64,000 nucleotides of DNA from Cyanophora paradoxa CCMP329 (taxonomy: Eukaryota > Plantae > Glaucophyta), in contig QPMI01000470.1 of NCBI GenBank assembly GCA_004431415.1, positions 372,001 through 436,000 on the forward strand, written 5' to 3'. The notes beneath the pieces were generated by a model. That model had not been told where the DNA came from, did not search any database, and saw only the letters and a program-made list of their open reading frames with translations. The translations under genes were made by a program, and so were the position numbers. Positions 1 through 64,000 of the stretch are shown here, piece after piece (the first letter of the stretch is position 1; each line of letters starts with the position of its first letter).

Positions 1-117
1 CCATACCCGCCCCCGTCCGCCTTCCCTCTACCCGGGCCGCCGGCCTCGCACTCGTGCGCGAAGCCCTTCTACGTACCCCTCCCGCTCGTTCTCTCCAAGC
101 TGAAGCGTACCCCGCAG

Positions 118-3100
118 ATGGTTCTCTTCTCTGTGGGTATCATGTTCAATCTGGGCCCCGTCCCGCTCGGCTCGGGCCCGCTTCTCCCGCACGAAACCTC
201 CTCGGCCCTCTCAACGGTCATATCGGCCCCGCCGGCCCTCAACCCGGCGACCGGGTCGGCCCTGTGCGTAGTCTTACCCCGTCTGTTCGCCCACGGCTTC
301 TTTCTCACGCTTCTGCTTCGCTCTGCGTAGGGTCAGGAGAGGTCGCGTCCTTCAGTCCTTCACAGAAAACCAGACGGCGGACCTGGCAACGATAACGAGC
401 TTAGAGCCCGTCACCGGAGTCACGCCGCGTCACCACAACGAAGGAGGGTACGACGAGACGGGCGTCCAGGCGCGGCCGGAGGGCGGAGTCGCGAGGAGGC
501 GCGCCGGCGCGGTCGGCGAGAGCGGGCTGCAGGCGCGCGCGGACGGGAGCGTGGCGCCGCAGCACGGCATCGTCAGCGGCGGCGGTGCGGCCGGCGAGAG
601 CGGGCTGCAGGCGCGCGCGGACGGGAGCGTGGCGCCGCAGCACGGCATCGTCAGCGGCGGCGCGGCCGGCGAGAGCGGGCTGCAGGCGCGCGCGGACGGG
701 AGCGTGGCGCCGCAGCACGGCATCGTCAGCGGCGGCGCGGCCGGCAAGAGCGGGCTGCAGGCGCGCGCGGACGGGAGCGTGGCCCCGCAGCACGGCATCG
801 TCAGCGGCGGCGCGGCCGGCGAGAGCGGGCTGCAGGCGCGCGCGGACGGGAGCGTGGCGCCGCAACACGGCATCGTCAGCGGCGGCGCGGCCGGCGAGAG
901 CGGGCTGCAGGCGCGCGCGGACGGGAGCGTGGCGCCGCAACACGGCATCGTCAGCGGCAGCGGCGCGGCCGGCGAGAGCGGGCTGCAGGCGCGCGCGGAC
1001 GGGAGCGTGGCGCCGCAACACGGCATCGTCAGCGGCAGCGGCGCGGCCGGCGAGAGCGGGCTGCAGGCGCGCGCGGACGGGAGCGTGGCGCCGCAGCACG
1101 GCATCGTCAGCGGCGGCGCGGCCGGCGAGAGCGGGCTGCAGGCGCGCGCGGACGGGAGCGTGGCCCCGCAGCACGGCATCGTCAGCGGCAGCGGCGCGGC
1201 CGGCGAGAGCGGGCTGCAGGCGCGCGCGGACGGGAGCGTGGCGCCGCAGCAAGGCATCGTCAGCGGCAGCGGCGCGGCCGGCGAGAGCGGGCTGCAGGCG
1301 CGCGCGGACGGGAGTGTGGCGCCGCAGCACGGCATCGTCAGCGGCAGCGGCGCGGCCGGCGAGAGCGGGCTGCAGGCGCGTGCGGACGGGAGCGTGGCGC
1401 CGCAGCACGGCATCGTCAGCGGCAGCGGCGCGGCCGGCGAGAGCGGGCTGCAGGCGCGCGGCGACGGGAGCGTGGCGCCGCAGCACGGCATCGTCAGCGG
1501 CAGCGGCGCGGCCGGCGAGAGCGGGCTGCAGGCGCGCGCGGACGGGAGCGTGGCGCCGCAGCACGGCATCGTCAGCGGCAGCGGCGCGGCCGGCGAGAGC
1601 GGGCTGCAGGCGCGCGCGGACGGGAGCGTGGCCCCGCAGCACGGCATCGTCAGCGGCGGCGCGGCCGGCGAGAGCGGGCTGCAGGCGCGCGCGGACGGGA
1701 GCGTGGCGCCGCAACACGGCATCGTCAGCGGCAGCGGCGTGGCCAGCGAGAGCGGGCTGCAGCCACGCGCGGACGGGAGCGTGGCGCCGCAGCACGGGCT
1801 CGTCTCCGAGGCCCCTGCGTCGTCCGAGCCCGAGAAGGCGCTGGATCGAATTCTTGGCGTCGTGGCTCCCGTCGAGAACGAGGACGACGGCGCCGGCGCG
1901 TCGGCCCTCCCCGGGGGCGATGCCGATGGCCTCCCCCGCCTCTCCAACTCCTCGTCCTCCTCCGCCTCGCCGCCCTTGCCCCTGGTCTCCGAGCGGGGCC
2001 TGGTCCAGGCTACACGGGGCGGGCCGGAGGGCCCCAGCGTCCAGGACGAGCAGCGGCTGGCCGTCGCCAGGTCCGTGTACCTAAAGTTTTTACTAGTCTA
2101 CATAGGCTTAGCCCCCTCCTCTGCCTCCCCTGGCTTAGGCTCCCCTGCCTCGCTGGCTTAGGCTCCCCTTCCCCGCGGCTCCTCTCTTCCTGGGCGTAGC
2201 TTCCTCCTCTACCTAACTTAGCCGCCTCTGCCTCACGCTTTGATTCCCCCTCCTTGACGCCCCCCCTCCCCCCGGCAGGCTGCTCTCGCTGGTGCTGGGC
2301 GGGACGGCGGCGGGGCGGACGACGGAGCGGGCGGCGCGCGAGTCGATCGCCTCGATCGCGCGGGCGCTCGGCATCCTCTCCGCCTCGCCCCCCGGCGGCG
2401 CCCGGGACCTCCGGTGAGACCCAGAGATTCAGCGAGCTGCTGGAGATCTAATCTAGCCCAAAGACCCCGTCCTAGCTGTCTTCCGCTCTCCTCTGTCTTC
2501 CCTCCTCGCCCCCTCTCACCTAGCTGCCTTTTCACTTCGGCCCTCCACTGTCTCACTCACCCGTCGCGCGCGCCAGGGCGCTGGTCCGTGTGCTGGGCGT
2601 CCTCTCGCGACCCGACTGGCCCGTCTCCGAGATCGCCGCCACCGCCCGCCGTCTCGGCCTCGTCCGCAACACCGGTGCGCGCCTCTACCTCGCTCTCGCC
2701 ACATCAGGTTTAAGACAAGGTTGCATCAGTCAGTCTACATAGCGTGCTCGCTTGATCCTCCTCCTCCTCCTCACCGCCCCCCGCCACCACCCCCGCCCTC
2801 TATCTGTCCCCTCACCGCCGCCCGCAGGCTCGCCGCTGGACGAGGTGCGGGCGGTGGCGCGCGTCCTGGCGCTTGTCTCGGCCACCGGCGAGCGCTACTC
2901 CGAGCTCGCCGAGCTCGCCCTCCAGGTCCGTATAGACTTCTGTACATTCTCCTATAACTACGCCCCCCCCTCCACCTATACATTCTCCGCCTCCACCTCA
3001 CCCGCCCCGCCCCTCCCCCGCAGCTTGGCCTGGTGGCGCCGAGCGTGGCGGGGGAGCCGGCGCCGGACTGGGAGTGGGAGGAGCTCAAGGGCGTCGCCCG

Positions 3101-5447
3101 ACTCGTCTGCCTCGTCCTCCGCTCGGGTGAGGAGGGGGCGGGGGGTTAGGGGGGGGGGTGTAGGGGGAGGGGTAGAGGGGGTGGGGGGGGGGAGGGGCTG
3201 TTGCCTTCAGGATCCATCTATCCGTCTATCCATCGGTCTGTCCGTCTCACCTCCCGGCGCCCGCGCAGGGCGGACCCTGGACGACCTCGCCGCCGCCGCG
3301 CGCCCGCACGCCCGTGGCGCCGCCGTCTGGCGGTCCGAACCCGCCCGCCCCCCTCCCCATAAGAATAAGACTTCCCCTGTTCTTCCCTAACCAACCCGCG
3401 GCAGGTCGCCGCCCTCCCCCTCCGCCTCGTCGCCCGACGAGGCGGCGGCGCGCCTCCTCGGGCTCGTCTCGCCGCTCGCCAGCAGCGAGGGCGCCCTCCT
3501 CCGCATGGACGGCATCGCCTGGTGCGAATTAAGATGCGACGATAATAAAGACGATAGAATGAATTAGATTTAGCGATAACAAAGATGATAGAATCTCTTA
3601 GCACTAACTAGCATGGACCTCTTAGAGTGATCGGACAAAGATAGAATTTAATGGTCCGCATGGTCCGCCCCGCCCGCCCCTCTTCCCCTTTCGCATCTAA
3701 TCTAATCTTTCGCTTCGCTTCCAACGTTTGTCCCCTTCCCGCCCGCCCTTAGCACTAACTAGCATGGACCTCTTAGCATGGACGGCATCGCCTGGCCCGC
3801 CCCGCCCCGAACGCCCCTCCCCTCTCGCATCCGCCCGCCCGCCCGCCCGCCCCTTCCACTTGGGATAGAAGGATAGACGACTGTTGCGGGAAGATCTAAC
3901 AAGGTCGCGCAAATCGTGTGGCCAATAATAATATATGTCGCATCGAATGACGACACATCAAATGAATCACGCATCAACTTTCGCTGCTAACGTTTGTCCC
4001 CTTCCCTTCGCCTTTCCCGCCGCAGGCACGCCGACATCCCCGCCGAGTCGCCGGCGGGGGTGCCCCGGGGCGGCGGCGGGGCCGGCGGGGCGCGCGTGGG
4101 TGGCGGCGGCGACCTACCGCCCCTCCCCGTCTGGGCCGAGGACGCCGACGGCTCCGAGAAGTGCGCCGCTGCTCAGCGCGGCGGCCAGCTAGCTCAGAGC
4201 TTTCTTAGCTGTCTTAGCTTTCTTAGCTCCCCTAGCTCGCCTCCAACTGAACTCGCCTCCCGCTTCGCGCAGGCTGGTGGTGGCGGATCTGACGGCGAGC
4301 GAGGCGGAGGCGATCGTGGCGCAGATCCGCGCCGCCGACGCCGGCGACCCCGAGCGCGCCGTGCGCCCCGGGGCCCCTTTCTAGCTGCTCGGATCCATTA
4401 TCCACAAGCCATATCCATAAGCCATAAGCCTCGGCTCCCGAGCGCGCCGTGCGCATCCGCCCCCGCACCCGCACCTCGGACCCCGGGGCCCCGGACCCAT
4501 AAGCCAGAAGCCATAAGCCGTAAGCCGTAAGCCCCGGGACCCCACACCCGGGACCCAATTCAGCTGCTCGGGCCTATAAGCCATAAGCCGTAAGCCGGAG
4601 CATTCCGGGGCCCCAATCAAGCTGCTCGGACCCGGGCTCAGGCTCCCCGCACCCCGCGCCCAGACCCATAAGCGATAAGCCATACGTTTTAAGCCTCGGC
4701 TCCCGAGCGCGCCGTCTGCCAGCTCCCTCCCCCGCGCCGGCCTCCGCCTTGGGGACCCTATCTAGCTGGCTCCCCGCTCGGACCCCGCGCCCGCGCCCAA
4801 GACCCGGGCTCAAGGCTCAAGCCCAAGCCCTTCCGCTCGTCCGCAGGGCCAGGAGGCGTCGTACATCTTCTGCACGCGGGCGCACGCCGTCCGCCCGCCC
4901 GGCGCCGCCCGCGCCCTCCGCCCCTCCTTCGGTCCGCCCCCGCCCCGCCCCGCCTCTTTCATGCCTCTTTAAGGTTTCGCATAAGCATTTTAGCTTCTCG
5001 GACCGCCCCGCCCCGCCCCACAAAGAAGGGCTCTTCTAGCTTTGGGGAGGAGGCTTAAGCTTCTGTTCTGAAGTTTCTTTGATTTGTGCTCACCCTTCGG
5101 TCGGTCCGCGTGTCGCAGAGCGGGAGCGGGTCGTGTCGCTCCTGATCCCCGCGCGGGCGCTGGCGCACGCGGGCGGTGGTGGTGGTGGCGGCGGGGGCCC
5201 CAAGCTGCGCGGGGCGGCCGCCCGCAACGGAACGGCCGTCGTCGAGGTACGCATTTCATAGAAGCATTTCATAGAAGCATTTCATAGGAGCAGAATAAGA
5301 CTTAACGCATTCTAAGAGCACCGAAGTGATAAGAATCCGCATTCTCCGCATTCCTAACGGGGGCGGCCCCGCGCCTTGCAGATCCGGTGCCCGCACGTGG
5401 AGGCGGGCCACTACGTCTTCACCAACGGGACGTCCCCCGAGGAGTGA
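118..5447 (+). CDS. Multi-exon hypothetical protein containing a 25/26-aa tandem repeat; may begin upstream of the window
   Basis: Exons join at GT-AG sites: MVLFSVGIMF... | VRRGRVLQSF...(repeat)...RLAVAR | LLSLVLGG... | ...IRCPHVEAGHYVFTNGTSPEE*, with TGA at 5445-5447. One internal junction (near 2414-2577) was not resolved. No recognisable domain. Confidence 0.5.
513..1806 (+). repeat. Coding minisatellite, about 17 copies of a 75/78-bp unit (VAPQHGIVSG[S]GAAGESGLQARADGS)
   Basis: The repeat is directly visible. Units differ only by a 3-bp indel and rare substitutions. Confidence 0.95.
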
Positions 5448-7584
5448 GCGGCCGGGCAAGTGAAGAGCAGGCGTATGCGCAGCGGCAGCAGCGAGGGCCG
5501 GCCGGGCCCCTTGGTCATGGCTGCTCCGTGCGTGCGCCTCCAGGGCCGGACTGAGAGTGCAGGCAGGGCTCCAGCCCCTTGGCTAGGCCTAGGGCTTCCC
5601 CGCCGTACGCCGCGCCGCCTCCTCCTCCTCCTCCTGTACAGTAAGCGAGCGGGCGGAGCGGACACCCTGGCGCTCCGCTAGCTTCGAGAAATCCGGACGG
5701 ACGAACGTTCTTCTTCTTCGAATTCGAATTCTTTCCATTTCAAGGTTGCCCCTTAAGCTTTTTCAGTCAGGCACTATAGCTAAATGTAGCGGTAGATGCA
5801 TGCGAGCGGTAGCGCAGGCGCAGGCAGGTAATTGTCGCAGTGCACGAGGCGACGATCGCTCCTCCGATGTGTAATGTTTGAAGCAAGCAAAGCATGAATG
5901 AACCAATTTTGAGGATTCAATCGCTGTTACATATGTTCGAGAAAGAGTGGAAAGCTTGGGCACGAAAAGGAGAGGGGGGTACCCCGGTAAACTCGCGACG
6001 GCGGCGGCGTTGGGCCGACGGCTCCGACGGGGGAGGGGGAGGGGGGGGGGGGGTCGGCGGGTACCGACGGGGTGCTCTCGGAGCCGGAGCGGGCCCTCCA
6101 TCTCTGTCCGAAGGGGAGCGCGTAGGGGGGGGGATGGGGGTGGAGCGGGGGGAAAAGAGCGGATGGGGAAGGGGGATAAGCCCGCGAGAGGAGAGGCGCC
6201 GAGGGGGGGGGGGGGGGAGGGAGGAAGGGGAGGCCCGAGGGGAGGGGGGAGAAGGAGGGGGGGAGAGGGGGGCGGGCGGACGGGTGGGTACCGAAGGGGT
6301 GCTCTCGGAGCCGGAGCGGGCCCTCCGCCTCTGTCCTGTCCGAAGGGGTACGCGTCGGAAGGCCGAATGCGGGGGAAGGGCGAAAGGCGAAGGGGTGGGT
6401 ATAGGGGTACTGTACCAAGGGCAGAGGGCAGCGCGCCGCGGCCGAGGGCAGCAGGGCCGAAAGGGGGCCGGGGGCAGCGCGAGGCGCCGGGGTACGCAAC
6501 GGGGCAGATCCCTCCCCAGGGGAAGCTGGGGGGGTACGAGCTCAGAAAGAAAATGGCGGAGAGAAGGCGAACGAGAGGCGTACCCGGCGACGACGGAGTG
6601 CAGCGGGGGAGGGTCCGGCGAGGCCCCGAGGAAGCCGTTGCGCGCCCCAGCGGAGCCCCAACGCCCCCGGCCGCCCCTGAGCGCGCGGGCGCCCTGCGCG
6701 AGACCGCCGGAGTCGAGCTGCGGGGGCGGGCTGAAGAGAGCAGCCGGGCCGAGGCGCATGCTCGTGAACGCTCGACGGGGCGCGGGCGGGCGCCGTGCGG
6801 GCGCTCAGCGGAGACGAGGGCGCGCGCGGCGCGCGCCGCAGCTGCAGATCTCCTCGGCAGAAACGAGCCGCAGATCTAGATGAGCCGATTTCAGCAATGC
6901 AGATAGCCGCAGAGTCGCCCACCGCGCATATATGCATGCTCCATCGATTGCGGGAAGCTCATATGGCGGGTGGAGAGGGCGTGGCGGGCGCTGATCGGAT
7001 GCTCGCTGGCCGCAGCCTGGCCCGCAGGGCGCAGCGAAGCGCGGAATGGCTAAAGCTTCGATTCGCTCGCGCGATCGGTTCTGGCTCCTGGCTCCTACGA
7101 TCGGTTCGAGCACGGCCGATCTGAACGTTAAGCTCGCCGGCCCGGGTTCTTCCGAGTCAAGTTCCGACCTCGCCCGATCGCGAGCCATGAGCACGCTGAG
7201 CAAGGGCTCCGCGGTCGGGCGTTCCCCGGCGAATCCCCGATGAATTGGGGGCGCAATCGCTCTGCGTACGCATACGTATACCCGCCGTATTACCCGGCGG
7301 CCAACAACCCGGTCCACGAGTCCACGTACGCGTCGACTCCACGCGTACGCACGACTCCCGGTCCACGAGCAGCTCGAAGCAGCTCGCGGCAATAGCATTG
7401 GCATCGTGCAGAAGGGCAGGGTTCCCTTTTGGAAGTAATCGCTGGGCGTAGCTATAGGCGCCGGCGCGACGAGCGGCTCCAGTGACCAGTCCGGTCATCG
7501 GCGGGTTCCTGTACGTTTCGGAGCACCAGTGCCTGCTTTAGAGTGCGTTGAAGAGCTCTGCCAGCACTTCGGAGTCGGTGGACG

Positions 7585-10500
7585 ATGGGCTGCAAGTCCG
7601 GCAAGCACAAGCGCGATTCGCGGCCAGCCGCAGCTTCCGGGCCATCGAGGACAGCCGAGGTCAATGTAGTCCTCGGAACAGAACGCCCTGCAGCTTCGCG
7701 TGCTGCGGGGCCTACGGCCGGGACGTACGCGCAGGACGTCGACCCGAGACCTAGGCCTGCAGCTGCCCAGCTGCAAGCCCCTGCGCAGAATGCCCAGCTC
7801 GTCCCAACCGGCGACGCGTACGGGGCCGCTCCGAGGCCGCAGCCGTCCTCAGCTGTGGGGTCCTCGTTGCCCAAGCGCTACGACCTGTTCATCTCGCACA
7901 AGCAGTCCAGCGCGACGCACCTCGCGCGCGCCGTCAAGACGATGGTGCATCTCTCTGTGCGCGTGCCCGTTCGTTGTCGATCTGACTGACGGATCCGCGC
8001 AGGCCGAGAAGCTCGCCCTCGAGCGCGGCATCAAGATCAGCATCTTCCTCGACCGGGACGATCTGAACGACATCCAGGACCTCAGCGCCAACATCCGAGC
8101 CTCCGGCGCCGTACTTTTGTTCCTCACAAACGGTGCGCGGAATAGCCCGACGTCGACCTAGCGAGCCCGCTCCTGGCTGTCTTTAGCTCTACCTTCCTGG
8201 CTCCTGCAATTGCAAGAGGTACCGGTCTACCTTAGCCTAGGTTACTCGAAATCAATATCGGCTGCAGCTGGTTCTGGTTTATGCATAACAGATCTGACCG
8301 AATGGCCTTGGCCGCGCAGACGTGTTCAAGAGCAAGTTTGTCCTGCAGGAGCTCAACGCCGCCGTCTCAGCTGGCGTCAACGTCGTGCCCCTGTGGTGCG
8401 CTCGCGGCTTTTCTCGCGCTGTCTCTCGTCCGACGAGGCGCGTCCTGCGTGCAGGGACCGCGAGCCGCCGAACGGCATCCCCCAGTTCCCCTCGCGTTCG
8501 TTCTCGTGCCTCCCTCTGAACCTTGTTACTCGCGCTGACTTTCGTCGCACGCGCGTCTTCTGCAGCCGCCACAGTCGAGCTCCCGTCGCCGGCGGAGCTC
8601 GCGGGCGTGGGCCTGGACGTGCCCTCGGCCCGCGCCCTGCTCGAACGCGTCCTGAAGATCAAGGCGGACACGTACCAACCCGACGGCGAGGCGCACGTCA
8701 TCTGCATCGCGAACGTGCTCGCCCGGTGCGGCATCGACGTGCGGAGCGCCACGGGCCCCATCGCCCAGGTGCCCATCGTCGCTACTTCACGGGCGATTCG
8801 CCGGCTCACCTTTGAATGCAGTACGCCCGAAGCTGGCTGGAGTCGGAGACGCTGGCGAAGGACCTCGAGCTGTACGTGCCGCCGAAGGCGACGACGGACC
8901 CGGCGCGGACGAACGTCGTCGACCTGTTCGAGCACGCGTCGCAGTTCCTCCGCCGCTTCTCCCCGGCCTCGGCCTCCGCCGCGGGAGAGCAATTGCAAGG
9001 GCCGCGCGTGCTGCTGCTCTTGGGCGACCCGGGCTCCAGCAAGTCGACCTTCCTCTCGTTCCTCCACCGCGAGGCCTGCCGCCAGCTCGCCGTGCAGCGA
9101 TCGGCGCCCGTGCCGGTCACCTGTCTGGTTCGGCTGCCGAACGTGGGCAGGGACAACGCCCGCTGCGGCCTGCGCAAGTACGTGGCGGACGAGCTGGGCG
9201 TCAAGCCCAGCGAGCTCCCCGCCCTGCACAAAGAGTGCGCCGTTATTATAACGTCATCTCTGCGGTCTTAAACGGCTCTCTCAGGCGCGGGCTGGTGCTG
9301 CTTCTGGACGCGTACGACGAGCTGAACGAGGCCGCGAACCTCTGGGTCACCAACGAGATCGGGGACTGGGCCTCGGCCGCGATCGTCACGTGCCGCTCCT
9401 CGCACACCGCCCTCCTCACGAACTACAGGGTGCGCCTCTTTCGGCGCCAGCGCTACGTATGCACTGCACTCGAATCGTCATCGAATTCGTTCGATGCAGG
9501 AGTGTTTCGCAAGTGCTTCTGGTCTTGTGGAGCTCTGTACGCACACTTTCGGCCGAGATCAGGTTCTTTTCACGAGGCTCTTCGCATTTTATTCTTATTT
9601 CATGACTTGCAATCGCCTGCACAGGTTCTGGATTACCTCCAGCAGTACGTCAGGCTCCACGGGCGGAGCGACGGCTCCCCGTGGGGCGCGGACGAGTATA
9701 TGCGCTGCATCGAATCCACGCCGGGGGCGTCGAAGCTGGTGCAGAACCCGTTCACACTCAGGTTTTCCCGCCACAAGTTCGCCCTCATCATAACTCCTAA
9801 CAAGCGTTATTCGCGATCGTCAGCATGGTTGCCCGAGTGCTGCCACAGATTGCGAGCGACCGACGGTGAGTTCAACTATTTTTATCGTTGCTCGCTCATT
9901 CCCCATGGGCCAGTTTCGAAATTGATGTCGCTCCTCGCAGCACCAAAGCGACTGCTCCACGCAAGGGCAATCCATCCAAGAACTCGAAGACAGATCTAGA
10001 CCTGGTGTCGGTGCTGGAGCTGTACGTCTACTTTGTCAAGGTGGCTTCGTGGTCTAGCGTGGCAGCCAAAACAGTGCACACGTCTGACTGTGCTGAGAGC
10101 AGGATTGGTTCGAGCGCCAGTGGAAGAAGCTCCTCCTGTCTCGCGGCAGCTCCCCTTGGCCGAAAGCAGCAGGTGACCATGGGTTTATTGACGCGCCGCT
10201 TTCGTTCTGCAGCTGCCGCTCAGCGCCTGTGGCGCAGAGCGGTGGGAGCTGCGCAACTTCCAGTCCTATGCGGAGGACTTCTGCCGCGAGCTCGCTGAGA
10301 ACATGTACAGCGTGCGTCATGCCAAGCTTACAGAAACTTCGACTTCAAACAATTTATTTGCGCTGTTGCGTGAAATCAGGCGGCAATCTCTTCTGTTACC
10401 TGCCAGCTTGCAAAATCGAACGAGGAGATGGGAGTTAGGCGCCCGCGGCCCCCGGCTGGCGCGCTGCCCGCAGCTGCAGCCGGCCCCACTCCGGTGCCTG

Positions 10501-13500
10501 CATCAGAGGCGCGCTGTGTTGAGCTTCTGATGACAGAGGAGCCCCTCGACAAGCTTGCACGCGACTCATCCCCGCTCCGTTTCGCGCCGGCCAACGACGT
10601 CCACAAATCCGTGCACGTTCGATTCCTGCACAAGGCGCGTTTCGCCATGACAACGCTGCCGTGCGATGATTGTTTAATCATGCTTTGGTTGGCAGACGCT
10701 CCTGGAGTACTTTGTAGCGGACGGGGACTTCGCCAAGTTCGACGCCGTCAGTCTTTTGCCCTTCACTAGTACTGGCACTGTTAGTTTCTGAAACGAATTC
10801 TGAATCGTTCGCGAAATTGGCGTCCGCAGATGACGTCCTCCCAACCCGATCCCGTCGCACGGACGCGATCGGACGCGAACGCCCTCCAGACCGAGAGCAC
10901 ATTGCACGCTCGGTGAGTGCTGGCTACGAGACTTTGAGAATCGAATCGCACATCCTCTGAGATGAACTGTTTGTGTGTGAGTTTCGCAGGCTTCTCGTTG
11001 GCGAGCCAAGCATCCTTCGTTTCCATGCCGACCGGAGTCGAGCAGATGCAGACTATCGAAGCGTACTCGCGTTTCTTTGACGCTGACACGATTTGACATC
11101 CGATCTTAATGAATTGCGCAGCATCTGCTGCGGCTGCTTTCGAAGAGCCGTCGGAAGGACGCGGTCGAGGCGGACATTACGGCGGCAGCCAACGCCATCA
11201 CGATCCTCAATTATGGTGACATCCGATGTCTTGCATGTCAATGCAAGGCAAGAGCAACTCACGCCCTGCAGCGGGGTACTCCTTTGCGTGCAGTTACCTG
11301 CGGGGCATCCGTGTGGCAGGGGCGGACCTGCAGCGCCTCGAGGCGTCGGGGGCAGACCTGCGGGGGGCTGACCTGTCGGGCTGCGCCCTGGACGGCGTCA
11401 ACCTGCGGGGGGCGAACCTGCGCGGGGCGCGCCTCGATGCGTGCAAGGTAACCCTCAGGCCCGCACTGCGATGGCTCGAAGAAGGATTCAGCTCACTGGC
11501 CATCAGCCGAGTGCGAGCTTTCCCGATGCAGCTTAAGATCGATCATGGAGATCAGCATGCGCTGACAGGGGCCGCAGGACGGGCTCCACATCGTCTCGGG
11601 CAGCCGAGATGGGACAGTGCGGATGTGGGACGTGGAGACGGGGTCGGAGCTGCGGCGCCTGGAGGGGCATTTGGATAAGGTCACCTCGGTCGCCGTGTCT
11701 CCGGTGCGCCTTGCTATCGCTGAGGCGAGGGCCTAGACTGGGCGGGGAGCAGCGTCGGCGCCCCTTGTTCCGTCGAGAGGCGCTCGGCGGGAAGCTCTTG
11801 CTTCAGGCTCTGGGGGGCGCGCTGACGGGGGTGCCTGCTGGGGCCACAGGACGGGCGCCGCATTTTCTTGGGCAGTGAAGATAAGACAGTGCGGGTGTGG
11901 GATGCGGAGACGGGGTCCGAGCTGCGGCGCATGGAGGGACATGCGGGCCCGGTCAACTCGGTCGCCGTGTTTCCGGTGCGCCTTGCTGTTGCTGGGCCGC
12001 TGTTGCTCCGGACTCAAAAGAGTGCGGGCTGACGGGGGTGCCTGCCGGAGCTCCAGGATGGGCGCCTTATCATCTCTAGCCGCGGAGGTTTCGTCTCGTG
12101 CAGTGACGATAAGACTGTGCGGGTGTGGGACGCGGAGACGGGGTCGGAGCTGAGACGCCTGGAGGGTCATTCGGATAAGGTCATCTCTGTCGCCGTGTCT
12201 CCGGTGCGCCTTGCTGTCGCTGGGGCGAGGGCCTATGCTGGACGGGGCCGGGTCCGGGGCGCCTCCTGCTCTGTGGAGAAGCGCTGGGCGAGAGCTCTTG
12301 CTTCAGGCTCTGGGGGGCGCGCTGACAGGGTTGCCCGCCGGGGCTGCAGGACGGGCGCCACATCGTCTCAGGCAGCTTTGATGGGACGGTGCGGGTGTGG
12401 GACGTGGAGACGGGGTCGGAGCTGCGGCGCATGGAGGGGCGCTCGGGTCAGGTCTTCTCGGTCGCTGTGTCTCCGGTGCGCCTTTCTGTTGCTGAAGCGA
12501 GGGCCTAGGCTGGGCGGAATCGGGGCCGCAGTGCCCCTCGCTGTTTCGAGAGGCGCTGGGCGGGAAGCTCTTGCTCCGGGATCCGGGGTGCGCCCTGACT
12601 TATGGTCCTGCCGGGGCTGCAGGACGGGCGCCGCATCGTCGCGGGCTGCTGGGATAAGATGGTGCGGGTGTGGGACACGGAGACGGGGTTGGAGATGCGG
12701 CGCCTGGAGGGGCACTCGAAGTATGTGGCATCGGTCGCCGTGTCTCCGGTGCGCCTTGCTGTCGCCAAGGCGAGGGGCTAGGCTGGGTTGGGCGGGGGCC
12801 GCGGCGACCCTTTCTCTGTCGAGAGAAGCTAGGCGGGAAGCTCCTGCTCGAGGCTCAGAATGCGTGCTCAGGGGGGTGCCCGCCGGTGCCACAGGATGGG
12901 CGCCGCATCGTCTCGTGCAGCTCGGATAAGACGGTGCGGGTTTGGGACGTGGAGACGGGGTCGGAGCTGCGTCGCCTGGAGGGGCACTCGGGTCTCGTCC
13001 ATGAGGTTGCCGTGTCTCCGGTGCGCCTTGCTATTGCTGAGCCGGGGGCCTAAGCTGGGCGGGGCGGAGACCGCGGTGCCCCTCGCTCTGTAGAGAGGCG
13101 CTGGGAAGGAAGCTCTTACTCGGTACCTGGGGGAGCAGGCTGACGGGGGTGTTTGCCGGTGCTGCAGGACGGGCGCCACATTGTCTCAAAGTGCTCGGAT
13201 AAAATGGTGCGGGTGTGGGACGCGGAGACGGGGTCGGAGCTGAGACGCCTGGAGGGGCATTCGGATAAGGTCAACTCAGTCGCCATGTCTCCGGTGCGCC
13301 TAGCTGACAAGTTGCTGTCGCTGAGGCGAGGGCCTAGACTGGGCGGGGAGCTTCCACGGCACCCCTCGCTCCGTCGAGAGGCGCTGGGCGGGAAGCTCTT
13401 GCTCTGGGCTCTGGGGGGCGTGCTGACGGGGTTGCCTGCCGGGGCCGCAGGACGGGCGCTGCATTGTCTCAGGCAGTGAAGATAAGACGGTGCGGGTGTG

Positions 13501-15509
13501 GGATGCAGAGAAGGGGTCGGAGCTGCAGCGCCTGGAGGGACACTCGGGTCAGGTCATATCTGTCGCCTTGTCCCCGGTGCGCCTGGCTGTTGCTGAGCCA
13601 GGGGCCTAGGCTGGGTAGGGCCGCGGCCGCAGCGCCCCTCGCTCTATCAGGAGGCGCTGGGAGGGGAGCTCTTGCTCCGGGATCCGGGTTGCACCCTGAC
13701 TTGTGGGCCTGCCGGGGCCACAGGACGGGCGCCGCATCGTCTCTGGCAGCTCGGATAAAACAGTACGGGTATGGGACCTGGAGACGGGGTCGGAGCTGCG
13801 ATGCCTGAAGGGGCACTTGGGGTGGGTCACCTCGGTCGCCTTGTCTCCGGTACGCCTTGCTGTCCCCGAGGCGAGGGCCTAGGTCGGGTGGGGCCGGGGC
13901 CGGGGCGCCTCTTGCTCTGTGGAGAAGCGCTAGGCGGGAAGCTCTTGCTCCGGGCTTGAGGCACAGGCTGACGGGGTCGCCTGCCTGAGCACCAGGACAG
14001 GCGCCATATCGTCTCTTGCAGCGGGGGATCCGTCTTTGGCAATGGTGACAAGATGATACTGGTGTGGGACGCGGAGACGGGGGTGGAGCTGCGGCGCCTG
14101 GAAGGGCACTCTGATCCGGTCACATCGGTCACCATGTCTCCGGTGCGCCTTGTTGTTGCCAAGGTCAGGACCTAGACTTTGGAGGACAGGGGCCGGGGTG
14201 CTTCTCGCTCCGTCGAGAGGTGCTGGGCGGGGAGCTGTTGCTCCAGGCTCGGTTGCGCTATCTGACGGGGGTATCACCGGGGCCGCAGGACGGGCGCCGC
14301 ATCGTCTCGGGCAGCCGGGATAACACAGTGCGGGTGTGGGATGCTGAGACGGGGTCGGAGCTGCGTCGCCTGGAGGGGCACACGTCTTGGGTCAACATGG
14401 TCGCCGTGTCTCCGGTGCGCCTTGCTATCGCTGATCATGAGGTAGGACCTAGGCTGGGCGGAATCGGGGCCGCAGCGCCCCTCGCTCCGTCGAGAGGCTC
14501 TGGGCGGGGATCCGGAGCTGTTGCTCCGGGCTTGGATGCGCTATGTGACGGGGGTGTTTCGGTGCTGCAGGATGGGCGCCGCATCGTCTCGGGCAGCTCC
14601 GATAAGACGGTGCGGGTGTGGGACGCGGAGACGGGGTCGGAGCTGCGGCGCCTGGAGGGGCACTTGGGGTGGGTCACCTCGGTCGCCGTGTCTCCGGTAC
14701 GCCTTGCTGTCCCCGAGGCGAGGGCCTAGGCCGGGTGGGGCCGGGGCCGTGGCGCCTCTTGCTCTGTACATGTGGAGAAGCGCTGGGCGGGACACGCGTT
14801 GATGGGCGTGCCTGCTGGGGCCCCAGGACGGTCGCTGCATCGTCTCGGGCAGCGGAGATGGGACAGTGCGGGTGTGGGATGCGGAGACGGGGTTCGAGCT
14901 TCAGCGCCTGGAGGGGCACTCGGATCGTGTCTGCTCGATCGCCGTGTCGCAGGTGCGCCTTGCTGTTACCGAGGTGAGGGCCGGGCTGCGGCGCCTCTGG
15001 CTCTGCCGAGGGCCCGGGTGGGCGGCGCCTCTTGATCTGCCGAGAGGCGCTGGGTGGGAAGCTCTTGCTCCGGCTTGGGGGCGTGAGATGACGGGGTTGC
15101 CCACTGCGGCTGCAGGACGGGCGCCGCATCGTTTCGGGCAGCTCGGATAAGACGGTGCGGGTGTGGGACGAGCATAAGGTCTCTGAAGCAACGGTGCCAG
15201 GTTCTCTAACGGTTTCTCTCGACATATCCACTCACCTTTTTGCAGGCCATTTTCTGTACTCTTCGCATCTTTCAGACGGCGTCCGGCGCCCCGCCGGAGC
15301 TTGCGGGGGCCATCGTGCGCCACCCCTCCGCCCCCGTCATCCCCACTGCCCGCCCGCCCATCCAACCACCGGCGCAGTACGACGGGACGACGTCGCTGGG
15401 CGGGCGCCTGCCCACCCTCTTCGAGGAGCTGGGCGCGAGGTTCGAGGAGGGCGCCGGGGGCGGGGAGGAGCCGCTCGACGAGGACTGCCCCGTCGAGCTC
15501 TTCGACTAG
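7585..15509 (+). CDS. NLR/STAND-like protein: TIR + NACHT-like NTPase + pentapeptide repeats + 14 WD40 repeats (about 30 exons)
   Basis: N-terminus MGCKSGK. TIR motifs [25 protein letters not shown]. Walker A-like [13 protein letters not shown], Walker [12 protein letters not shown], then QNPFTL, FLHK|[27 protein letters not shown], pentapeptides [11 protein letters not shown]...GANLRGARL and the WD40 exons. Stop TAG at 15507-15509. Confidence 0.9.
11578..15178 (+). repeat. Tandem array of exon+intron units (about 210-290 bp), each exon encoding one WD40 repeat
   Basis: Exons start at 11578, 11850, 12057, 12350, 12623, 12895, 13168, 13451, 13724, 13996, 14289, 14571, 14827 and 15116. All read cag|GAY...CCG (once CAG)|gtRcgcct. 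Lengths are 126 nt, except 147 nt for units 3 and 10 and a partial last unit. Confidence 0.95.
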
Positions 15510-17808
15510 CGCTTCCCGCCCCGCGACCCCGCGGCGGCGCCCGCCGGCTGACGGAGGGCGTAAGAGTTCATTTATTAATATGTACGTATAAACGTATACG
15601 TTTTCGTATACGTGGGACCTTGACGTCTAGCGTTGTCCTGTCCACCTGCACTGGTCTTCGTTCTGCCAATCCTATTGTTCTGCCGCCTCGATCTCCTGTG
15701 ACTACGTCTTCTAGCCTCGTCTCTTGTCCCTGTGTCTGCTAGTTTTAGCGCGACTATTACTGTCGTGTCTTTGAACTCTAGATCTAGATCTGGATCTTCG
15801 ACTGTAGTTCGTATATACGTAGTGCTCGTTCTCCTTACTAGGGGCCCGGCCGCGTTTGGCGCGCCGGGGGTGCAAAGGGGGAATCGGGATCTAATGAAAG
15901 AGTAGTAGTGGCACGAACATGCACGGGGCAGATGTAGTTCGACCCCGGCCCAGCGCGCGCGGCAGGTTGAAGTAGTAAAGATATTATATATGATTGAAAA
16001 GAATAGAAAAGGGCTGATATGCAGACGCTGCGATCTAACCGAATATATAAAGAAAAGTGTGAATGAAAGGCCAGATTCAGCGCACTGTATATGAAAGATT
16101 GTTCTGGAGCGGAAAAACGCTGCGCATCATTTGTGTTCGCGCGGCCTACCCCTAACCCTGAACAGCTGGCTAAAAGATGATGGTGTTGTCTGCAGAGGGC
16201 TCGCCGTAAACAATATAGGCTCGAATTCGGCGGCGTCCCGAGCGCAGCGAGAGAGCACGGTCTCGAAGGCCTGTCCTCGGCTACGATCAGCGGCCCAGCT
16301 AGGCAGCGGCGCAACCGGTTTTCCCGTGCAAGCTCAAGCACGAGTGCCGGCAGCGTGCACGTGCTCAGCTGCAGGCAGCGGCGCGTGCTCGCTGCGGTGC
16401 AAGCTGGATGCAATGAAAATTAGTCCACGCAGCACGGGTACCCTGCGGCGTAGGCTGCGCAGTGCGACGAAGCGGAAATCTAGAGGATCCCGGAGACGTT
16501 GACAGGTAGAGAGAAGTGGTTCCATGCAGAACCGCGCAGCGAATTCGAAGAGCAAGGCGTACGCGACGTCGACGCACTGCGCATGCGAGGAAGCCGAAAT
16601 CTAGAGGAGACAGCTAGGGAGAACTGGTTCCATGCAGAACCGCGCAAGGAATTCGAAGACCGGAGTTAGAGAGAAGTTAGTTTTCCCCTCGAAAACCACT
16701 TTTTCCCCTCGAATTCGACGCTCGAAAGTCGAGAGCTGACCGGTTCACCGAGCCAATCGGATCGCGAATAACCGACAATTTCGTTGCAAGCTGGCCCTCG
16801 AAAACGGCCTCATAGAAAACTTTTGGCTGAAGCGAGGGAACGGGAAGCAAGGGGGCCCCCTTCCCAGCAAGGGGGCCCCCTTCCCCCCTTGCAATTTACT
16901 GCGCCCCCGTGCTCCTCGTCGTTCTAGTGTGATCGTCACGGCGTTCTCCTTATCTTTTGCGTTCTTACGATCGTTTCCCTTATCGTGATCCCGCTTGATT
17001 ATTGGGGAAGGGTAAAACACTTCCCCTGTCCCTCTCCTGTGGGCCCAACCCTACCCCAAATCCCATTTCCCCGACCTCCTCAAAACCCGGGCCGCGCGGT
17101 ATATCCTGAAAGCCCATCTCACAGGGATCCCGAAACCATGTCTCCCGGTCCCGTCCGACCAAAGGGTGATCCAGGAACAGGCACCAACACCCGAGACAAA
17201 AAGGGGTCCAGCGAGGCACAGGGAGAAGGTATAAGGACCAGACCAGTTCGACGTCGTTGCATGCGCACGCATCATGCTCGACATTCCGTACAGCGAGAGC
17301 AAGGCCGGGCGCGAGCACGGTCGCGTGGGAGGACGCCGTGCGCCCTAGCCAATCACATATGCATTGGAGAGTCAGTTAACTTACCCTGAGGAAAGTCTTT
17401 TTACGGTCCCCCCCGGCCGCTTTCTCCCCGGGCGCCGCAGCTCGGCTCGGCTCAACAAGGAACTGCTCGACTGCAAGAACGAGGCCGTCCCGCAGCCCCC
17501 CTTCCTTTTTTTCCCTTCCCTTCCCCCCCCCCATCCCCTCCCCTTACTTCCTCCCCCCTCCCCCCCCTCAACCTCGTCTTTGCAATTGCGGCCTCCCTGC
17601 AGTACTAGTACTGCCTGCAGCACTTTCGTTTTAAAATTGAGGTCGCTGTTGCACGCCTCCGCTCCACACATGTACAGCTGCAGCAGGCTCTAGCTAGCAG
17701 ATCTCAAGCTTGTAGCTTATCGTCACGTGCACTGAGTTATGCTCACCGTGCAATATATTAATGTACACCCTGAAGTACACTGGCTAGCTGGCAGCAACAG
17801 GCTAGCGC

Positions 17809-20800
17809 TCACGCCGCCGTCCCCGGGGCCGGGCCCCCGGGCCCCTCCGCCGCCCGCTTCTCGATCCCCGCCGCGATCGCCAGGAGCCGCGCTGCGGTCC
17901 TCCTAAGAGGGGTTTTTCCTTCGCGATCGGAGATCTAGAAGGCGCACCGGCGAGCTCGTCGTTGCGGGGGACGCCGGCGCCGCCCGCGAAGAGGTGCGCC
18001 AGGTTCCGCAGCGCCGCCACGTGGCCCTGCCAGGGGGGTACGGCGTCGGGGGAAGGGGGAGGGGGGGGGGGAGGACGGGGGTGCGCGGGGCGCTGGATTG
18101 AGGTTGCATCGGGGGGTGGTGGAAGGGGGGATCGAGAGGGAGAGGGGTGCGGAGTTCCTAAGAGCCTAAGGTCAGGCCGGGCCTTAGTCGGGTCTCTCGG
18201 TCCCTAGTGCCGCTAGAAACAGAGAGCCGCTTCTGTAGGGCCGGGGCAGGCGGGTCTAATGTAGTCTAATCCCGGGTTCCAATGAAGTCTAATGTAGAGG
18301 GCCTAATGTAGTCTAATCCCAATTTATAAGGAGACCGCTCCTAATCAAATCGCATGCAAGAAAGCGCACGTGGGCGGCGGCCTCCTTGTAGGCCTCGAAG
18401 GCGGCGCCGGGCCGCCCCGCCGCCACCTCCAGCGCCCCCTGCGAGAGGGGGGACGAGAGAGAGAGAATCAGGCGAGGACCGTGTGGAGAGATTGCAGCGC
18501 AGGGGGGGGATCGCGAATCCCAGAGGCGGCTAGGCGGCGCTAGAGCTTCTTTCACGTCATCCGCTCCGGTTCCTCTGAGAGGAGGGGGGGCGCGGGGGGG
18601 GGGGTACGCGGACGAGGGAGCAGAGGGCGTCGGCGTCGCCGGCGTCCCCCGCCGCCCGGTACAGCGCCGCCGCCCGCCCCCTGCGCCCCACAGACCAGAA
18701 GGCGGGCGGTCAGCCGCTTGTACAGCCTAATTTGTCTAGTTTGTACAGCTAGAGTTGCTGGGCGGCCGCGCCCCCTGTCGGCCTCGACGCCGTTCGAGCC
18801 GGCGCCCGAAAGGTCAGCAGCGGGCCAGGAGGTGGACGGCCAGCTAGAAGCTAGAAGGAAGTAGACGGCTAGGACCTAAGGTAAACGGCTAGAAAGGTCT
18901 CAGCTAGAATGGCTGGCCAGTGATGGCTGGGCAGCGCGCCTGCCCGCCTCGAAGCCGTCGGGGCCGGCGCCGGAGGCTAGAGGCTAGACGGCGGACGCTA
19001 GCCGGCCGAGCTAGAGGGCCGTCCAGCCGCCGGCCAGCCGCGGGCCAGCCGCGGAGCAGCCAGGCCAGCCGAGAGTCATGCCTAGATGGACGGGCGGCGC
19101 GCCTGTCGGGCTCGACGCCGTCGGAGCCGGCGGCGTGCATGTCGGCGAGGCAGTGAGCCGCCTCGGGCGAGCCGGCCCGCACCGCCCGCTCCAGCAGCCG
19201 CCGCATCCGCTGCTGAGAGAGTCAGAGGGGGGAGGAAGAGGGAGGGGGGAGGGGGGGAGGGGAGGGGTACCCCGAGGTCCTGGGGAACGCCGTCTCCGAC
19301 GCGGTGCATCAGCGCGAGGTAGTGGATGGCCCCCGGGTGCTCCTGCGCCACCGCGACCTGTAACCCTGTAAACGGGGGTACGTGATTTGGGGGGTGGGCG
19401 GGGGGTATACGTCGAGGTAGCTCAGGGCGCGCTCGATGTCGCGCGGGGGTACGCCGTCGGGCCCGCCGGCGTGGTACAGCGTTCTGGGGTCGGGGTCGAA
19501 GAGGGGGGGAAGAGCCGGAGAGGGGTACGCACGAGAGGAAGAACGCGGCGCTGGCGTCCTGCAGGGGGGGGGGGGAAGATGAGCGCCCGTGGGGCCGAGG
19601 GGGGGTACGGGGCGCTGCGCACTCCGTTGGCCGCCGCCCTCTGGAAGTAAGCCAGCGCCCGGCGGCGGTCCTGCGACTGCTCAGAAAGGGTACGCGAAAA
19701 AGCCAGGCGGGACGGGGGTACCGCGGGAACGGCCGGCCCGCCCTCCCAGAATAGGGTACCCAGGTTGAAGAGGGCGTCCCCATGGCCCCGCGCCGCGGCC
19801 GCCTCGTACATTTCGAGGGCCCGCGGGGCGTCCGCCGGGACCTGTACCCCTCCGCTTGAGGATTGTACCCCCTACCCCTACGCGTCCCACGGCTCGGTTC
19901 ACCTCGGGGGCTCCGGAGCCTGAGACGCGAAGGTTCGCCGCCTGGGGGAACGGTCAGGCTGCGGAGGATCGAGTTAGGGGGGTACAGCACCAGGACGAGG
20001 GCGTCGGCGTTGCCCGCCTCGGCGCTGGCGGCGAGCCACCGCGCCGCCTCCTCACGCAGCGGCCGCGCCCGCTTCCCGTTTGTTAGGGGGGGTACGGCGA
20101 AAGATGGAAGGGGTAGGGGGTACAGAGAGGGGCACCGACTCGGACCGCGGCCGCTCGGCCCCGGGCCCCCGCTTGGGCTTCAGCAGCTTCGCGATCTCCT
20201 CCGTCTGCCCGCACGACGTCGACGTACCCTCCTGCGAACGAAGGTCGGAGGGTGGCGTACCCAGGCACCAGAGGGGGGTACGGGTCACCTTGGGGAGGAG
20301 CATGACGCGGCCGTCGTCGACGCGGGCCACCTCCATCTCGGTACCCCCCGCCGCCGCCCCGCCCGGGCCGCCCGCGCCCGCCTCCTCCAGAGCGCCCGAG
20401 AAAACTAGCGGGCGTGAGGGGCGCGGCGGCGCGCGGGAAGCGGGGGGGGTACGCGAAAGCTAAGCCGCGCACCGAGGCGGGCGCCGCGGTACTGAGCCTC
20501 GGCGCTGCCCTGGGCGGCGGCCCTTCGGTACAGGTCCAGGGCCCGCGACGCGTCCGCCTCGCATCCCGCCAGCCCGTGCTCGTAGATCTTGGCTGCGCGC
20601 TTCATAAGAGGCCGGGGACGGCCGAGCGTCGCCGCCGGTCCGCGGAGCATACACGAAGCGCACCGAGCACGACGAGCGCGTTGGCGTCCCCGCGGACCTC
20701 GGCGCACTCCTTAAGCATGTCGACGGCCCTCTGAGCGTCCTCCTCGCGCACCGCGCCGCTGCGGTCGAGCAGCGCCCGCGCTTCCGCGAGCATTTCGTGC

Positions 20801-21036
20801 GTACGGCGGCCCGCGTCGGGCGCCGTCGAGGACGCCGCCGTAGTCGACGCGGCACGCCGGCTGGGTGCCTTCGTCACCGTCGCCGCCGCCGTCACCGCCC
20901 ACCACCGCACGCCCAGAGGCACGTCCGCCCGCAGGCAGGCCGGGGACCGTCGCGCGAGGACCCACGGCCGCGCTGACCGCCCCGCCGCGCATCCCGCCAC
21001 CGCCAGCGCCTTTAAATTCGCCGCCGGGGCCGGCAT
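17809..21036 (-). CDS. Sel1-repeat (TPR-like) protein with an Ala/Arg/Ser-rich, possibly organelle-targeting N-terminus
   Basis: Spliced Sel1 motifs: RGDANALVVLG, ALDLYRRAAAQGSAEAQY, YEAAAARGHGDALFNLGTLFWEG, HPGAIHYLALMHRVGDGVPQD, GHVAALRNLAHLFAGGAGVPRN. Confidence 0.85.
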
Positions 21037-21111
21037 TCGCTCGTTGCTCTTCGAACAACTTTCCTGCCAGTACCCCCAAAACCGTCTCGATTCTCGAATT
21101 CGCGGCAAGCG

Positions 21112-22791
21112 ATGCCGCAGGCCCGTGGCAGCGTTCGGCGGCCTCGCTCACAGAGCGATGGCTCCCTACTTCACCCAACGGCCTCGCGCGTCCCGGCGAG
21201 CGCGAGCGAGGAGGCGACCCGGCTCAAGCTTGAGATCTCGGCACTCACCCTCCAGATGATGAAGATGCGCTCTGAGGCCGAAGAAACGCGCAATAAGGTC
21301 ACGCTTCTCGAGGTCAGCGACCCCCGGAAAGCTCGAGAATCGCACCCCGGCCAAATTTCGCGCGTGACAACATTTGATCCCACGCGCTCGCTGCTGACTT
21401 CTTTCGACTTCGTCGGCGGCAGGCTCAGTCCGAGCTCTTTCAGAGAGAGCGGAGGGCCCTGCGAGCAACCCTGACCACTGTTCGGACGAAGGAGGACGGA
21501 TTGCGCAAGGAGTCGACCGAGGCCCACGTGAGCACCAAGAGCACTGCAGCTGTCCAGAACCTTGCAGCTTTTCATTCCGTCCTGCTGACCCAGGGTGCGC
21601 TCGGCAGGTCAAGCTCAAGAAAGTTTCCGACGACCGGGACGAGCTCGCGCGTCGGAAGGCCTCTCTGGAGGGTCCGTGCATGCGCAGGGGGCTAGCTCTC
21701 GCTCCTGCACGCACTCATTCGTCGAGCAGACTCGCTCATCATCGAGGACGAGACGCGCCAGGGGCTGGAAGAGTCTCTCGAGGGCATCGTGAACGAGATC
21801 AAGAACCTGGAGGTGCGCTTCAGAGCGTTCTGTGCGCTTCAGATCTCGGCTGCAACTGACCGGAACATTTTGGCGCCCGGCCCGGCAGACCCGCCGGCAG
21901 AGGTCCGCCCCATGCATATGCACACGCGATCGCTCTATATTTAAATCTCTCAATCCGGCTCACAAGCATTTTCGCAGCTTGACGGAGGAGCTGCACGGCA
22001 TTTTGCAGAAGGGCGAGGATTTGCGGCGCACGGTGCGACCGATCAAATCCGAGCCCTCTCTAGATCTCGAACTAGATCTTCCTCAATGTTACGCCGTTCG
22101 CGACTGCAGCGCACGCACAAGAACCTCGCGAAGGCGCTCGCGACCGTCTCGCGAATCCGCGGGAATGGAGGGCCGGCGCCGCCAGGGGGCCTCGCCCCCG
22201 TCGCAGAGAAGGCCTCAAAATCGGTGCGCATGCGCAGTTCGTTTAAATCTGAAATTAAACCCCTGGGCGCCTGCGCATGCGCCTGTGCCTGCGCCTCGCT
22301 CACGGCGGTTTTTGCAGGGCGACGCTCCGCGGTTCTCGTGGCCTAAGAACCCGCTGGCGCCCGTTCCTGAGGAGCCCGAGACGCCCTGGAAGTCTGTCAA
22401 GGGCGATCCCCTTCCCCGCGGCCCGGGCCTGGGCATGGCCGCCGGCCCGCGGCGGGCCGCTCTCGCCCTCGGCTGCTCCGAGTTCCTCTCCCACCTCCTC
22501 CGCCTCCTCCGCCCCGGTTCCCGCCGGCGGCACAGCGCCCCGGAGCTCGCTGCGGTCGACGCCTCCCTGTCCGACGAGAGCGATCTGGAGCTCGAGGAGC
22601 TCGAGGGTCCGGAGGAGGAGGAGGAGGAAGCGGAGGCGGCGCCTTCGACTGCGGCGCGCGCGCCGAAGCTCAGGCGGGCGGGCGACATGCGCGCGGTCGA
22701 GATGGTGCTCCTCTCGAGCTCGCCGGCCGCGGCGCCGGCGCGCCCGAGCGTCGGGGAGGGCGGCCCCCCCAACTTCGACGTCGTCGTGTAG
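21112..22791 (+). CDS. Hypothetical coiled-coil protein, multi-exon
   Basis: Heptad-like exons (EEATRLKLEISALTLQMMKMRSEAEETRNKVTLLE, LEESLEGIVNEIKNLE, LTEELHGILQKGEDLRR) and an acidic C-terminal exon ending NFDVVV*. Confidence 0.6.
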
Positions 22792-23114
22792 CTATAGCGA
22801 AATCGCGTGCACATGTACATGCCTCAGCAGACCGTCGGACTCTGATCATGAGAGCCGAGATCCAGATCTAAACCGTTTTGCATCCCGCCCCACTTCCCAG
22901 CCCCATCGTCTGTAACCGATCTCTCAGTAGCTTAAAGCTTTGTACAGCCACTGGGCCAGTCACCCTTCCCAGTTTAATCTCGAATTGCTTCACCGCAGCC
23001 TGCATGTACCGAAACTGATCTAGCTAGCTAGCTACGGAGAGGGAACCCAGAAGAAGAACCGCCTTTACTTAGTAGTCTCGGTAGCCCGAACCTAACAAGA
23101 CCTAGATTTAAATC

Positions 23115-26100
23115 TTAGAGCCCCAGGTCCTCCGGGCTGGAGACGTAGAATACGACGCCCCGCCCCTCGAAGAACTGGCCCGCGGACTGCAGCGTGTCCA
23201 GGTTCTTGTCTGAAGAAAGATGAAAAAGAAAGGCGTAAGAAAAAGATAGGGGGAGAAAGGGGAGGGGGGTACCCGAGAAATCGACGACGGGAAAGCCGAA
23301 CAGCGCCGAGGCGCGCGCGCGGATCTCGTCCATCGATTCGCCGCGCGAGATGACGAACCCGAAGCCCGTCCCGAAGTGCGTCTGCCCGATGCGGCGCAGC
23401 TGTACCCGCACCTGCTAAAAATAGACGAAAGTTAGTGCGAGGAAAAAATTGAAGGGCGCGATCAGAAAGCAGAATTTAATACCTGATGCGCGGGGACGGA
23501 GGACGAGGGGAGCGCTGCCTGGAGAAGGGCAAACATTCCCATACCCGGGTGCTGCGGGTCCGAGGGGGCGGCGGCGGCGGCGGCGGCGGCGGGAGGGCCG
23601 GCGGCGGGCAGGAGGGGCGCGTGCGGGGGCGGCATCGCGGGAGGTAGGGCGGGTCCGAGGCCGGCGAGGGCGCCTCGGCGCTGGGGCGGGCGGGGGAGGC
23701 CGGCCGGGGCGGGGGGCGGGGCCCGCGAGGGGTACGGCGGCGTCCGCCCCGGCGCCCGCCTCGGACTCCGTACCTCCCGCGACGTCCGCGTCGGACCCCG
23801 GGCCGGCGTCCGGCTCCTCCTCACGGGCCGACCCGAGGCAGGGCCGGGCCGGGGCCGGGGCAGCGGCGAGCGCGGCCGGGGGCGCCTGGGCCGGCGCGGG
23901 AGCGGGAGCGGGAGCGGGAGCGGGAGCGGGAGACGGACCCCGGGCCGAGGCCGAGGCTCGGGCGGGCGGGGCAGGGGGGGCCGACTGGGCCGCCGCAGCC
24001 TCCGAGGATGAGGAGGGGGGCGCGGTACCGCTCCGCCTGCCCCGCTTCCCCTTCGGCCCCCCCTCCTCGCCCCCCTCGCCCTCCCCCTCCCCCTCCTCCT
24101 TCTTGACGGAGACGGCCGAGGAGGACGAGGAAGGCCGGCCCCGCTTCTTCTTAGCCTCACCCGGCGCCGGCGCCGGCGCGGGCGCCGGCGCGGGCGCCGG
24201 CGCGGAGGCGGAAGAAGAGGACGCCCGCTTCTTCTTCTCCGCAGCCGAAGGCGGAGGAGGCGGAGGCGGGCTCGCCTGCGAGCTGCTGGGCAGGGTCCGG
24301 TCCTTGAACTGGCCCAGCGCCCTGTCGATCGCGCTCCCCTTCTCGCACTTGCGGAGCCTGGGGGAGGAGAACAAAGGGAGGAAGACGAGAAACGCTGTCA
24401 GGAGCGGCGAAGGACATTTCACGAGTGCTCGAAGCTTAAGTAATCCTTAAAACTCTGGTCGAGGGCCGGGCGGTCGGGATGCACCCATATACTATGATAG
24501 CTTCACTTACGAACGTTTCACTTTTCAGCAATTTCTTTCGGCGGCGGGAGATTAACGACAGCCTAAAGCTTTCTAGCGAGCGGGCCTTAATGGGCTGCTC
24601 GAGGGCTTAAGAGGATGCACTAAAACTCCAGGATTTTTATATATCTCTATAAAGAAAGAGAGAAAGAGCGGACCGCTGCTCGAGGGCTTAAGAACATGCA
24701 CTAATTCCTCTAAAGAGAGTTTAAGCCTTCCTATTACGGGCTAATCCAGAAGCTCCCTATATTCCTCCTACATCCCGGACTTAAGCGGACCGCTGCTCGA
24801 GGGCGCTGCGGCGGTTCTTACGTGTTGAGCTTCTTTATACTCCAGGCTTTCTATATATATCTCTCTATGAAGAAAGGAAGAAAGAGCGGACCGCTGCTCG
24901 ATGGCGGCCGAGTTGCGCTCCACGAGCCTCGCCGTGTCCCTGTCCTTCCCCCGGTTCGCCTTGACCCACTCGAAGAAGAGCCGCCAGGAGAGGTCTGGGG
25001 CCGGACCGGAAATCAGTTTGGATTAGATCGTATCGAATTGGAATGGATCGGATCAATTTGTTATGTGTATTATGTGCGTAGCCGCCAGGAAGGGTCTGGG
25101 ACCACTATTAGATCGGATCGGATACGAGTACGAGTAGGATACGAGTAGGTCGATTTTGATTTGAGAGCGGGGCTTGCTATAAACGTACCCCGGACGGCGG
25201 GCTCCCTCCCGTACCGCTTGATCAGGGCGGCGACCGCGGCATCCTCCTCCTCCGTCCAGGGGCGGGCCTGCGGGGGGTACAGGACCGCTCGGGATGGTGA
25301 GGCGTACAGGCGAGGCGGCGGGCGGGAGCGGGGGGTATGGCACCTTGAAGATCGCGTCGTACTCCGCCCGCAGGGCCTCGCTCGTGGTACCCCCGCCCTG
25401 GTAGCTCAGGCTGCGCGCCGGGTACGGGTCGGTTCGTGCGGCGCAGCGTCTCGTGGAAGAGGGGGGTACCGGTGGTAGAGGGCGGAATCGCCTCGCATCG
25501 AAAGCCCGTTCTCGGTCTTGACCTGTGCCGAGATCAGGGGGGGGTACAGGAATGGGAAGGCCCGTCCAGGCCAAAAAACGCGCCTGGAGGCCCGGGGGGC
25601 TCTTGAGCCATCTGCGGGGGGTACAAGGGCCCTCAGGGGGGAGGGAGGGCGAGATCGCGCAAGCTGATGAGTACCCCATAAACGTATCCGCGGTGAACGC
25701 TGCGCGGAGGGCGTCAGCGGCGGCGCCGCTGCATCGGGGGTACGCGGGTAGGCTCAGAAAGCGGCCGTACCCCCGACTTGGCTACGGTAAGCCCGGGCGA
25801 CGATCGCGAGCTTTCCTGAGGGCCGACACGTATTGGCGGGGCCGGGCGCGGGAAGGGCAGGGGGAGAGGGGGGTACCGTCCTCCTCGCAGGTCCATTTCC
25901 CAGTGTACAGCTGCTGCGCGCGGCGGGGCCTCGGTCGAGGGAGTGGGGTACGACACGAAATGAAATCGTGAGGTACCTTCGTCGCGCCGGATCCCTCCCC
26001 AGGCTTCTCCTGGTGATCAGATGCTTAGGGAACGCTAGGAGACTTCAGGCAGAGCGGGAGGTCGGCCAGCCGCACCGTTTTGACGACGGGGTGGGGCACT

Positions 26101-26930
26101 TTCGCGGAGGAAAGCTGGGTACGTACGGCGACCACGCTCGGCGTCCTGCTCCTCCGCAGCCTGAAGAACGCGCGTCAGAGAACGAGAAGTCCGCGCGCAG
26201 ACAGAAACACTAGAGGACGACGCGCTGCGGTTGAGGAACCTACCTGCACAGCATGCCGACAGCTTGGCGATTCGGGACCTGCATGGTCGATTTAAAATGC
26301 ACGAACTACATTACAGGAAAGAAGCTAGACTCACGTATTGGTTATTCGCGACCACCCAGTCGCGGAAGCGGCACCAGATTGTGACTGATAGGCCCGGCAC
26401 CTCGGCGCCTGCGGGAGAGGAGGGGCTCAAAGAGGGGAGAATAATATTCTGGCGGAGCGGAGGGGCGCGTTTCAAAGTTTACCGCCTTGTACGTCCCGGT
26501 AGAAGCGCTGCGCGATTTCGGCGAGCTTGTCGTCCTCGTCCACGGTCCAGATATCCGCATTGCCCGGCTTGTTCGGGCGCTTCTTCTCCGCCTCGGCGCG
26601 CTGCGCCCTCGCGTAAGCGGTCGCGCGTGCGAGCGGCACTGCTCGCGCGCGCGCATAAAGCAGCTTAAGGCCGCAGCGCTCGGCCTTCCTGCGCGTCGCG
26701 CCGGGCGTGCGGGCCGAGCGCACCGAGGTCGCGGGTTTCGCGGTTTCTCTGTCTGCCGAGGGCTGTTCCGGCTCGGATTCGGGCTCCGATTTTACTTCGT
26801 CTTCCTCGTCCAGATCGATTCCGCGTTTCGGAAGGCTCGCGTTTGGCGATGAGCTCTTCTCTTCCTGACTCAACGTTAACGCCGGCGCATCGGCGGCCGG
26901 CGCACTGCAGCTGGCATCTCCTGTGTCCAT
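23115..26930 (-). CDS. Myb/SANT-like repeat protein with AT-hook-like motif and a small C-terminal globular domain
   Basis: Three Myb-type starts (IWTVDEDDKL, KWTCEED, PWTEEEDAAV), a KKKRGRPS motif and PA-rich linkers. The last exons read RVQLRRIGQ...FGFPVVDFS|DKNLDTL...EDLGL*. Confidence 0.65.
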
Positions 26931-27479
26931 TGTGGCCGTGGCTCGCGAAAGCTAAACCGCTGACCGCTGCGCCGCGCGTGCTCGCCAAGCTTCTCGTCGC
27001 CGCGTGCTGGCGCCTCGCTCCCTTACAGGCTACAACACACGCGCAGTTGGAAGCTGCTTAGGCTGCCGCGCAAGGCTGCTGGTTTGTCCGCGAGGCCCTA
27101 GCTAGCCGGCTGCCGGCAACCCGCAGCGGCGGGGGTATGGTCGCGAAGTTGAATTCGCCGCGAGCTCACGGCGCAGCCTCGAGCTCGCGCTGCAGCTGGC
27201 TGCTTATATACACACAATGGCCATGGTGGGCTGCAGTGCTTTAGGCGCTTGCGCAATCCCGTGCAGAGCTCGCGCGCGCCGCCGTCGCCAGGTCTTGATC
27301 TAGAAGCAGCGCCGAGCGCTAGGCGCGAGGCTTCGGCTCCAGGTTTGAAGAGGGATATCGATTCCAAGCTTTACACGACAGGGAGAATGGAGGGCGGAGG
27401 GAGCGGGAGGGGGGACAGCCCAGACAGAGACTAGGTCGGGGCAAGCAAGGGGCGCTGGCGGCGTCGGCGGCCGCGGCCC

Positions 27480-29351
27480 TTAGACGAGGCTGATGTACGA
27501 GCGGTACGCGCCGATGTTGCGCTTCAGAATGTCCTGCAAGGGAAAGAGTCGGACCGCCGGGCGAGAAAGGAAGGAAAGGAGAGAGGCGCGGCAAGCGAGC
27601 TGACCTGCAGGGGCCCCATGACGCGCGTGAAGGTGGCGCGGGAGAGCGAGAGAGTCGCCACGTCGGTCACTGCCTTCACCGTGGCCGCGCGCGGCTTGTT
27701 CGTCAGGAGCGCGATCTCGCCTGCGCCGAGCCGCCCGCCCCGCCATCAGAAAAGGAAGGAAAGGAAAGAAAGGAGGGTCTATCTGACTGACCGAAGTAGT
27801 CGCCGCTCTTGAGCTGTCCCACCTCCATCTCGGGCTTGCCCGGCTCCGGGGACTGAAGGCAAACGACCTCGCCCTGCGCGGCGCGGCAAAGTTAATCGAG
27901 GCGAAGCTGAGCTGAGCTAATCTAGCTAAGATAGTCAAGCTTAATTCGGACCTCCTCAATAATGTAGAACTGGTCGCCGGGGTCGCCCTGCTTGATAATG
28001 ACGTCGCCGGCCTTGAACTCCTGCTTCCCCAGCGCGTCCGCCACCGTGAGGCGCTCGTACCGCATGAGGTTCGCTGCGAGCGAACGAAGTGAGCGGGCGG
28101 TGAGATGGAAGAGAAGAAGAAGCTTAAGAAGCGAGCGGAAGCGCACAGAGGAGCGGGACTTTCTCGAGGAAAGACTCGTACAGGTTCCGCTGCTTGATGG
28201 TAGTGTCCATAAGAATGAACTTGAATGTGAGGCGGTCCACGGCCCAGAGCCGCGCGTTGTCGCGCGCCTGCGCAGAGTCGGAGTTTACAGGACGAAGAAA
28301 GAAGAAGAGGAGAAAGGGTGAAGGGATAGGATGCAGCAGCGCGCCTTGACGGTGGCGGCGCGGGGAGCGTTGTACATGAGAGCGAGCTCGCCGAAGGAGT
28401 CTCCGGGGCCGCAGGCCAGGACGTGCTTGTCCTCGCCGCCGATCTTCACGTACACGTCGCAGTTGCCCTGGTCAATCACGTAGAAGTTGTCGCCCTCGTC
28501 GCCTGGCAAGGCGCGCGCGGCGCGGGTCGGCGAACGGGAACGCGGCTCCGCGAGCAAGGCGCGGCCGCGCCGAGGAAGGCGTGCGCACCCTGCTTGATGA
28601 TGGTGTCGCCAGGCTCCTTGTTGACCTCGAACATCGCGTCCATGATGATGTTCTTCTGCTTCTCCTCGAGGTTCGCGAAGAGAATGTTGTGCGAGATGAC
28701 CTCCTTGATGCGCTGCTTCTCCTCGTCGCTCTTCGGGTAGACTTTCGGCGTGAAGTTCTTCGAGAGATCGTCCGGCGTGATCGGTTCTGCGCACACCGAC
28801 TTCCGCCTGTTCTTGGCCATCCCTTGCCGCAGCGACACGGCTGGCGCCCGCGCTGTGCGAGGGTCAGCGCGTCGGCCGCAGGGAGCCCCGCGGGATCTAA
28901 GCATGCGCACAGTCTGGAGGTGGAGAAGGAGCCCGGTCGTCGTCTCCAGCGTCGTCCTTCGGCGCGTCGGCGAGTGTCTTCGCAAGCATAGCCTCTAGCT
29001 CGTTGGCGACCGGGTTGACATCCGGGCTGGAAAGCTGGGCCGCGAAGTTCTTTCGCAAGTAGTTGTAAATGTGCTTCACGGGCTCGTCGGGGCGCTTCTG
29101 CAGGACATCCTCCAGCATGTCCTCGAGGAGCTTCTTCACGCCTGCAGGTCCGGGGCGGCAAGCGCGCGGGTGAGCCATACATTGGGGCAGAGACAGTCCA
29201 GAGGCGCGGGGCCCGCCAGACGCACCCTTCTTGTTGAGGTACTCATGCAGCTCCTGCTCCTGCTAAGGCATAGGCGATCAGGGGCGCCCAAAGCTAGCTA
29301 CGGCAAGAATCACTGTCAGCGAGATGCACGCACTGTGGTGAGCGTCGTCAT
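27480..29351 (-). CDS. pkaR: cAMP-dependent protein kinase (PKA) regulatory subunit, 10 exons
   Basis: N-terminal dimerisation/docking-like segment ([25 protein letters not shown]), inhibitor site RRKSV, and two cNMP-binding domains with [16 protein letters not shown] and [16 protein letters not shown]. All nine introns splice in frame. Confidence 0.97.
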
Positions 29352-29734
29352 GATGTGCGACGACTTCTAACTTTGCTACGCTTCGCAGAAGGCGCGCTGC
29401 TAGCTTCCCAGCCGGCGCGTTCCTAGCTCCCGAGTGGCCAACACGCTCCCGAATGACGAGCACGCTCCCTGAAGGTTGCGAAAACCCGCGAGACGAAATT
29501 GACGTGCAGCCTATGTACCCCTTCACTATCCCCCCCCCCCGTCGGCTTCGCGACTTCTTCGTGTGCAGAGTGCTCAGCGGCCCGCGGCCAGAGGGTCCGG
29601 TTCATCTCAGTTCGGGGAACCGCTCGGCGTCCCGCGGCCCGAGGGTTCGGCCCAGCTTGCTCTGTGAACGAGGCGCGCTCCAGTCATCGGCCCAGCTGCG
29701 CTAGCGCGCGATCTTTGAACGGTGGGAACCAGCG

Positions 29735-32666
29735 ATGAGGGGCCGAACCCTGACCGCGAGCATCCCGAGCGCGTCGCGCAACTCCACTTCGCCATCGGCG
29801 AGCACACCCAAGACGCCGTGCGGATGCATCAGCGCTGCGGACATGTGCGCTTTAGTCTCTGCGCTCGTCGGCGTCCGGCCCGCTTACCGCGCTTCGCCAG
29901 GTACGACGTATTCTTCAGCAACCACACAGCGACCGGCGGCGAGCTCGCAGCGCGGCTGCAGGCGGAGCTCGAGGCGATGGAGCCCGACCTCCGCGTCTTC
30001 AGCGCAGTGGACAGCGCGACTCCGGTAAGCAGAGTGCGCAACCGTGAAGCGCGCCGCGGGCGAAGCGGCGCTCGGCGCAGGGCGGCTCGAACGCACACGA
30101 CCTGACCGACGACGTCCGTGCCTCGCGCTGCTTCGTGCTGCTCGTCACGCCGGGTGCGGCCGGCCGCTGCTGCTTCCGAGCGCGGCCGCCGACCGCGCTC
30201 GCGCCGCGCAGGGGTCTTCGAGAGCGAGGTCGTGATGGGGGAGCTGCTCGCCGCCGTCCGCTCCCGCCGGCGCATCATCGTCCTTTGGGACGCGGACTCT
30301 GTCCCTGAGCTCCCGCGCGGTTCGCCCTGCGGCCGCCCCGCCGCGGCGCTCATCGGTTTTCGCTGAGCCGCGAGCGGCAGCGGACGCGCTCCCGTCCCTC
30401 GCGGTTCCGCGGGGCGCAACGGAGGACGAGATCCGGAACGCCATCCGTGCCGCTCTGGAGACGGAGGCGCGCGCGTCGCACCCCCCCCCCCCCGCCCGTC
30501 GTCCGGCCATTCCGATACCCCCCGCAGCCGGTCCGGGCGCAGAAGGCGGCCTCAGAGGACGCCCTCGTGGAGGAGCTGATGCGGCGGGTTCGATTCGCTG
30601 GCGGCCCCGATCACGCGCACGGGCACGCCGGGGTACGCGTGCGCGCGAGCGCGGCCCCCCTCGCGCGGATCGAATCAAGCGGCGACGGCCGGCCGCGCAG
30701 GACGAAGGGGCCGGAGCAGACGCCGAGCGCCCGTCCGCCGCGCCTCGGGAATCAGACGCGACTCCGCTGGAGCCGCCCACCGTGCGCGCCGTACCCCTCC
30801 CCTTCCCCTTCCACCCCTCCTCACGAAATACTTCGTACCCCCCTCCCTTCCCAGGACGGCCCGGAGCCGGACCTGGTGGTGGATTCGCGGGGCCCGCCGC
30901 ACGGCCTGCCCTCCGTCGCGGCGGCCGTCGAGCGCGCCTCCCCGGGCCAGACCGTCTTCGTCGCCCCGGGCCGGTCCGCACCTCACTCTTCTTCTTCTTA
31001 TCTATCTATCTATCTCACGTCTTCTTCTTCTTATCATCCTTCTTATTATTGTTATAATTAGGTACTACGAGAGCGTGGTGCTGGACAAGGAGGTGCACCT
31101 ACAGGGCATGCGGGGTACCATTTTGGAGTCCAGGGGGGGCCAGCCCGCCCTCGTCTGCAGGGGGTACGTGAGCGCACGCTAACGAACGAACGAACGGCCC
31201 TCGGCTGCTGCTGCTGCTGCTGCTGCTGCTGAGGCGCGCGCCTCGCCCGCCCGCCCACACTGGCAGGCCGGCCTCGCCCACGGTCCGGGGCTTCACCATC
31301 GTGGGCCGATCCAAGCGCGACTGCGCCGTGCTGCTGACGGAGGGAACCCGCGCCCTCCTCGAGCGCTGCAGCGTGACCAGCGCCGGCCCTGCAGGCGTCG
31401 AGGCGCGCCCAGCCCTGCTCTGCTTGCCTGCAAGCTTGCCTGAGCTTTGCGTGTCTCCAGGCCAGCGGGGAGGGTACCGCGCCGACGGTCCGCGGCAACT
31501 GCGTGCACGACTGTACCCAGGCGAGCCTCCTCTTTCCCGCTCGCGTCCCCTCTGTACCCCTTATTCTGGGGGTACAGTCGGGGATCTGGGTCCACGGCGG
31601 CGCGGGGGGTACACTCGAGGGCAACGACATCTGCCGCTGTGCGTACCCGTCCTGCGCACCCGTCCTCTTCGGCCGACTCCGAGGCGGCTCACGCCCCTCC
31701 CCCCCCCTCCCCCCCTCCCCCCCCCCTCCCCCCCTGCGCAGGCGCGTGGAGCGGGGTAGAGATCACTGAGCGGGCGGACCCCGTCGTCAGGGGCAATCGA
31801 ATCCGCGACGGGCTCGAGAATGGTGCGTGAGTCACCGATTCGGTGAGTCACGGGGCGCCTGATGCGCTGCGCCGAAAGGCATCATGGTCGCGGAGGCGAG
31901 GGGTACCGTGGAGGAGAACGACGTGTACGGCAACGCTGAGGCCGGCATCGAGGTGCGGCCTCGCGCGCCGCTTAGAATTCATTCGGTTCGAGGGCCGCGG
32001 GGAGTCGCCGGTCTGAGATCCCGCCGTGGGGTACGCGCAGATTACGCGCGGCGCCGAGCCCGTCGTGCGCGGAAACAAGTTCCACGATGAGAAGGTGCGG
32101 TACCCCCCTCCCTGACCGGTCGCCGCCGCTGATACAGTACCCCTTCGCCAGTTCGGAATCGTGGTCTCGAGCGAGGGGAGAGGCGGCCTGGAGTCGAACG
32201 AGCTGTGGGGCAACGAGGGCGCCGCCATTCAGGCGCGTGTACCCTCTGCCAAGGCCCGCGCGCGTACCCCTGACGTCCGCCGAAGATTCGGAAAGGCGCG
32301 GACCCCCTCGTGATCTCCAATCACATCCACGACGAGAAGGTGTGGTACCCCCCCGCCCCGAACGTTATACATCATTTCGCTTGATGCTCGAGCCAGCACG
32401 GAGTCTGGGTATACGAGGGCGGCAAAGGGACGATTCGGGACAACGCGATCGAGGTGCGACCTCAGATCTGAGGCTCGGGGCTACACCAAATTTATATGCT
32501 GATCTGGGAGGGGTACGCACAGAATCTGGACGCCGCATGGGCGCAAGTCGGGGGCGTTCTCGTGGAGGAGGGCTCTACCCCGGTGGTGGGGAGCAACAGC
32601 TTCACAATGAAGAGGGACCGCGCGGCACAAGCCGCGGCCGTGGCCGAGGACAGCCGCGGCAGCTAG
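29735..32666 (+). CDS. TIR-domain protein fused to a right-handed parallel beta-helix (FBXO11/NosD/CASH-like repeats)
   Basis: TIR: YDVFFSNH, VRASRCFVLLVTP|GVFESEVVMGELLAAV. Beta-helix: SVAAAVERASPGQTVFVAPGR|YYESVVLDKEVHLQG, then repeats such as GIWVHGGAGGTLEGNDI, GVEITERADPVVRGNRIRDG and ADPLVISNHIHD. Confidence 0.85.
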
Positions 32667-34374
32667 CTGTACTAAATGAATGGCGAGCGAAGTACAGCTC
32701 GCTCTTTTTATACCTGACGCGAACAGGAGCCGGCGAGCTGCTGCGCCGCCGCGCGCCGCCCGAGCCGGCCCGCGGCCGCCGCAGCGCCCCGGGCCAAGCT
32801 TAACTTCGTAATTAATAATTTCAGCTTCAAGCTGGCGGCCGCGGGGCCCGAGGCTCCCGAGCCGCCGAAGGAGGCCGCCGGGCGGCCCAGACGCATATGC
32901 ATGCGTACGTATACGCGGCCGCAGTCGCGGCCGCCGAGCATGCGATGATCATGATCTAGACTCTGAGATCTCGGCCCCGGGCCCGGCGGAGATCGAGCGC
33001 TCCACTTGCAATTGCCGCAGTGCAAGGTCGCGCGCAAGACGCCACTGGGCCCACCCGCCGGCGCCAAGAGGATGTAGCTCGAGATCGATCATCGGATCGA
33101 TATCGCTATTTAATTTTAATTTATATCATCGAAGCTGCAGCGCTAGCTGACGAGTCCAGTCATGATCAGGCCGACGCCGCGGTGCACGTGTCGAACTTAG
33201 AAGAAGACTTAGCTATAGCTATATATATATATTCGGGCTTGGGTACGAGCCGCGCCGCCCCCCGCCCGCCGCGTCCCCGCCGGCGCCCGGCCGGGCGCCG
33301 GCGCCGACAAGCTCGAGCCGCGCGCGCCGCCGCCCGCCGCGCCTCCACCCGACGGGCGAGCCGCGCTGCCGCCCGCCGCGCCTGCGCATGCGCCGGCGCC
33401 GCGACCGGCGAGTCGCGCCGCCGCCGCCGCCCGCCGCGCCTCCGAGGCTCAGCGCTAGCGCGCGACTGCTCCGCCCCGTCTCGAGAGCCACGTGTGCACG
33501 CCGCGCCGCCGCCCGCGGCCCCGCCGCCGCCGCCTGGAGACTGCGCCCGGCGGCCTGCAGCTGCAGCTGGAGCCCTGCCGCTGCCCCCGCGCGGCTGCTG
33601 GCCCCGCCGCGCCGCCGCTGTCGGCCAGTACAGGTACCCGGCCGATGAACATCAATACAAGTACCCTCGTCAAATTCGAATTCGAATTCGAAACCGTTGA
33701 ACGCCCGTAAGTATACATTTTTTTCAATGCCGGGTCACGTCACGCCTGCCGGGCCACGTCACGCCTGCAGGTGCTGCTGTCGTGACTCGTGACTGGCCCG
33801 TTGTATATTATACCGTATATATATAATTTGCAATTTGGTGGTCGAAAAATGACGTACTCGACGTACGTACATCATCGATATCGTTATCAAAATGGAGGTT
33901 CCTGAATCGGGCGAATCCTCCGCAATCTTGCTGAATTTTCCTGGACTCCTGTTAGTAGGCTGTTACGAGAGTCACGAGACTCCGGATCCCTGTACAGTGT
34001 ACATGGAGACTGATCGGATGATGGAGTCATCATGGCATGGACCGTCGGACCTGTCTTACTAAGTTAGGCACCAGTGCCGCACCACTGCCCGGGCCGCAGC
34101 AGCAAAGTTAGGCTGTCTATAGCTAAGCCTGTCTTAGCCTGTCTATCGTGCGTGATCACGATCACGGTCCCCCAGGATTCACGGACTCGGCGGATCACTT
34201 CCGAGTTCTTCGTGACGTCACACTTAGCGGCGTAACTTATAATTAGCTTTTACGTAAGTTAGCGCGCATCAAAATTTTGCGCCTCTTCCTCGATCGAATC
34301 GGTGTCATGCGCATGCGTATGCTGCGGTATCATCGCCGGTATGCAGTATAATGCAGACTCGCTCGTGTTATAAA

Positions 34375-34855
34375 TTAGAGCTGCGGCTCGAACTCAAAAC
34401 CCCCAGCTCGAGCCAGCTCGAGCCGGCCCGCTCCTGGCTGCCTCGAGCCAGCTCGAGCCGGGCTCGAGCCGACCTACGGGGAGGAGTACCCCAGCCCCGG
34501 ACTTAGGCGTGCGGAGAAACCATGCATATGATCTCCAGCGCTAGCTCGTGCGGACATGCTAAATGCGTGTTATATCAGAGAATAGCGGCTGGTTAGCCTG
34601 TATTTAATTTGATGACTCGGGAAGGTGACACGCGCTGGCCCGGAAACGAGCTGTTTATAATTCGTCAGAGGCCGCCTCTCGCCCCCCCCGGCTCGAGCCC
34701 TAGCTGGCCGGCTCGACCTAGCTCGCGCGCCCCTCCGGGCTCGAGCCAGCCCTCCCCCCTCGGCTCGAGCCGCCGGCTCGAGCGAGCCGCCCCTCGCCAC
34801 GAGCCGGCTCGAGCCGGGCTCGCTCGAGCCAGGCTCGCTCGAGCCGAAGCTCTAA
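34375..34855. mobile_element. MITE-like non-autonomous DNA transposon (hAT-like ends)
   Basis: 17-bp terminal inverted repeat with 1 mismatch (ttagagctgcggctcga at 34375-34391; tcgagccgaagctctaa at 34839-34855) and many subterminal CTCGAGCC motifs. No target-site duplication was found. Confidence 0.6.
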
Positions 34856-36551
34856 CGCGCGTGGCTCAGCCTGCAGCGGCTAGCGCTCGCGCGCGCGCGC
34901 GCGACTGCGCATGCGTCACTGCGAGGGTTCGCCGGTTCGGTCAACTTCGGTCACGAGTTCGGTGTTGTTAAACTCAAAAGCGCTCGGAACCCCGGGAACT
35001 CGGAAGTGGCTGGGAACTTGAAAGTTCGCTCGGATACCTTTTTTCCTGATGTTTTCTGCTCTCGCAACCTAAACCTCCGCGTTAGCAATAGAAACTTGCA
35101 ACAGCGCTTCAATCAGAATGAGCCTTCCGAGCGGACTCGTAACTTGAGTCGTAAGCTTGGCTTTGCTTGCCAAGTTGCTCGAGAGTCGAAACCGGTCATG
35201 ATTCATGACTCATGAGCATCATGGTTTAACACGTGCTAATCATTTGGATCAGCTTTTATTCTAACACCCCTTCGACTCTCATACATAATACATCATTAAA
35301 CATAAATATCAATGCGTCATCACATGATGATCTTAGCGCTATGATGAAGTTACTCGGAAGCATTCTAGATCTGCGGCGATTCTGCGCAGCTGGATATATA
35401 TATATATATATCGCGATCGATCGCGCACACGTCATGATCGTCGTCATCACGATCATGATCATGATGTGACATTTAGCTATACTATGATAGAGAGTTGAAG
35501 ACTCCGACTGTCAATAATTGCGAGCTCGAGCGCGACGTGCACGGTGCACCTCCAGAGGTCGAGCTCGAGCCGGCCTAGGCACCTCGCAAGCGTCGCACTC
35601 GCAACCGCCTGTGCGGATTTATTATTTGGTGCCGTTTCGAATTCTAAATTCTTCATTCTTCTGGCTTCTTTAAAAATCTAATTTTATAATTGGAACTATG
35701 CGTACACTAATATTCATGCACTGCATGGTAGGCCGGTTATATACGTTAACGTTTGCATGCATATGTGCGCGCGCAGCGGTCGAATATTAATATAGCTTAA
35801 AAATTGTTCACGGTTTAAATTCATGATTATAGCTGTTAATTGAAATATCGATCTAGAATTCCATATTTGTGTGGTCTTTTTCGTTGTTCCGGCTTACGAG
35901 GAATGCTGCATCCCGAAGAACGCGAGAACTTCGGAACCCTTTACTCCCTTTGATCGAATTCCTCTCTTCTTCTTCAAAGGCTTAGCACGTTCCGACCTCG
36001 CGTTGCGCTGCGGGCGCATGAGCGCACGAGCACATCAGGAGCAACAGAAGCAGCAGCAGCAGCAGCAGCAGCGCAGGAGCACAACAAGAACGACGCGTAC
36101 GGGTGCACGTGCGAGCTAGGCCTCTCTCTTCAAGCAGGCCTCGCAGTCCAGCAGGTCGCTCAATCGGACTTTTCAGGTTCTTCGTACGCTCTCTCAATTC
36201 CCACCTTTCCCGGTCGCCTCTCTGCCCGGCGGCACTCGCTTGAACATCTAATTCTTGTAGCGAAGTGCATTCCTTTCGCGCTAGAGCTCCCTTCACCTGC
36301 TGACGCTCGCGCGCGTTTCCGCAGATACCGTGAAATCTCAACAACGTCAACTTAGTTTTCGCGCGTACGCATACGCGCCGGCAAAAATCCTCGCCGCCCG
36401 CGAAGCGTATTGGCTCACATATGCGCTTGCAGAACAGCGAAGGACGGGCCCTTCTCGCAGCGACTTGGGTCGCTTGACGTGTCTTCGAGTTCCCTGTGGC
36501 TCCCTTCGTTAAGGACCCGCAGCCGCCACGGACTTCGCGCGCGCGTCTTCG

Positions 36552-38937
36552 ATGGCCCCTCCCTCCACCTGTGGACGCCCGTGGACTCCGCCCCACGTCT
36601 CCAGCAGCGACTGGACCCGACCCGTACGCGCTCTGTGCTTCCCGCGCGGTTTTTGGGCCCCCGTCCGACCCCATCCTCCCTCAGTATATGAAGACTGCGG
36701 AGCCGGAGCCCTGTGACCGCTCGAGGGCCGAGCCGACCGCCCAGCAGCTGCTCGAGCCCCCGGCCTTCCTCAGGGCGGCGATGCCACCCAAGCCCGCGGC
36801 CGAGGCGCCGCCGCCGCCCACCTCGCCCCTCCGCCTCTCTGTAACGCTCCCCGGCGAGGCCAAGACCGAGCAGCAGCAGCAGCCGCCCCGGGACCGGGTC
36901 GAGGTGGAGGCGGCCGCCGCGGCCCTCGCCGCGCTCGAGTCATACGACACGTCGCGCATCCCGGGCTCGCCACTGCGGCACCCGGCGATGGCCGCGACCC
37001 TCCCCGGCCCGGCCGCCGTCGCCGCCGGCCTTCCGCCCCGCCGGGCGCGTATCTGGGAAGAGGACTCGTCGCCTTCGCCCGGGGACGCATCGGAGGCGGC
37101 GCGCGCCCAGCGGGCGGCCCGCGGCCGCATCGGCAGCCGCCGCCCGAGCGACGAGTCGGTGCGCGCCGACACGCCGCGCGGCGTTGACGAGGAGCGGTGC
37201 GGCGGCGCCTCGGCCTGCACGACGCCCCGCGACGCCGCCGCGGCCGGCGGCTGCGCGTACCCGCCGCAGAACTACTGGCCCCCCAGATGCCCCGCATGGA
37301 CGCCTCGTTCCCCCTCCACCCTTCGGCTGCCCGATGCCGCCCCCGCCTTCAGCCTACGGCCACTCCGAGGCGTTTCCGCCCTCCCCCTTCTTCCCCCCGG
37401 CCCCGTTCGCGCGCCCTTCGTACCCCCCGTATCCCGGTAGCTTCCCGTACGCCCCCCCGCACGGGTGGTTCCAGCCCCAGCCCTGCGAACGTGAGTCTCG
37501 CCCGCTTCCCTCTTTTCCCGCCTTTGGAACGCCAGCACTGATCGTAAGACCACCCGCAGCGGCTGCGCGCCCCCCTGCGGCCTCTGAGCATCAGCAGCAG
37601 CAGCAGCAGACATCCCCGTCGGACAGGAAGCAGAAGCGGGGCGGGGAGAGCCCATCGGGACCGGAGGCCCCGCGGCGCGAGTCCGAGCCGACGGCCAAGA
37701 GGGCCCGCCGGAATGCCGCCGGGGGCGATCGCCGCTCGCCCGTCCACCACCCCATCGAGGCCCTGCCGCAAGTCATGGCCCCGCACGGCTCGCCCCCCGG
37801 CTCCAGCACCGCGTACCCCTCCCCCTTTGTGATCATGAAGCGGCACCTGCACAAGGTCAACAACTCGTTCTTCAGGTGGGCCCTGACCTGATCCACGGCC
37901 CTGCCTCTCTGATCCGATCCGATCCGATCTGATCTGATCTGATCTCGCCCCCCCGCAGCACGGACGCGTACGAGGCGGGGCTGGCCCCGGGCCAGCTCCT
38001 CTACGTCCTCACCTCGGAGCAGCGCTACCGCATCGGCCTCTTCGATCGCTCGGACGTGGCCCGCTGGGTCGGCGCCCGCGTCACCTTCTGCCTCCGCTAC
38101 GGTACTTGCTTTGGTTTGGTTCTTGTATCGTCCGTCTCATTTACAAACGAACTCGGCGGCAGCGGTGACGCAGGCCAAGGTCGTGTCGAAGAAGGAAGGG
38201 CGGAGCGACCCGCTCTCTGCGAGCCGCGACATGCCCCTCGCGTGCTTCACCACGGGCCCCGGAATCAAGGTGAGGGAGGAAGAAGAAGAAGAGGAGGGGC
38301 GAACTAACTAACTAACTAACTACTCGCCCTCTTTCGAAGACTGTTACTATTCGTTACTATGAAAAGCTTCTCTGACGCGCTTCGCTTTCCAGGGCCCGAA
38401 CTGGTGCACGGACGTGTCGGGTGTGGTCAACGAAGACGGCGAGCTTGACACGACGTTCGCCCTGGCCGCCACCTCGGTGCGTGCGCTCGCCCGGAAACGA
38501 CAAATTAAACGAACAAACCCGCGTTTAATGTGGTTCCCACCGCGAACTTGAGCTTAACCTTGTTGATGTCAACTTCTCGCTCGATTCCCTCTTAACGCGT
38601 TTCCTCTCCCTTGTTCTGCAGTTCCTCCACGGCCGGCGCTGGTTCTACATCGATTTCACCGTCGAGCCGGCGCCGGGCCGCCCCGCCGTGCGCAACACCG
38701 GCATCATCACGTGCTACGTAAAGGTAATTCAAATTCTCTTATAGTCTCTTATATAAGCGTTCTTATATGATGCTAACGGTTTGTTTGTTTGGTCGGTACG
38801 CGCAGGCGCGGGCCGCCGCCAGCGCCGAGGCACGGCCGGCGGGCGACGGCGGCATCTCGCTACCCCCGGCGCCGCCCCCGCCCCCGGGGTACTTCGACCA
38901 CGTCCCCATCGGCCCCGACGCCGCCGCCCCTCAGTAG
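36552..38937 (+). CDS. Pro-rich nuclear protein with a C-terminal beta-sandwich; possible Ig-fold (CudA/NDT80/p53-like) transcription factor
   Basis: Low-complexity N-terminal half and NLS-like RKQKR...KRARR. The C-terminal exons splice cleanly (YVLTSEQRYRIGLF...FALAATS|FLHGRRWFYIDFTVE...TGIITCYVK|AR). One apparent frameshift lies in a C run near 37280. The family call is tentative. Confidence 0.55.
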
Positions 38938-40530
38938 CAGCAGCAGTAGTAGCCCGCGGCGCCAAGCAAAGCAAAAACAGCCGCATGTACCAATACCCCC
39001 CTCTGCCTTCCTTCCTTCCCATCCCTCTTTCCCAAAGTCGATGGACGTGGCACCCTTGGCTTGCCGTTCCGCCGTCCCCCCCTCCACTCCGAAAGAGAAG
39101 TATAATATAGTGGCTCTTCTTCGCATCCGGATTCGGACCCGGGCTTGTAAATGGGATGCTTGCGTTAAGGTATTTTCAACGCTCTTCCCCCTATCTGTTG
39201 TTATTATTATTGGTTTCGCGCCAACTAGTCTATTGGCAGCGCGGTTATAGTCGTCGCTCGCGCTGCTCTATTATTGTCGCCTTTCAAGCTTCGCATATAG
39301 CTTCAGAACCGTATGCAAAGTGTCCATGTCGACGATCTAGCACACCGTGTGGACCTGGACCCGTAAGCAAGTGTAGAAGCAGATCTCGCTCTAGTGCAGA
39401 ATTACTGTAGGTCAACACTAGCAGTACTTCTTTGAATCGGACCGGGCCTTTTCCTGTCCCAGGTGGTGTGCGCGATTCGAGACTCAGCTCACAATTTGGC
39501 AGATGTATATTGTAGTTCACTTCACCCCTAAACTTGAAAGATGATGGACGCTTGAACGTGTAGTGTATTCTAGTGCTCTAGATCTTTTAAATTTCGCTTA
39601 GCTTTCTGGACAGTGTCGAGCTCAATATTAGTGATCATGAGAACAAAACATCAGTCAATCGGTATCAGCCTGCATATATATGCATCTGCCAGTGAAGTCT
39701 GCATGGGGACCGGCACCCAGGCGCCGCCGTGGTCCGTGGCACGCGCCGAGTGGGGTATCGATATATATCGCATGAGCTATACGCCGTTATGGTAACCTTG
39801 AACGATTCTCGGTACGGTGATTATCAACGCATATATATATGGCTCGCCGAGTCGCACTTAAGCTTCACTGAGTCAAGCCTTGACGACAGTGAATTCGAAG
39901 GCCTAATCCACGTTCCTGGCCCAGTGGCAAGATCTTTGATTTAGCTGATCATGATCATGATCATGATCCGATCATGACTCGAGCTCAGTGAGTTTGATTC
40001 GCATGCATACGGTTGCAATTGCTGTCCCGGATCCCGATCCCGATCCCGGAGTCCTGCGCATCATGGCACTGCGGCATGCCGCAGTGCCGCAGCCTGGCAG
40101 TGCATATGGTGGTCCTCAACCTGGCAGGGCCGGGCCTAGGCCTAGCCTAGCAGTCTGGCGGCGCCCGGCCGGGCCCTGGCCGCCGGGCCATGTCGCCCTC
40201 AAGCTAGCGCTCCGAGGCTCCGAGGCTATAGCTAATTAAGTTTTTTTTTATATAAGTCACTAATTGGTAAATTCCTCACCGAGTACTAGTCAGTCAGATT
40301 TCGTGAGCCACGCCACGCGTACAAAGCTAGATTCCGAGCTACGTATACTTTCTCGCGATCGACGTCATGATCGATATATATCGATATCACACACGCGCAC
40401 GTCTCCCCGCGCATGCATATGAACATAGCGTCAACATTGGAAGCCTCGGAGACCTCGGCGCTCTAGATCTAGATCTTAGCAGGCAGCGCTAGATCAACTC
40501 ATATGACATCGGATTGTACGTCATCTGATT

Positions 40531-43500
40531 TCAGCCTTGGGCAGCTGCAGGGGGGCCGGCGCCGGGGGGCGGGCCGCGAGCCGCGCGCCGCCCCCGCCCC
40601 CCCCGCCGCCGCCGAGCGCTGCGGAGGGCGAGAAGGACGGCCAGTGCCGCGGCGAGGGCGGCCAAGAGGGCCGTGTCAGAGGGCAGGCGCCCGAGCCCCG
40701 CGCGCGTCGCCGCCGCCTGCAGCCGCTCCTGCGCAACTGATCAGTTTACGGAGATCAAATTCAGCTTTGTTTACTTCTAGTGCTATATGGTTACGCGCCT
40801 GGGCCCATAGCTGCGCCAAGGCCACCCGCACGAGCCACGAGGAGAATATTTGCCCAGCATCCGCCCCGCCGTCCCCGGCCGCCAGTCTATTTTTGGAATC
40901 AGGCTGCGGGGGGTACCGAGTGGAACGGGGCTCGGGTACTGACCGGTAGAGCTCCCGGGCGCGGCTGAGGTTCCTCCCAACTCCATCTCCCCCGTGGTAC
41001 ATCTTTTTCGGGTGGCCGGTCAGGGCGAGGGTGCCGGAGAGGGGGTACCCCGGACCTGGGCGAGGTTGAAGGACGCCTGCCGTACCCCCGCCTCGCTTGC
41101 GGCTCTGTAGTGCTCCAGGGCTCGGGCCTGCGTACAGGCTCGGTGGACGAAGAAAAAGGAGGGGGGGGGGGGGCAGGGGGGACACGGGGGGGGGGGGGGG
41201 GGATGAACCTTGTCCGGGCCCTCGCCGGTACCCCCCGCCTCAGGCGGATCCAGCGCGCCGCGCCTTCGGAAAGTGAGCCGCGGACGCGAGGATCGTGAAC
41301 CACTGTACCCCCGACGAACCCGTAGTAGTGGTAGTCCCCCAGGGGGAGGTGCAGGTGCCTGTGCCCCTCGTACAGGGCTCGCTCATTGTACTCCCTCGCC
41401 CTTCCGTGCCGCCCGGAGACCGCCGACGGGCCCAGGAATCTGCGAACGAAGAAGTTAAGGGGATGGGGTGGGGGGGGGGGGGGGGGGAGAGAAGGGCGCC
41501 CGGCGGGGGGTACCGATCCAGCATCCAGGCCGCGTTGGCCATCGCGATGGCGTACCCCATCTCGGCCGCCTGCGTCGCGCGGGCGTGATTGGCGTCGCGC
41601 GGGGCGCGCGGGGAATTGACCGGCGGCCGCTGGGCGGCCGCTGGGCGCCGGGCGCGCAGGAGGGGGGTACGTGGGTACGCACCGCCGAGTAGTGCAGGAG
41701 GGCGCGGTGCTCCCTGCGCCCGCCTCAGGCTTAGCCGCCCTCCGGTGATCTCGAGCTCACGAAGGTCGTCCGGAAGGGCCCGAGATTAGGGGAAGGGGCC
41801 CCTGCTGGCTGTCTGTCTGGGCGGCCTCTCGGCCCCGACCCGGGCCCCGCCCCGGCCCCGGCCCTGAAGCTAGCAGCTAGCCCAGCTAGCCAAGCTAGCC
41901 AAGCTAGCCAAACCGGTACCGTTATCAGCCTGAACTCTTACCGGTACCGCTACCGTTATCAGCCCAGCTAGCCAAACCAGTACGGGTACCGTTATCAGTC
42001 CAGCTAGCCAAACCGGTACGGGTACCGAATCTCTAGAGAAGCCGACCCCGACCCCGGCCCCTGCCCCGGCCCCGGCCCCGGCCCCGCCCCCGGCCCCCGG
42101 CCTCCGTCCCGGCCCCGGCCCCGGCCCGCCCCCGGCCCCCGGCCTCCGTCCCGGCCCCGGCCCCGCCCCCGGCCCCGGCCTCCGTCCCGGCCCCGGCCCC
42201 GGCCCCGCCCCCGGTCCCCGGGCGCACCGGTAATCGAGGTAGGCGCCGAATCCGTCCCGAACGGAGCGCGCCCAGGGGCCGAACCCCGCCGCGTGCCGCA
42301 GCCTGGGGGGAGGAGGGTCAGGGGAAGAAGAGTGAAGGAACGGGCGGCGCGAACTCGGCTCGGCCAGCGAGGCCGGCCGCGCCGTGCTAAAGGCTCGAAC
42401 GGGGCCGAAGGGGGGATGCAGAGGAAACGAGGACCAAGGCAGCGAAGGGGAGAGGCACGTCCGCTAAGCGTCGCTCGAGCGGGGCGGGCGGGGCGGGGCG
42501 GGGCGGGGCGGGGCGGGCCGGGGGCTGGGCGCCAAGGGGAGACGTGGGGGAGGCGGGCTGGGGGGGCCCGGGGCGCCGGTCGCGCTAGGGAAATGGCGGC
42601 TCACTAGCTAGAAATTCGAGGCCGGGGCCGGGGCCAGGCCTAGAGAAATTCCGAATCCAAAGGAAGGGCGCACTTGGGTACGGCGGCGGGGGCGCTGCGG
42701 GGGCGCCCCTCGGCCGAGAGGAGCATGACGCCCGTGTGGAAGACAGCGTCCACGTGCCTGCTCGGATCAGATCAGATCAGATCGGATCAGCTCCGATCGG
42801 ATCAGATGTTCTACTCGACAAGCGGCCGCAGGGCTCTCTACTACTGAGTCTCTAGGCCGCGGCGGGGCGCATGAACGGCGCTCAGAAGCCCGGCGACCTC
42901 CGGGACCGCCGCGGGCGGGCTCCGGCGGGCGGGAGCCACGCTCGAAGGGGCGGCGGGACGCTTAAACGGGGCCTGAAGCCCAGAGAGCGTACCCCGCGCG
43001 GGCGACGGCATCGAAGTAGTAGTAGGCCGTGTCCGGGTTCGGCTTCCCGTCCACCGTACCCACCCCGCCTGTGGGGGGTACGGATCAAAGAGGGGTGGGG
43101 GAAGAGGAAGGAGTAGCAGGGGGGTACCGCGGTACATGGACGCGGCGTTGAAGACTGCGTTCGCGTTGCCGCGCACCGCCGCGCGGTCGAACTCCGCCAA
43201 CGCCTGGCGGGGTACCGGAAATCAATGAATTGAGGGGGAAGAAGAGAGTTCGGGGGGGGGGGGGGGGGGACGCGCGCCTTCTTGTGGTCCTGGGGTACGT
43301 GGAGGCCGTGCATGTGCATGTACGCCAGCCCGTTCATCGCCTGGTATCCCCGCGCCCCGCCCGGATGAGTTCCTGCCGGATCGGACGGGGTTACCCCCCT
43401 CCGAACCTCGGTATCCCCCTGTCCAGCGGCCTTCGTGAAGCGATCGAAGGCCGAAGCGTAGTCGACGGCGCATCCCTCGCCCCTAACCTGTGGGGGATAC

Positions 43501-46500
43501 AGGGTCAGCGGGGAGAGTGAGGGGGAGGGAAGGAGGCACAGCGCGCCTCCATGTTCCCGAGCATCGTGGTAGCCCCCACGTGGCCCGTCTCGGCGGCAGC
43601 CGCGTAGTATCTGTTTTTTGGCCGGCCGGGCGCTCGGGCAGGAGAAACAAAAAAAGGACCGGATCGTGAAACAGGGGTACGCACTGGTACGAAGCGGCCA
43701 GGTCCTGCGGTAGCCCCCTCTCCCCGTAGTAGTACCACCTCGCCAGGTTCATCTGAGGCTCAGATGAGCGGAAGGGGGGATGAAGCCGCGGGGGGTACGC
43801 CACCATGGCCCCCACGTCCCCGGAGTCCGCCTTGTACTTCTCGTACTGAATGAGACCGTCGTCCTCCCCCTGGGGGGGGGGGAAGAAGTCGGCCGGGGGT
43901 ACGGAAAGGAGAAAAGGGGGGTACGGACCTTCTGGCCCTCGGCGAGCTTACCCCGCGAGACGTCCTTGAGCCAATTGCCGTCGATCGCGACGCCGCCTCC
44001 CCCGCCGTGCCTGTGCCCTTGGGCTGCACGTACCCCTCAGAATTCAATCGGAGGGGGGTAAAGGAATAGAAACGGGGTACCCTTCTGCGCGGCGACGTGG
44101 TAGTAGTAAGCCGCCGCCTCCGCGTCGTACGGGGCCTGCGAGAGAAAAGTTCGCGAAAGAAAAGAAATTTGAATGGGGATCCGGGGGGGGTACGGCAGCG
44201 CGCCTGGAAGCCGGTGGAGTGGCGGTACCCCAGCGCCATCTGAGCGGAGGACTCGCCGTGGGCGGCCGCCAGGCGGTACAAGGCTACAGCCTACGCCAAA
44301 ATTAGAAGGAGAAGAAAATTAGAGGATGGATTCGTTCTTTCGTTCGCCTTCGAGACGCTTCGGGGCAGCCCGAGCCCCGCCGCGTGGAGCAGTCCGAGGG
44401 ACCAGAGGGCCCGCCCGGCGGCGGGGTGGCCCCCGGCCCCCGCCCCGGCACCCCCGCAGGCGCATCGCTCCAGGAGGCGGGCCGCGGCGGGCGCCAGCAG
44501 CCCGAGATCACCCTCCCGGTCCCACTGCAAGGCTTGAGAGACGAAAAGGGGAGGGGAGAAGCGTGGGGGGTACCAGGTAGTCGAGGCCGGCGTCGCAGGC
44601 GGCGGCGGGGTCCCTCAGATCGCCCCCGGGTACCTCCAGCGCCCCAGCGCCGGCCTCCTGCGAACAAAGAGTGGGTCGGCGGGGTACGCGAACGCGTACG
44701 GCCGCCGTCGGCTGGGTACGGACCTGAGGCCCCAACGCCGGCTGCTGGGAGCGGCCGCTCGACTCGAGGTACTCGGCAGGGGTACCCGACCCGCAGACCT
44801 CCGCGAAGGGTGAGGGGTACATCCCGCGTTCGGCCGCGTGCAGATCGGCCGCCTGAACGGAGTGCGTCGGCGGGCCGGGCAGGGGGCGAGGCGCGGGAGG
44901 GGTAGGGGCACCTCGCGCGGGCCCAGGGCCCGGAGGTAAGTTCGCATCGAACCGAGCATACCCCGGAAGCCCTCCTGAAGAGGTACATGAGAATCAGACG
45001 GCCCAAAGGGCGGAACATGGTTCTGGTGTACCCGGTTCCAGTTCTTTCCGATGTAGAGGGGTCCGTCGTTCATCGCGACCGAGCGGCCGGGGGGTACAGG
45101 AACGCGGGCGTCGGGGCGGCCGTTCACATACAGCTGGAGAGCCTGTCCCCCTCTAGAAAAAAAAGAGTGAGGCGGGGGAAAAGCGGAGGGGAAGGGAAAG
45201 CGGCACCGGCCGGGTTCGAGGACGAGGACGAGGTGGCTCCACGCGTGCAGCGGCAGCCGCGCCGTGCTGGAAAGGGGGGGTATGAGGCGCGTAAGGCGGG
45301 GCAAGCGGGAGGGGGGGTACACCTGTAGAGGGAGATGTAGTTGGTGTCGTCGAGGGAGAGCTGAGGGGGGCAAGATTTAGGAGGGGGGTCAAGGTAGAGC
45401 GGCAGGAGATCGGGGGGAACGCGCCTGGGCGAGGAGCTGGCGGGAGCCGGAGAGGAGCCAGGCGGAGGGGGTACGACAACAGCCGCCGGTCCCTGCGGAC
45501 GCCCCCGGGCTCGGGCTCGGGCGGCTGGGAAGCCTCAAAAAAGGACGCGTACCCTTAAAGAAAACGGAAACGTAGTCCCCGGGGCTGCCGGGCGATCAAA
45601 ACAATGGGCCACGCTTGGGCCCGGGTACCCCGCACCTGTCGCCGGAGGGGTACATCCATAGGGAGACGGAGAAGGCGGCGACGGGGAGGGGTAGGAGCTC
45701 GGCGTGGGGCCACTGCGGCGGGTTAAAGAGGGGGGTACCGGGGGCGGAGGGCGCGGGCGGGGTACCGTGATGCCGTACTCGGGTTGCATGGCGATCGGGG
45801 ATGGGCCGGAGAGATCCTGGGAGACTGAAAGGGCTGTTTCAGTCCGGGTACAGCTCCAGCTCGCCGAAACGGGTACCCGGGAAGGGGCCGGAGGGGTGGG
45901 CGAGGGCGCCGGAGGGGCCGGGTACGCGGTTGGCGGCCTGGAAGACGTCGAGAAGGCCGGGCTGGGGGTACAGGAGCGTCAATTCAGACGCGGGGGTACA
46001 TGTACAGGGGGGGGGGGGGGGGGGGGCCCGAACCTGGGAGGGGAGGTAGGAGGAGAAGGCGGGGCGGCCGCAGCCGGCCTGCGAGGGGGGTACGTGAATG
46101 AACGACGGGGAGGGCTCGGGGCCGCGTGCCTTCAAGCGGACTCGGAAGGGGCGGCTGCGCATGACCCACGCGGCGTCGGGGCCGCCGGCCAGAGGCGCCC
46201 GGTAGTACCTGACGACGTACCCGTCTGCATCGGATTGGGAAGGGGGGAGGAAGTGTCAAGGGGGGGGTACCTGGCCTCGTAGAGCCCCGGCTCGCTGGGC
46301 CCGCGGGCGATGGTTCGAGTCCGGACGGGGCCGGCGGCGTCCTCGGGCAGTGCGGCGGCTGGCGCGGGGTCGGTCCGGGCAGAGCGGGGTAGAGCAAATC
46401 GGGATCGGAGGGAGGGGGGTACCGTGGAAGGCGGAGACCTCGCGGGCGTCTCGGCCCGGCGTGACGTCAACGATGCGGATCAGATCTGAATCGGAGGCTT

Positions 46501-47405
46501 CCCCGGGGGGCACCGACCACCGTACCCCCAGCGCCTCGCTCGTGCAGAGGTCCCTGCGGGTTGTGCCTTCAGGGAAGGGGGAGAAGAGGAAAGGGGGGTA
46601 CGCCCACCTCGCGTCCGTGACGAGGCGGAGGCAGTGGGCGCGCCGGACTGAGACGGCGCCCGAGCGCGCGAGCACCAGCGGCGCCCCGCCAGGCGCCTCG
46701 GGGGCCCGCACGGCCCGGAATCTGCAAACGAAGCGGCTCGAGCGGCGGGATTCGAACTTCGTCGGCGCAGCGGTCGGCGCACTCGAAGCGGCCCTCGCTG
46801 GGGCCGACGCTGGTCCAGAAAGTCGCGCCGGGGAGGGCCTGCGCACGCGCGAGCGCGCGGCTCTAGCTAAGGGCGAAGCCTTCTATCCAGTTCGGCTTGT
46901 GCGCACCGTGTACTCGGCGCCTATGGCGAACTCGACGACCTGTAGGGCGGGCCGGGATCAAATGCGAGGCGGGCGGCGGGCGGCGGGCTGAGGCGCGAGC
47001 GCAGGGCGGCACCGGCTCGAAGAGCGTCGTATCGATCGGCTGCGCGTCCGCCGCCGCCGCGTGGGCGTCCGGCGGCTCAGTCTCGGCCGGCGGATCGGGC
47101 TCGGGCTCCGGCAGCGCCGCGGGCGTGTCGTCCGGATCCTCGTCTCCGCTAGGCGGCTCGGGCAGGTCGCGCAGGGGATACAGGCCTGCGCATGCGGCGC
47201 AGCGATGAGGCACGGCTGGCGCAGGGGATTGAAGCTTCATGGCACCCATGCGGTCGCGGCCGGGCAGAATTGCCTCTCCCTCGCGGTCCCACTGCACGAT
47301 GACGACGTCCGCGGGGCAGGCGGCTCGGTCCGAGACGCGGATGACGAAGGCGGCCGCCTGCCCGACGGCGAGGAGCAGGAGCACCGCTCGTTGCGCCCCT
47401 CGCAT
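40531..47405 (-). CDS. SEL1L/Hrd3-family type I membrane protein with a LamG/ConA-like domain (SEL1L3-like architecture)
   Basis: Signal peptide MRGAQRAVLLLLAVGQAAAF and LamG-like LYVNGRPD...GPLYIGKNW...GFRGMLGSMRTY. Sel1 repeats include SSAQMALGYRHSTG, QMNLARWYYYGERGLPQD, MNGLAYMHMHGLHVPQD and GYAIAMANAAWMLDR. C-terminal TM helix TALLAALAAALAVLLAL is followed by RRRR. Confidence 0.85.
42045..42222. repeat. Intronic GC-rich (CCCCGG)n-type repeat with periodic CCTCCGT
   Basis: Directly visible tandem repeat. Confidence 0.85.
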
Positions 47406-47749
47406 CGCGTGCGCCGGCATCTCCCGCAGCGCCGTAGCTAAGGCTTTTGCATCGGATGCATCCTTCCTCAGGGGTACTTCTTTGTTTCCGCAACCGGCGC
47501 GCTCGGAGCCCGCCTGGGGCGGCTGCGAGCGCTTCGAAAGAGATCCGCGAGCGCCAATCTTCGTTTGCGCGACCGGCAAGTCGGCGCGCGATTTCCAGTC
47601 GGGTCGAGCTAGCGCGCGTGCACGTGGCTCGGCAGCGGCGCCAAGCGAATACAGCTCCGGAGCGCTAAGCACGCAACGCTGGCGCGCTCAAGCCGAATCA
47701 GCGAGTGCTCAGTGCCGGCGCGGGGGCTCCAAGCACGTAGATCCTCATA

Positions 47750-49122
47750 ATGGCGTCGGTTCCGCAGCGCCGGCACAGCCAGAGCGCCGATGTGGAGCAC
47801 GCGGGTGAGGAGCTCGCGTCGATCATGCCCGCGCCCGGCGGGCGGGGGCGGCCCCTCCTCGCCCCGCGCGGACCGGGCGCAGGCGGCCCCGCTGCAGCCG
47901 CCGATGAGCTGCTGGACGATGCGGGCGCGCGCGCCGAGAGCGTCACCGTCGGCGATGATGACTCGGCGGACCCGGAGGCGTCGGTCGCGAAGGGGCACGG
48001 GCGCGGGCACGGCCACGCGCCTCTCGCGTGGAGCCTCACCGGCCCCGCCGCGCCCTCGTTCCAAGTCTTCGCCGCACTGACCGCCATCTTCATCGTGCGC
48101 GATCGAATCTGGATTCGAATTCGAATCCGAGCGCGCGCGCGCGCTCAGCTTTCTCTCTCAGGGCAACCTGTTCATGGGAGAGCTCGCCGGATCCAAGTTC
48201 TTCCAAGTGGGGCCCATCCCCCTCGCCGTCGGCTCTCTCCAGTGGCCCATCGTCTTCGTCAGCACCGACCTCCTCAACGAGTACTTCGGCCCCCCCGGTG
48301 CGGGGGTACCGCTTCATCCGGGACCGGGTACCGCCTCACGCGCGCCGGCGTCCGCAGGGGTACGGCTCGTGACCTACATCGCTGCGGCGATGCTGGTGTA
48401 CTGCTTCGGCCTCCTCACCATATTCGTTTCGATACCCGCCTCGCCCATCTCCCCCCTCACCGGTGCCCTTCCCCCCCCCCGCCCCCCGCGCCCCATCGCC
48501 CATCGAAAGTCGTACCCCCAGATTCCGTGTACTCCACCGTCTTTGGGCAGTCGATGTGGGTCATCGTCGGCTCGCTCGTCGCGTTCCTCTGCTCCCAGTA
48601 CCCCCCCCCCCCCGCCTTGAAATGCGCTACCCCCCTCCATCCGAGCCGCGCCCGTACCCCCAGGTTCATTGACGCGGCGCTGTTCGCGGCCTTCAAGAGC
48701 CGCACGGGGCACCGCCTCCTCTGGCTCCGCGCCACCGGTACCCCCCGCATCCCCTCGCAGCTCTGTACCCCCGCTCACTCGCCCCCCCCCCTCCCCCCCC
48801 ACTCCCCAGGCTCGACGGTGATAAGCCAGCTATTCGACAGCTTCATCATCGGGGCCATCGGCTTCTGGCTCCCCGGAAAGTTCGCGTTCCGAGAGGTGAG
48901 CTCGAGCGCTTTGCTGAGACGAACGCTCACCCAGTGAGACTAACCCCCCCCCCCCCCCCCCCCTCGCCCCCCAAGTTCGTGGTGACGGCGTCGGCGGGGT
49001 ACGCGACGAAGCTGGTCCTGGCGGTGCTTATGACGCCCCTCGTGTACGGGGCCCACTGGGCCATAGACTGGTACCTCGAGCGCGAGGCAGGCGGCGGCGG
49101 TGGCGCCGGCCTGAGCTTGTAG
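47750..49122 (+). CDS. Queuosine-precursor transporter family protein (YhhQ/DUF165/Vut_1), 7 exons
   Basis: The spliced product has family motifs GSLQWPIVFVSTDLLNEYFG, WVIVGSLVAFLCSQ|FIDAALF, KSRTGHRLLWLRAT|GSTVISQLFDSFII and YATKLVLAVLMTPLVY. Six GT-AG introns restore the frame. Confidence 0.88.
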
Positions 49123-49277
49123 AGGAGCTTAAGCTTAAGCTTATTTCAATATTAGCGTTGAGCGTTCGAAAGCTTATTGATATTGAATGCCAACAGCTCG
49201 TGGATATGCTTGCGATTGAAGCTTTTAGATCGCATTTGCGCGGTTCGAGTTCGGTTCACTGGTCAGCTAGTACTACT

Positions 49278-50231
49278 CTAGAGAGGGTCCCCGACGATTT
49301 CGGCGGGGGACAAGGGGAGCTCCACAGGGACGGGGGCGTACCCCGCCCCACGGCGGGCCGCGAACCAGTCGCGGACGAAGGCGGCGGCCCAGACGGGTAC
49401 GTGGCAGCACGCCGCGGTCACGAGAGCCATCGCGTAGGCCGCCGGCCACGACGAAATCGACCTGGGGGGGGGGCTTCAGCCGGGGGTACAGGGTTTGGCG
49501 GACGAGGGGGGTACGCACGTGTCGAGGAAGCCGTAGGTCCACTCGCCCGAGACGGCGTAGTACACGCGGGCGAAGAGGGCGTACAGGACCACGAGGGCTG
49601 CGCGGGGCGTGGGGGCGCGCCCCGGGGTACGGGGATTCGGGAGGAGGGGGGGGTACCCACCCTCGAGCCAGAAGACGTGCCACCAGGGGACGGGCACGCG
49701 GCCCGCGGCGATCTGCGAGGTGGATGGCTCAGCGAGATACGGGTACGTTAACGCTCATGAAGCGACGGCGGCTCGGCTCGCCTCGACGGCGGCGAGGGCG
49801 ATGTTGCCCCCGTGGCGGGCGCGGTCAAGGAACAGGTCGAGGGGCGTCCGGATGTACTTCTGAGCGTCGGCGTACAGGATCGAAAAGTAGACGAGGCTCA
49901 GGAACAGAGCCGCGCCGCTTGCCGCCGGGAAGAGGCGCGCCCCGGCGGCCGCCGCCCGGTCGCAGGCGCGCGCGAAGGCGGAGCTGGGGCCGGCGCCCTC
50001 GCTGGCGGGCTGCGGGTGCTGCCGGAGCTGCGGCACGCCGCCGAGCGCGAGGAGGTCCAGGGAGAGAGCGAGGAGGCAGAAGGCCCACGTCGTGAAGAAT
50101 CGCGTGGAGGACGCGTCGACGGCGAGGAGCAGGACCACGACGCTCGTCGCGTACGTCGCGAGGACGATGCGGAGAACCGCGAGCGCCCTCGGGGAGACAC
50201 AAGAGGCGCCGGCGGCCGCGGGGCCCGCCAT
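49278..50231 (-). CDS. Multi-pass membrane protein, rolling-stone / FAR-17a-AIG1-like
   Basis: Motifs FFTTW, SLVYFSILY, HGGN and GEWTYGFLD within about six hydrophobic segments. Confidence 0.7.
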
Positions 50232-50949
50232 CTCGCGCCAAACTTGAATCGATCTCCGCTGGTCGGCGGAGCGGCTGCACTACCTGTTCGGACCTCTCGA
50301 GCACATGGAAAGCTCTCCCAGCTAGCTCGTGGGCTGGGGCTCGGCTGGCTGAGCGCGTTCAACAGCTTGCGCGTCAGCGGCCAGCTTTGAATGGCACTAG
50401 CGAGTGCGCCAAGCCTTGTATAGGGAACTTTGGAAGCAGCGAGTCCGGTCCCAACTTCCGGCCAGCGAGCCGCCGGGCGAAGAGGGGTACGCAACTCCGG
50501 ATCCGGATCCAGTTGCCTCTGAGCCAGCAGAGCGCTAGCCGGCGCCACGCGGGGTGCCGGCGCCGCTTTAAATTCCGCGCGCGGCCCGGCCTTTCTCAAT
50601 GCATATATGTGAGATCGCGCTCGCGCCCACGCTAGCGCTAACGCTAGCTGCTTGGGTTGCAGGAGAGCTGGCCCTGCGCACGCGGCGTGCACGTGTGCAG
50701 GTTCGCATGCATGTTCATGTATCATAGTATGCGCTGCGGCGCCGGCCGCGGCCGCGCGCGCCTCGCGCGTGGCGCATGGGCATGCGCGCATCGATATCGC
50801 CCTACTGCACTCTGCCGCAGTGCGCAAGCGCCCCCTCTTCATGATCACAAAGGAAATTCAAGCGCGCGAATTCTTTAGATATCTTTCGCGGAATATGTAT
50901 CGAGCATTTTACGTAGCCCAGACTGAGAAGGTGCCTCGCCGAGTCGAGA

Positions 50950-53900
50950 TCAAGTCACGAGGCCGCCGAGGCTGAGGCCGCCGACCTCCGTCCGGTCGTG
51001 CACCCGAATCTGCGATTTTGGGGAGATTAATCACGAGGGCCAGCCTCACAGCCCGACAGTGCTAGTAGCCCTAGTAGATCATCCACATGGGGAAGCTATA
51101 AATTAAAGCTATCAATTGCAAGCTATAAAGCGCATGCGCAGTCTCGAGGGCCAGCCTCACATCCCGACAGCTCTAGTATATCACGATCAATCATTGAATA
51201 TCATGATGCGACGGCACCTGGCTGATCGTCAGGATGCAGGCGGACAGGACGAGGCTCGCCACGCTGCAAGGAAGAAGCCCTCGTGCGTGAGCGACCGCAA
51301 TTGCAAGCTATAAAGCTATAAAAAGCTGCAGAGCTATAGAGCGAGCTACATACAAAGCGCGGTCTGATCATGATCATGACGCCTGCGCACCTTCGGAGGA
51401 GACCGAAGTTCATGCGCACGCCCACGAGCGACTCCGGCATCAGCTTGTTGTCCGCCTGCCGGCCAAGCGTAAGGGCTTATATTAGGGCCCAGCTTGATTA
51501 TATTCAAAGACGAGGCTCGTCAGTCGACGCCGCGAACTCGAACGCGCGGACGGCTTACACATAGAAGGATCTATGGTCCGGCAGAGCCGCTGGAAACAGC
51601 GGCGCGTGGGGGGGGGGGAGGGGGGGGGGGGGGGCAACCCCCTCCCTGCCTGGCCGGACCTATCCGAGCAAATTGTTATTTATACATAGAAGGATCCACC
51701 ATGGCCATGGACAAGCTTGTAATCAAGGACAACGAATAAATAAATACATATGAAGGCACGCATGCGCACCCGGACGGCGGCGTCGGCGAGGTGGAGGTGG
51801 CGGGCGCAGGAGCAGAAGTCCAGGTCCTGCCCGCACAGCTCGCAGGTCAATTCACAAGGTGAGAGCGATAAGGCAGAGCGATAAGAGAAGAATCGAGCAG
51901 TGTCCCCTTCTAGATCTGACCATCCCGGGCCGGGGGCGCAGCGCGCGCGCATCACCTTACCTGCCCGCACAGCTCGCAGCAGGAGGAGGAGGCCCCCGGC
52001 CCGCCCGCGCCCGCCCCGCTGCCCCGCCGCTGAAGCTGCATCTGGCCATGGCCCGCCGCCGCTCCCTGCAGCTGCGCTGGGGCGTCGATGCCGGACCGAT
52101 ATTTATATATATATGGGAAACTCCTGATCATGAGATTTATATAGCTAGATCTAGATCTAGATTAAGGCCGAACTTCGCACCTCGGCGTCGCCGTTCGAAA
52201 TCAGGCCGCCCCCTTCTAGATCTTCCGAAAGCTGCGCCATTGCGGGTCCAGGGTACACCTGCGAGGGCGCGCGGTTAATAATAAGCCGAGCGAAGTAACG
52301 CAGTAATTATATAAGCCGAGCGATTGCCTTGTGTTGGGACCCGCGGCGCGTGAGAACCTCGCGCCCCCCCGGCCGCTGGCCATAGCCATGGGGCGCCGGC
52401 GGCGGCTGAGCTCCGAATACTGATCCCGCGGCCGGCTCCGGTTCCGGCCTCGGGTGAACAAGCGCGGCGCTGGAGACGTTGACAGTGTGGACGCTGCCGC
52501 CGGCGCCGGAGCCGTGCGGGGCGCCGGTCGAGATGGCCGGAGCATGCTCCAGCTGAAGGTGCAAGTGCACGAGCAGGAATCGGTGCTGCGGCAGCGAATT
52601 CCGTCAGTTTGATCTGATCACGAAGCTTGATTATTGCACGAGCAGGAGCAGCAAGCTAGTTTAAGAGCTTAAGTTTAGAAAGAATGAAAGCATCTTTAGC
52701 TAGGTCTAGGTTTGATCAGCTTTATCAGCATCAAGACGGATTACTCAATCTAGTTCTAGATTTAATCATTAGGGCTAGTTCTAGTTCTAGTTCTAGTTCT
52801 AGTTCTAGAATGAAAGCATCAAGCTCAAGATGGATTATCCAATCTATATAGCTACGTGTAGGAGCAAAAGGACGATGCATGCAGGAGCAAAACGTATCCA
52901 ATCTAGGTCTAGAAACCGAACCTATATATTAGATCTGACCTCCGAGGCTAATTCTAGGTCTAGTGTGACTTGGAACTTGAACTGACTGCAGCTGACCTCC
53001 TGGGCGAGGTTGTTGGAGAGCATGCGGCAAGCTAGTTTAAGATCTAGAGTTGGAGTTTAAGATGACTTCAGAGTTGAGGTTTAAAATGTCTCTAGTTCTG
53101 GCTTGCTCACTTCTTGGGCGAGGTTGTTGGAGAGGGCGCCGAAGAGGACGGCGAGGACGATGCAGGAGCCGAAGAAGACGACGTCGATGACCGTCAGCAG
53201 GAAGAAGAGCTGTCCGGCCCGCGGTTAACACATGAATTATAACCAAGAGATTGGATATCTAATTTTATAAGAGAAGGAACTTGGTTCTTAAGCACGCTTA
53301 TCATTATAAGTAACTGTCGCCAGGCGCCGCGCTCGGCGTCGGCGTCGGCCCGGATCCGGAGCACGGGAATATCAATGGGGCCCCACCCCACATGTACAGC
53401 AGGAACAAGAGCTGCCCATATATAATCTCGAAGAGAAGGGAGGACCTTCGATCTTAAGCACGCCTATCATTAAAACTAACTAACTAGTACTTGGCCAGCA
53501 AAAGAAGCCCCCCAAAGAAGTCTATTATTATCCGATCGGTCGCCTGGAACATCGCGTCTATCGAAGAAGAGCTGTTGGCGTGGGATCGATTATATCCCAC
53601 CTGCGGGATGCTCTTGTCGGTGAAGACGGAGGAGTACAGGACGACGGCCATCAGGCCCAGCAGGCACAGCGCCATGCTGCGAAGGAAGGAAAGCTTCAGG
53701 GCGAAAGAAAGAGAGCGATGCAAGGGAGAAAGAAGGAGAGAGCACATGGAGGTGAAGAAGGAGAGGCGGAGTGTGAAGCGCCACCCGACCTGCGAGGCGA
53801 CCCGCCGCAGCTGCGCCTGCGCGCCGCGCGGTCGACATCGTCGATCGCGGCGTCAGATCCAAGGCTCCAAGCCTCCGAGGCTCATCGGCTTTGAGGCTCG

Positions 53901-56900
53901 AACTGCTTCAGAGCGCAATCTTATTGCAAGCTAACCGTTCAAACTCTGAGGCTCACGCTTGCCTTGACTAAGCAAAAAATGATGGCAAGCGGAAGCTTCG
54001 AATCCCGCACAAATTAAATTTAAACGGGGCAGAAGCAACGAAAGCTCTACTAGGCTAGGGCACCCATGCGAGGATGTTGGTGCACCCATGGGCAGGCGCG
54101 GATATCGATGTTGGCAAGCTATAGCCGCTGAGCTTAACGTCTGAAACTTAAACTCGAGCTCAAGCTCAAATCTAAACGGATCCGGAGGGCACCCATGCGA
54201 GGATGTTGGTGGGGGTCTTCAGGTCCAGCGAGAGGTCCGACGCCTCGCCCTGCACACGTACGTCAGGCTTCGAATTCAGCAGATCTCGGCCTCAGAAGGA
54301 AGCCTCGGTCCGAATTAGATCTAACGGGGAAGAGAAGGCTCTAGGGTCTAAGTCAAAGGACAGGCTAGAGAGGTCCGACGCCTCGCCCTGCACGGGGCCG
54401 AGGGGCGCGTGCAGTCAGCCTGATTACAAGGGCCTTGAGAGGTGTTGTGGTTAGCCCTATATATATCAAGAATCTCATTAGAATATGGAGGAGAGAATCT
54501 TAAAAATTATCAGCTAACTCGGTAGTAAAGCGTCCAGAGCCGAACTGAAGGGTGCCGAATCCGAATCGAAGGGTGCGCGGGCTCTAACCTAAAGGCCTTT
54601 AGAAGGTTTTGCAATTACTATTGGTCAACCTTAAGCTTATCGAGACTTCTACGTATTAGATCTCGAACCTTGAGGATCTTGACGGGGACGCGGGGGCCGG
54701 GCGCATGCGCCCCGGGCTCCACCTTCGAATTCGAATTGATCGCCGTCAGTCAGAGTCCGGAAATTCCAAATTTCGATTCGAATTTCGAGCGCTAGCGGGG
54801 CGACGGGCCCGGCGGCCTCAGATCTCAGAAGAGATCTAGAGCCTCGGTCCGAATTAGATTTAACTTTCTTTCTTCTTCGGACCAGCTAGACAGGTCTAAT
54901 TGATTGGATCTAATGGGTTCTAGAAGGCTCTAGGGCCCAGGACCTAAGGACAGGCTGGAGAGGTCAACTTCAAGCGGAGATTCGAATTTCAAGCGCGGCG
55001 ACCGGTACCTGCCCAGCGGCCGTGTCGTCGGCGTCGGACCGGCGCCGCTTGTGCCGCGCCCGTTCCTGCCCAAGTCAAGCGACGTCGACGTCAAGCTCTA
55101 ACGACGAGCGAATAGAATTAAAGCGTAACGAGGCTATCGGGGCGCTATGTTGTGCTTATTTGAGCAGCTTGTATCCGGCCCATGCCAAGCCAAAAGCCAC
55201 CTTGAGGGCGACTTTATATAATTAGCTAGGTTAAGCTGCCAAGGGGCCTAGTCAGGGGGGTTACCAAGCTTAAGTTGAAGTCAAGGCCTATATACAGCTA
55301 GGGGCACCGGCACGCTATATATAATCTATATATAAGCTAACTCTATATATAGGTACCAAGCTCAAGTCAAGGCCTAGGGGCACAAGGCCTAGGGGCACCT
55401 TGAGGGCGGCCTCCATGGCGGCCTCCTCCTGCTCGGCGAGCTCGAGCTCCGCCTCGTGCACGTTGCGCTCCGGGCAGAGGATCTGGCGCCCGGCCCGTTA
55501 CATAAGCTTAAGTTAAATAGTGCTAGAGGTATAGTTATATATGAGGGCGGCTTCCTTAGCTGAGTTGAGCTGATTATTATATGTTAAGCTAATTCTCGGG
55601 GCAGAGGGGCAGAGGACCTCGCCCACGGCGCTCGGGGCAGAGGATCTGGCGCCCGGCCCGGTTATATATATAAGTTAAGCTGTAAGTTCTATATATAAGG
55701 GCGGCTTCCATATATAGTTAAGTTCAGCTTAGTTAAGCTAAGTCTCGGGAGGGGCAGCGGACCTCGCCCACGGCGCGGAGCCACTTGTAGCGCCGCCGCG
55801 TCGCAATCACTGATCGAGATTTGATCCATGATTTGATCAGATGCATGTAAACAGCGGCCGGCGTGGCATTACATGCACGGCACGCACCGCTCGTGACCAT
55901 GATTGGGGCGATGAAGTTGAACATCACCTGAGCCGGGGCGTGGCGCGGCGCGGCGCGACTCGCCAAGTAAGAGAGAGAGGGGGAGGGAAGGAAACGGGAA
56001 TATATTCTAAATATATAATGCAGCCCTAGATCTAGATCTTCGCGATCTGCGCTGACCATCGCTCTAAATCTAAAAAGTGCGGCTCTATAGCTAAATCTTA
56101 TATTAAAAGCGCGGCTCTATAGCTAAGCGGCTCTTAATTAGTGCGGCCCTAGATCTATAGCTAAATCCAGAGCCTCAGAGGAGGAGGGCGGCCAGATTGA
56201 TCTATTGCTTAATCTAAATCTAGACCGACCATCGCGCCGCCGACGATCATGTTGGCGGAGAGGAGCTGCATGCGGCCCGACGTGTTCCACAGCTGCCGGC
56301 CCGCCTCCTCGCTGATCACGTAGGGGAGCGACACCTGCACGAAGTCGAAGCTTGAGATTGAGATTGGGGGGCTCAAGCTTAAGGATGAGGATCATATTAA
56401 GCCGAAGGAGAAACGTAAACTGGAAGGTCCGGCGCCGGCCGGGATCGAAATTGGAAGTGCTAGTGCGCTAGTACATGTTCAACAGTTAGGATTTATGTTC
56501 AGGGTCCCAAGTTTACATAGTTTCAGGGCCGGACGTCGACGCGTGTACATGCCAGGCAGAGAATAAGATTGGGAGGCTCAAACTTGAGGGGTGCTAGTGC
56601 GTTAGTACTAGCATTTATGTTCAGGGTACCAAGTTTAGATAAATTTCAGGGCCGGAAGCGCGCACATGCCAGGCGGTGAGGACGAGGCGGAGGAGGACAT
56701 CCACAGAGGCGAACAGGAGCGAGTTGGCCCGCCGCGAGAGGCGCTGCCCGGGTACCGGTGTCAGACCTCAGGGCGGCGAGCGCCAGGCATGGGAAGGGGG
56801 GAGGGGAGGGGGGGTGGGGGGGGGGCGGGGAGGGCGGAGGGGGTAAGGGAAAGGGCGATGAAGGGAGGCGGGGGCGGGGGGGGCGCGCGCCAGCATGCAT

Positions 56901-59900
56901 ATGGGGGGGCAGAGGGTGGGGAAGGGGCGGGGGGGAGGGAGGCGGGGGTGGGGAAGCACGCGCCAGCATCGGGGGCAGGGCCTCGGCGCGCCCGGCGGCC
57001 TCCATCTCGCGCCTGTACCGCTCCCGCTGCTCCGGCGACGTGTCCAGCATCGCCTGCAGAAAGGCAATTAATATTATAACTTATTCCCGATAACTATTAG
57101 GTTCTAATTGTATAAAAGACGTGTCCAGCATCTCGTGCAGAAAGGCAATTTAAAGGGGCCGGGGCAGGCAGCTGCAGGAAGCTAAAGCTTCGAATTCCGG
57201 GGCCGGATCGGACCTGTGGGAGCCAGAGGCCTATGTATAGCTATAGCCTAGAAGCTAGCTATCTAGACCTTTAAGGCATAGCCATATGCATCACCTAGTA
57301 CAAAGATCTAACTTGAGCTTCTCATACGTTTTCTCATACGCATCGGACCTGGAGGAGCCATAGGCGGAAGGGCACACCGACGACCTGCTGCGGCTCCGCG
57401 TGCACCACCTGCACCTGCGCGCTCCTGCATGTTAGGTTCTAATTTCATAATCGAAGGAGGTGGAGGGGCGGGGGGGAAAGGCCGGGGGAGGTGGGGCAGG
57501 GGGGAGGTGGGGGGGGGAGGGGGGAGGGGGAGTGTGGGGGGGGGGGGGGGGCGGGTGGGGTGGTTGGGGGGGTTGGGGGGTTGGGGGAGGGAGGGAGGCC
57601 CGGGGGGAGCCGGCGGGAGGGGGGGGTGGGGTGGGGGGGGTGGGTGGGGTGGGGGGGGGGGGGGGGGCGGAGGTGGGGGGCGGTGTACATGTGTGTGTGT
57701 GTGTGTGTGTGGGGGGGGGAGGGGGGTGGGGGGGGGGGGGTCGCCAGCAGCGCACCGCGTCCTCGTCCTCCGGGCTGAAGTGGATCGCCGCCCCCAGCGC
57801 CGTCGTCACCTGCGGGGGCCCCCGGGCCCTCCCCGTTCGAAGAATCCCGAGGCGGCGCCTTCGAATTCGATCCGGACTCTATAGAAGAGGCCGACTCTAA
57901 AAGGGTCTAAAGAACTCTAATAAAAGGGACCGCGAACTTTCCAGCCTCTAATCATAAGCTCCCAATTGCAAAGAATCAATGAAGCACCTCTTGGAGGGAG
58001 TTCTTGAAGTAGAGGAGCTGGGTGGGGTCCACGCGGATGCGGTGGCACGCGTCCTCGATCTCGTCCCGCGCCGTCTTCGGCGCCAGCGGCAGCCACCTGC
58101 GCGAAGGGGAGGGTCGCGCTTGAATTCAGGTTCCCTCGTATCAGGGTTCAGGTACGGCGAGTTAGTGCTCCTGGCGCCGGCCACATGCATAGCTCAGCGT
58201 AACTTTTAGCGTTAGGTGCACGTGCGCGCTTTAGCTCAGCTTATAATTAGATATATTTGCATATGCTCATATATAGTTTATTTGGCTTCGTGCTAGAGAT
58301 CTGGATCTAGAGCGTCGCTTCTTGCTTGTCAGACGGAGGGCGCACCCGAACAGGAGCTCCTCAGAGCGTGAGAACTCGGGGGGCAGCCTCCTCTTAGCTT
58401 AGCTTAAGATTATCTATATATGCATCTTAAGATTAGCTTATAATTAGCGCCGTCTTTGGCGCCAGCTTGCAATTGTATCTCTCCAATCTAGACATGCTCA
58501 TATATAGCTTGTATGACAGGGCCTATAGCTATGCTGTCTAGAGAGCGTCGCTTAGGGCGCCGGCGCACCCGAACAGGAGCTCTTCGGAGCGGCAGAACTC
58601 GGGGGGCAGCCTCCCCTGTAGCGACCTGGATGCGCGCGCGGGCCGCAGCCTCGCCGAGTCAGAGATGCATGCCTTCGCTTTGCTTCACTTCGCTTCGAAG
58701 CGAAGTGCGCGAAGGCGGGACCGGGCGGGAGGGGCGGGCCGCAGCATCCTCGCCGAGTCAGAGATTTAGACGCACGCCTTCACTTTCATTTAGCGCGGCG
58801 CCGGCGCCGGCGCGCGAGAAGTGCTCAATCTAACTTGGAGCGCGTCTCATGATAATTATATATGCATGATAATCGTGATCACCTGCGGTAGAGGTAGGGC
58901 GGGCGGAGGCCGTACTTAGCGGCAATCATCACCGTCCGGATGAGGAGCTGCGCGCACGCACGAATGTGAGGGAGATAGTCATAAGCGATGAAGCTTAAGG
59001 AGCTTAAGCTTAAGGGATGTGGGCGAGCGAAGGGATGGGGGAGGGGGGGGGGGGTGTCCGGATGAGGAGCTGCGTGCACGGCGAAGGGATGAGGAAAAGA
59101 GAGCTCTAAAGCTTAAGAGGAGCTGCGTGCACGAATATTTAATGTGGGGGAGCGAAGGGATGAAGCTGAAGCGGGGCGAAGAAATGAAAGCGGGGCGAGG
59201 AAGCGATCGGAAGCAGTTCGCTCTACAGAAAGCGATGAAGCGGAGCTCTAAAGACTGAGAGAGGCGCGGAGATCTAAAGAGAGGTCTGAAGCCTTAGAAG
59301 CAGTTATTATCCTTAGAAGCCTTCGAGAAGCGAAGAAGGAGAAAAAGAAACAGAAATTAAAGCAGTTACGAGGCCGAAGAAGAAGTAGAACTCGATGGAC
59401 TTGGCGGAGCGCTCCGCCGGCTGCCCGATCAGATCAGATCAGATCAGATCAGATCAGATCAGATCAGATCAGATCAGAGCGCGCCTTGAGAAGGAAGAGG
59501 TAGAGGAAGACGGCGAGGACGGGCGTCGCGTGGAAGATCCAGATCGCCTGCGGCGATTATTTGGGGGGGGAGGGCGAGGGGGGGGGGGGGGGGGGGGTTA
59601 GAGCTCACGGGCGTCATCCTGTGGAGAAGACCGGAAGGTAAGTCAGTGGGCGCGCGGCTACAGGGGCAGACCGCATGCGCAGGACGGCGGCGGCAGGCCT
59701 AAGTCTAGGGCGCGCGGGCGGGGCGGGGCGCGAACCAGTAGAGGCTGCAGCAGGCACAGAGGAGACGGCGATGGAGACGGCGGGACACGAGGTCAGCGGC
59801 ACGGAGTCGCTCGGGGTAGAGGAAAGGGCAAAGAAAGACATGGTTCAGGGCTCTAGCTTTATATAGGTTCAGGGCTCTAGCTTTATATAGGCCTAGGGCA

Positions 59901-61574
59901 TTCGAGGGCGAGGGGTACGGGGCGGAAAGAGGGGGAGAGGCATTACGGGAGATTGCGTACCCCCAGAAGTGACGCTGCGCATCGGTTCCGATCATGATCA
60001 GTGAAGAGGTCGGGAGAGGGGGTGGGGGGGGGGGGGGGGCAAGGGGCTACAGGGATACCTGCTTGAGGGCGGAGTACCCCTGAAAGAAGAGCACGTAGGG
60101 CAAGGTGACAGGGAAGAGGAGATGCACTGACGAGAAGCATTGGAAAACAAGAAAGCAATATTAATAAGCGGATAAACACCGGCGAACTCCTTCCAGAACT
60201 GCTGCCAATGAATCTGAAAGGGATCGGAGTCAGTTTCCGATCCATCCAAATCAAATCCAAGGGCGGGCCGGGGCGAGGCGGGGCGGGGTCAAAGAAGGGG
60301 CGGGGCGGGGCGGGGTGAGTCGGCGCGAGCACCAAGCTTTAGGGCGGGGCGGGCGGCTAAGAGAGCCGACTAGGCGGGGCGGGGGGCGGCGGCGGGGCGG
60401 CAGGGCGGGCGGGGTGGGTCGGCGCGAGCACCAAGCTTTAGGCGGGGCGGGGCGGCTAAGAGAGCCGACTAGGCGGGCCGGGGCGAGGCGGGGCGGGGTC
60501 AAAGAAGGGGCGGGGCGGGGCGGGGTGGGTCGGCGCGAGCACCAAGCTTTAGGCCGGGCGGGGCGGCTAAGAGAGCCGACTAGGCGGGGGCGGCGGGGCG
60601 GCGGCGGGGCGGGGCGGGGTGGGTCGGCGCGAGCACCAAGCTTTAGCCGGGGCGGGGCGGCTAAGAGAGCCGACTAGGCGGGGGGCGGCGGGGCGGGCGG
60701 CGGGGCGGGGCGGGGTGGGTCGGCGCGAGCACCAAGCTTTAGGGCGGGGCGGGGCGGCTAAGAGAGCCGACTAGGCGGCCGGGGCGAGCGGGGCGGGGCG
60801 GCGGGCGGGGCGGGGTGGGTTGGCGCGGGCATCAAGCACGGGGCGCCGGCGGGGCGGCAGGGCAGGGTGGTCCCGTCGTGGGGGGCGTAGGGGGGGGGGG
60901 GGGGGGGGGGGGACCACTTAAGAGATCTGGGGTCAGCTTCTAATTCGGAAGTCGTTCAGCTAGAGATCGTAGGTTTCAGATGAGATCCAGGGGCGGGGCG
61001 GGGCGGGCCTTGACGCGCAGCATGACGCCGGAGGAGGAGTCCAGTCCCTGCACGGCGCGCGAGTGCGCCGCGCTCGAGCCCCCCGCGCCCGCTCCCGCCG
61101 CGCCCCGACGCGCCCTCGCGAGTGGCGGTCCCGCGCTCACGGAGCCGGCCGCCTGCAGCTGCGGTCGGCCGCTTTCGTCAGATCTAGAGATGCGCCAACT
61201 CCGATCAGATCGGCGCGCACCGCCGTCGTCGACGCCGCGTCTTGCAGCGGCGCTGTAGACGCCCAGGCTCCGTACGCGTGCGAGCTCTGGCCGTAAGGCG
61301 GGCTGGCGGCCGCGGGCGGCCCCTCGGGGCCCGGGCCGCGCTCGGAATTCGAATGGGAGGCGTGCCGCATGCGGACGCCGTGCTGCTGTTGCTGGCCATG
61401 GGCGTACGCGTACGCGTACGAGGCCGAGGAGGCGGAATTCGAAACCGACGAGGCAGCGCCCGAGATCAACGCCGGGTCCGCGTGCTGCAGCTGCTCGGGC
61501 GACGGCCATGGATCCTGTCCCGGCTGGCCTTGCTCCTGGTCTCCGAGCTCCACGACCCGCACGTCGCCCGCCAT
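50950..61574 (-). CDS. Large multi-exon polytopic membrane protein, PHTF-like C-terminal region
   Basis: Exons include IHWQQFWKEFA, LLIRTVMIAAKYG, LSLDLKTPTNILAW, VGWRFTLRLSFFTS, LFFLLTVIDVVFFGSCIVLAVLFGALSNN and LMPESLVGVRMNFGLLR|SVASLVLSACIL. The pattern resembles the PHTF C-terminal region (NIxxWxxLR...G.xR). Gene ends and some internal exons are uncertain. Confidence 0.55.
60252..60835. repeat. Intronic minisatellite, about 5-6 copies of about 100-120 bp with a core gtcggcgcgagcaccaagctttag...ggcggctaagagagccgactaggcgg
   Basis: Directly visible, with variable GGGGC spacers. Confidence 0.9.
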
Positions 61575-62169
61575 TGCCGCGGCGAGCTGCGCCGGAACCT
61601 CCGACTCCGAGGATTGGGATTCCGATCGCTGAAGAAGCTTGGTTTTCTGGACGGCGTCGAACTGCAGTTGCAATGCAGTGCTTTCAGCCGCGCTCGCTGC
61701 AGCTGCTGTTGAAGAGATGACGCGTCTGCAACTGGCGCGACCTCACCCCGATCGCGAGCTCCGACTTCGAGTTCCGCGGCACTTCCGCCGAGCTCAAGAA
61801 GTTCAGCAGCAGCGCTCAAGCCTGGCAAGCTTTAATTATAATTTGCAGCGATGTCGAACGCCGGGAGAGCAACCGTCGAGTCGGCGTCGACGCGAACACG
61901 CGCAAGGCGCACGGCCGCGCCCCCGCGGGCCGCGGCGCCTGCTGGCCGCTCGCCTTGATCGCGCTCTCGAGCAGACAGCTCGCGAGCAGTGGGGGGTACT
62001 GACAAGGCTCGCGCTTAGCTATAGGGTACAGCGGCGCCCAGGCGTCGTGCCAGCGCTAGCTCGGGCGAGCCGCAGCACACGCTTCGAGCTTCGGCACACG
62101 AAGAGGACCCGGTGACGCGCGGTGGCAAGCCCGCGGCGCCGCTCGCACGTTGAAGCTCCGGCGGGGCCC

Positions 62170-63732
62170 ATGGCGGGAACGACGGAGAGACGCGCGCCGG
62201 ACGGCTCGTTCTTCCGTATGCCGCCGTTCGGCCTCTCGTGCGCGGCCCGCGCGCCCGCCCCGGCCAGCGGACGGCTGACTCGAGGGCCGCGCGTCTGTCT
62301 TCGCAGGACGGAAGGATTCGCCGCAGAGGACGCGTACGCTGCGGTCAAGTACGCGATCGTGCGGGCGAACTACAGGCTCTTCCACCTCGAGGGGGACGAC
62401 GCCGTCCTGCGGGCGGCCGGCGCCGCGCTCTCCGAAGTCTTCGGAGACCCGACGTACGGGATCAGGCGGGAGGACGTATTTCTCATCGGGAGCCTCGTGC
62501 GTTCGCTTGCAATCCCTTCGTCTCTCGTCTCTCAGCGAGAGCGGACCGCTGAGCGCCGCGCGCGCGCGGGGGCAGTGGCCCACGGACGCTGCGCCGGAGC
62601 GGGTGCGGGCCGCCTGCCAGCACGCGCTCGACCTTCTGCGAACGAAGCGCTTCGACCTCTTCGTCGTCTCGGTACCCGTCATTCAATGCTTTCGCCCGCC
62701 GCCTCTCGGACGCCGTGCGGTTGACGGCCGCGGGCGCCCGCGCCGGCGCCGCGCCGCGCAGTGGCCGGTCGCGTTGAAGACGGGGCACGGGCGCCTGCCC
62801 AAGCCGGGTACAGCGCGCTGCGAGTGCTGCAACCTGTTCATGACCGACTCCATCGTGCGCCGTATCCCCCTCCGAGCTCTTGCCACCCCTTCCCCCCCCC
62901 TTCTCCAACTGCCGCCCAGGTACCCCTCGCGGACACGTGGCGCTCATGTGAGGCCCTCGTCGACGCCAAGCTCACCCGCGCCATCGGCGTGCGTCCCCGT
63001 ACCCCCCTATCGATCCGCCGGATCGTACCCCCATCCTCACTGCTGTACCCCCCGCCCTGCCCCGCCCCGCAGCTCGGAAACGTGGCCCCCGCGCACGTCG
63101 CCGATGTCCTCGATTCGTGCCGCATACCCCCCTCCGCCCTCCTGGTCTTTCCTCCCCCCCCCCCAGCCCCCTTCCCCCCCCTGATGTACCCCGCCAGGTC
63201 GAGAGGACGCCGTACCTCCCCCAGCGGCAGCTCCTCGACTTCTGCAAGGAAGAGGTGAGCGCGAACCCCCCGCTGCCCCCCGCCCCTTCCTGACTACTGT
63301 ACCCCCCAGGGCGTGGTCCTGGCGGCCCTTCACCCCCTGGGCCCCGCGGAGGCTACCCCGAAGGCCCCCCGCCTCCTGGAGGAGCCCGCCGTGACGCAGG
63401 CCGCCGGCCGCGCCGGCGTATCCCCCGGGCTGGCGCGCCGCGCACCCCGTAACCCCCCCGCGCTCCCCTCACGTATCCCCCAGGCCCTCCTGGTGCACGC
63501 GCGGCAGACCGCGCCCGACTCGCCGCTGCTCCTGGCGGCCCGTACCCAGGACGAGATCCGAGCCGCCATGCGCGCACGTACCCCTCCCGCTTTCAGAAAC
63601 ACGTACGAACTTAACGTGCCCCCCTAACTTCGTTTGCTCGCAGCGAGTGCCTGCGGCTCGCGGCGCTGCCGGCGGGGGACGCCGCGGCGCTCTCGGCGCT
63701 TTCGCGGCGCCCCCACCGCTACTTTAACCCCG
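62170..63732 (+). CDS. Aldo-keto reductase-fold protein, probably catalytically degenerate; the 3' end may extend to or past the window edge
   Basis: AKR-like segments AVKYAIVRANYRLF, IRREDVFLIGS, PERVRAACQHALDLLRTKRFDLFVVS|WPVALK, LADTWRSCEALVDAKLTRAIG, VERTPYLPQRQLLDFCKE and AALHPLG. Confidence 0.8.
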
Positions 63733-64000
63733 CGTGCGTCCCGCCGCCTGGCCTGGAACTCTTAGAGAGCTTAGAGAGCTTAGAGCTTAAGCTTAAGCCA
63801 CTACGGCGTGCGTGCCGCCCCGGCGGCCGCCTAGTTAGCCATAGCTAGGCGGCCGCCTCAAACCATAGCTAGTTAGCCCCGGCGGCCGCCTAGCTATGGC
63901 CTTGAACTGCATTATTATGAGCTCGGCTACATATATAAGCTCGTCCCGTCGCCTTAATCCTCGCTCTATTCCAGGTCTATTCTATCCTCGCCGAGCTAAG

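Follow-up and report, generated by a model that had tools for sequence, protein, structure and literature searches.

Cyanophora paradoxa carries an expressed, immune-receptor-like gene in which duplicated exons, with one repeat to each, stand in a row and encode the sensor. They vary at surface positions that are also variable in fungal self/non-self receptors. These exons form the 3' part of a 35-exon gene (7585-15509, + strand; positions are those of the window, the whole 64-kb stretch of DNA analysed), which encodes a protein of 1535 aa with the layout TIR-NACHT-pentapeptide-WD40. The gene is intact and spliced, and the units of the array are mosaic and have been homogenised within the gene. 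The array is probably a HET-E-like WD40 sensor that undergoes concerted evolution in an intron-rich NACHT-pentapeptide-WD40 NLR and was intronised by happenstance. The HET-E mode, in which repeats are homogenised and selection acts on the same top-face codons, would thereby reach a free-living archaeplastid alga. Outside Cyanophora, the NLR family is known from fungi of the Mortierellaceae and from Mycoavidus, their endosymbionts, and a literature search found no paper on Cyanophora NACHT-WD40 receptors or on exon-per-repeat WD40 arrays. A new splicing-based mechanism of diversification is not supported by the present evidence.

Gene model and domain order

The reading frame is open across all 35 exons, and one intron, at 10635, is of the GC-AG type. 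Each of the 35 exons is found verbatim in the EukProt protein tig00020801_g13965.t1 (P0001), and the gene model is identical to this protein. Homology searches used single exons as queries and later the whole of P0001. From the N- to the C-terminus, the protein consists of a Met-Gly-Cys motif, TIR, NACHT, helical domains, pentapeptide repeats, 14 WD40 repeats, and a short tail. All features described below lie on the + strand.

Exon 1 (7585-7944) encodes the Met-Gly-Cys start, a possible myristoyl/palmitoyl anchor to judge from the motif, and contains the start of the TIR. Eight of the 19 family members in Cyanophora begin with Met-Gly...Cys. The TIR-like domain (7888-8463; aa 102-191, exons 1-4) matches Pfam TIR_2 with an E-value of 7.6e-5, which is under the gathering cut-off, and the pLDDT of the region is low in the model. 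Glu174 of this putative TIR presumably corresponds, by motif, to the catalytic Glu in TIR NADases. The Pfam search of the protein returned TIR_2 and no HET effector domain. With this N-terminal effector and a C-terminal sensor of 14 WD40 repeats, the layout of an NLR is present.

The NACHT NTPase core (8822-9429, exons 6-7) is matched weakly by Pfam NACHT in this gene (E 9.7e-5), and the Pfam domain is found in 32 of 39 family members. The top Foldseek matches of the predicted NACHT fold are NOD2, NLRC4, and NLRP3 (E 4e-12 onward; about 5e-12 for NOD2 and NLRC4), which bears out the earlier description of the gene as an NLR-like receptor. In the non-canonical Walker A (9023-9049), Ser replaces the Gly before Lys, and Lys-Ser-Thr is kept; Walker B lies in exon 7. 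The same Ser-for-Gly substitution occurs in 18 of 19 Cyanophora paralogues. Exon 19 (11272-11510) encodes the pentapeptide repeats (aa 829-861; Pfam PF00805, E 8.6e-16) and ends with the first WD40 strand a, seen as a strand at model residues 12-17; an RNA piece covers 11271-11510. The C-terminal tail is encoded by two exons (15246-15314 and 15378-15509) that are supported by RNA joints, and the stop codon is at 15507-15509.

Homologous exons and introns of the array

Thirteen complete WD40 units lie between 11578 and 14952, all bounded by GT-AG introns and in phase 0 at both ends. Eleven are 126 nt long, namely units 1 (11578-11703), 2 (11850-11975), 4 (12350-12475), 5 (12623-12748), 6 (12895-13020), 7 (13168-13293), 8 (13451-13576), 9 (13724-13849), 11 (14289-14414), 12 (14571-14696), and 13 (14827-14952). 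Units 3 (12057-12203) and 10 (13996-14142) are 147 nt long and have a 7-aa insertion at the same place, in the b-c loop. The partial unit 14 (15116-15193) encodes strands b and c followed by non-repeat sequence. Coordinates, borders, and RNA-supported splice sites thus agree with the original prediction that 13 complete repeats and a partial one each sit in a phase-0 exon of their own. The array had been taken to end at 15178; an RNA joint with its donor at 15194 places the end of the last array exon at 15193, and the two tail exons follow.

The thirteen introns of the array (11704-15115) are mutually homologous and alignable over their full length. They are 81-163 nt long, mostly 146-147 nt, and the shortest, after unit 2, has an internal deletion. 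Elsewhere in the gene, introns measure 50-83 nt, with one exception of 187 nt. Identity among units is 80% in exons and 75% in introns (intron pairwise 65-89%, mean 74.5%), and the Tandem Repeats Finder score of the array, 2522, is far beyond chance. The claim that the flanking introns are homologous holds for introns 1-13 but not for the 67-nt intron before unit 1, which is 53-65% identical over about 61 columns and not clearly homologous to the array introns. With its homologous introns, the array contains its own neutral yardstick, which intronless arrays such as the bacterial ones lack, so that exchange rates, tract ends, and excess change at sensor sites are directly measurable.

In the stretch that opens with the intron upstream of unit 1 and closes with the intron downstream of the next tail exon, all 15 introns are in phase 0, compared with 10 of 19 elsewhere. 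This symmetry had been read as a sign of interchangeable cassettes. Skips do keep the frame, but a uniform phase is what tandem duplication of an intron-containing 126-nt unit yields of itself; it is a by-product of that duplication and not evidence of cassettes.

The exons are repeat-length, as described earlier, but an exon is neither a Pfam WD40 repeat, which it contains in two pieces, nor a blade. Each encodes strands b-c-d of one blade and strand a of the next. The intron position corresponds to the a-b loop, and the exons are out of register with the blades. With the strand supplied by the end of exon 19, the total is 14 WD40 repeats, which fit two 7-blade propellers. HET-E has likewise been modelled with two 7-blade propellers (PMC1805685, PMC12222747). 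Fourteen repeats are found in five of the eight Cyanophora proteins that have 10 or more. Because units 3 and 10 both have the insertion, duplication of a whole 7-unit propeller was considered; it was rejected, since the divergence at offset 7, 0.233, does not fall below that at other offsets.

Variation and selection at the top face

The variable residues listed in the original prediction match the alignment exactly. Variation is concentrated at sites in the b-c turn and the d-a loop, with an excess of amino-acid change. The diversifying codons of the HET-E repeat are 7, 9, 25, and 27 (PMC1805685, PMC12222747). The equivalents of codons 7, 9, and 25 rank first, second, and third in variability among the 42 codons of the unit (chance 3.5e-4). 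The three most variable codons are thus three of the four sites selected in HET-E; the equivalent of codon 27, after the conserved Asp, is not hypervariable. In tests run with custom codon code on 13 short sequences, of a kind that recombination inflates, omega is 1.7-3.3 at the four HET-E sites fixed in advance and 0.16-0.31 elsewhere. The four-site contrast has p-values from 0.03 to <0.0001 depending on the tree, and omega = 1 is rejected in six of six settings. Both the placement of variation on the HET-E-equivalent top face and the proposed dN/dS check across units are answered in the affirmative by these values. M2a selects columns 17, 41, and 43 in three of four tree settings.

An old tandem amplification followed by drift would make the variable sites merely unconstrained WD40 surface, with no ongoing diversification. 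The identities of only 80% in exons and 75% in introns are consistent with this, and in every WD40 array examined, divergent ones included, variation is greatest at the top face. With the exon divided into two partitions, M2a gives no significant gain over M1a (p 0.13), and no polymorphism was found in the two DNA runs that match the window, which are short-read contigs and probably of one strain. Under drift, however, the variable codons should differ no more than introns, and the proportion of differences p is 0.61 at their first and second positions compared with 0.27 in introns. At the same time, pN is 0.57 at HET-E-equivalent sites, compared with a pS of 0.26 elsewhere. Transversions are in excess at the variable codons (ts/tv 0.71 vs 1.56), and the rejection of omega = 1 at fixed sites also speaks against drift, which we regard as unlikely.

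Exchange and homogenisation of units

That units have exchanged DNA, as had been proposed, is indicated by a PHI-like recombination test (p 5e-5 with exon and intron taken together, 0.026 with exons alone) and by the 3' end of the exon, which tracks the downstream intron (r 0.41-0.54) and not its own 5' half (r -0.16). Similarity between units does not decay with distance along the array. Recombination signals cut inside exons and inside introns, and a near-identical tract of units 9 and 12, comprising the 3' end of unit 9 and much of the next intron, spans the exon/intron border, which argues against the exon as the unit of exchange. No single gene-conversion tract was significant after correction (best global p 0.15). 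The best internal identity over 100 aa is 83%, just under the 85% that defines high internal conservation (PMC4986451), and the array is older and less uniform than HET-E arrays, which speaks against the HET-E-like reading. The paralogues P0005, P0009, P0016, and P0021 reach 88-92% over 100 aa.

Unit 12 is the nearest of all units to the array consensus, and summed depth peaks at 14428-14821. Extra collapsed copies of this unit were considered and rejected, since contig depth does not measure copy number; the peak arises because a consensus-like unit attracts shared short contigs.

Whole exon-intron cassettes might also move between family members or orphan copies, which would be true exon shuffling between loci of the Ectocarpus or Tetrahymena type. 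About 20 paralogues have the same 42-aa register, several of them with conserved repeats, which speaks for such traffic. However, identity is 73% within the gene and 54-68% to the WD40 repeats of closer paralogues, and the best match of every complete repeat is a repeat of its own gene (among sampled paralogues, compared at the protein level). Searches of the 64-kb window with units and introns (tblastn and blastn) found no meaningful match outside the array and hence no orphan or inverted cassette. The exchange tracts, moreover, ignore exon borders. Neither related cassettes elsewhere nor swapping between genes, both of which had been expected, is seen in these comparisons, and shuffling between loci is very unlikely.

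Splicing of the array

The array splice sites are confirmed by RNA contigs from two studies, a form of evidence from which rare isoforms drop out. The joints seen are 3-4, 4-5, 6-7, 7-8, 8-9, 9-10, 10-11, and 13-14, all between neighbours. Ten joints beyond those listed equal the nine remaining canonical ones and one DNA joint. Joint 5-6 has 31-mers in common with 11-12 and appears as loose ends.

In combinatorial splicing, symmetric exons would be skipped or chosen in varied combinations, giving many propellers from one gene. The frame survives any skip, the final 45 nt of introns 5 and 13 contain no clear branch-point motif, and there is a precedent in brown-algal ROCO LRR exons (PMC11378527). 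The skip joints 1-13 and 5-12 are indistinguishable from canonical 31-mers; of the 91 skip joints that could arise, 89 would yield novel 31-mers and be visible if abundant, yet no exon skipping is found among the joints listed from the two RNA studies. Unit 2 is covered in RNA run X17 and has no depth in run X15. The X15 gap also takes in the end of the unit 1 exon, which a 1-3 joint would cover, and so it looks more like drop-out. Closed propellers tolerate a changed blade number poorly, and changes of a single repeat can inactivate het-d. Conserved intronic selector elements were sought as well; introns diverge as much as synonymous sites do (0.27 vs 0.26-0.29) and therefore give no sign of them. 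Combinatorial splicing is thus quite improbable. Since the available RNA shows the exons in their genomic order, the source of the variety seems to be recombination of DNA together with selection, and not the mixing of exons by splicing. Active diversification, with alternative propellers made through exon skipping regulated by biotic challenge or somatic/mitotic rearrangement of units in about 20 NLR-like genes, would amount to a combinatorial WD40 immune repertoire, a first for a glaucophyte, but we give it little credence.

A proposed course for the HET-E-like sensor

For the HET-E-like sensor that we favour, one 126-nt WD40 unit with an intron in the a-b loop would have been amplified and re-homogenised via unequal crossing-over and gene conversion. 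Amplification of one intron-carrying unit would explain the same intron and phase in every repeat. Crossovers anywhere in the roughly 273-nt unit would recombine variants of the b-c loop and the d-a loop. Selection would hold the scaffold and a repeat count near 14, for two 7-blade propellers, and favour new top-face residues. The mRNA would be spliced constitutively and in order. The putative receptor is probably located at the membrane via the predicted N-terminal acylation. The top faces of the propellers probably bind foreign or damaged-self protein, and oligomerisation via NACHT may then activate the TIR, leading to NAD+ cleavage, defence signalling, or cell death.

Relatives and similar systems

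The closest homologues outside Cyanophora belong to Mortierellaceae and Mycoavidus and share 24-28% identity in the NACHT-to-pentapeptide region (phmmer E-values as low as 1.7e-35, with about 95% of aa 270-890 covered). In a quick tree, a well-supported branch sets the Cyanophora copies apart, which implies no direction of transfer. The same WD40 columns are variable in P0049 (Mycoavidus, bacterial) and P0025 (Entomortierella). The C-terminal tail does not align with P0049, a partial protein, past the WD repeat. The NACHT-pentapeptide-WD40 NLRs of these two groups (bioRxiv 10.1101/2021.12.02.471044) have the same domain order. Unlike them, the Cyanophora copies have GxxGxSK[ST] instead of GxxGxGK[ST], and the gene described here is fully intronised and has a TIR and an MGC start.

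The HNWD/NWD proteins of Podospora anserina (HET-D, HET-E, HET-R; PMC1805685, PMC12222747) also combine an N-terminal TIR-related effector and NACHT with C-terminal 42-aa (126-bp) WD40 repeats under concerted evolution, and their 14 blades form two propellers. In both systems, selected codons lie on either side of the same two conserved residues, a Val and an Asp spaced 18 residues apart. In Cyanophora, however, an intron separates every repeat, a pentapeptide domain is added, and TIR_2 stands in place of HET. All 14 Cyanophora repeats belong to the homogenised set, whereas HET-E has about 11 plus 3 cryptic ones. Identity is lower than in Podospora (at most 83% over 100 aa), there is little variation at the fourth site, which follows Asp, and exchange of repeats between genes is not seen among the sampled paralogues. 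No HNWD protein is among the homology matches listed.

The ROCO-LRR and NB-ARC-TPR genes of Ectocarpus (PMC3341825, PMC11378527) resemble the array in having one repeat-length exon per repeat, a uniform intron phase, and a binding face under positive selection, and they too are candidate algal immune receptors. They encode open solenoids of variable repeat number; inverted or inactive exons lie in their introns, and splice variants are annotated. The Cyanophora fold, in contrast, is a closed propeller, with no orphan exons in the window and RNA spliced in order. In Tetrahymena, too, repeat exons and their introns form tandem units that are constant in length and phase and arise from unequal crossing-over. 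Those units encode LRR instead of WD40, occur in thousands of genes in phase 2, are scrambled between genes, and are associated with retrotransposons. Young Tetrahymena arrays have introns longer than the background, and in Cyanophora the array introns are about 146 nt, compared with 50-83 nt.

Gene model and predicted domains

The gene at 7585-15509 on the forward strand was modelled from coordinates as 35 exons with an open frame of 1535 aa. The stored protein P0001 (EukProt tig00020801_g13965.t1) has the same length and contains 35/35 exons verbatim. The open frame depends on a GC-AG intron at 10635-10695 in the helical region, which agrees with P0001 and with an RNA piece ending at 10632. 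Pfam matched TIR_2 (aa 102-191) and NACHT (aa 332-432) weakly, below the cut-off, and pentapeptide repeats at aa 829-861; 14 WD40 repeats lie C-terminal to these. The best structural matches of a model of aa 95-870 (39 homologues, pLDDT 79) are NOD2, NLRC4, and NLRP3. On this model, the NACHT identity of the central domain holds despite its weak Pfam score. The WD40 part was modelled from a single sequence (pLDDT 70, pTM 0.51) as about 56 strands, corresponding to 14 blades. Its structural matches are repetitive and double propellers, and the model does not reliably position the two rings with respect to each other. The protein begins with Met-Gly-Cys (7585-7600), and 8/19 Cyanophora family members start with Met-Gly and a nearby Cys, a sequence feature that suggests lipid anchoring.

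Layout of the WD40 array

The array of the original prediction is real. Within 11578-14952 lie thirteen exons bounded by AG/GT, with phase 0 on either side; a fourteenth, partial unit begins at 15116. They measure 126 nt, except for units 3 and 10 with 147 nt. The units are as predicted, but the end is not: in the RNA, the last donor lies at 15194, and two tail exons come after it. The introns between units align end to end and are homologous to each other as claimed (pairwise identity 74.5%, compared with 80% for the exons), and the listed variable residues are correct against the unit alignment. The exons do not coincide with the blades. Each exon is a circular permutation of a WD40 repeat, matched by Pfam WD40 as two pieces; in the predicted structure, it supplies strands b-d of one blade and then the first strand, a, of the following blade. 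The first strand a comes from the end of exon 19. In units 3 (12057-12203) and 10 (13996-14142), which are seven units apart, a 21-nt insertion interrupts the top-face b-c loop at an identical site, with 14/21 bases alike; the two units are possibly equivalent blades of two propellers. An offset comparison along the array found no general similarity between units at offset 7.

The phase symmetry had been taken as a sign of swappable cassettes. Tandem duplication of a 126-nt coding unit with its intron necessarily yields exons of equal length and one shared phase, so the symmetry is no evidence of a cassette system. An intron-containing repeat unit is itself expected because the other exons of the gene have a median of 94 nt.

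Family relationships

The closest matches are about 20 Cyanophora paralogues, followed by Mortierellaceae and Mycoavidus proteins at 24-28% identity. Mortierellaceae fungi and the Mycoavidus endosymbiont have a family of NACHT-pentapeptide-WD40 NLRs in common (bioRxiv 10.1101/2021.12.02.471044). In a quick tree, a branch with full support separates the Cyanophora copies from the rest. The Walker A motif (9023-9049) has Ser for Gly before the Lys in 18/19 Cyanophora family members; Gly is kept in 21/21 fungal and bacterial relatives checked. Judged from sequence, the Ser-type P-loop is a lineage-wide change of the putative NLR switch. HET-E has been modelled as two 7-blade propellers (PMC12222747), for which 14 repeats are expected; of the eight Cyanophora proteins that have at least ten repeats, five have exactly this number. 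The gene models of P0002, the closest paralogue, and of P0006, P0007, P0010, and P0017 are without WD40 repeats; these are either annotations cut short or sensor-less NLRs.

Selection at top-face sites

In HET-E-type repeats, selection acts at codons 7, 9, 25, and 27, which flank conserved codons 8 and 26 (Paoletti et al., PMC1805685) and sit in the d-a loop and b-c turn of the top face (PMC1805685). The conserved Val and Asp of the array units are likewise 18 residues apart, which fixed the equivalent sites in advance. As predicted, variation concentrates there: three of the four take ranks 1 to 3 for variability among the 42 columns (chance 3.5e-4), and the fourth ranks 11. Overall omega is 0.25-0.30 (our own codon-model code). 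M2a was better than M1a in three tree settings (p at most 3e-4) and not significantly so when the exon was split into two partitions (p 0.13); it selected the three most variable HET-E-equivalent columns in 3/4 settings. The dN/dS check in fixed-sites form agreed with the prediction, with omega 1.7-3.3 at the four preset sites and 0.16-0.31 at the remaining sites; omega = 1 was rejected in 6/6 settings (one-sided p from 0.027 down to <0.0001). A tree-free comparison gave a difference of p 0.61 for codon positions 1+2 of the four sites, p 0.27 for intron interiors, and p 0.26 for synonymous sites elsewhere. These tests draw on few short sequences subject to saturation and recombination, and top-face sites are the most variable in divergent WD40 arrays too. 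The case for diversifying selection at the HET-E-equivalent sites is moderate to good. The same columns vary in the bacterial P0049 and the fungal P0025; the variation pattern therefore does not need introns.

Exchange among units

Unit similarity does not decay with distance along the array. The 3' end of the exon shares history with the downstream intron (Mantel r 0.41 and 0.54); no such link exists to the 5' half of the same exon (r -0.16). A PHI-like test found compatibility between sites to be higher at short than at long range (exon plus intron, p 5e-5; introns, p 5e-5; exons, p 0.026), a signal that may partly reflect clustered rate variation or alignment error. Units 9 and 12 agree from the 3' end of the exon, through a donor variant private to them, over much of the intron, inside which divergence begins. 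Together, these results indicate that exchange occurred and that tract ends ignore exon borders. Thus, of the proposed exon shuffling, the exchange of DNA between units stands, but the exon as its unit is not supported. At the protein level, and among the paralogues sampled, each complete repeat has its nearest match within its own gene, and the 64-kb window contains no orphan cassette of the kind anticipated.

Transcription and splicing

Two studies each contributed one run that is probably RNA (X15 and X17), and spliced contigs in both show that the gene is transcribed and spliced. Joints 3-4, 4-5, 6-7, 7-8, 8-9, 9-10, 10-11, and 13-14 were seen in both, all neighbour-to-neighbour. Joints 5-6 and 11-12 have 31-mers in common and appear as loose ends. 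Ten further joints are known by count only and equal the nine remaining canonical joints plus one DNA joint, so that, by arithmetic rather than direct view, no joint is left over that could be a skip. Since 89 of the 91 possible skips would create new 31-mers, abundant skipping should have been visible. Combinatorial splicing is thus not borne out by the contigs; as contigs lose rare forms, this speaks to abundant skipping, and skipping at a low level may occur. X15 has no contig depth at 11670-12063 (the end of unit 1 and unit 2), a stretch that X17 covers. The gap is likely drop-out or filtering rather than a 1-3 joint, because it takes in the end of the unit 1 exon. Summed contig depth at 14428-14821 is several-fold higher in 4/4 runs. 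The most likely explanation is that short contigs common to several units were assigned to unit 12, which resembles the consensus; extra copies of the region are less likely. No sequence variant relative to the window appears in the two DNA runs, which are probably of the same strain.

Proposed reading: a sensor array of the HET-E type

The most probable reading is that this intron-rich genome carries a sensor array evolving like that of HET-E. Its units would turn over by within-gene unequal crossing-over and conversion, selection would act on top-face residues of the propellers, and the exons would be spliced constitutively. From knowledge of the family, the receptor may be membrane-anchored at its N-terminus and bind ligand between the propellers, with NACHT oligomerisation and a TIR acting as a putative NADase (Glu174 is retained). 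The array works like that of Podospora HNWD, but the gene is not a member: it lacks the HET domain, its internal identity is just under the 85% criterion applied to WD40 repeats (PMC4986451), and the between-gene repeat exchange of HNWD was not seen. Our search of a mainly open-access literature found no paper describing Cyanophora NACHT-WD40 receptors or WD40 arrays with one exon per repeat. Elsewhere in the window, at 505-1804, lies a tandem array without a Pfam match, in which a 78-bp unit recurs about 17 times at 96% identity and is open in several frames (26-aa repeat).
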